Positions 1 through 31,509 of a DNA stretch of 31,509 nucleotides are shown one piece after another. Below the pieces are notes generated by a model that saw nothing but the letters and a program-made list of their open reading frames with translations, had not been told where the DNA came from and did not search any database. Numbering within the stretch: the stretch's first letter is position 1; each line of letters begins with the position of its first letter. Location of the stretch: the NCBI GenBank assembly GCA_018623895.1, contig JAAZUY010000001.1, positions 1-31,509 of the forward strand. Reading direction: 5' to 3'. A program made the translations under genes and the position numbers. The stretch is from a bacterium (GTDB lineage: Bacteria > Bacillota_I > Bacilli_A > Acholeplasmatales > Acholeplasmataceae).

Positions 1-268
1 CTTATCTATTCTAGAAATTAATGAAGAGCTTATTTATTCTGAATGGCCAACATATGATCAGAAAAAGACAGAAGAAAAGGACGTTCAAATTGTTGTACAA
101 GTTAATGGAAAATTGAGAGCAAAAATAAATATGAAGAGAGATGAAAATCAAAAGAATATCGAAAATGCTGCATTTGAACAAGAAAATGTAAAAAAATTTA
201 CAGAGAATTTAAAAATATATAAGATTATTTACATAAAAAATAAGTTAATAAATATTGTGGTTAAATAA
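1..268 (+). CDS. leuS: Leucyl-tRNA synthetase, C-terminal fragment (5' truncated by window)
   Basis: Frame starting at nt 2 is open to TAA 266-268: ...YSEWPTYD...VQIVVQVNGKLRAKI...KIIYIKNKLINIVVK*. This matches the LeuRS C-terminal VQVNGKLR and KLINIV motifs. Confidence 0.9.
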   Translation, partial: LSILEINEELIYSEWPTYDQKKTEEKDVQIVVQVNGKLRAKINMKRDENQKNIENAAFEQENVKKFTENLKIYKIIYIKNKLINIVVK

Positions 269-280
269 ATTTTAAAAAAA

Positions 281-311
281 TACCAATAAATATATTACAT
301 TTATCGTATTA
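281..311 (+). promoter_or_regulatory. Putative ECF-sigma promoter P1 (TACCAATAAA-N14-CGTATTA) upstream of the sigma gene
   Basis: Both boxes and the 14-nt spacer recur exactly at 1819-1849. A CGTA -10 core is typical of ECF promoters. Confidence 0.7.
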
Positions 312-324
312 TAAGTGAGAAGAT

Positions 325-834
325 ATGGATCGACTATCTATTTTTGTTAAAGCATTTAAATCCGGTGATTTCAAAAAATTTGAGTTGTTTTATGATCTTG
401 TTTCTCCAGCAATTTTTTTTACAGTAAAAAAATATATAAAAGATGCAATGATTATAGAGGATATTATGCAGGAAGTCATGTTAAAATTTATTAACAATAT
501 TCATAATGTTGATCCAAAAAAAAATATCAAAAGCTATTTGACAACAATTGCTAGAAATAAATCAATTGATTTGTTAAGAAGTAAAAAAAATCTTGAGTAT
601 GATGATAATCACATATATCAACTAGAAATTGATTACGACTATGAAAATAAGTATATATGGCTTTTGGATACTTTAGACAAGAAGAAAAGAGAAATAGTTT
701 ATTTAAGAGTAATTGAAGAATTAAAGTTTAAAGACATTGCTGTTATTGTTGAAGAACCTCTCAATACTGTTTTATGGAGATATAGAGAAGCTATGAAAAA
801 GTTAAAAAAGGAGTTAAAGAATAGTGAGACTTAA
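325..834 (+). CDS. ECF-type RNA polymerase sigma factor (sigma-70 family), 169 aa
   Basis: Region 2 (EDIMQEVMLK...YLTTIARNKSIDLLR) and region 4 HTH (LRVIEELKFKDIAVIVEEPLNTVLWRY). Size is typical of ECF sigmas. Confidence 0.9.
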   Translation: MDRLSIFVKAFKSGDFKKFELFYDLVSPAIFFTVKKYIKDAMIIEDIMQEVMLKFINNIHNVDPKKNIKSYLTTIARNKSIDLLRSKKNLEYDDNHIYQLEIDYDYENKYIWLLDTLDKKKREIVYLRVIEELKFKDIAVIVEEPLNTVLWRYREAMKKLKKELKNSET

Positions 835-1813
835 GAGTATTATAAAATCCTTAGCAAAAAAATCAGAAATTCCTCAAATCAGTAAGTCTATATTGAAAAA
901 CATTAATATCAATAAAAGAAAAAACTATTTTGATTTTCGTATGCTGACTTTACAAATATCTTCAATCCTAATTCTTTTGATTGGATTTTTTATATTCACT
1001 AATAACTTTCAAAGTAATATTTATGCTTTTTCTAATTATGATGAAGTTTTGATGAATGCCACAAAAATTGCTTATTCCTATGAAGAAATGGAAGAAGAAC
1101 AATCTTTAATTTCAAATACCACATTTAATGAAGAACAATATAAAAAACTTCTCAGAGAGGAAATGCCGATGCTTTCAAAATTTGTTAGTAAATTTGAATC
1201 AATTCTGTTTAGTAACAAAAAGAATTATTCAAAATCAATTTTTGAAAAAGATATCAACTATAGCTTTAATTATATGGATTTCAACAATGAATCATTTGAT
1301 CATGATATAAAATTATCAAAAAAGTTCAGAAACAATAATGAAGATAGATTTGATTTCAACGGTAAAATAAATAGTGAATTTGAATTTGAGGGGAGCACAG
1401 ATTATGATCAAAATAGGCACCTCTTTAACATAGAAATTAGAATGAGAAAATTTACTTTTAATATATCTTATGATGATGAATCGAAAAAATATAAGAAGAC
1501 AGTTTTTTTCAATGAAAATCATATTTTTGAATACTATTTTGTTATAAGTTATGATAAATATGATTTACCTAAGGTAGAAATTGATTACACTAGAGAAAAT
1601 TCAAATATCTCAATTATTATATCCAGAAACTTTAAGAAAAAAGGAATAAAAATTGAATATGATATCGATAAAGATATCCTAATGCAAGGATATATGATTA
1701 TTACTCTTAAGGGTAAAATAAAATATAATTTAGAAATATTTGACGATTCAGGAATTTCATTTGAATATGATTGTTACAGGCCATTTATAAGAAGGCGATT
1801 AAATAATTTTTAA
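824..1813 (+). CDS. Single-pass membrane protein, putative anti-sigma factor, 329 aa
   Basis: GTG start overlaps the sigma gene by 11 nt, with AAGGAG at 808-813. About 40-aa basic cytoplasmic N-terminus, one TM (LTLQISSILILLIGFFIF), and a large beta-rich extracellular part. The function is inferred from position and topology. Confidence 0.6.
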   Translation: MRLKSIIKSLAKKSEIPQISKSILKNININKRKNYFDFRMLTLQISSILILLIGFFIFTNNFQSNIYAFSNYDEVLMNATKIAYSYEEMEEEQSLISNTTFNEEQYKKLLREEMPMLSKFVSKFESILFSNKKNYSKSIFEKDINYSFNYMDFNNESFDHDIKLSKKFRNNNEDRFDFNGKINSEFEFEGSTDYDQNRHLFNIEIRMRKFTFNISYDDESKKYKKTVFFNENHIFEYYFVISYDKYDLPKVEIDYTRENSNISIIISRNFKKKGIKIEYDIDKDILMQGYMIITLKGKIKYNLEIFDDSGISFEYDCYRPFIRRRLNNF

Positions 1814-1818
1814 AAATT

Positions 1819-1849
1819 TACCAATAAAAATATAGTTTATAACGTATTA
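1819..1849 (+). promoter_or_regulatory. Putative ECF-sigma promoter P2 (TACCAATAAA-N14-CGTATTA)
   Basis: Identical boxes and spacing to 281-311. It sits just upstream of the GAGGAG RBS (1855-1860). Confidence 0.7.
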
Positions 1850-1867
1850 GATATGAGGAGAATATTT

Positions 1868-2635
1868 ATGAAAAAAATTATATGGATTTTAGTAGTATTT
1901 GCTGGATTAAGTTTGATTTTTTTTGGGGTCAGCAGAATAGATTCATCAGCTAGAGAAGCAGAAGCATACCTCGATATTGTAATGAATGTAGATGAAGATA
2001 ATATATATGATGAAGAAACTTTTCCACGAGTAAGAAATAGAAGATTTGGGAAACCTATTTTATTTTTAAAAATAGGTCAGACTATTAAAGAGAAAATTGT
2101 TATGAAAGCAGAAGAGTTAGGAATTGAACCAAACGAATATGTTCTCTCTGTAACAATATCAACATATTCTGAATTGTATGATTACGAAGAAATGATTGAC
2201 AACTTTTCAAATTTAAATGAAGAAGAAAAAGAAAATTATATAAATGAGTTGAAAGCTTTTTTAGTTGAAAATTCTGAGATTCTTAGAGAAAAGTTAGACG
2301 AGATAAAAAATGAAATACATCCATTATTAAATGATATAAGAGAAAACTTCAAAGGAAGAATTAGATCAATTTTCAGAGACTTAAAAGCTACGAGCGATGA
2401 AACAGAAATAAATAATTTGAAAGAAGAACTGAGACAGATCAAAGAAGAGATTGAATTTGAACTAAGTAAAGTAGAGGAAACGTTTTTAGCAAGATTAGAA
2501 GAAGAAAAAATTGCTGTTGAGGGGTTATACGGATATTTTATTCATAAGAATGAAGATGTAATAAAAGACAGATTATCATTATTTGAAAAAAGATTTCCAA
2601 GAATATATAAAAGAGTTAAAGATTATATAAAATAA
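1868..2635 (+). CDS. Hypothetical N-terminally anchored or secreted acidic helical protein (probable ECF target)
   Basis: The ORF track starts at 1853, but ATG 1868 has GAGGAG 7 nt upstream and gives MKK plus a hydrophobic segment. The C-terminal half is E/K/L-rich and amphipathic. Confidence 0.75.
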   Translation: MKKIIWILVVFAGLSLIFFGVSRIDSSAREAEAYLDIVMNVDEDNIYDEETFPRVRNRRFGKPILFLKIGQTIKEKIVMKAEELGIEPNEYVLSVTISTYSELYDYEEMIDNFSNLNEEEKENYINELKAFLVENSEILREKLDEIKNEIHPLLNDIRENFKGRIRSIFRDLKATSDETEINNLKEELRQIKEEIEFELSKVEETFLARLEEEKIAVEGLYGYFIHKNEDVIKDRLSLFEKRFPRIYKRVKDYIK

Positions 2636-2660
2636 AAAGCACAAACGTGCTTTTTATTTT
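2629..2660. terminator. Bidirectional intrinsic terminator
   Basis: Perfect 14-bp inverted repeat AAAATAAAAAGCAC-AAAC-GTGCTTTTTATTTT between convergent genes, overlapping both stop codons. Confidence 0.85.
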
Positions 2661-3178
2661 GGTGTGATCCAAATTAAAACAGGAGCAGTTTGGTTTTGGT
2701 AATATCGAGTAACTAAAGTTCTATGATTTGAAAAAGTTTTGCTTATTTCTAGTATTGAAATTAATTCTTTTTTCCCTTCTTCATGACCGGGATAACTCAT
2801 AATAATAATTTCAGATTTTGGATAACTAAGGGTGATCTTTCGTAATGTTTTTATGGTATCTATTGATTTAGTTGTTATTTTTTTATCTTTGCCAGGAAGA
2901 TATCCTAGATTAAAAATAAAGTGATTACAAGCCGAAAAGTAATTAGTAAAATTTACAAATGAGTCATTTATGTATGTGATGTTTGATTTATGTTTAAGAC
3001 GGAATTTAGTTTCTTCAATAGCAATTTTTTGAATGTCTATTGAGTATACATGGTTGCAAATGTTTGATAAAAATTCAGTGTCATAACCGTTACCGCAAGT
3101 CATATCACAAACTACGTCAGTTTTTTTTACAAGAGATGAAATAAGTTGATGATTGATATGTAGAATGTTCTTCCTCAT
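2654..3178 (-). CDS. mnmM: SAM-dependent tRNA methyltransferase, YtqB/MnmM family
   Basis: Motifs DMTCGNGYDT, FNLGYLPGKDKKITT and YPGHEEGKKE. Confidence 0.8.
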   Translation of the reverse strand: MRKNILHINHQLISSLVKKTDVVCDMTCGNGYDTEFLSNICNHVYSIDIQKIAIEETKFRLKHKSNITYINDSFVNFTNYFSACNHFIFNLGYLPGKDKKITTKSIDTIKTLRKITLSYPKSEIIIMSYPGHEEGKKELISILEISKTFSNHRTLVTRYYQNQTAPVLIWITPK

Positions 3179-3261
3179 TAATGACTTCCTTAATCACAAA
3201 TTTATATATATATAATATATTATCATAATTTGAGTTTTCTTGATTATGACGAATAGTGTTA

Positions 3262-3270
3262 TGATATAAT
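3262..3270 (+). promoter_or_regulatory. Extended -10 sigmaA promoter (TGnTATAAT) for polC
   Basis: TG-A-TATAAT lies about 60 nt upstream of the polC start. No convincing -35 at 17 nt. Confidence 0.5.
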
Positions 3271-3329
3271 ATTTATTGAATATTTGTTTATTATAAATTA
3301 AAAAAATTACGCCTTAAGGAGTAAGAAAA

Positions 3330-6300
3330 TTGCATACAATTGATGTTTATTTGAAGAAATCAAATCTTAGCTCAGAAACTAAATCAAACATTAGTTTTTC
3401 ACATGCTGAATTTTCAAAAAGCAGTAAAATTGTAGAACTATATTTCAATTTAAATAAAGTTTTTGATATACATATTCTTAAAAACATTTCAAATCAAATA
3501 AAAAGCTATTATATTAAAGAAATGGAAAATTTAGAAGTTTATTATATCCAAAGAAAAAAAGTTAAAAAAGATCAAATTTTAAATTACTTAGAAACTATTG
3601 TTCATGATTTTTCAAAGAAAAGACCTAGTGCAAGTGTTTTAAAAAATTTTGAATGTGAAGTCAAGGATGATAAAATCACTTATTTCATTGATTCTGACTC
3701 TAAGTTTATTGAGCAACATTTCAATAGTTTAGAAAATGAATTTCTTCGATTTGGAATCGATTTAAAAATCTCATTTAAAGTTTTAGAGGAGATTCCCAGG
3801 ACTACTTTAATGGTTGAGCACGAAAAAAAGGAAATTGACGCAGTTTATGAACAAAAAAGAAAACTTGAACTTAATAAAAAAATCAATTTTTCAAAAAATT
3901 TAATAGTCAAAAAAAGCAAAAATAAAATGAATATAAACGAAATACCATCTAATCAAGTGGAATTGGATAACTACTTAAATAATATAGGTAACTCTCAATG
4001 TATTCTTGAAGGAGAGGTAACAACCCTTGAAATAAGAGATTTAAGAAACGGTTCTAAATTACTTATCTTAACGATATCGGATTTGGATGATTCAATAATT
4101 GTAAAAAAATTTATTAACAATGAGAGAGAATATGGATTCTCCAAATCTATTGAAATAGGAAATAGCTTACAAGTTACGGGCAATTTTAATTTCGATTCTT
4201 ATCAAAGAGAAGTTGTTGTTATGGCTAGAAGTATTAAATTTTTGGATGTTGAAAAAGCAATAAGAAAAGATACAGCTAAGACCAAAAGAGTTGAATTTCA
4301 CATTCATTCAACTATGAGTAACTTGGATGGTATAGAAAAAATATCAGAATACGTTAAAACGGTCTCTGAATGGGGGCATAATGCTTTAGCTTTGACTGAT
4401 CATGATGGAGTATATGGTTTTCCTGAATTTGAGAAAGCAACAAAAAAATATAATATAAAACCTATATACGGTTCTGAGTTATCAGTTGTAAACTGTAAGG
4501 ATTTTAAAGTAATAAAAGATGTTGCTGAAGGTTTGAAACTTATTGATTTAACGTATACAGTATTTGATATTGAAACTACAGGGCTTTCTGCGTCATACAA
4601 CAAAATTATTGAGATTGCTGCTTTAAAGATTAAAAATGGTGTTATATTAGAAAGGTTTCAAGAATTTATTAATCCAAATGAAAAATTAAGTGATTTTACA
4701 ACAAAACTTACATCAATTACTGATGATATGCTCAAAGGAAAAGCTGAATCAGAAGAAGTATTAAAAAAATTTATGTTATTCGTTGAGGGTACTGTTCTTG
4801 TAGCACATAATGCAGACTTTGACTCGGGCTTTATAGAGAAAAAAATGCAAAAATTTGGCATAAAAAAAACTTATTTTGGAGTTATTGATACTCTTCAAAT
4901 TTCAAGAATTTTATACAATGAAAAGCTCAAAAGATTTAATTTAAAATCTTTAGCTAAGCATTTTAAGATACAGCAAGAAAGTCATCATAGGGCTGAAGAC
5001 GATACAAGAGTTACAACAGAATTATGGATTATCATGCTTCAGGATTTACATTCTCAGGGCTATAAAAATACAAGTGACTTAATCAAATTAAATGACCATG
5101 AAGATGCATATAAATTTTTAATACCACATCATATGAATGTTCTTGTATCAGAACAAAAAGGACTGAAAAATCTTTATGAGATAATTTCTGAAAGCTTGAC
5201 TTCAAATTATTTTAAAGGCGCACGAAACCTTAGAAAATTTCTTGATCTAAAAAGAGAGGGGCTTTTGTTCGGTAGCGGATGTTATAGAGGAGAAGTGTTC
5301 CAAACAGCTCTTAACAAAGGACAAGACAAATTAAAAAAAATAATATCTTATTACGATTACGTTGAAATACAACCGCTAGGGTTTTATGAACATGTTATTG
5401 AACAGTATAGTAAAGATACTGTTTTAAGAACATTGAGATCTATAATAAATGTTGCTAATGAAATGAATGTCCTTGTTATAGCCTCAAGTGACGCACATTA
5501 TATTAGTGAAAATGATAAATTTTACAGAGATATTTATATTCGAACTCCACAAGTTGGAGGCGGTTTGCATGATCTCAAAAGATACAACAAAGTACCAACA
5601 CAAAATCTATTGACAACAAATGAAATGCTTGAAGAAATTAAAGAAATAGATAGTGATTATGAGAACATAGTAATCCATAATACTGTAAAATTGGCATCAA
5701 AAATTGATAGCATTAATTTATTACCTACAGGTCTTTTGACTATAAAAGATGATGCATTTAAAGAAAAACTTCAAATTCAAAGTATTGAAAAAGAATTAAA
5801 AAGGATTGTTGAAAATCAACTAAAAAATAAATATGGAACAAATCCTCATCCAATAGTTTTAGATAGAGTGCAAGGCGAATTGAAAAAAATTATTAGTAAT
5901 AAATTTGCTCCAATTTATTATGTTTCCCATCTTTTGGTAAAAAAGTCTCTCAGTGATGGATATTTAGTTGGTTCACGTGGATCAGTGGGCTCATCTTTGA
6001 TTGCAACACTAATGTCAATTACAGAGGTTAATCCATTAAAGCCTCATTACGTCTGTCCTGAATGTTTTTATACTGCCTTTCATATTAAAGGTGAATTATA
6101 TTCCAAATACGGATTTCAAAAACAAGAAAAAGACTTACAAATTTATTTTGATAATGTTTATTGTGGTTTTGATCTTCCTAATTTGAATTGTCCAATATGT
6201 AGTGTTCCATTATTAAAGGAAGGTCATGATATACCATTTGAAACATTTTTAGGCTTTGATGGAGACAAAATACCCGACATTGATTTAAATTTTAGCGGAG

Positions 6301-7757
6301 AGTATCAATCAAAAGCACACAATTATATAAGAAATTTGGTTGGAAAATCTCAAACTTTTCGAGCCGGGACTATTCAAACAATAGCAGAAAGAAATGCTTA
6401 CGGTTATGTAAAAGGTTATTTAGAAGATCATAATATTAATTTAAGAAATGCTCAAGTTAGCCGAATTGCCAAAAAGTTAGAGGGTGTAAAAAGATCAACT
6501 GGACAACATCCTGGAGGTATTATTGTAGTTCCAGAGGGTCATAACATACATGAGATTACTCCAATACAGTACCCTGCAAATAATACCAATTCGGAATGGT
6601 ATACAACTCATTTTGATTACCATGCATTTGAAGATAATCTTCTAAAGCTTGATATATTAGGCCATGATGATCCTACAATGATAAAATATTTAATGGATTA
6701 TGTTAATAAAAATCCTGAAAAATTTCCTTTTGATAATGCAAAAAATATTCCATTGGATGATCCAAAAGTAATAAAAATGTTTTCAGAGACGGCTGTCTTA
6801 GGGATTGATAAAAAAGAATTAATGAGTGACATTGCATCTTTTGCAATTCCAGAGTTCAATACAAACTTTACAAGACAAATGTTATCTGATATTAAACCAA
6901 ATACTTTTGCAGAACTAGTTAAAGTTTCAGGCCTTTCTCACGGAACTAATGTATATTTAAGTAATTCGCAAGATCTTATTAAAGGAAGTACTTCATATGG
7001 AAAAATTGAGGTAAAAAATATAATTGGTTGCAGAGATGACATAATGGTTCAATTAATTTCTTTTGGTCTTGAAAAAAGCAAGGCATTTGAAATTATGGAA
7101 TTTGTTAGAAGAGGAAATCCAAGTAAAAAACCTGATGAATGGTTAAATTATGAATCTGAAATGAGACTTTCTGGTGTTCCTGACTGGTACATATGGTCAT
7201 GCCAAAAAATAAAGTATATGTTTCCAAAATCACACGCAACTGCATATGTAATGATGGCTTTAAGAATTGCTTGGTTTAAAATACATCACCCGTTATTATT
7301 TTATAGTGCATATTTTTCTAAAAGAGCAGAAAAATTTGATTATGAGAGAATGCTAGCGGGTCCCCAAGCAATAAAAAATAAGATTAAATCATTGCAAATG
7401 GAACCAAGACTAACTCAAAAAGATGAAAATGTATTAACAACAATGCTTGTTGCATATGAATTTGTACTAAGAGGATTCAAATTTAAAAAAGTCCATATTT
7501 CAAAATCTGACCCATCAGTTTTTTTAATGGAAGATAATTCTTTAAGAATGCCTTTCACTTCAATAGATGGTTTGGGATTAAGTGTTGCTAATGATATTTT
7601 AGAAAAAAGAAAAGAAAAACCATTTGAAACAAAAGATGAGATCAAGAGTAGAACAAAAATTAATCAAACAATCTTTGAACTTTTAAATTCATATGGTGCC
7701 TTTGACGAATTGAAAGATAAAAAGACAATTTCTAATCAGGGTCTGTTTGCACTTTAG
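3330..7757 (+). CDS. polC: DNA polymerase III PolC-type alpha subunit, 1475 aa
   Basis: TTG start with AAGGAG RBS. OB fold, PHP (HIHSTMSNLDG, LTDHDG), embedded exonuclease (FDIETTG, HNADFD), Zn finger (CPEC...CPIC), catalytic PDIDLNFSG, and YMFPKSHA. Confidence 0.97.
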   Translation: MHTIDVYLKKSNLSSETKSNISFSHAEFSKSSKIVELYFNLNKVFDIHILKNISNQIKSYYIKEMENLEVYYIQRKKVKKDQILNYLETIVHDFSKKRPSASVLKNFECEVKDDKITYFIDSDSKFIEQHFNSLENEFLRFGIDLKISFKVLEEIPRTTLMVEHEKKEIDAVYEQKRKLELNKKINFSKNLIVKKSKNKMNINEIPSNQVELDNYLNNIGNSQCILEGEVTTLEIRDLRNGSKLLILTISDLDDSIIVKKFINNEREYGFSKSIEIGNSLQVTGNFNFDSYQREVVVMARSIKFLDVEKAIRKDTAKTKRVEFHIHSTMSNLDGIEKISEYVKTVSEWGHNALALTDHDGVYGFPEFEKATKKYNIKPIYGSELSVVNCKDFKVIKDVAEGLKLIDLTYTVFDIETTGLSASYNKIIEIAALKIKNGVILERFQEFINPNEKLSDFTTKLTSITDDMLKGKAESEEVLKKFMLFVEGTVLVAHNADFDSGFIEKKMQKFGIKKTYFGVIDTLQISRILYNEKLKRFNLKSLAKHFKIQQESHHRAEDDTRVTTELWIIMLQDLHSQGYKNTSDLIKLNDHEDAYKFLIPHHMNVLVSEQKGLKNLYEIISESLTSNYFKGARNLRKFLDLKREGLLFGSGCYRGEVFQTALNKGQDKLKKIISYYDYVEIQPLGFYEHVIEQYSKDTVLRTLRSIINVANEMNVLVIASSDAHYISENDKFYRDIYIRTPQVGGGLHDLKRYNKVPTQNLLTTNEMLEEIKEIDSDYENIVIHNTVKLASKIDSINLLPTGLLTIKDDAFKEKLQIQSIEKELKRIVENQLKNKYGTNPHPIVLDRVQGELKKIISNKFAPIYYVSHLLVKKSLSDGYLVGSRGSVGSSLIATLMSITEVNPLKPHYVCPECFYTAFHIKGELYSKYGFQKQEKDLQIYFDNVYCGFDLPNLNCPICSVPLLKEGHDIPFETFLGFDGDKIPDIDLNFSGEYQSKAHNYIRNLVGKSQTFRAGTIQTIAERNAYGYVKGYLEDHNINLRNAQVSRIAKKLEGVKRSTGQHPGGIIVVPEGHNIHEITPIQYPANNTNSEWYTTHFDYHAFEDNLLKLDILGHDDPTMIKYLMDYVNKNPEKFPFDNAKNIPLDDPKVIKMFSETAVLGIDKKELMSDIASFAIPEFNTNFTRQMLSDIKPNTFAELVKVSGLSHGTNVYLSNSQDLIKGSTSYGKIEVKNIIGCRDDIMVQLISFGLEKSKAFEIMEFVRRGNPSKKPDEWLNYESEMRLSGVPDWYIWSCQKIKYMFPKSHATAYVMMALRIAWFKIHHPLLFYSAYFSKRAEKFDYERMLAGPQAIKNKIKSLQMEPRLTQKDENVLTTMLVAYEFVLRGFKFKKVHISKSDPSVFLMEDNSLRMPFTSIDGLGLSVANDILEKRKEKPFETKDEIKSRTKINQTIFELLNSYGAFDELKDKKTISNQGLFAL

Positions 7758-7800
7758 TAAAATATGGTTTATAATTATTCATATTAAAATAAGAGGAAAA

Positions 7801-8526
7801 ATGAAAATATTTAATCCAATTTTAGACAAAATTAACACTAAATTATCATACGGTTCAAAAGCTTCCTTTCGAGGTATTAGCTTAAAGATATATATGCTTC
7901 TTTTTTTAGTAATGGTATCAGGATATTTAACCTTTACTTATGTTTCTTTAGAAAATTATTTTAATGTTGTAATAGTTTTTTCTCTTTCAAGTTTATTCTT
8001 AATTTTTATTGGATTTAGAAGAGATAGTTTTCCAGTGGTACTATCATTATTATATGCAATTTGTGAAGGGTGTGTTTTGGGTATAATAGTTAAACTGGCA
8101 GAGTCAGTTGTTCCGGGAATAGCTATTTCAGCGGCCTCTGCTACTTTAGTAGTATTTTTTGTTGTGCTCGTATTTTATTCCCAAAAAATTGTAGTTGTGA
8201 CTGAAAAATTTAGAAAAAACATGATAATAATATTTTTTTCAATTATTTGTTTCATACTGATAAATATTTTATTGGATTTTTTTGGTGGGTATAATTTGAT
8301 TTTTAATCAAGGTGATGCAATACTAATATCGATGATTGTTTCCTTTTTTATGGTGATATATTCTGCTTTTATGTTAATTTTACATTTTGATTTTGCAGAA
8401 AATGTTGTTAACGGTGGTCTAAGTGAATCACATGAATGGACTGTAGCAGTTGGTATCGTTATTTCGTTAATCTTTTTATATGTTGAAATATTAAGATTGA
8501 TGCTGTTAAATGCTATAAAAAAGTAG
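7801..8526 (+). CDS. Bax inhibitor-1/YccA-like multi-pass membrane protein
   Basis: About 7 hydrophobic segments and C-terminal FLYVEILRLM, as in the WLYxEILRLL subfamily. ATG 7801 follows AAGAGG. The ORF track start is 7747. Confidence 0.75.
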   Translation: MKIFNPILDKINTKLSYGSKASFRGISLKIYMLLFLVMVSGYLTFTYVSLENYFNVVIVFSLSSLFLIFIGFRRDSFPVVLSLLYAICEGCVLGIIVKLAESVVPGIAISAASATLVVFFVVLVFYSQKIVVVTEKFRKNMIIIFFSIICFILINILLDFFGGYNLIFNQGDAILISMIVSFFMVIYSAFMLILHFDFAENVVNGGLSESHEWTVAVGIVISLIFLYVEILRLMLLNAIKK

Positions 8527-8565
8527 AAATTATTTAAGATATTAAGGTTTTTGTGAGGTGTTTAA

Positions 8566-9567
8566 GTGAAAGATATAAAAAAAATTGTTCTAGAAAAAAT
8601 AAATGAAGCAAAAAGTTTACTTCAATTACAAGAAATAAGAATTGAGTATCTCTCAAAAAAAGGATTAGTAAACGATTTAATGAAGAAAATCTCAAAACTA
8701 GATAAATCTGAAATTAAGAGTTACGGACAAGAAATTAATAATTTAAAACAATTTATAAATGAAAAAATAAAAAGTAAACAAGATGAAATAAAAAATAAAG
8801 AACTTGATCTTCAGCTTGAAAAAGAAAAAATAGATATCCATTTGGATAAAGATGTTTTGTCAAATGCCAACAAACATATTCTTAATAAAGTAATAGAAGA
8901 TGTTGAGGATTTTTTTCTTTTTAAGGGATATGAAATTGCAGAGGGGCCTGAACTTGAAACTGATTTGTATAACTTTGAAATGATGAATTTATCAAAAGGA
9001 CATCCAGCTAGAGAAATGCAAGATTCATTTTATGTCGATGCTGAAAACCTTTTGAGAACTCATACTTCTCCAGTCCAAGCGAGGGAAATGATTAAGAAGA
9101 AATCAAAGAAACTTGCCATTATTTGTCCTGGAAAAGTTTACCGAAGAGACAATGATGATCCAACACATTCTCATCAATTTATGCAAATTGAGGGTCTTGT
9201 TGTTGATGAAAATATCAATTTTGCAAACTTAAAATCAACTTTAATTGAGTTGATTAACCATATTTTTGGAAAAGAAAGAAATGTTAGGATGAGACCATCT
9301 TATTTCCCTTTTACTGAGCCAAGTGTAGAAGTTGATGTCTCACTGATTAAAGAAAATGGCGATGAAAACTATATTGAAGTTTTAGGTGCTGGCATGGTAC
9401 ATCCTAGAGTTTTAGATATGGCAGGATATAATCCTGATAAATTCTCAGGGTTTGCATTTGGTATAGGTGTTGAGAGAATAGCCATTCTAAAATACAAAAT
9501 AGACGATATAAGAAACTTTTATATTAATGATCTAAGATTTTTAAACCAATTCAAGGGAGATAATTAA
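8566..9567 (+). CDS. pheS: Phenylalanyl-tRNA synthetase alpha subunit
   Basis: HPAREMQDSF, LRTHTSPVQ, YFPFTEPS and GFAFGIGVERIA motifs. GTG start with GAGGTG RBS. Confidence 0.97.
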   Translation: MKDIKKIVLEKINEAKSLLQLQEIRIEYLSKKGLVNDLMKKISKLDKSEIKSYGQEINNLKQFINEKIKSKQDEIKNKELDLQLEKEKIDIHLDKDVLSNANKHILNKVIEDVEDFFLFKGYEIAEGPELETDLYNFEMMNLSKGHPAREMQDSFYVDAENLLRTHTSPVQAREMIKKKSKKLAIICPGKVYRRDNDDPTHSHQFMQIEGLVVDENINFANLKSTLIELINHIFGKERNVRMRPSYFPFTEPSVEVDVSLIKENGDENYIEVLGAGMVHPRVLDMAGYNPDKFSGFAFGIGVERIAILKYKIDDIRNFYINDLRFLNQFKGDN

Positions 9568-9568
9568 A

Positions 9569-11926
9569 ATGGTTATATCTCAAAACATGTTAAAAAACTT
9601 CATATCTCCAGAAAAAAATATTAAAGACATAACACTTCAACATATTACAGAAGTAGAGAGTTTTAAAAATTTTGATAATGATCCAAATATCGTTGTAGGT
9701 TTTATTACAAATATGAAGGATCATCCCAATTCAGATAGACTAAAAATTTGTGAAGTTGATGTTGGTTTAGAAAAATTACAAATAATTTGTGGAGCAAAGA
9801 ATGTAAAAAATAATATTTTTGTAATTGTTGCTAAAATAGGCTCTTTATTACAAGGAAAATTTAAGATAAAAAAAGCTAACATTAGAGGGATAGAGTCTCA
9901 TGGGATGATTTGTTCATTAAGTGAACTTGGAATTGATGAGAAATTCATTGATGAAGAATTCAAGGACGGAATTTATATTATTAGTGAAAGATGTGAAGTT
10001 GGAGAATCTGCTCTGGAAAGATTATCAATGACAGGATTTAAGATGGAATTGGGATTAACCCCAAATAGAGGTGATCTACTTTCAGTATTAGGATATGCGT
10101 ATGATTTATCAGCAGTAACTAATCAAAAAGTCAATCTTCCGAATATATCTTTAGATGATCATTTAAAAAAATCTAATATAAATGTCTCAATTGAGTCAGA
10201 CAAATGTTTAAAATATCATGCTAGAATATTGAAAAATGTCAATATAAAAGAATCTCCATGGTGGTTAAAAGAAGCTTTGATTTTAAATAATATTAGGCCA
10301 ATAAATAACATTGTAGACATAACTAATTACATATTGATAATGTATGGAACTCCACTTCATACATTTGACTATGATAAATTTAATGGTAATGAAATTCTAG
10401 TTAGAAATGCAAAAGACGGAGAAAAAACAAAATCCCTCGATGGAATTGAAAGACCATTAAATAATGATGATCTAGTAATAACGGAAAATAATAGAATAAT
10501 AGCTATAGCTGGAGTAATGGGTTCTGAAAATACGATGATTTCTGATAAAACAAATAATATTGTTTTAGAAGCTGCATATTTTGATCCTGAAAGTATTAGA
10601 AAGACATCAAAAAAACTAGACCTTATTAGTGAATCCAGTGTTAGATTTGAAAGAGGGATAAGCTATTCAAGAGTTGATTTGGGTTTAAATGTTGCGACTA
10701 AATTATTGATTGATTTAGCTGATGCAGATATCTTCTCAGGAATTTCCACTTGTGTTAAGAATGAATTTAAAGCAAAAAAAATTGAAATATCAGAAAAATA
10801 TATAAGTAAGAAAATTGGAAAAATCTTTTCTAAAAAAGAGATTTTAAATATTTTATATAGGTTAGGTTATGAAATTGAAGAAAAAAATGATAAGTTAATT
10901 TGTTCTCCTCCAGACTATAGGCACGACATTAATGAAAAAATTGATTTAGTAGAGGAAATTGCAAGAGTATATGGTATTGATAAACTTCCTGCAATTCCAG
11001 TTCAAGCAAATTATGACGGCGGTCTTAAATATGAACAAAAAAGAAAAAGGGTTTTAAGAAATGCATTATCAAATTTAGGATTTAATGAGGTAGTAACCTA
11101 TACTTTAGTTGATAAAAATACTAAAAGGGATTTCCCATCTTTTGGTAATGAAGTTACTGTTTTAATGCCAATGAGAGAAGATAGATCAATTTTGAGACAA
11201 TCTATGTATCCTGGAATGTTGGATGTTATGGAATACAATACAAAGAGAAAACAAAATAATATTTTCCTTTATGAAATAGGAAATGTTTTTTCAAAAAAAG
11301 AGGAGTTTGAAGAAATATCAATAATCGTTAAAGGTAAATTCAACAACAATTTGCTTTCCAAAAACAATAGTGATGTTGACTTTTTCTTTATTAAAGCGGT
11401 CTTGAAGAGAATAGGATTTATTCTAAACGTTGATTTATCAATTCAAGAGTCTAATAGTGAAGAGGTTTACCACCCTTATCAACAAGCAAAGATATATTTT
11501 GAGAATGAAGTTATTGGTCATATGGGAACATTTAACCCGAGGCTAATTTTAAAATACGACCTAAAAAAAGTTTTTGGACTAACAATTAAGTTATCAAAGA
11601 TTCTTGAGAAAAAGAAGAACATGATATTCAAGAATATTTCAAAGTTTCCATCAATCTCACGAGACTTATCGGTTATCTATCCAATTGAAAAATCAGTGAA
11701 AAATCTTACAGATATGATTTCAAATACAGTCAAAGAGAACCTTGTAGAGGTTAAAGTTTTTGATGTTTATAAAGGTGAATCTATTCATAAGGGCTTTAAA
11801 TCAATATCACTTAGAATGACATTTAATGACAGCAAAAAAACTTTGGAAACTAGCGATGTAGAAAAATGGATGAAGAAAATTTCCCACAGACTAACTCATG
11901 AGCTTGGGGCTACTTTACGTGGATAA
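9569..11926 (+). CDS. pheT: Phenylalanyl-tRNA synthetase beta subunit
   Basis: tRNA-binding OB fold (HPNSDRL, ICGAKNV, IRGIESHGMICS), TPNRGDLLS, RFERG, DLVEEIAR and FPSISRDLS. Directly follows pheS. Confidence 0.97.
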   Translation: MVISQNMLKNFISPEKNIKDITLQHITEVESFKNFDNDPNIVVGFITNMKDHPNSDRLKICEVDVGLEKLQIICGAKNVKNNIFVIVAKIGSLLQGKFKIKKANIRGIESHGMICSLSELGIDEKFIDEEFKDGIYIISERCEVGESALERLSMTGFKMELGLTPNRGDLLSVLGYAYDLSAVTNQKVNLPNISLDDHLKKSNINVSIESDKCLKYHARILKNVNIKESPWWLKEALILNNIRPINNIVDITNYILIMYGTPLHTFDYDKFNGNEILVRNAKDGEKTKSLDGIERPLNNDDLVITENNRIIAIAGVMGSENTMISDKTNNIVLEAAYFDPESIRKTSKKLDLISESSVRFERGISYSRVDLGLNVATKLLIDLADADIFSGISTCVKNEFKAKKIEISEKYISKKIGKIFSKKEILNILYRLGYEIEEKNDKLICSPPDYRHDINEKIDLVEEIARVYGIDKLPAIPVQANYDGGLKYEQKRKRVLRNALSNLGFNEVVTYTLVDKNTKRDFPSFGNEVTVLMPMREDRSILRQSMYPGMLDVMEYNTKRKQNNIFLYEIGNVFSKKEEFEEISIIVKGKFNNNLLSKNNSDVDFFFIKAVLKRIGFILNVDLSIQESNSEEVYHPYQQAKIYFENEVIGHMGTFNPRLILKYDLKKVFGLTIKLSKILEKKKNMIFKNISKFPSISRDLSVIYPIEKSVKNLTDMISNTVKENLVEVKVFDVYKGESIHKGFKSISLRMTFNDSKKTLETSDVEKWMKKISHRLTHELGATLRG

Positions 11927-12959
11927 AAAACTTATTTATGATCTATCATTTAAAGAAATACAAGATTTTGTTATTTTATCTGGGTTTAAAAGATATTGTG
12001 CAGATCAAATTTGGAGTTTTTTATATAGAAGAAAAGTAAAGTCTTTTTTTGATATGCATAATTTACCTAATCAACTAATTCAATTGCTTGAAGAAAAGTA
12101 TCACTTTAAAGCTCTAGAATATGTGTTACATCACAAGAGTGCTGATAAAACAACGAAGTTTCTATTTAGCTTAAAAGATAAGCATCTAATTGAAGTTGTT
12201 TTGATGTACCAATATTACGGAATAAGTATTTGTGTGACAACTCAGGTAGGATGTAATATTGGATGTTCTTTTTGTGCTAGCGGACAACTTTCAAAAAAAA
12301 GAAATTTAACATCAGGAGAGATTGTTTGTCAGATACTTGAAGCGGAAAGAATTTCTAAGCAAAAAGTAAAACATGTTGTAGTAATGGGTATCGGCGAACC
12401 TTTTGATAATTTTGATCATCTAAAAAAATTTCTTTTTGTTATAAACAATAATAAAGGCATTTCTATTGGTGCAAGACACATTACAGTCTCTACTTCAGGT
12501 ATAGTGCCAAAAATATTATCATTTTCCAAACTTGGAATACAAGTGAATTTAGCTATAAGTTTACATGCTGCAGATGACACAATAAGAAGTAAATTAATGA
12601 GAATAAATAATGTTTACGGTGTAGAAAAATTAATTAATGCAGTAAGAGAATATGTAAAAGTTACAAATAGAAGAGTAACATTTGAATATATAATGATTGA
12701 TGGAGTTAATGATAGTATTGAATCAGCTTTAAGTTTAGTTAACTTAATAAAAGACATCAAATCATACGTAAATCTCATACCATATAATCAAGTCATTGAA
12801 GCCCCGTACAAAAGATCTAAAATAGAAAACATGAATAAATTCTATGATATACTGAAAAAGAATAAGATTCAAGTTACACTCAGAAAAGAAATGGGTCACG
12901 ATATCAATGCAGCATGTGGACAACTGAGAAGTCAACATTCTAAGAATATAAATTTATGA
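11919..12959 (+). CDS. rlmN: Dual-specificity RNA methyltransferase RlmN (radical SAM)
   Basis: CVTTQVGCNIGCSFCASG (CxxxCxxC), MGIGEP, ISLHA and DINAACGQL. Likely start is GTG 11919 overlapping the pheT end. The ORF track start is 11898. Confidence 0.95.
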   Translation: MDKKLIYDLSFKEIQDFVILSGFKRYCADQIWSFLYRRKVKSFFDMHNLPNQLIQLLEEKYHFKALEYVLHHKSADKTTKFLFSLKDKHLIEVVLMYQYYGISICVTTQVGCNIGCSFCASGQLSKKRNLTSGEIVCQILEAERISKQKVKHVVVMGIGEPFDNFDHLKKFLFVINNNKGISIGARHITVSTSGIVPKILSFSKLGIQVNLAISLHAADDTIRSKLMRINNVYGVEKLINAVREYVKVTNRRVTFEYIMIDGVNDSIESALSLVNLIKDIKSYVNLIPYNQVIEAPYKRSKIENMNKFYDILKKNKIQVTLRKEMGHDINAACGQLRSQHSKNINL

Positions 12960-13897
12960 CCGGAAAGATAATTAGACAAATATCAAATCAATATACTGTA
13001 TTGGCTGAAAATGGAGAAAAATATCTAGTATTTGCTCGAGGAAAATTAAGATACTATCCAATTGGTGCTTCTTCATCTTTTTATAATTCGATTTCATCAA
13101 AAAATAAAAAAGAAAAAAAGATTATTGCTCTCAGCCCTAAAGTTGGAGATAACGTATTACTTGACTTAAATAATGATACAAAACTAATTAAAGAAGTTTA
13201 TTCTAGAAAAAATGATTTGATTCGTCCAGACATTTCAAATATTGACCAAGTTTTGCTTGTCTTTTCCGCAAAAAAACCTGAATTCAGTAGCATTTTATTA
13301 GATAAATTTTTAGTTATGCTTGAGTCATATAAAGTTAAAATATACATTTTAATAACTAAGATTGATTTGCTAGATCAAAAAGAAATGATTTCAATGAAAA
13401 AAGTAATGAAATATTACGATAAAATAGGTTATAATGTTTTTTTTGATAATTTGAAGAATGCTTCCAAAATTGAATCTTTAAAAAAAATTTTTAAAGGTAA
13501 GACTACTGTTGTCAGTGGACAAACAGGAGTAGGTAAATCAACGCTATTAAATCTTCTTAAGAAAGGTATAAATATAAAAACTCAGCCAATATCAGAAGCC
13601 TTAGGTAGAGGTAAGCATACGACTAGACACACGGAATTATATGAAATTGAAGATGGACTTATTGCAGATACTCCAGGTTTTTCAAAATTAGATTTAATTA
13701 ACATTAACGATAAAGATTTGAATAAACTATTTATTGAATTTAAAAATTTTAAATGCAAATTTAACTCCTGCCTGCACATAAATGAACCTTCATGTGAATT
13801 AAAAAAAGATCTTGAAGAAGGTAAAATTTTGAAATCAAGATATGAAAACTATTTGTACTTGTACAATAAAATAAAAAATAGGAAAAAGATATTTTAA
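12956..13897 (+). CDS. rsgA: Ribosome small-subunit-dependent GTPase A
   Basis: Circularly permuted GTPase (TKID, GQTGVGKS, GRGKHTTRH, DTPGFS) plus a Zn site (CKFNSCLHINEPSC). Confidence 0.95.
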   Translation: MTGKIIRQISNQYTVLAENGEKYLVFARGKLRYYPIGASSSFYNSISSKNKKEKKIIALSPKVGDNVLLDLNNDTKLIKEVYSRKNDLIRPDISNIDQVLLVFSAKKPEFSSILLDKFLVMLESYKVKIYILITKIDLLDQKEMISMKKVMKYYDKIGYNVFFDNLKNASKIESLKKIFKGKTTVVSGQTGVGKSTLLNLLKKGINIKTQPISEALGRGKHTTRHTELYEIEDGLIADTPGFSKLDLININDKDLNKLFIEFKNFKCKFNSCLHINEPSCELKKDLEEGKILKSRYENYLYLYNKIKNRKKIF

Positions 13898-13910
13898 TAG
13901 GAGGATTATA

Positions 13911-14534
13911 ATGAAAATTGCACCATCAATATTAAATGCACCATTGGACAATTTAGAAAAATTATTAGAAGAATTAAAAGATGCATATATGATACATTTA
14001 GATGTGATGGACGGTGTGTTTGTAAAAAATATATCATTTGGAAAACATTTTTGTGAAGAGATAAAAAGGCTTTCAAAATTGCCACTAGACATACATTTAA
14101 TGGTTGAGAATCCAGTTGATCATTTAAAAGATTTTTTAAATCTATCTCCGAAGTTTATCACAGTTCACATAGAATCAAACGATGTAAAAAAATCAATTGA
14201 ACTTATTAAAAAAAACGGAGTCGGAGTAGGTTTAGCGTTTAACCCAGAAACCCCAATAGATCAAGTCAAAATGTTCATTAAAGATGTTGACTTAGTTTTA
14301 GTGATGACCGTAAATCCTGGATTTGGTGGTCAGAAGTTTATTGAAAAATGTTTATCAAAAGTTGATTTTTTACAACTTCTAAAAAAGGAAAATAATTTTA
14401 TTGTTGAGGTCGATGGCGGTGTTGACGATAGTAATTTAAATTATTGTAGAGATAGAGGGGTAGATGTTTCAGTAGTTGGAAGTTACCTCTATAAATTGAA
14501 AAATAAATCAGAGTGGTTAAAAGCAAATAAATGA
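13911..14534 (+). CDS. rpe: Ribulose-phosphate 3-epimerase
   Basis: APSIL, HLDVMDGVFV, DIHLMV, MTVNPGFGGQ and VDGG motifs. AGGAGG RBS. Confidence 0.95.
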   Translation: MKIAPSILNAPLDNLEKLLEELKDAYMIHLDVMDGVFVKNISFGKHFCEEIKRLSKLPLDIHLMVENPVDHLKDFLNLSPKFITVHIESNDVKKSIELIKKNGVGVGLAFNPETPIDQVKMFIKDVDLVLVMTVNPGFGGQKFIEKCLSKVDFLQLLKKENNFIVEVDGGVDDSNLNYCRDRGVDVSVVGSYLYKLKNKSEWLKANK

Positions 14535-15148
14535 AGGTTTATGTTATTACATATCCTGCACCTAAAGACATAAAAAAAATTGTCAAAATTGACCAAAATG
14601 ATTATGTTATTGCGGTTGACCAGGGTTTGTATTTTGCTAACAAACAAAGAATCAAAGTAGATTTAGTTGTTGGAGATTTTGATTCATTACGAATGAAAAG
14701 TCTTTTGCATGGATTAAATGTTGAGAAGTTAGAAATTGAAAAAGATTTGACTGATACTCACTATGCACTTATAAAAGCTCAAGAGATGAATCCAGAGGAA
14801 ATATATTTGATTGGTGGAATAGGTGGGGAAAGACCGGAACATACATATGCGAATATAATGCTTCTTAATCATTTTAATAATTTAAAGATATTAACCGAAA
14901 ATTCGACTTTTGAAGTTGTCACAAAATATAAGAAAACCACATGGGATGGTTTTTTGAATGTATTTCCATTCAATAAATCAATAATAACTCTTAAAGGATT
15001 TAAGTACGATTTAAAAGAACATGAATTAGAAAAATTTAATACTTTAGGAATTTCTAATTATTTAACTAAAGATTTTGGTGAGATATATGTTCACGAAGGA
15101 CAAATTCTTTTGATTCAAACAAAAAAAAATGCTTTAAAAGCATTTTAA
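14531..15148 (+). CDS. thiN: Thiamine diphosphokinase
   Basis: [28 protein letters not shown] and LGISN motifs. Conserved rsgA-rpe-thiN order. Confidence 0.9.
15121..15146 (-). terminator. rpmB terminator embedded in the last codons of thiN
   Basis: AAAATGCT-TTAAA-AGCATTTT hairpin (15126-15146) next to a plus-strand A9 run (15121-15129) that forms the U-tail on the minus strand. Confidence 0.6.
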
Positions 15149-15333
15149 ACTCTATTTAATTTACTCTTTTTTAGAGCCCTTGCAGAAACTTTTACTTTTT
15201 TTGTAGTTCCATCTTCAAGTTTTATCTTAACTGTTTGCAAATTCACTTTCCAAGAGTGCTTAGTAGCGTTTAGAGCGTGTGATCTTCTATTTCCAGTTAG
15301 TGATTTTTTTCCAGTAACATAGCATTTTGCCAT
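15145..15333 (-). CDS. rpmB: 50S ribosomal protein L28
   Basis: [10 protein letters not shown]...[12 protein letters not shown]...NLQ...VSARALK. ATG 15333 has an AAGGGG RBS. The ORF track start is 15342. Confidence 0.95.
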
Positions 15334-15410
15334 TATTCTCACCCCTTACTGAACAATTGTAACACACATCTGATAAAAATAAAAATGTAAAATATCAAGT
15401 TTTTCATATT

Positions 15411-15439
15411 TTGCAATTTAATTGAATTAATGCTATAAT
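15411..15439 (+). promoter_or_regulatory. sigmaA promoter for fakA
   Basis: TTGCAA-N17-TATAAT with an extended TG. Confidence 0.7.
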
Positions 15440-15488
15440 GTCTAAGATTTTACCAAAAATTTAAAGACCCTTTTATTAGGAGAAACCT

Positions 15489-17120
15489 ATGTCTAATAAA
15501 GAAATAAACGGATTGTTATTTAAAAAAATTGTAACAAATGGTGCAATAAAATTAAAAAATCATTATAAAGAGATAGACCATTTAAATGTTTTCCCTGTTC
15601 CTGATGGGGATACAGGAACAAATATGCAAATGACTATGATGTCTGGTGTTAAAGAAATTAAGATAAGTAACTCAGAGTCCATAGTTGAAATTTCAAAAGC
15701 TCTTTCAAGAGGTCTTTTGATGGGTGCTAGAGGTAACTCAGGTGTTATCTTGTCTCAATTTTTTAGAGGCATATATTCAGGACTATCTAAATTAGAAAAA
15801 AATTTTGCCACCGTTAGTGAATTCATTGATGCTCTTGTTAGTGGCTATCAAATGGCATATCGTGCAGTAATGGAACCTGTAGAAGGAACAATATTAACTG
15901 TAGTAAGAGAATCAGCAGAAAGAGTGTTAAGAGATAAAGAAAAATTTAATTCAATTAAAGATGTGCTAGAATGTTATTTAACTCAAGCTAATATTACGCT
16001 TGAAAAAACTCCAGAGCTTTTACCAGTTTTAAAGGAAGCTGGAGTTGTTGATTCAGGTGGTGCAGGATTAATAAAGATAGTTGAAGGTATGATTTTAGCA
16101 TTAGAGGATAAGATTTTAAATGAAAATGAAAAAATAGAAGAATCATCGGATTATCATGGTGCACATAATCTTGGAGAAGTTGAAATTACTTATGGATACT
16201 GTACAGAATTTATTATTAAATTGAGAGATCATGAGAAATTTAACCAAAGTGATTTAAGGGATCCTTTGACTAAATTAGGGGACTCTCTAGTTTTTGTACA
16301 GGATGAAGATTTATTGAAAGTTCACATTCATACCGATGAACCAGGAATTGCTATTACTCTAGGACAGAAATATGGAGATCTTCAGACTTTAAAAGCCGAT
16401 AATATGAGATTACAAAATCAGGAAATACTTTCAAAGAAAGATGAGCCCACAAAAGAGTTAAAAGATTATGCAATTTTATCAGTTTGTTCAGGAGAAGGAA
16501 TTAAACAAATTTTTAAAGATCTTGGTGTAGATAATGTTATTGATGGTGGTCAATCAATGAATCCATCAACTGAAGATTTCATAAAATCTATTGAAAAAGT
16601 ATATGCAAACAACATAATTATTTTTCCGAATAATAAAAATATTATTATGTCAGCAAAACAAACTCAGGAATTATTACCTGAAAAAAATATTCATGTAGTA
16701 GAGACTAAAAGTATATCTCAAGGATATGCAGCCATGATAGCTTTTGATCCAACAATGAAAATAAACGAGAATCTAGATGTTATGAATGAAGTTATAGAAA
16801 ATATGAGTTATGGTTCTATAACATCATCAATAAGAGATACAAATTTAGATGGTTTAGAAATAAAAAAAGATGACTATATTTCACTATTGAATGGAAAAAT
16901 AATTAGTTCAAATTCTGACTTAACTGAAACCGGAAAAGTGCTTTTAAAAAAAATGATCAAACCCGATAGTGAAATTCTCACTATATTTGTTGGTAACAAT
17001 ACAAATAAAAAAACACTTGAGACCTTTAAAACTTATGTTAGAACTTTTAATAGCGATGTTGAAATTGAATCCATTGATGGTAAACAGAACATATATTTTT
17101 ACTTGTTTGCTGTTGAATAG
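15489..17120 (+). CDS. fakA: DAK2-domain protein, fatty acid kinase catalytic subunit (YloV/FakA)
   Basis: LNVFPVPDGDTGTNM, GARGNSGVILSQ, EGTILTV, VVDSGG, YGYCTEF, KVHIHT and GGQSMNPS motifs. Confidence 0.92.
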   Translation: MSNKEINGLLFKKIVTNGAIKLKNHYKEIDHLNVFPVPDGDTGTNMQMTMMSGVKEIKISNSESIVEISKALSRGLLMGARGNSGVILSQFFRGIYSGLSKLEKNFATVSEFIDALVSGYQMAYRAVMEPVEGTILTVVRESAERVLRDKEKFNSIKDVLECYLTQANITLEKTPELLPVLKEAGVVDSGGAGLIKIVEGMILALEDKILNENEKIEESSDYHGAHNLGEVEITYGYCTEFIIKLRDHEKFNQSDLRDPLTKLGDSLVFVQDEDLLKVHIHTDEPGIAITLGQKYGDLQTLKADNMRLQNQEILSKKDEPTKELKDYAILSVCSGEGIKQIFKDLGVDNVIDGGQSMNPSTEDFIKSIEKVYANNIIIFPNNKNIIMSAKQTQELLPEKNIHVVETKSISQGYAAMIAFDPTMKINENLDVMNEVIENMSYGSITSSIRDTNLDGLEIKKDDYISLLNGKIISSNSDLTETGKVLLKKMIKPDSEILTIFVGNNTNKKTLETFKTYVRTFNSDVEIESIDGKQNIYFYLFAVE

Positions 17121-17140
17121 ATAGATAATTCATTCAAAAT

Positions 17141-17226
17141 GCGGACGTGGTGGAATGGTAGACACGCATGCTTGAGGGGCATGTGACTTTAAAGTCGTGT
17201 GAGTTCAAATCTCATCGTCCGCACCA
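17141..17226 (+). tRNA. tRNA-Leu(GAG)
   Basis: Acceptor GCGGACG/CGTCCGC, anticodon arm CATGC-TTGAGGG-GCATG, long variable arm, TTCAAAT T-loop, A73 and encoded CCA. Length 86 nt. Confidence 0.97.
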
Positions 17227-17264
17227 TCTATTAAAAGTGAAATTCTATTAATATACAAAATGCT

Positions 17265-17300
17265 AAAAAGTTAGGTATATTTACTTGCTTTTTTTTTTTT
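17265..17300 (+). terminator. Possible weak terminator after tRNA-Leu
   Basis: Imperfect G-U-rich hairpin followed by T12. Confidence 0.35.
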
Positions 17301-17313
17301 AAGGGAGTATAAC
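17285..17313 (+). promoter_or_regulatory. sigmaA promoter for the antiporter, with a T12 tract in the spacer
   Basis: TTGCTT-N17-TATAAC. The T run covers 17289-17300. Confidence 0.55.
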
Positions 17314-17352
17314 AAATATGGAAATTATTCTATTCGTAATTAGGAGTTAAAT

Positions 17353-18624
17353 TTGATACAAATATTAAGTGGCACAATATCCTCAGGATCAGTTATATTA
17401 GTTGAAATTGCAATTATCATTGTCTTTGGGTTATTATTGGGACAATTAGCAGAATATTTAAATATTCCTGATGTAACAGGGTATCTTGTTGCTGGGTTAA
17501 TTTTAGGACCAGTAGCAAATCTGTTTGGTTTAGAAATTTTAAACGAATCAAACTTTAATAGCTATAATTTATTATCTAATATTGCCTTAGGATTTATTGC
17601 TTTTCAAGTTGGAAACGAACTCTGGATAGGAAAATTAAAAAAAACAGGGATTAAGATTATAATTATAACCCTTTTTCAAGCGATTCTAACTGTTATTTTT
17701 GTAGTTGCATTATTGTTGATTTTTAATCAACCCCTCCCTTTGGCGTTGACTTTGGGTGCAATTTCGGCGGCAACTGCTCCTGCTCCGATAATGATGATAG
17801 TTAAGAAATATAAAACTAAGGGTGAATTAACAAATTCAATTTTACCTGTTGTAGGATTGGGTGGAGCTGTTGCAGTTATGATTTTGACTATTTTTCTTCC
17901 CATCAGTGTTTCGTTACTAAATTCAGAAGGGTCCTTAGAAATTTCAAAGATTATTTCAAGTCCTCTTAATGAAATAGGAGACAGTATTTTAATTGGTGTT
18001 ATTTTAGGTATTATAACTGGTTTTTCTCTTCAAATAATAAGTAAAGACTTTGAAAGAGAACAAAAAAATCTTGATTTGGTAATTGTAACAATTTTTCTCT
18101 CAACAGGTCTTTCAATATATTTTAATGCTTCACCGATTCTAACTGCGATGGTTGCAGGCACTGTAACTACCAATATGATTAATAAGAAAGTATATAGACT
18201 AGAAGAAAATACAATAAATAAATTTATACCTCCTCTTATGATACTTTTTTTCACAGTTGCAGGCGCAGAAATAAGTTTTGATGTGATCTATGATGCTGGA
18301 ATCATAGCTTTAATATATATAATTGGAAGATTTTTAGGAAAATTCAGTGGTTCATTTTTCGGTTGCAAAATAACCAAATCGTCAAAAGTTGTTGAAAAAT
18401 ATTTGTGGATTAGCCTTCTTCCTCAATCTGGAGTAGCTATAGGACTAGCCTCTGCTGCCTATATATCCTTGGTAAATGTTGCACCAGATACTGCTCTTAT
18501 AATAAAAAATGTCACTCTTGGATCAGTTCTACTGTTTGAGTTGTTTGGTCCATATTTAGTTAGAAAAAATTTAATACAGACCGGTGAAGTCAGGGCAAGA
18601 AGGTTATTAAAGAAAAAAGATTGA
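17353..18624 (+). CDS. Cation:proton antiporter (CPA2/NapA-like Na+/H+ exchanger family), atypical ion site
   Basis: TTG start with AGGAG RBS. About 12 TMs, PDVTGYLVAGLILGP, AATAPA, GRFLGK and LLPQSGVAIGLA. The TM5 position reads GLGGA rather than DD. Confidence 0.85.
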   Translation: MIQILSGTISSGSVILVEIAIIIVFGLLLGQLAEYLNIPDVTGYLVAGLILGPVANLFGLEILNESNFNSYNLLSNIALGFIAFQVGNELWIGKLKKTGIKIIIITLFQAILTVIFVVALLLIFNQPLPLALTLGAISAATAPAPIMMIVKKYKTKGELTNSILPVVGLGGAVAVMILTIFLPISVSLLNSEGSLEISKIISSPLNEIGDSILIGVILGIITGFSLQIISKDFEREQKNLDLVIVTIFLSTGLSIYFNASPILTAMVAGTVTTNMINKKVYRLEENTINKFIPPLMILFFTVAGAEISFDVIYDAGIIALIYIIGRFLGKFSGSFFGCKITKSSKVVEKYLWISLLPQSGVAIGLASAAYISLVNVAPDTALIIKNVTLGSVLLFELFGPYLVRKNLIQTGEVRARRLLKKKD

Positions 18625-18651
18625 TATTAATCAATCATTTTTTTTTTTTTT
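18613..18651. terminator. Bidirectional terminator between the antiporter and tRNA-Gly
   Basis: GATTGAT-ATTA-ATCAATC hairpin flanked by an A-run on the left and T14 on the right. Confidence 0.7.
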
Positions 18652-18725
18652 GGAGCGGGCGAGGAGAATCGAACCCCCATTTCATGCTTGGCAAGCACGT
18701 GTAATAACCATTATACGACGCCCAC
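18651..18725 (-). tRNA. tRNA-Gly(GCC)
   Basis: Reverse complement: GTGGGCG...CGTGC-TTGCCAA-GCATG...GGGGG-TTCGATT-CTCCT-CGCCCGC-T-CCA. U73, 75 nt, several G-U pairs. Confidence 0.93.
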
Positions 18726-18738
18726 AGAAGATGAAACA

Positions 18739-18767
18739 ATATTAACAAATAATGAATCCTATGTCAA
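18739..18767 (-). promoter_or_regulatory. sigmaA promoter for tRNA-Gly
   Basis: Minus strand TTGACA-N17-TAATAT with an extended TG. Confidence 0.65.
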
Positions 18768-18792
18768 GAAATGATATACATATCTTAATTTA

Positions 18793-18866
18793 TGGTGCCT
18801 CTAACGAGAATCGAACTTGTATTTCAGCATTACCATTGCTGTGTTTTACCATTAAACTATAGAGGC
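18793..18866 (-). tRNA. tRNA-Thr(GGT)
   Basis: Reverse complement: acceptor GCCTCTA/TAGAGGC, anticodon arm CAGCA-ATGGTAA-TGCTG, TTCGATT T-loop and encoded CCA. Length 74 nt. Confidence 0.93.
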
Positions 18867-18874
18867 TTAAAATT

Positions 18875-18903
18875 ATAATAACATATTCTCAAATTACCTT
18901 CAA
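18875..18903 (-). promoter_or_regulatory. sigmaA promoter for tRNA-Thr
   Basis: Minus strand TTGAAG-N17-TATTAT with an extended TG. Confidence 0.6.
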
Positions 18904-19026
18904 AGAATATTAGACATCATTTATATTAATTCTATATCTGCATGATTAAATCATTTTTAATTACTGTATATATAATGTATAATGAAAAAGGTGTAATTAA
19001 GCACTAGATTATGTAAGGAGAATCAA

Positions 19027-19224
19027 ATGAAAGGCGTAGTTAAATGGTTTGACTCTGACAAAGGATATGGTTTTATATCTTCAGAGGAAGGTAAAGATGT
19101 TTTTGTACACTTTTCAGCTATTCAAGCTGAGGGATACAAATCTCTTCAAGAAGGAGACCAAGTAGAATTTGACGTTAATGATGGTGATCGCGGCCCACAA
19201 GCAGCGAATGTTGTTAAACAATAA
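19027..19224 (+). CDS. Cold-shock domain protein (CspA family), 65 aa
   Basis: KWF, RNP1 KGYGFI, RNP2 DVFVHFSAI and GPQAANV. AAGGAG RBS. Confidence 0.97.
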
Positions 19225-19240
19225 TTTTTTACAGGGAAAA

Positions 19241-19278
19241 CGGGGGGCTGCAATTAAGCGCCCCTCTTCTTTTTTTTA
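19241..19278 (+). terminator. csp intrinsic terminator
   Basis: GC-rich stem GGGGGGC...GCGCCCCTC followed by a T-tract. Confidence 0.75.
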
Positions 19279-19280
19279 TA

Positions 19281-19309
19281 TTGTAATCGCTTTCATTTAT
19301 TGATATAAT
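19281..19309 (+). promoter_or_regulatory. fic sigmaA promoter with a cre-like operator (19281-19296) over the -35
   Basis: TTGTAA-N17-TATAAT with an extended TG. TTGTAATCGCTTTCAT fits the cre consensus TGWAANCGNTNWCA. Confidence 0.7.
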
Positions 19310-19332
19310 TGACATATAATAGGAGATCTTAA

Positions 19333-20064
19333 ATGAAGAAAGATATTTTAGAAATGCAAAAAGTTCATCTTGATAATATAATTAATGAAAGAAAAGATGG
19401 AATTGGTAAAGAAATTGAAGATAAATTTATATTGAATTATACATATGATGCTATTAGTTTAGAAGGCAATAATAGAATTCCATTTGAAGATGTGAAACGA
19501 CTTATAAATAAAAAGATATTTTTGGATTACACGGAGAGAGAGCAAAAAGAAGTTTTAAATCATGTTAACGCATTTTTAAAATTAAAAAGTTTTATAGATC
19601 AAGAGCTTGATTTATCAGAAGAAATGATCAAAGACTTACACGAAATAATAGTTGAAGGAATTTTTCAGGGTGGTTTCTATAGGAATGTAAATATACAATT
19701 AATGGGTTCAATGCATCAACCAACCGATCATGCTAAAGTTTATGATAGAATGCATAAATTATTTACAGAAATAAAAAGCAAAAATTTTAATTCAAAAATT
19801 GAAAAAGCAGTCTATGCTCATGCAGGAATATCTAAAATTCATCCTTTTTTAGACGCAAATGGAAGAGTCGCAAGAATGGTTTTGAATTTTTATCTTATGA
19901 AAGAGGGATATTTACCGATATCAATACCATTCAAAGATAAAATTAAATATATTGAATTGCTTGAAATTTTTAAAATTGAAAAGAATTTAGTTCCTTTAAC
20001 ACAATATTTTAAGGATTTATTAATAAATCGCTATGAAGAAACAATAAATTCATTAGAAGTTTAA
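19333..20064 (+). CDS. Fic-domain protein, class II (N-terminal inhibitory helix)
   Basis: Active-site loop HPFLDANGRVAR (19840-19875) and N-terminal YDAISLEGN. Confidence 0.9.
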   Translation: MKKDILEMQKVHLDNIINERKDGIGKEIEDKFILNYTYDAISLEGNNRIPFEDVKRLINKKIFLDYTEREQKEVLNHVNAFLKLKSFIDQELDLSEEMIKDLHEIIVEGIFQGGFYRNVNIQLMGSMHQPTDHAKVYDRMHKLFTEIKSKNFNSKIEKAVYAHAGISKIHPFLDANGRVARMVLNFYLMKEGYLPISIPFKDKIKYIELLEIFKIEKNLVPLTQYFKDLLINRYEETINSLEV

Positions 20065-20068
20065 AACT

Positions 20069-20095
20069 AAAGTGAGGAAATCTCACTTTTTTTTT
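20069..20095 (+). terminator. fic intrinsic terminator
   Basis: AAAGTGAG-GAAAT-CTCACTTT followed by a T-run. Confidence 0.8.
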
Positions 20096-20123
20096 AGTTA
20101 TGATAAAATATAAATGGTGAATA

Positions 20124-20954
20124 ATGCAAATAGAACCAGGTAGAACATACAATTTTATTGTTGATAGAGAAACAGAAATAAGCTACATTTTGAAATATAA
20201 AGATGAAGAGCTTTTTTTGCACAAAAAAGAAGCCTTTAATATAACAACAGGTATGCACATCAATGCGTTCGTTTATGTTGATTCATATAAAAGAAACGCA
20301 GCCACTATGATGAAACCATTTATTAGCCTTGGAAGTGATTCCTGGCTTGAAGTTAAATCAGTAGTTAGAGAACTAGGTGTTTTTCTTGATATGGGAATAA
20401 ATAAAGATTTAATTCTATCTAAAGAATACTTACCAGAGGATTTTTATCTTTGGCCTAAAATAAATGACTTTTTGTATGTTACTCTTAAATCAAATAAAAG
20501 ACTTTATGCTGACTTTAGTAGAAATTATAGCCTTGAAAATAAATCTTTTACTGGAAATGAAGTTAAAGGACGCGTAATAAAACATCTAAAAGAGGGTATT
20601 AGAATTTTAACAAAGGATTTAATTCCAATATTTGTTTATAAAGATCAATTCTCAAGCCTTCCAAGAATTGGTGAAGAAGTTGAAGTTAAAATAATTAACT
20701 CAACAGAAAAAGGTTTATATGGATCCCTTGAATTGTTCAAAGAGAAAAAAAGAATTTTGGATTCTGAAAAAATCTTGAATGAATTGAAAAAATACGGAAA
20801 AATTAATCTTGACTCAAATAGTACACCTGAATGTATTGAGGAAAAATTCTCTATGAGTAAAAAAGCTTTTAAAAGAGCATTAGGATATTTATATAAAAAA
20901 AGAATTATAAAATTTGAAGATGGGTTAACAATTTATAAGGAGAAAATTGAATGA
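20124..20954 (+). CDS. cvfB: CvfB/YitL-family S1 RNA-binding protein
   Basis: Repeated S1-like segments (VYVDS...AATMMKP, LGVFLDMGINKDLIL) and a C-terminal winged helix (FSMSKKAFKRALGYLYK). Confidence 0.88.
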   Translation: MQIEPGRTYNFIVDRETEISYILKYKDEELFLHKKEAFNITTGMHINAFVYVDSYKRNAATMMKPFISLGSDSWLEVKSVVRELGVFLDMGINKDLILSKEYLPEDFYLWPKINDFLYVTLKSNKRLYADFSRNYSLENKSFTGNEVKGRVIKHLKEGIRILTKDLIPIFVYKDQFSSLPRIGEEVEVKIINSTEKGLYGSLELFKEKKRILDSEKILNELKKYGKINLDSNSTPECIEEKFSMSKKAFKRALGYLYKKRIIKFEDGLTIYKEKIE

Positions 20955-22366
20955 AAAAATATGTTTCAGAAATAACTTCTAAAGATAAAGACTTTGCAAA
21001 ATGGTATACAGATCTTTGTGTTAAAGCAGAGCTGATGAGTTATGGAGATGTCAAAGGATTTATCATCTATAGACCTTATGGGTTTTCTTTATGGGAAAAT
21101 ATTAAAAATTATCTAAATAATGAACTTAAAAAAACTAACCACTCAAATGTTTATTTTCCTATGTTAATTCCAGAAAATTTATTTCAAAAAGAAAAAGATC
21201 ATGTTGATGGTTTTAATCCAGAAGCAGCTGTTGTATCTTCTGTTGGAGATAATAAATTAAATGAAAGATACATTATTAGACCGACTTCTGAGACACTTTT
21301 TTGTACATATTTTTCAAAAATTATTCAGTCTCATAGAGATTTGCCAAAAAAATATAACCAATGGTGCAGTGTTGTAAGGTGGGAAAAAACAACAAGACCT
21401 TTTTTAAGAGGTAAAGAATTTCTTTGGCAAGAAGGCCACACGGCTCATGAAAATTCGATTGAAGCAAAAAGAGAAGCATTAGATGTATTAGATATATATA
21501 AAAAAATGGGTGAGAATTTACTTGCAATACCTTTTTTAACTGGATTAAAGACCCAAAAAGAAAAATTTGCAGGAGCTCTTGAAACCTATTCTTTAGAAGC
21601 ATTAATGCCAGATGGACAGGCCCTTCAGTCTGGTACAACGCATTATTTTGGGCAAGAATTTTCAAAAGCATTTGATATTACTTATACAGATAAAAACAAT
21701 GATGTAAAGTTTGTCCATCAAACTTCATGGGGGGTTTCATCAAGACTTATAGGTGCTTTAATAATGGTACATGGTGATGACAATGGATTAGTTATGCCTC
21801 CAAATGTTGCACCTATTCAGATTAGAATTATTCAAATATCAAATAAACCCGAGGTCATACAAGAAGTTAATAATATTTATTCGGATTTAAAAAACGAATT
21901 CAGAGTTGATATTGATGAAAGTGATAAATCTCCAGGATGGAAATTTTCAGAGCAAGAGATGAAGGGTATACCTTTAAGGATTGAAATAGGACCAAAAGAT
22001 GTAGAAAATAAAACTGTTAATATAGTAAAAAGATATAATGGTGAAAAAATTAAAACGAAAATTAGTGAAATTAAAAGAGAAATCTCTAATATTTTAGAGG
22101 ACATACATCTTGGGATGCTTAAAAAGGCTAAAAAATTTGTTAAAGAAAATACAAAAAAATGTAATAATTATGATGAATTCAAGATGCATATAAAAAATGG
22201 GGGATATGTTGAAATGAGTATTCATCCAGATGCTGAAGAAATTATAAAAAAAGAAACAACAGCAACAGCTAGAATTATTCCATTTGATCAGCCAAAAAAT
22301 TTTGGAATTTGTCCAGTTACAAATAAAAAAGCCGAATTTAAGGTTCTTTTCGCTAGAGCATATTAG
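20951..22366 (+). CDS. proS: Prolyl-tRNA synthetase, short eukaryote/archaea-like type
   Basis: RPTSET, WCSVVRWE, FLRGKEFLWQEGHT, ALQSGTTH, SWGVSSR and C-terminal FARAY. No INS editing domain. Confidence 0.96.
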   Translation: MKKYVSEITSKDKDFAKWYTDLCVKAELMSYGDVKGFIIYRPYGFSLWENIKNYLNNELKKTNHSNVYFPMLIPENLFQKEKDHVDGFNPEAAVVSSVGDNKLNERYIIRPTSETLFCTYFSKIIQSHRDLPKKYNQWCSVVRWEKTTRPFLRGKEFLWQEGHTAHENSIEAKREALDVLDIYKKMGENLLAIPFLTGLKTQKEKFAGALETYSLEALMPDGQALQSGTTHYFGQEFSKAFDITYTDKNNDVKFVHQTSWGVSSRLIGALIMVHGDDNGLVMPPNVAPIQIRIIQISNKPEVIQEVNNIYSDLKNEFRVDIDESDKSPGWKFSEQEMKGIPLRIEIGPKDVENKTVNIVKRYNGEKIKTKISEIKREISNILEDIHLGMLKKAKKFVKENTKKCNNYDEFKMHIKNGGYVEMSIHPDAEEIIKKETTATARIIPFDQPKNFGICPVTNKKAEFKVLFARAY

Positions 22367-22368
22367 AT

Positions 22369-22590
22369 TTATTTTTTCTTTTTGGGTACTGGATCATATT
22401 TTGGTTTAAAAAGAGGATTACAAGTTAAGATTCTCTTTGTAGTTAAAAATGTTCCTAAAATGAAACCAAACCTCTCATAGGCTAAAATTGAATAATTAGA
22501 GCAACTTGGAATATGTCTACATTTGAAATTTTTTTTGTTTGAAATTTTATTTTGATAAAATAATATCATTTTTATTGCAATTTTTTTCAT
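22369..22590 (-). CDS. yidD: Membrane protein insertion efficiency factor YidD
   Basis: CRHIPSCSNY...RILTCNP...YDPVP. ATG 22590 has a GGTG RBS. The ORF track start is 22602. Confidence 0.9.
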   Translation of the reverse strand: MKKIAIKMILFYQNKISNKKNFKCRHIPSCSNYSILAYERFGFILGTFLTTKRILTCNPLFKPKYDPVPKKKK

Positions 22591-22640
22591 ATATAACACC
22601 ATAAATATTATAGCATTTATTATTAGAGTTAAAGAGTTTA

Positions 22641-22674
22641 TGCTATAATATTTTTATAATGAAAACGATTACAT
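22641..22674 (+). promoter_or_regulatory. Extended -10 promoter (22641-22649) and cre-like operator (22659-22674) of the EF-G paralog
   Basis: TG-C-TATAAT followed by ATGAAAACGATTACAT, which fits the cre consensus. Its reverse complement is 14/16 identical to the fic operator. Confidence 0.7.
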
Positions 22675-22686
22675 TGGAGGGTTATA

Positions 22687-24747
22687 ATGAAAGAATATAC
22701 AACTAAAAACATAAGAAATATAGCTATATTAGGACATCAATCATCTGGAAAAACAACACTTGCTGAATCAATTTTATATGTTTCAGGAGCTATTGATAAT
22801 CAAGGTGATGTAGAAGCAAAAAATACTGTTTCAGATTTTTTAAAAGAAGAACAGAATAAACAAAGTAGCTTATCTATGTCATTGCTTCCGTCAGAATTTC
22901 ACAATCATAAATTTAATTTTTTAGATATTCCTGGCTCTGAAGAGTTTGTAGGAGATCTTTATCAAGCTCTTTCAGTTGTAAAAGGAGCAATTATAGTCGT
23001 TGATGCAACTAAGGGAATTGAGGTTGGAACTGAAAGAGTATGGCAAGAAATAAGAAAGAGACATATTCCGGCATTAATTTTTGTAAATAAGATGGATAAA
23101 GAAAATGTAAAATTTGAAAATTTATTAGAAGAAATTCGTACAAAACTTGGAAAAAAAGCTGTTCCATTTTGTTGGCCAATAGGTAAAAATGAAAACTTCG
23201 AGGGCTTTGTAAATATAGTTGAAATGAAAGCTAAAATTTTTGATGGTAAAAAAAGTCAGGATGTTGAAATATGGGAAGAAAAAAAACCTAAGATTGAAGA
23301 ACTAAGAAATATGATGTTAGAAAGTGTGGCGGAGACGTCTGAAGAGTTATTAGAAAAATATTTTTCTGATGAAATATTAACTGAAAAAGAGATAAAAGAT
23401 GGTTTACATAAAGGAGTTGTTGAAGGAGAGTTAACGCCGGTTATAGTTGGCTGTGCTAAAAAATCAATAGGTACCGAAACACTTATCGACATGTTGTTTG
23501 ATTATTTACCTGCACCAAATGAACTTGGACCTGTCTCTTCTAAAAATAAAGAAGGAAAAATAATTAAAGTCACAACTAATGAAGAAAATAAATTTCATGC
23601 TTATGTTTTTAAAACTACTGTAGATCCATTTTTAGGAACAATTAACTATATTAAAATTAAATCTGGAACTTTATCATCTGGAGATGAATTCATTATTTCG
23701 AATAGTGGTGAAGTAAGGAAAGCAACAAATTTATATACACTGAGAGGAAAGCAACAAATTAACATAGGAAAATTTTATGCTGGAGATATTTGTACACTAT
23801 CAAAAATAGATGGTTTAAGTACTGGACTAACAATTAGTGATCCAAAAGAACCTTTGATTTTTGATGCTGTTAAAATTCCAAATCCAATATTATATATTGC
23901 AGTACACCCAAAAAATAAAAACGATGAAGATAAAATATCTGGGGCATTAAGTAGATTAAATCTTGAAGATCCAACATTTCAAATTCAAAGAAACAAGGAA
24001 ACTAAACAATTATTGCTTGGTGGACAAGGGATGACTCATCTAAATTATATTATAGAGAGAATGAAAACCATGTTCAAGGTAGATGTTGATGTTGAATCTC
24101 AAAAAATAGTTTATAGAGAGACAATAAAAAGTAAAGTTGAGGCTGAAGGGAAACATAAAAAACAATCTGGTGGTGCTGGACAGTTTGGACATGTATGGAT
24201 TAGATTTGAACCAAGCAAAGAAAAATTCGTTTTTTCTGAAGAAGTATTTGGAGGATCAGTACCTAGAAATTATTTTCCAGCAGTTGAAAAAGGTTTGATT
24301 GAGACCTTCGAAAATGGTCCTTTAGCAGGATTTCCAGTGATCAATGTTAAAGCAACACTCTATGACGGATCATATCATTCAGTTGATTCTAATGAACTGT
24401 CATTTAAATTGGCTGCAGGATTAGCTTTCAAAAATGCATTTAAGGATGCCAATCCTACAATATTAGAACCAATTGTAAAATTAGAGGTAAAAATTAAAGA
24501 AAAATATGTTGGAGATATTATGGGTGATATGAATAAAAGAAGAGGCAAAGTCATTGGAATGGACCCAAAAAACGATGGCACTCAAGTAATAGATTGTGAA
24601 GTTCCAGAATCTGAAATTGTTTCATATGCTATTGATTTAAAAGCGATGACTCAGGGTTCAGGACAATTCTCTAGAGAATTTATTAGATATGATGAAGTTC
24701 CTAATCATTTAATTAATAAGATTGTGGAGAAATACAAGGATCAATAA
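22687..24747 (+). CDS. Elongation factor G paralog (EF-G2-like) with a degenerate G domain, 686 aa
   Basis: EF-G architecture (NKMD, KKQSGGAGQFG, DGSYHSVDS, ILEP, domain V), but G1 is GHQSSGKTT, switch I is KQSSL and switch II is DIPGSEEF. Not located in an rpsL-rpsG-fusA-tuf operon. Confidence 0.92.
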   Translation: MKEYTTKNIRNIAILGHQSSGKTTLAESILYVSGAIDNQGDVEAKNTVSDFLKEEQNKQSSLSMSLLPSEFHNHKFNFLDIPGSEEFVGDLYQALSVVKGAIIVVDATKGIEVGTERVWQEIRKRHIPALIFVNKMDKENVKFENLLEEIRTKLGKKAVPFCWPIGKNENFEGFVNIVEMKAKIFDGKKSQDVEIWEEKKPKIEELRNMMLESVAETSEELLEKYFSDEILTEKEIKDGLHKGVVEGELTPVIVGCAKKSIGTETLIDMLFDYLPAPNELGPVSSKNKEGKIIKVTTNEENKFHAYVFKTTVDPFLGTINYIKIKSGTLSSGDEFIISNSGEVRKATNLYTLRGKQQINIGKFYAGDICTLSKIDGLSTGLTISDPKEPLIFDAVKIPNPILYIAVHPKNKNDEDKISGALSRLNLEDPTFQIQRNKETKQLLLGGQGMTHLNYIIERMKTMFKVDVDVESQKIVYRETIKSKVEAEGKHKKQSGGAGQFGHVWIRFEPSKEKFVFSEEVFGGSVPRNYFPAVEKGLIETFENGPLAGFPVINVKATLYDGSYHSVDSNELSFKLAAGLAFKNAFKDANPTILEPIVKLEVKIKEKYVGDIMGDMNKRRGKVIGMDPKNDGTQVIDCEVPESEIVSYAIDLKAMTQGSGQFSREFIRYDEVPNHLINKIVEKYKDQ

Positions 24748-24780
24748 AATAAAAGATGCTAATTAGCATCTTTTATTTTA
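24745..24780. terminator. Bidirectional terminator, perfect 36-bp palindrome
   Basis: TAAAATAAAAGATGCTAA|TTAGCATCTTTTATTTTA. It contains both convergent stop codons. Confidence 0.85.
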
Positions 24781-26516
24781 TCAATAAGATTAATAACTCT
24801 TGTTATGTTTTCTTTAATAATTCTAAATGAGTTATTCCAAAAAGTTTCAGAGTTTAAATCAATTCCGATTTTTTTTGAAACTTCTTCAATTGAATCTTTA
24901 GGAGTGAATTGTAAAAAAATCTCATAATCACTGGTAAATTGAGTTGGATTTTCTTTATATTTTGTAAATAAGGCTTTTCCAAACAATAGTCCAAATGCAT
25001 ATGGGAAGTTATAAAAATTATATTCAGCATCATAGTAATGAGATTTAATTAACCACATATAGGGATGCAAAACATCCTTATCAAGACCATCTAAGTAAGC
25101 TTTTTTTTGAGATTCCTTCATCCATAAATTAATGTCTTCAACATTTAACGGCTTATTAGCCTCATCGAATAATTTTGATTCAAAGTAATATCTAGATAAT
25201 ATATCTATAATTACTTGAGTATTATCCTGTAGTTCATTTTCTAATATATTTAATAACTCATTATCATTTTTAACATTATTAATTAAAAACTCATTGACTA
25301 TAGATTCACAAAAAATCGAAGCAGTTTCTGCTAGAGGCATTGGATAATCCCAATTCAGAGGTGTATTCCTGCTTATCATTTCTCCATGAAATCCATGACC
25401 TAGCTCATGTGCTAACGTTAAAACATCAGAAAGAGTACCTGTGAAATTCACTAAAATCCTTGATTGATTAATTTGTGGCAAATTATCACAAAATGCTCCT
25501 CCAACTTTTCCTTTTCTTGGAGAAATATCTATCCACTTATTTTCAAATGCTTTTTTTGCAAAATCACCTAGATTATTACTAAAGTTATAAAATGCACTTA
25601 GAATAATTTTTTTTGCTTCTTCAAATGAATATTTTTTTGTTACTTCTCCAATAGGAGCAAAAAGATCATAAAATGGGAGACCATTAGAATGACCAAGATA
25701 ATTTGATTTCTTTTTAAGATAGATTGAAAAATAATTTCTATGATTTTCAATTGAATTGATAAGTAGTTCCAAAGTTTTACTTGACATTCTGTTGTTTATT
25801 AGTGTAGGTTCAAAGATAGTTTCATAACCCCTCAATGAATTCACCATGTTAACTTGACGCTTGATATTTGTTAATGCTAAAGCTACATATTCCTCAACAG
25901 ATTTTAACGCTTTAATTTCAGCTTCGAAGGCGTCTTTTCTAATTTTTTGATCTTTATTGTAAGCAAGATTTCTTATTTCAGATAAAGTTAATTTTTTATT
26001 TTGAAAATCAATTTCAATATTTGATGTCACGATCTCTTGAAGTTGCTCCCAAGAATCACTTGCCAATAAAGTCATTTTTTCTAATAACTCCTCTAAATCC
26101 TCGCTTAATAAAAATTTGCTTTCAAGTTGAACTTTATTTAAATGATATAAATTTTCAAAAATTACTTTACTTTTATGTTTCATTTTATCAAGATCAATAT
26201 CTGATATGTGTCTTTTAAATTTGACGTAATCTTTGGTGAGAGAAATCAAAAGCTCCTCAACTTTTAGATTAAACGTCATGGGTGTTTTATCATTGACATT
26301 AGTACAAAATCTTAAATTCGCATAAGAGTATAAATTGTTTGTGATTCTCTCAATTTTTTCAGATATAAATACATATTTTTCAAGTAAATCTATGTCACTT
26401 AAAATATACATTTCGGAAACTAATTTTTTGAATTCTTTAACAAAATTTTCCAGTTTAGCGAAGTCTTTTAAATACGAGTCATCAAATTCTTTGTAAAGAT
26501 CATCTAAATTCCACAC
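24759..26516 (-). CDS. pepF: Oligoendopeptidase F (M3B family)
   Basis: WNLDDLY N-terminus, GKVGGAFC, HELGH zinc motif, LAETASIFCE and FYNFPYAFG. GTG 26516 follows GGGGGAG. The ORF track start is 26543. Confidence 0.92.
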   Translation of the reverse strand: MWNLDDLYKEFDDSYLKDFAKLENFVKEFKKLVSEMYILSDIDLLEKYVFISEKIERITNNLYSYANLRFCTNVNDKTPMTFNLKVEELLISLTKDYVKFKRHISDIDLDKMKHKSKVIFENLYHLNKVQLESKFLLSEDLEELLEKMTLLASDSWEQLQEIVTSNIEIDFQNKKLTLSEIRNLAYNKDQKIRKDAFEAEIKALKSVEEYVALALTNIKRQVNMVNSLRGYETIFEPTLINNRMSSKTLELLINSIENHRNYFSIYLKKKSNYLGHSNGLPFYDLFAPIGEVTKKYSFEEAKKIILSAFYNFSNNLGDFAKKAFENKWIDISPRKGKVGGAFCDNLPQINQSRILVNFTGTLSDVLTLAHELGHGFHGEMISRNTPLNWDYPMPLAETASIFCESIVNEFLINNVKNDNELLNILENELQDNTQVIIDILSRYYFESKLFDEANKPLNVEDINLWMKESQKKAYLDGLDKDVLHPYMWLIKSHYYDAEYNFYNFPYAFGLLFGKALFTKYKENPTQFTSDYEIFLQFTPKDSIEEVSKKIGIDLNSETFWNNSFRIIKENITRVINLIDKIKDAN

Positions 26517-26530
26517 TTTTCTCCCCCAAT

Positions 26531-26560
26531 AAAAAAAACACACACATTTGTGCGTGCTTT
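26531..26560 (-). terminator. sodA intrinsic terminator
   Basis: Minus strand AAAGCACGCAC-AAAT-GTGTGTGTTTTTTTT. Confidence 0.75.
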
Positions 26561-26564
26561 AAAA

Positions 26565-27164
26565 TTATTTTTCAGCATATCTTTTTTCGATTAAATCCCA
26601 GTCAATAATCGAAAAGAATGCAGAGACGTAATCCGGTCTTCTATTTTGATAATTAAGGTAATATGCATGTTCCCAAACATCAAGACCTAAAATAGGCTTA
26701 CCCAAATTTAATGGTGTATCTTGATTAGGTGTTGAAGTGACATGTAATTCTCCTGAATCGTCTAAAATGAGCCATGCCCATCCAGAACCAAATCGAGTTC
26801 CCGCAGCTTTAGAAAACTCTTTTTTAAAATTATCATACGAACCAAATTTGTTATTTAGAGCTTCAAGCAAATCACCTCTAGGACTACCTTGATTGTTAAT
26901 TTTTAACTGTGGCCAGAATAATGAATGATTAAAATGACCTCCTCCATTATTTCTAACTGCATTTCTAACCCCCTCAGGTAGAACAGACAAATTCTTAAGC
27001 ATCTCTTCAAGTGAAAGACCTAAATCTTTTTGACCTTCAAGTGCAGCATTAAGTTTGTTGACATATCCTTGATGGTGTTTAGAATAATGAATTTCCATAG
27101 TTTTTCTATCTATAAATGGTTCTAAAGAATCAAAACTATAATTTAATTTTGGTAAAGTAAACAT
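26565..27164 (-). CDS. sodA: Superoxide dismutase, Mn-type signature
   Basis: [30 protein letters not shown] and DVWEHAYY. The GG and Q signature positions indicate Mn type. Confidence 0.95.
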
Positions 27165-27184
27165 AAAATTCCTCCATTTTTTAA

Positions 27185-27213
27185 ATTTTAAATTATTTAA
27201 GATTTATTTTCAA
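27185..27213 (-). promoter_or_regulatory. sigmaA promoter for sodA, overlapping the rqcH stop
   Basis: Minus strand TTGAAA-N17-TAAAAT. A GGAGG RBS lies downstream. Confidence 0.6.
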
Positions 27214-28712
27214 TCTTTATACTTATTATCCCATATATTAACAAATTTTTCATCTAAATTCACTAATAAAGTTTTGTATTTTGTAAGCATAACTTTTGAA
27301 CCATGTATACCTGGAATTTTCTTAACATTTTTTTTCATTGTATAGTTTATTGGAATATTTTTACTGTACTTCAATTTAGAATGAAAAGCAGCAAGTTTTG
27401 CAGCAGTATTAAAACCTTGACTTAGAATATTTCCTCTATATATAACGTGGGATCCTTGTGCGTCTTTAACATGAAAAAAATAGTCTTTTGGTTTGGCTAT
27501 TTTATGTGTTACTATATTATTTTGATAAGCATTTTTACCTAAAAAGATAACATAATCTTGTTCTGAAATCTCAACATATTTTTTTAATTTAGTTTTATTT
27601 TTGTTCTTAATTTTTGTAAATTGTAAATTCTTCTCTAATAGTACTTTGTCTAATTCATCGGATGTTATAGTATTAGTTTCAATATTAAATACAAGACTAT
27701 TAAAAAAATCAATTTCATTATTTGTGATTTCTATTTGTTCTTTAATTTTAAGAATTGCTCTTTTTGCTTTTTTATATTTTTTAAATTTTAAATTAATATT
27801 GTCAATAATTCTAATTTTAGGATTTAATTTTATTCCATATAGATTTTCTCTTTTTAATTTAATGTTTTCAAATCTTAATAGATTTTCTGCTTCTTTTTGA
27901 AGTTTAAAGTTATTTTTATTATTATCTATCTCATTATTAAGTTTGATTAGTTTATTTGATTTCAATTTTATAACGTAATTAATTTTTTTCAGATATTTAT
28001 TAAGTGGTTTAGTCTTATTAAATTCATATTTCATTATTTCGTTAATTGAAGAGAATCTTTTTCCTCCATCCTTATCAAATAATGATAATTTATTCTTAAA
28101 TATAGAGGGAGAAACATTGATTTCAAGAGGTAAAACTTGATATTCATAAATTTCTCTTGAAGTTTCTGGAGAGAGTCCCTCATATTTTTCAAATATTTCT
28201 ACAGGCGAAGATGGGATTTTTTTCATCTCTGTAAAAGGAATCTTTCTTGATTCATGAAACTTAAAAATTTTTCTGGTATCAGTATTTTTTCCCCTATATT
28301 TACCTAATAAGTTGTATGCTTTATCCGTAAGGTATGCGTTAGAATTTTTACCCATGAATTCTAATATTAAATAATGAGATTTATTTAAATTATATGTAGA
28401 TTCTTGATGAAATTCTAAAATTAGAACACGATCACTATTGTATTGCTGAATAGAGACTATCCTTGAACGCAAAAGGTGCTTTTTCAATAATAATAAAAAA
28501 TTTATTTCATGATTTTTTTCATTATTAACATAATCTATATGAAATCGATTACTCTGAGGACTTAAATCTACTTTTAGAAAAAAAACTTTTTTGTTATAAA
28601 CTTCAAAAATAAATTTTTTATTATTATAATAAATTTTGTTGATTTTACTATTAATTATTTTTGGCTTTAACTCTCTTATTAAGTAATATAACATCAATCC
28701 ATCAAATGACAT
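27210..28712 (-). CDS. rqcH: NFACT-family ribosome quality control protein (RqcH/FbpA/PavA), 500 aa
   Basis: MSFDG N-terminus, DR and EFMG motifs, coiled coil, and NFACT-R GKNAYQN...FHVKDAQGSHV. Confidence 0.88.
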   Translation of the reverse strand: MSFDGLMLYYLIRELKPKIINSKINKIYYNNKKFIFEVYNKKVFFLKVDLSPQSNRFHIDYVNNEKNHEINFLLLLKKHLLRSRIVSIQQYNSDRVLILEFHQESTYNLNKSHYLILEFMGKNSNAYLTDKAYNLLGKYRGKNTDTRKIFKFHESRKIPFTEMKKIPSSPVEIFEKYEGLSPETSREIYEYQVLPLEINVSPSIFKNKLSLFDKDGGKRFSSINEIMKYEFNKTKPLNKYLKKINYVIKLKSNKLIKLNNEIDNNKNNFKLQKEAENLLRFENIKLKRENLYGIKLNPKIRIIDNINLKFKKYKKAKRAILKIKEQIEITNNEIDFFNSLVFNIETNTITSDELDKVLLEKNLQFTKIKNKNKTKLKKYVEISEQDYVIFLGKNAYQNNIVTHKIAKPKDYFFHVKDAQGSHVIYRGNILSQGFNTAAKLAAFHSKLKYSKNIPINYTMKKNVKKIPGIHGSKVMLTKYKTLLVNLDEKFVNIWDNKYKD

Positions 28713-28737
28713 ATTTTTTCCTACAATATAATTTAAC

Positions 28738-28766
28738 TTTACACATTTTATATTATCATATATAAT
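28738..28766 (+). promoter_or_regulatory. sigmaA promoter for gmk-rpoZ
   Basis: TTTACA-N17-TATAAT. AAGGAG RBS. Confidence 0.65.
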
Positions 28767-28790
28767 TACTTTTAGATATACAAGGAGTAT

Positions 28791-29414
28791 TTGATGAAAT
28801 TAAATAATAGAGGATTATTAGTGGTAATTTCTGGTCCTTCAGGAGTGGGGAAAGGGACAGTTAGAAAAGCACTCTTTGAAATGAAAAAACACAATCTAAT
28901 TTATTCGGTTTCAATGACAACTAGAGAAAAGAGATCAAATGAAATTGATGGTGTTGATTACTACTTTGTTTCTAAAGAGGAATTTGAAAAAAGAATAAAA
29001 CAAAATAAATTTTTAGAATATGAAAAGTTTTTTGACAATTATTACGGAACACCATTAGATAAAGTTGAGGAGCAACTTAAAAACGGTCATGAAGTAGTTT
29101 TAGAGATTGAGGTTCAAGGTGCACTCAAAGTTAGAAGAAAAATTAAAGATGCTGTGTATATTTTTCTCGTCCCCCCATCAAAAGAATCATTGTATAATAG
29201 ACTTGAAGAAAGAGGAACAGAGGATAAAAATAAAATTTTAAAAAGAATGGAAAAAGCAAATTCAGAGTTTAAATTGGCACATAAATATGATTATATTGTT
29301 GTAAATGATGACGTTCATAATGCCGCAGACAGAATACTAGCCATAATAAGAGCAGAACACGCTCGAACAGAAAGATCAATATATAGATACCAAGAAATGA
29401 TAAGGAGCAAATAA
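28791..29414 (+). CDS. gmk: Guanylate kinase
   Basis: SGPSGVGKGT, SMTTR, DGVDYYF, YYGTP and LEIEVQGA. Start is TTG 28791 or ATG 28794. Confidence 0.97.
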   Translation: MMKLNNRGLLVVISGPSGVGKGTVRKALFEMKKHNLIYSVSMTTREKRSNEIDGVDYYFVSKEEFEKRIKQNKFLEYEKFFDNYYGTPLDKVEEQLKNGHEVVLEIEVQGALKVRRKIKDAVYIFLVPPSKESLYNRLEERGTEDKNKILKRMEKANSEFKLAHKYDYIVVNDDVHNAADRILAIIRAEHARTERSIYRYQEMIRSK

Positions 29415-29626
29415 TGAAAAAAAATACTGATGGATTAAGATACCCCTCAATTGACAAACTTTTAGAGAAAATTGACTCTAAATATAAATTAGTGTACGCA
29501 GCGTCTAAAGTTGCAAGAATATTAGATAGAGAAAATCTTGACGTTGAAGACTCAAAATGTGAAAAAAGTGTTGGGATGGCGCTGGAAGAAATTATCAAAG
29601 ATAGAGTGGATGTTGATTTCGATTAA
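29414..29626 (+). CDS. rpoZ: RNA polymerase omega subunit
   Basis: LRYPSIDKLLEKIDSKYKLV...ALEEI. Follows gmk. Confidence 0.92.
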   Translation: MKKNTDGLRYPSIDKLLEKIDSKYKLVYAASKVARILDRENLDVEDSKCEKSVGMALEEIIKDRVDVDFD

Positions 29627-29656
29627 TAAGTTCTCCTAAATAAGGAGGACTTATTA
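29624..29656 (+). promoter_or_regulatory. 14-bp hairpin that starts at the rpoZ stop and contains AGGAGG (weak terminator or RBS-sequestering stem)
   Basis: TAATAAGTTCTCCT-AAATA-AGGAGGACTTATTA, with one U-G pair. Confidence 0.6.
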
Positions 29657-29662
29657 CTTTAT

Positions 29663-31414
29663 TTGTTCAATTTTATTATGAAAAAAAACATTTTAAAGAT
29701 TAAACAAAAAATAAAAGTTTTACCAAAAACACCAGGTTGTTATCTTATGAAAGATAAGGACCAAAAAGTTATATACATTGGTAAAGCAAAGAATTTAAAA
29801 AATAGAGTGGCTTCTTACTTTACTGGAGCTCATAATCAAAAAACAACTAGATTAATATCAAATATTTTTGATTTTGATTTTCTTCTTACTAACAATGAAA
29901 ATGAATCATTAATATTAGAATTGAATTTAATAAAAAAATATCAACCAAAATACAATATAAGACTGGTTGACGATAAAACATATCCATATATTCAAATCAC
30001 TGATGAAAAGTATCCAATGCTGAGAATCGTAAGAGAAAAAAACCCCACAGGAAAAGTTTTTGGACCTTATCCTAGTGTATTTTCTGCCAGAGAAACAGTG
30101 AAAATATTAAACAGGATTTATCCTTTTAGAAAATGTGAAAAATTACCAGATAAGGCTTGCTTATATTTCCATATTGGAGAATGCTTGGCGCCCTGTGTAT
30201 CCAAAGATGTTGACTATAAAAACTACATAAATCAAGTCACCAGATTTTTAAAAGGTGAAACGAAACCGTTAATAAAAAAACTTCAGAATGAAATGGAATT
30301 ATCATCAGAAATGATGTTATATGAAAAGGCAGCAAAATTTAGAGATATGATAAATCATATTAAAGAGACAACAAAAAAACAATTTATAAATTTAAACGAT
30401 GGAAAATCGAGAGATGTTATTGCAATAGATTATAATGAAAAAGATATCTCTTTAGAAATTTTTATGCTTAATGATGGGAAAATTATTGATCATATTCAAA
30501 AAATATTTAGTTATATTTATGATCCTTTTGATTTCATTTCAACATATTTGAATGAAAGATATATTAATTATAAACCTGAAGAGATTTTGGCTGATAGAGA
30601 AATACCAATATACATTTTTGATGAAAAAAAAATTAAATTTTCATTTCCTGAAAAAGGACCAAAGAAAAAGCTTGTTGATCTAGCCAAGAAGAATGCAAAA
30701 GAAAATTTAGAGCATAATTTTATGCTAAATAGATATCAAAGTCTTTCTAACAACAAAGGTTTAGAGGAACTATCGAAAATACTCACAAAGAATATTAGTA
30801 AAATTGACATCATTGATAATTCACAACTTTTTGGTCAGGCTGCAGTTTCTGTGGCTATAGTTTATAATGAGAATAAATTCGATAAGAAAATGTATAGAAA
30901 ATACCATCTTCAAAATAATAAAGATGATTATAATGCGATGAAAGAAGTGGTTTACAGAAGATATTTTAAAGTTCTCAATGAACAAAAAAAGTTTCCAGAT
31001 TTAATTTTGGTAGATGGTGGACTTGGACAAATTAATGCAGCAAAAGAAAGTTTGGATATATTAAAAATATCTATACCTGTTGTTGGATTAAAGAAAGACA
31101 AAAAACATAATCTAAGTAAACTAGTCTTGATAGATAGAGAAATTAATCTTGACAAAAAAGGAAAATTCTATAGATTTTTAGTAAGTTTGTCAGAAGAGGT
31201 TCATAGATTTGCTATTTCCTTTCATAAAAAGACAAGAGACAAAGGTATCTATGCTTCAAAATTTGATAAAATACCTGGAGTTGGACCAAAAAAGAACGCA
31301 CTTTTGATTAAAAATTTTGGAACTTATGAAAATTTAAAAAATGTTACAAATGAAGAATTAAAAAAGATCGGCATAAATTTTAAAAGTATAGAATATATAA
31401 GGAAAAATTCTTGA
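29663..31414 (+). CDS. uvrC: Excinuclease ABC subunit C
   Basis: GIY-YIG (PGCYLMK, VIYIGKAKNLKNRV, YQPKYN), Cys cluster (CLYFHIGECLAPC), RNaseH-like domain (DNSQ, PDLILVDGG) and HhH (IPGVGPK). Start is TTG 29663 or ATG 29678. Confidence 0.96.
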   Translation: MFNFIMKKNILKIKQKIKVLPKTPGCYLMKDKDQKVIYIGKAKNLKNRVASYFTGAHNQKTTRLISNIFDFDFLLTNNENESLILELNLIKKYQPKYNIRLVDDKTYPYIQITDEKYPMLRIVREKNPTGKVFGPYPSVFSARETVKILNRIYPFRKCEKLPDKACLYFHIGECLAPCVSKDVDYKNYINQVTRFLKGETKPLIKKLQNEMELSSEMMLYEKAAKFRDMINHIKETTKKQFINLNDGKSRDVIAIDYNEKDISLEIFMLNDGKIIDHIQKIFSYIYDPFDFISTYLNERYINYKPEEILADREIPIYIFDEKKIKFSFPEKGPKKKLVDLAKKNAKENLEHNFMLNRYQSLSNNKGLEELSKILTKNISKIDIIDNSQLFGQAAVSVAIVYNENKFDKKMYRKYHLQNNKDDYNAMKEVVYRRYFKVLNEQKKFPDLILVDGGLGQINAAKESLDILKISIPVVGLKKDKKHNLSKLVLIDREINLDKKGKFYRFLVSLSEEVHRFAISFHKKTRDKGIYASKFDKIPGVGPKKNALLIKNFGTYENLKNVTNEELKKIGINFKSIEYIRKNS

Positions 31415-31509
31415 GAAAGATAATTTTCAAAGTCCAAAACAACTATATTTTAATTAAAAAAAGAAGAGGACTTACAAAATATGATCTATTAAAAAATCAT
31501 AGAAATAGA
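31411..31509 (+). CDS. Probable hypothetical protein, 5' end only
   Basis: TTGA start/stop overlap with uvrC and AAGGA upstream. The frame is open for 33 codons to the window end (MRKIIFKVQNNYILIKKRRGLTKYDLLKNHRNR). Confidence 0.45.
   Translation, partial: MRKIIFKVQNNYILIKKRRGLTKYDLLKNHRNR

Follow-up and report, generated by a model that had tools for sequence, protein, structure and literature searches.

The locus raises the question of whether two matching cre-like boxes, one ahead of a fic gene and the other ahead of a gene for an EF-G paralog, place both genes under the control of a carbon regulator, and whether the two genes form a pair of their own. The window (the whole stretch of DNA analyzed, 31,509 nucleotides) derives from a marine Acholeplasmataceae MAG with an assembly of 614 kb that is 68% complete. 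A sequence-only reading had described two matching sites in repressing positions, with no further intergenic match in the window, and this description was borne out. The sequence TTGTAATCGCTTTCAT is located at 19281-19296 and ATGAAAACGATTACAT at 22659-22674; the reverse complement of the latter is identical to the former at 14 of 16 positions, and both fit the cre consensus TGWAANCGNTNWCA, a 14-bp pseudo-palindrome with a central CG, with no mismatches (Table 1). These were the only strict matches in the window, where 100 dinucleotide shuffles yielded none, while matches with one mismatch were detected at 1243 and 28540 and were intragenic. Across the 614-kb assembly, three strict sites were identified, all in promoters, whereas simulations of the genome under a first-order Markov model (n = 20) gave an expectation of 0.7 ± 0.6. 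When scored by a weight matrix built from the cre sites of the genus, the strict sites ranged from 18.7 to 20.5 bits, with the next best site of the assembly at 14.7 bits.

Table 1. Features of the fic and EF-G2 region, in positions of the window.
Feature	Position	Strand	Basis
cspA, cold-shock protein, upstream neighbor of fic	19027..19224	+	Pfam CSD, 8e-31
fic promoter: -35 TTGTAA (19281-19286), 17-nt spacer, extended -10 TG-a-TATAAT (19301-19309)	19281..19309	+	10/12 with TG
cre box 1, TGTAATCGCTTTCA	19282..19295	.	strict match; 20.5 bits, top site of the assembly
fic, 243 aa, class II-like Fic	19333..20064	+	Pfam Fic, 3.4e-19
Intrinsic terminator 3' of fic	20069..20099	+	9-bp stem followed by T-run
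cvfB	20124-20954	+	Pfam CvfB domains
proS	20951-22366	+	Pfam ProRS core, anticodon-binding and C-terminal domains
yidD, 77 aa	22369..22602	-	Pfam YidD, 1.3e-22
EF-G2 extended -10, TGCTATAAT	22641..22649	+	TG-n-TATAAT kept without change in an alignment of 11 upstream regions from orthologues
cre box 2, TGAAAACGATTACA	22660..22673	.	strict match; 18.7 bits
EF-G paralog, EFG II (EF-G2) subfamily, 686 aa	22687..24747	+	Pfam; NCBIfam NF009381, 881 bits

The positions of the boxes were examined in relation to the promoter elements. In the fic promoter, which is the best promoter match of the region and is kept in its layout across the genus, both the -35 and the spacer are overlapped by box 1. The leader of EF-G2 is ordered as extended -10, cre box, RBS GGAGGG (22676-22681), and ATG, with box 2 spanning roughly +5 to +18 relative to the inferred transcription start and immediately 5' of the RBS. 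The two genes appear in separate units: the terminator 3' of fic renders it monocistronic, cvfB and proS form a unit of their own (20124..22366, + strand) that separates fic from EF-G2, and yidD is divergent from EF-G2 with its own extended -10, a conserved block in the upstream alignment. Upstream of fic, the cspA terminator, as read from the sequence, comprises a hairpin at 19242-19266 and a T-run to 19278 and thus stops just short of the fic promoter. The assignment of both sites as genuine cre-type operators in repressing positions is supported. A match by chance, in which the TTGNAA -35 of an AT-rich promoter mimics half of a cre box, would account for the finding that box 1, together with boxes ahead of the rhodopsin and ccpA genes (see below), starts within a -35 hexamer. 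However, box 2 is outside any -35, the right half-site and central CG are conserved where the flanks diverge, all three strict sites are in promoters when only 0.7 are expected per genome, and the scores drop from 18.7 to 14.7 bits below the strict sites; coincidence is hardly credible as an explanation.

Conservation of the boxes differed between the two genes. In 19 of the 24 loci with an EF-G2 orthologue, drawn from several families, the box was kept at the same position (-17 to -28 relative to the ATG), and the alignment of the EF-G2 upstream regions showed nothing conserved beyond the TG-n-TATAAT element, the cre box, and the RBS. Paracholeplasma vituli (locus L077), a cultured relative of like layout, has TGAAACCGATTTCA at -28, and similar EF-G2 boxes were identified in Anaeroplasma, Haloplasmataceae, and Izemoplasmatales records. 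High-scoring boxes were found upstream of canonical fusA at none of three loci. Most of the Tissierellia and Clostridia loci examined had neither a strict nor a one-mismatch cre upstream of EF-G2, and so the association of cre with EF-G2 is not Bacillota-wide. For fic, a strict cre occupied the same place in each of the 10 genomes of the genus, while the box was weak (10-12 bits) in three and absent in six of the 10 other genera examined; cre control of fic thus appears largely restricted to this genus. Footprinting upstream of orthologues, a check proposed in the sequence-only reading, gave a clear positive result for the EF-G paralog and, within the genus, a positive one for fic.

The regulator, which the sequence-only reading had suggested to seek in the genome as a CcpA/LacI protein together with HPrK, proved to be encoded along with its partners. 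A CcpA orthologue is present on contig C37 (C37:13657-14652), with TIGR01481 as by far its top NCBIfam match and the CcpA proteins of B. subtilis and B. megaterium as its closest solved structures (1.5e-69; the next LacI-family protein at 1.7e-26). An HPr kinase gene was found on contig C79, as were two HPr genes in the assembly, each with the Ser46 motif LKSI(M/L). The cre-like sequence TGAAAGCCTTTTCA overlaps the -35 of ccpA's own promoter. This organization resembles the CcpA/cre carbon catabolite repression of the Bacillota (B. subtilis type) in that (i) the same TGWAANCGNTNWCA pseudo-palindrome covers the -35 or follows closely on the start; (ii) the same set of CcpA, HPrK, and Ser46 HPr is encoded; and (iii) the motif precedes carbohydrate genes and ccpA. 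A CcpA homologue has already been described in A. laidlawii and the Acholeplasmatales (PMC5138195). A second LacI-family gene is located on contig C59, and a central CG is common to the operators of this family; the boxes might thus be bound by another, sugar-specific LacI-family regulator or be relics without effect. In contrast, a shorter operator, GTATCGTTAC, whose half-site spacing differs from that of cre, occurs twice in the divergent promoter region of the C59 regulator, the fic and EF-G2 boxes match those ahead of the sugar genes and ccpA, and the conservation of the boxes across families speaks against relics, which makes this alternative very improbable.

We infer that both boxes are probably operators of CcpA, the global catabolite repressor, through which carbon shortage would derepress fic and EF-G2. 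With a preferred sugar in ample supply, HPr kinase would phosphorylate HPr at Ser46, and the CcpA/HPr-Ser-P complex would bind both boxes; occupancy of box 1 would occlude the -35 of the fic promoter, while occupancy of box 2 would block promoter clearance or early elongation at EF-G2. At low carbon, both genes would be derepressed, alongside the sugar-uptake, pullulanase, and light-driven sodium-pump genes of the genus that carry the same box type.

The extent of this predicted regulon was found to exceed the two genes. In one genome of the genus (G001), 10 cre motif sites were detected compared with one for a reversed control, and these sites preceded genes for pullulanase, an ABC sugar permease, binding proteins, and a rhodopsin. 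In the genome studied here, the predicted targets likewise include a gene for a sodium-pumping rhodopsin, located outside the window, with the same type of box. The dedicated two-gene regulon that had been proposed was thus not upheld; fic and EF-G2 are predicted members of a wider CcpA regulon spanning sugar uptake, pullulanase, and rhodopsin, and no private pair. Two observations weigh against CcpA control of fic and EF-G2: the fic box is weak or absent in other genera, and the CcpA regulon published for A. laidlawii lists three carbohydrate operons only (PMC5138195), with none of the EF-G2, Fic, and sodium-pumping rhodopsin targets. On the present reading, the very small regulon reported for Acholeplasma would be extended beyond carbohydrate genes.

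The EF-G paralog was next considered for its family and catalytic residues. The protein has the five-domain architecture GTP_EFTU, EF-G_D2, EFG_III, EFG_IV, and EFG_C (Pfam), with the motifs GHQSSGKT (G1), KQSSL (G2), DIPGS84 (G3), and NKMD (G4), such that Ser84 occupies the position of the catalytic His. Residues S61, D80, P82, and G83 were invariant among 17 orthologues. The top solved match to residues 1-139 was 7uvp/8dmf, which reads DCPGS; 7uvp, which we take to be B. thetaiotaomicron BT2167 (EF-G2), has AKNTVSD (switch I) and D-x-PGS in common with the protein. NF058620 matched residues 1-512 only, at 603 bits and under its cut-off of 1000. Since no canonical fusA was found in the 68%-complete assembly, the paralog status of EF-G2 is based on relatives, in which a second EF-G of 36-38% identity adjoins tuf. 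The signature of the EFG II subfamily includes a G1 of GHxxxGKT, RGITI relaxed to xxxSx, DxPG, and NKxD, with a canonical EFG I always alongside (PMC3150367). Compared with this subfamily as defined by Margus, Remm and Tenson (2011, PMC3150367), the protein has the same G1, KQSSL in place of RGITI, DxPG, and NKxD, its EFG I companion is seen in relatives, and no structural difference sets it apart, as expected of an ordinary member. In the literature, activities vary within EFG II: GTP is hydrolyzed by Thermus EF-G2, whereas the mycobacterial and Bacteroides members lack ribosome-stimulated GTPase activity, and hence loss of activity is not readable from family membership alone. An H88Y change abolishes the activity of mycobacterial EF-G1. 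Based on Ser84, EF-G2 is likely GTPase-dead, and it may serve as a spare translocase that lacks the catalytic His and probably supports slow, GTP-sparing translation under carbon limitation.

The EF-G2 of B. thetaiotaomicron (fusA2, BT2167) is reportedly the subject of Han et al. 2023 (EMBO J 42:e112372), as known through the papers that cite it. No gene of that organism is induced more strongly by carbon limitation than that for EF-G2, which is also required for gut colonization. Transcripts of fusA2 increase 238-fold upon carbon limitation, under which BT4338/Cur activates the gene (PMC6989115). The two proteins are of the same EFG II subfamily and are alike in residues 1-139, the AKNTVSD sequence, and the replacement of the catalytic His by Ser, and the link of the gene to a master carbon regulator in B. 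thetaiotaomicron has a predicted counterpart here; the C-terminal half of EF-G2 here diverges. The shared family and the same His-to-Ser change point to homologous proteins, of which the regulator alone differs. This conclusion runs counter to the convergent system that had been suggested, while the accompanying claim of a regulator different from that of Bacteroides is sustained. Activation in B. thetaiotaomicron is at wwwTATGTTnTAnAACATAwww (PMC6989115), whereas LacI-type derepression at cre is predicted here: the element upstream of EF-G2 is not the BT4338 consensus and is instead the cre palindrome in a repressing position. The EF-G2 locus would thus work like the Cur(BT4338)-fusA2 circuit without being a member of it. 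Our literature searches turned up no report of a link between CcpA and EF-G2.

The Fic protein has the catalytic motif HPFLDANGR at residues 170-178, which fits HxFx(D/E)(G/A)N(G/K)R, with H170, F172, D174, N176, and R178 invariant in 16 orthologues. Its N-terminal motif, AISLE44GN, compares as A40-I-S-L-E44-G45 with the (S/T)xxxE(G/N) pattern, the first residue being Ala; one orthologue has Gln in place of Glu44, and a further two have a disturbed motif. The nearest solved relative was FICD (1e-12), with E44 aligned to FICD E234. Relative to the class II Fic proteins (FICD/HYPE and SoFic), the fold and the catalytic motif are the same and a putative inhibitory Glu, with Gly-Asn after it, falls at FICD E234, whereas the protein here is far shorter (243 aa), is without TPR or wHTH, and has a putative inhibitory motif that starts with Ala and not Ser/Thr. 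By sequence, Fic may be a self-inhibited AMP-transferase or de-AMPylase that would be co-regulated as a member of the regulon and is no more than a candidate partner of EF-G2.

A closer relationship, along the lines of the sequence-only reading, would be a coupled module, in which carbon limitation induces both genes and Fic retunes the translation apparatus by way of a translational GTPase (EF-G2, canonical EF-G, or EF-Tu). In families f1 and f4, fic precedes EF-G2 in the same orientation at a distance of 2.3-18.5 kb in nearly every genome with both genes on one contig, G014 being the sole far-apart case, and in a genome of a third family (G022) the two genes form a cre-preceded fic-EF-G2 operon with a 10-nt gap and with TAAAAGCGTTTACA and TGTTAGAAT ahead. 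The class II Fic protein SoFic AMPylates switch I of EF-Tu at T62 and T65 (bioRxiv 10.64898/2026.07.09.737422), and an invariant Ser and Asp are kept in switch I of EF-G2. However, EF-G2 is common in two sister families in which this Fic is almost or wholly missing, with EF-G2 in 50 of 61 genomes and Fic in one of 61 for f2, and EF-G2 in five of five and Fic in none of five for f3; one complete genome (G091) encodes Fic with no EF-G2 match, and no Fic gene was found within 4 kb of EF-G2 in the Haloplasmataceae, Izemoplasmatales, and Clostridia records. In addition, linkage in related small genomes may be inherited synteny, and FICD, the nearest solved relative, targets an Hsp70 chaperone. On balance, the coupled module is unlikely, and the conserved linkage and the one operon fusion only suggest a functional link between Fic and EF-G2.

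With CcpA control of both genes as the favored reading, the tie between EF-G2 and CcpA gains in scope, as EFG II paralogs are widespread and their role is experimentally established in few species. Here, in an unrelated phylum, a homologous factor would answer to the master regulator of carbon use with the opposite logic (derepression versus activation), and conservation of this tie across several families supports EFG II as a general low-carbon translation factor. The Fic enzyme and the sodium-pumping rhodopsin become candidates for a place in that starvation response. A bolder scheme, for which the chances are slim, is a CcpA starvation program of marine Acholeplasmataceae composed of a GTP-sparing EF-G2, a linked Fic that (de-)AMPylates EF-G, EF-Tu, or EF-G2 for a handover of translation, and a light-driven sodium pump. 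If true, EFG II would be a general carbon-starvation translocase that two phyla had separately brought under unrelated master regulators, and it would gain a dedicated post-translational switch.

The genome uses genetic code 11. Genetic code 4 was also considered, prompted by the mention of Mollicutes in the sequence-only reading, and code 11 yielded identical genes with TGA ends, consistent with the Acholeplasmataceae. In metatranscriptomes of three studies, contigs of three to four runs cover fic (19266-20066) and EF-G2 (beginning at 22686-22734); being contigs alone, they are uninformative on regulation and on the start, strand, and level of transcripts, and no meaning attaches to the intergenic stretches left uncovered. 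As a weak hint, such contigs break at the fic terminator (19266-20066 and 20117-21702).

The two 16-mers that a sequence-only reading had described as matching cre-like operators, joining a Fic enzyme and an EF-G paralog (EF-G2) in a candidate carbon-starvation regulon, were recovered at exactly the same coordinates, and their cores (boxes 1 and 2) were the sole matches to the consensus TGWAANCGNTNWCA in the whole window; 100 shuffles of the window gave no match. In the region's top promoter match, which also had an extended -10, box 1 covered the spacer and the -35 element (TTGTAA), and box 2 followed TGCTATAAT and preceded the EF-G ribosome-binding site GGAGGG; the two are predicted to be at repressing positions. 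As fic is flanked by a promoter and a terminator of its own, box 1 is predicted to control fic alone. Across the assembly (614 kb in 89 contigs, of which the window is C17; 68% complete, 28.5% G+C) three strict cre matches were observed versus 0.7 ± 0.6 expected under a first-order Markov model, and all three were in promoters. When scored with a weight matrix derived from sites of the genus, the strict matches reached 18.7 to 20.5 bits, with the next best site of the assembly at 14.7.

Coordinates of the genes, candidate operators and related features
Feature	Contig or locus	Position	Strand	Remark
cspA and its terminator	window			first in local gene order, before fic
Box 1 core, TGTAATCGCTTTCA	window	19282-19295		upstream of fic
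fic	window	19333-20064		own promoter
fic terminator	window	20069-20099		
cvfB-proS	window			between fic and yidD
yidD	window	22369-22602	minus	77 aa, divergent from EF-G2
Box 2 core, TGAAAACGATTACA	window	22660-22673		upstream of EF-G gene
EF-G paralog	window	22687-24747		
pepF, sodA, NFACT/RqcH gene	window		minus	after EF-G paralog
cre of CcpA gene, TGAAAGCCTTTTCA	C37 (L001)	13603-13616 (1435-1448)		one mismatch
CcpA gene	C37	13657-14652		
Second HPr-like gene	C37 (L005)	1498-1743 (L005)		81 aa
Operators of LacI-family gene, GTATCGTTAC	C59 (L002)	1678-1691, 1765-1778 (L002)		inverted copies
Rhodopsin gene	C18 (L162, same coordinates)	446-1228	minus	cre at 1277-1290
cre near PTS gene, TGAAAACGGTTTTA	C68 (L163)	2848-2861 (L163)		one mismatch
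Pullulanase promoter region	G001:C1 (L156)	~1440-1515 (L156)		also L140 (G008)
Apparent two-gene fic-EF-G2 operon	G022:C2 (L056)	1376-1389, 1441-2172, 2183 onward (L056)		preceded by TAAAAGCGTTTACA and TGTTAGAAT
Apparently broken Fic orthologue	G066:C1	303694-304418		complete genome

What the comparative data contributed was how deeply the boxes are conserved, which regulator genes are present, the regulon of the genus and the linkage to Fic. Phylogenetic footprinting gave a clear result for the EF-G paralog: an alignment of 11 distinct upstream sequences, taken from within and outside the genus, had only three conserved blocks (TG-n-TATAAT, TG-AA-CG-TT-CA and the ribosome-binding site), and a box of at least 13 bits, a score that no more than 1% of upstream regions in the window's genome reach, was found 17 to 28 nt 5′ of the ATG start codon at 19 of the 24 orthologous loci versus none of three canonical fusA upstream regions. 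Among named records, a strict or one-mismatch box preceded EF-G2 in most Acholeplasmataceae as well as in Anaeroplasma and Pelethenecus, variants of the type TGAAAGCG(C/T)TTTA occupied the same place in Haloplasmataceae and Izemoplasmatales, and most loci of Tissierellia and Clostridia had no such box. For fic, the footprint held within the genus, where a strict box lay over the -35 in 10/10 genomes, and faded beyond it, with weaker boxes (10 to 12 bits) at the same place in three further genomes (G016, G025 and G029) and none in six other genera. Since the fic box is strict in the genus and weak or absent elsewhere while the EF-G2 box is widespread, cre control would be young for fic and old for EF-G2. 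Judged from sequence, there is good support for putative CcpA/cre control of EF-G2 and, in the genus only, of fic.

A LacI-family regulator, without which the proposal would fall, was found in the genome: a CcpA-like protein whose best solved relatives were CcpA of B. subtilis and B. megaterium (1.5e-69, versus 1.7e-26 or worse for other LacI proteins) and whose top NCBIfam match by far was TIGR01481, at a score under the equivalog cut-off. The set was completed by a gene for HPr kinase and two for HPr proteins carrying the Ser46 motif. The cre over the -35 of its own promoter suggests that the CcpA gene is autoregulated. The second HPr-like gene was observed between pgk and tpiA; its product keeps His15 and Ser46, with the His15 motif GLHASLA rather than GLHARPA, and may be a Crh-like co-repressor inside a glycolytic operon. 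Another LacI-family gene, on C59, had two operator copies in its divergent promoter region, which adjoins an ABC solute-binding protein gene. The half-site spacing of this distinct operator type is shorter than that of cre, and therefore the fic and EF-G boxes are not of the C59 type.

A dedicated two-gene translation-remodelling regulon, as first proposed, was unsupported as such, since the same boxes precede sugar genes and a rhodopsin gene. In G001, a genome of the same genus (91% complete), the strict motif occurred at 10 sites versus one for the reversed control, and beyond fic and EF-G2 these preceded pullulanase, ABC sugar permease, solute-binding protein and rhodopsin genes. The pullulanase promoter region carried one strict and two near-cre sites in tandem (TGTAAACGCTTTAG, TGAAACCGATTGCA and TGTAATCGCTAACA). 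The third strict box of the window's genome, TGAAAGCGCTGTCA, was over the -35 (TTGACA) of the rhodopsin gene; the same box was also present in G001 (L158) and G008. The closest solved relatives of this rhodopsin were sodium-pumping rhodopsins (KR2, 1e-61), and the N-D-Q motif was present; a light-driven Na+ pump subject to catabolite repression would be a noteworthy result by itself. A further cre-like site lay immediately 3′ of a gene for an MFS transporter, 57 nt 5′ of one encoding an EIIA(Glc)-type PTS protein. In A. laidlawii, the CcpA regulon has been described as three carbohydrate operons (PMC5138195), with no mention of EF-G2, Fic or rhodopsin, all cre-preceded here, and a literature search for CcpA tied to an EF-G paralog found no paper.

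By its sequence features the EF-G paralog is classed as a typical protein of the EFG II subfamily (NCBIfam NF009381, 881 bits), with G1 GHxxxGKT, KQSSL (xxxSx pattern) in place of RGITI, and DxPG and NKxD retained. Relatives have an additional canonical EF-G (36 to 38% identity) beside tuf; none was found in the window's assembly, most likely owing to its incompleteness. The best solved match to residues 1-139 was 7uvp/8dmf, of which 7uvp is presumably the B. thetaiotaomicron EF-G2. Both share the switch I AKNTVSD, and DIPGSEEFVG of the window protein aligns with DCPGSDDFVG, so the catalytic His is replaced by Ser in both; the convergence with Bacteroides that had been suggested therefore gave way to homology. 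This position is variable in the family (S, N, T, I, A or Y). Mycobacterial EF-G2, with Tyr there, is without GTPase activity, and H88Y abolished activity in EF-G1, while Thermus EF-G2 is reported active; the EF-G2 of the window is likely without GTPase activity. In B. thetaiotaomicron, fusA2 is activated 238-fold by BT4338 on carbon limitation (PMC6989115), and what is analogous, as opposed to homologous, is the wiring to a carbon master regulator.

The Fic catalytic motif was intact, and an N-terminal Glu44-Gly aligned with FICD Glu234, a residue with inhibitory and de-AMPylating roles. Fic could form a coupled module with EF-G2, acting on a translational GTPase (EF-G2, canonical EF-G or EF-Tu) and induced together with it under carbon limitation. 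In a survey covering 150 genomes from the order, fic was on the same strand, 2.3 to 18.5 kb 5′ of EF-G2, in nearly all genomes of families f1 and f4 with both on one contig; in G022 (family f5) the genes were 10 nt apart downstream of a cre-like box and TGTTAGAAT, the ribosome-binding site overlapping the fic stop codon; and a class II Fic AMPylates switch I of EF-Tu (2026 preprint, bioRxiv 10.64898/2026.07.09.737422). However, EF-G2 was present in 50/61 genomes of family f2 and 5/5 of f3, with Fic in 1/61 and 0/5, respectively; one complete genome had Fic and no EF-G2; no Fic was within 4 kb of EF-G2 in records of Haloplasmataceae, Izemoplasmatales and Clostridia; and gene order kept among related small genomes may simply be inherited. 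We therefore consider the coupled module rather improbable, and the step from Fic to a translation factor is put forward as a hypothesis with modest genomic support. In G066 the Fic orthologue was apparently broken, with an internal TGA and a match in two pieces, 3.5 kb 5′ of an intact EF-G2.

Genes for translation and proteostasis clustered around EF-G2 (window 20124-28712), namely cvfB, proS, yidD, pepF (M3 peptidase), sodA and the NFACT/RqcH ribosome-quality-control gene, and the extended -10 of yidD (TGCTATAAT or TGTTATAAT, minus strand) was kept across the genus. The window genes were read in genetic code 11, and code 4 was rejected. The closest EF-G orthologues among named records were from Acholeplasmataceae MAGs, and DNA nearly identical to the window was found in seawater and marine metagenomes of many studies. 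Marine metatranscriptome contigs from three studies contained fic and EF-G2 fragments, which indicates occurrence in RNA libraries only.

Follow-up and report, generated by a model that had tools for sequence, protein, structure and literature searches.

Can a translation factor of the elongation factor G (EF-G) type that has lost the catalytic histidine of its GTPase domain still act as a translocase, and where in the EF-G family does such a protein belong? The question is raised by a coding sequence at positions 22687 to 24747 (+ strand; 686 aa, domains I to V) of the 31,509-nucleotide stretch of DNA analyzed here (the window), which is contig C17 of a 614-kb genome bin that is 68% complete. 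The closest database proteins to this ORF are labelled Acholeplasmataceae. A preliminary description of the window had presented the product as an EF-G paralog with Ser in place of the catalytic His, and every motif that it listed lies where it had been placed in the ORF. An AlphaFold model of the protein (mean pLDDT, 89.2) gave a TM score of 0.91 in a fold search against both ribosome-bound EF-G and the EF-G2 of Bacteroides thetaiotaomicron (PDB 8DMF); the model and the fold search confirm the architecture only and are silent on activity.

The P-loop, GHQSSGKTTL (22732–22761, +; residue 16 on), carries the EF-G II markers Gly16 and Leu25 and has Ser19 in place of the P-loop Asp. Switch I, EQNKQSSL (22849–22872, +; residue 55 on), takes the xxxSx form of EF-G II, with Lys58 for Arg, Ser60 for the gate Ile and Ser61 for the Mg-binding Thr. 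In G3/switch II, DIPGSEEF (22924–22947, +; residue 80 on), Ser84 (codon TCT, nt 22936–22938) occupies the place of the catalytic His, and a gap-free alignment sets it opposite the His of DTPGHVDF in solved EF-Gs, which bears out the substitution first proposed. It is not a sequencing error, since congeners have DVPGSDEF. Both gate isoleucine sites (Ile18/Ile60), the P-loop Asp and the catalytic His have all been replaced. The guanine-recognition motif G4, NKMD (23086–23097, +; residue 134 on), is intact, G5 reads GCAK (23449–23460, +; residue 255 on), and the predicted nucleotide-binding elements (P-loop GKT, Ser61, DxxG and NKMD) are retained. Three of these residues are rare within the clade: 52 of 53 close orthologs have Gly for Ser19, the same number have Ser for Cys256 (GSAx), and 49 of 53 have Asp for Glu85, so the switch II motif of the clade is Ser-Asp-Glu.

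Domain IV contains loop I, KQSGGAGQFG (24160–24189, +; residue 492 on), with the KHKK basic patch of EF-G II just before it, and the tip GSYHSVDS (24367–24390, +; residue 561 on) with the conserved His564. Both loops are present, as first described, but loop I departs from the canonical form and is of the EF-G II type (KHKKQSGGAGQF versus KFVRQSGGRGQY), with Ala497 in 53 of 53 close orthologs where 25 of 25 canonical EF-Gs have Arg. In domain III, the GMGELH of canonical EF-G has become GQGMTH (24028–24039), and its Glu, found in 25 of 25 EF-G I sequences, is missing from every one of the 53 close orthologs; this change is a candidate for a looser coupling of domains I and III and for hydrolysis-free release. 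Sites linked to fusidic acid resistance in canonical EF-G are also altered in the clade (here and, for example, in rows L014, L018, L022 and L030): the Thr of DTPG is replaced by Ile, Val or Leu (22927–22929 in the window), and 18 of 53 close orthologs have Leu for Phe87 (22945–22947). T84A and F88L are listed in the PDB as fusidic-acid-resistant EF-G mutants, and fusidic acid may leave the paralog unaffected.

Judged by sequence, this is an ordinary EF-G II (EF-G2) gene carried by an Acholeplasmataceae genome bin. Among NCBIfam models it matches NF009381 (PRK12740.1-5) best, at 881.5 bits against a cut-off of 583, while the score for the Bacteroidota EF-G2 model NF058620 (602.6 bits) lies under its cut-off of 1000. 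Margus, Remm and Tenson (2011; PMC3150367) defined diagnostic positions for EF-G II, of which the protein has 12 of 13. All six type I positions agree (G16, L25, S61, T310, G354 and K373; Gly16, Leu25, Ser61, Thr291, Gly333 and Lys352 in 1WDT numbering). Six of the seven type II positions, which are tendencies of 84 to 96% in the family, also agree (V252, L266, K491, K492, E534 and G624, for V250, L264, K471, K472, E513 and G603, with L264 and G603 re-mapped by motif); the exception is D216, which is Ser218. The motif pattern of the subfamily is likewise present (GHQSSGKT for GhxxxGKT, DIPG for DxPG, NKMD for NKxD and KQSSL for xxxSx in place of RGITI), with Cys for Ser in G5 (GCAK for gSAx). 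In a tree of EF-G sequences that left out the spdEFG1/2 and Tet rows, an EF-G II branch stood apart from EF-G I (SH-aLRT, 100) and held the protein among its Acholeplasmataceae orthologs, so that the placement as an EF-G2 paralog stands. The hallmarks of canonical EF-G (AHIDAGKT, RGITI, DTPGH and location in the str operon) are absent, and identity to the canonical EF-G of relatives is 35 to 37%. With other EF-G II proteins it shares the xxxSx switch I, relaxed domains I to III and a conserved domain IV, a location outside the str operon and, in relatives, an accompanying EF-G I. It differs in the Ser at type II Asp216 and in having a small residue at the His site, where members from Clostridia, Fusobacterium, Haloplasmataceae, Thermus and Mycobacterium have Tyr. 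The 2011 list of EF-G II sub-groups, as consulted here, has no Mollicute group, and a partial literature search found nothing joining Acholeplasma with EF-G2.

As the GTPase motifs are non-canonical, the gene might be a decaying duplicate or a tetracycline protection protein. The latter idea finds some encouragement in the PDB, where the chain of entry 7UVP bears the name of the tetracycline resistance protein TetQ; however, 8DMF, titled B. thetaiotaomicron EF-G2, has an identical sequence, and the TetQ name is likely a mislabel. Both Tet models scored far below their cut-offs (tet_protect, 323.6 bits versus 775; the second, 214 versus 1100), in line with the earlier statement that this is not a TetM/TetO protein. 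The frame is intact in 50 of 60 relatives, and dN/dS between close pairs is about 0.03 to 0.08, domain I included. Decay or tetracycline protection is thus largely refuted and we regard it as extremely improbable. Mean identities over ten matched genomes were lower for the paralog than for canonical EF-G in the G core (67% versus 86%), domain II (49% versus 78%), domain III (65% versus 85%) and domain V (69% versus 79%), whereas they were nearly equal in domain IV (77.8% versus 80.1%). Relaxed domains I to III with a conserved domain IV are the described EF-G II pattern. The pattern of substitution indicates that the gene is functional and under purifying selection, and that the decoding-site tip matters most.

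Could this gene instead encode the only EF-G of the organism, a canonical translocase whose active site happens to be unusual? The preliminary description had named a lone EF-G as grounds against its own reading. Taken literally, that is what the assembly contains: a search of the 68%-complete bin for canonical fusA found none and turned up only IF2 (contig C77), and the protein just passes the TIGR00484 cut-off (662.3 versus 659.4). However, rpsL, rpsG and tuf are missing as well, congeners have the order rpsL-rpsG-fusA-tuf-TatD-like gene, and it is in the last third of the TatD-like gene that contig C75 of the bin starts; hence, the str operon has been lost in an assembly gap. Among 60 relatives, the paralog was found in 50, a canonical-type match in 56 and both in 46, and the four with the paralog alone are 81 to 90% complete. 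A second, canonical-type EF-G is present in eight of nine congeners and in all three single-contig relatives that hold the paralog. In the relatives examined it lies within an rpsL-rpsG-fusA-tuf operon, and 25 of 25 canonical copies have AHIDAGKT, RGITI and DTPGHVDF. We would therefore be greatly surprised if this were the sole EF-G. The paralog itself was not found in 10 of the 60 relatives, including three small, near-complete genomes of the family (0.7 to 0.9 Mb). Throughout two large families of the class there is a single EF-G. The paralog is thus dispensable in some lineages.

The Ser-acid-acid motif had been regarded as an unrecognized variant, a view that does not hold. The top solved match for the first 138 residues is 7UVP/8DMF, the B. 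thetaiotaomicron EF-G2, with DCPGSDDF, and Ser at the catalytic His site is already known from that structure. Within the Mollicute-type clade, moreover, site 84 varies freely: the 93 non-Tyr sequences have Ser (42), Asn (31), Thr (6), Ala (6), Gly (4) or Ile (4), and Ser is encoded by both of its codon families. Tyr occupies the site in 37 sequences of Clostridia, Haloplasmataceae and related types, and His was found in 0 of 130 EF-G II sequences. Six residue types and both Ser codon families indicate a position that has been released from constraint, mostly to small residues, rather than re-tooled. The non-Tyr rows form a clade (support, 100) that lies nested among rows with Tyr. Forcing this clade together with Bacteroidota was 89 log units worse in a quick tree of 38 chosen rows (p-AU, 0.004), and acquisition of Ser by transfer from Bacteroidota was rejected on this test. 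All Bacteroidota rows but L312 were retrieved with a Ser-containing pattern and do not measure the frequency of Ser there. The nesting and the AU test make it most likely that the Ser states of the two groups arose separately, and they point to a separate loss of an ancestral Tyr in the Mollicute-type clade.

Several other sequences merit comment. L078, titled Bacteroidaceae (G198), comes from a 1.3-Mb bin and clusters with Mollicute sequences; it was left out as a Bacteroidota reference. Together with L099, titled delta proteobacterium (G201), it has an EF-G II gene that groups with Mollicute and Clostridia rows, and both bins are likely mislabelled or mixed. A second sub-type within the clade (L056, L059, L135, L138 and L139; Izemoplasmatales-type and related) has RYIKQSGGSGYY/FY in domain IV loop I and GKYH for GSYH, and two strongly divergent orthologs (L137 and L075) have the tip GKEHPVDSH with AYKK in loop I. 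Plasmid-labelled records of Clostridioides difficile contain an EF-G-like match of 43% identity over a shorter span (∼636 codons).

The region upstream of the gene suggests when it is expressed. An extended −10 promoter element, TGCTATAAT (22641–22649, +), may be recognized from its sequence and its recurrence in orthologs; a sigma-70 consensus scan, which found promoter-like sites at chance level only, missed it. Between this element and the Shine-Dalgarno sequence GGAGG (22676–22680, +) lies a predicted cre-type (CcpA) operator, TGAAAACGATTACA (22660–22673). A match with at most one mismatch precedes 49 of 53 orthologs of at least 60% identity, in 48 of these at 23 to 36 nt before the start, although these rows are kin and some are near-identical. 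Upstream of canonical fusA there was no such match in 25 copies, all of which had three or four mismatches. The operator is patchier in distant Mollicute-type rows and mostly missing before Tyr-type genes. Strict matches in the 614-kb bin number two, one here and one at 19282; as 0 to 3 would be expected (mean, 0.6), the count alone is weak, and it is position and conservation that carry the case. Genes for a CcpA-like protein, HPr kinase and two HPr-family proteins are present in the bin. The CcpA-like protein falls below the TIGR01481 cut-off (280 versus 442); among solved structures, however, it matches CcpA best (2e-69), with other LacI proteins a long way behind (3e-26). CcpA is present in nearly all relatives. 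CcpA represses from a site just behind the promoter. Conservation of the operator at that place in most close relatives (48 of 53) implies induction on carbon shortage, and we infer both CcpA binding and such induction for the EF-G2 gene. A partial literature search found nothing showing CcpA control of fusA2. At the other end, a perfect 19-bp inverted repeat at the stop codon (24744–24781) is a likely terminator, shared with a convergent M3 peptidase gene, and the EF-G2 gene is probably transcribed alone.

Other features of the window were observed in passing. The second strict cre match, TGTAATCGCTTTCA (19282–19295), precedes a Fic/DOC-domain gene (19333–20064) that lies 3 kb upstream of the EF-G2 gene and adjoins tRNA-Gly and tRNA-Thr genes. 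A perfect 14-bp inverted repeat (22603–22616/22640–22653), the right arm of which spans the extended −10, yields a mirror TGCTATAAT on the minus strand, directed toward the 3′ end of proS. At 325 to 2635, a gene for a 169-aa, ECF-like sigma-70 region 2 protein is followed by two ORFs (329 and 260 aa) for which a Pfam search at 1e-6 gave no match; this is possibly a sigma/anti-sigma unit.

What, then, might the protein do? On balance, we favor a slow, hydrolysis-poor translocase induced by starvation, a reading that has somewhat better than even support. With sugar in ample supply, a complex of CcpA and phosphorylated HPr would occupy the cre site behind the promoter and keep the gene off; when carbon runs short, the repressor would depart and EF-G2 would accumulate. 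The protein would then bind GTP and enter ribosomes in the pre-translocation state, and there the basic, conserved tip of its domain IV would drive movement of tRNA and mRNA. The outcome would be slow elongation at a lower GTP cost, alongside the essential canonical EF-G. The preliminary description had already proposed a GTP-binding, hydrolysis-poor translocase, and with the nucleotide pocket intact and the hydrolysis residues lost this is still the best reading. With the catalytic His gone, and the P-loop Asp and hydrophobic gate as well, GTP hydrolysis would be poor. The H91A mutant of Escherichia coli EF-G offers a precedent: it binds but does not hydrolyze GTP, translocates up to 30-fold more slowly, is slow to leave and forms a very stable ribosome complex (PMC4718068). 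As this mutant is stuck on the ribosome, EF-G2 would need some other release route. In Mycobacterium smegmatis EF-G1, an H88Y change nearly abolishes GTPase activity.

Two other functions deserve weight, both of them compatible with a role in starvation. The first is a translocase that still hydrolyzes GTP by a His-independent route, so that capacity is added and no GTP is saved. Thermus thermophilus EF-G2 is reported to retain ribosome-dependent GTPase and translocation activity with Tyr for His. In the Mollicute-type clade, Lys or Arg is kept at the switch I Arg site (91 of 93), Ser or Thr at residue 61 (93 of 93) and His at residue 17 (90 of 93); domain I is strongly purified by selection, and there is no Bacteroidota insert. 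Yet the six unrelated small residues and both Ser codon families at site 84 argue that the site has no catalytic role left, neither the gate nor the P-loop Asp survives, and two of the three EF-G II proteins studied lack ribosome-dependent GTPase activity. We consider this alternative unlikely, at perhaps one chance in several. We hold a similarly low opinion of the second, in which the protein is a hibernation or braking factor that, bound to GTP and not hydrolyzing it, holds ribosomes and slows translation in starvation. M. smegmatis EF-G2 traps post-translocation ribosomes and fails to complement fusA(ts), the hydrolysis-dead H91A complex is very stable, and cre control would suit a brake equally well. 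Against a brake are the highly conserved, near-canonical domain IV loops, the G4 and G5 motifs, which are kept here and lost in the mycobacterial protein, and higher scores with Bacteroides and Thermus EF-G2 than with that of M. smegmatis.

If the protein is a slow, hydrolysis-poor translocase, a wider proposal follows, which we put forward tentatively and would not expect to be borne out in full: that Acholeplasmatales and their kin may have evolved a GTP-sparing starvation translocase independently of Bacteroidota. The switch II outcome would be the same (Tyr to a small residue plus acids), as would the carbon-shortage trigger, here through the unrelated CcpA; with no Bacteroidota insert in domain IV, exit from the ribosome would take another route. 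Convergence of this kind, if true, would provide a minimal system from nature for studying multi-turnover translocation that proceeds with no hydrolysis of GTP. In itself, the protein is ordinary, as EF-G II is widespread and Ser at the His site was already present in a solved structure; the conserved cre box predicts when it is made.

The three EF-G II proteins studied so far disagree, being an active GTPase in Thermus, a slow GTP-free translocase in Bacteroides and a trap in Mycobacterium. T. thermophilus EF-G2 (1WDT/2DY1) shares with the Acholeplasmataceae protein the subfamily, the fold (TM, 0.84), Gly16 and Leu25 and the lack of a domain IV insert but differs in its Tyr at the His site (DAPGYGDF), in the Thr kept in switch I and in its reported GTPase activity. 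M. smegmatis EF-G2 (9K0Z/9K10) also belongs to the subfamily, has lost the His, the P-loop Asp and the gate and is linked to stress; it differs in having Tyr at the His site and degenerate G4 and G5 motifs and in trapping ribosomes. B. thetaiotaomicron EF-G2 (BT2167, fusA2; 8DMF/7UVP; NF058620) has the same Ser followed by two acids (DCPGSDDF versus DIPGSEEF) and the same loop I (HKKQSGGAGQF), and carbon-linked control, which has been shown in Bacteroides, is predicted here. In Bacteroides, fusA2 is activated about 238-fold on carbon limitation via BT4338/Cur (PMC10294740, PMC6989115), whereas repression by CcpA is predicted for the Acholeplasmataceae gene. Bacteroides EF-G2 is reported to be without GTPase activity and to translocate slowly with no hydrolysis of GTP, and it has been described as allowing GTP-independent translation under carbon limitation. 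The two proteins are only about 35% identical and fall in separate clades (p-AU, 0.004); Bacteroidota EF-G2 has NQLD, YGYSV in switch I and an insert of about 26 to 30 residues in domain IV, whereas the Acholeplasmataceae protein has NKMD, a basic Lys at the switch I Arg site and no insert. According to Han et al. in 2023, the insert is reportedly needed for translation, for ribosome release and for the lack of GTPase activity. Its absence means that the Bacteroides result does not carry over automatically, which is our main reason for caution. For the same reason, a clade that has the Bacteroides-type switch II without the insert, and that occurs in cultured Acholeplasmataceae, can separate the effect of the lost His from that of the insert.
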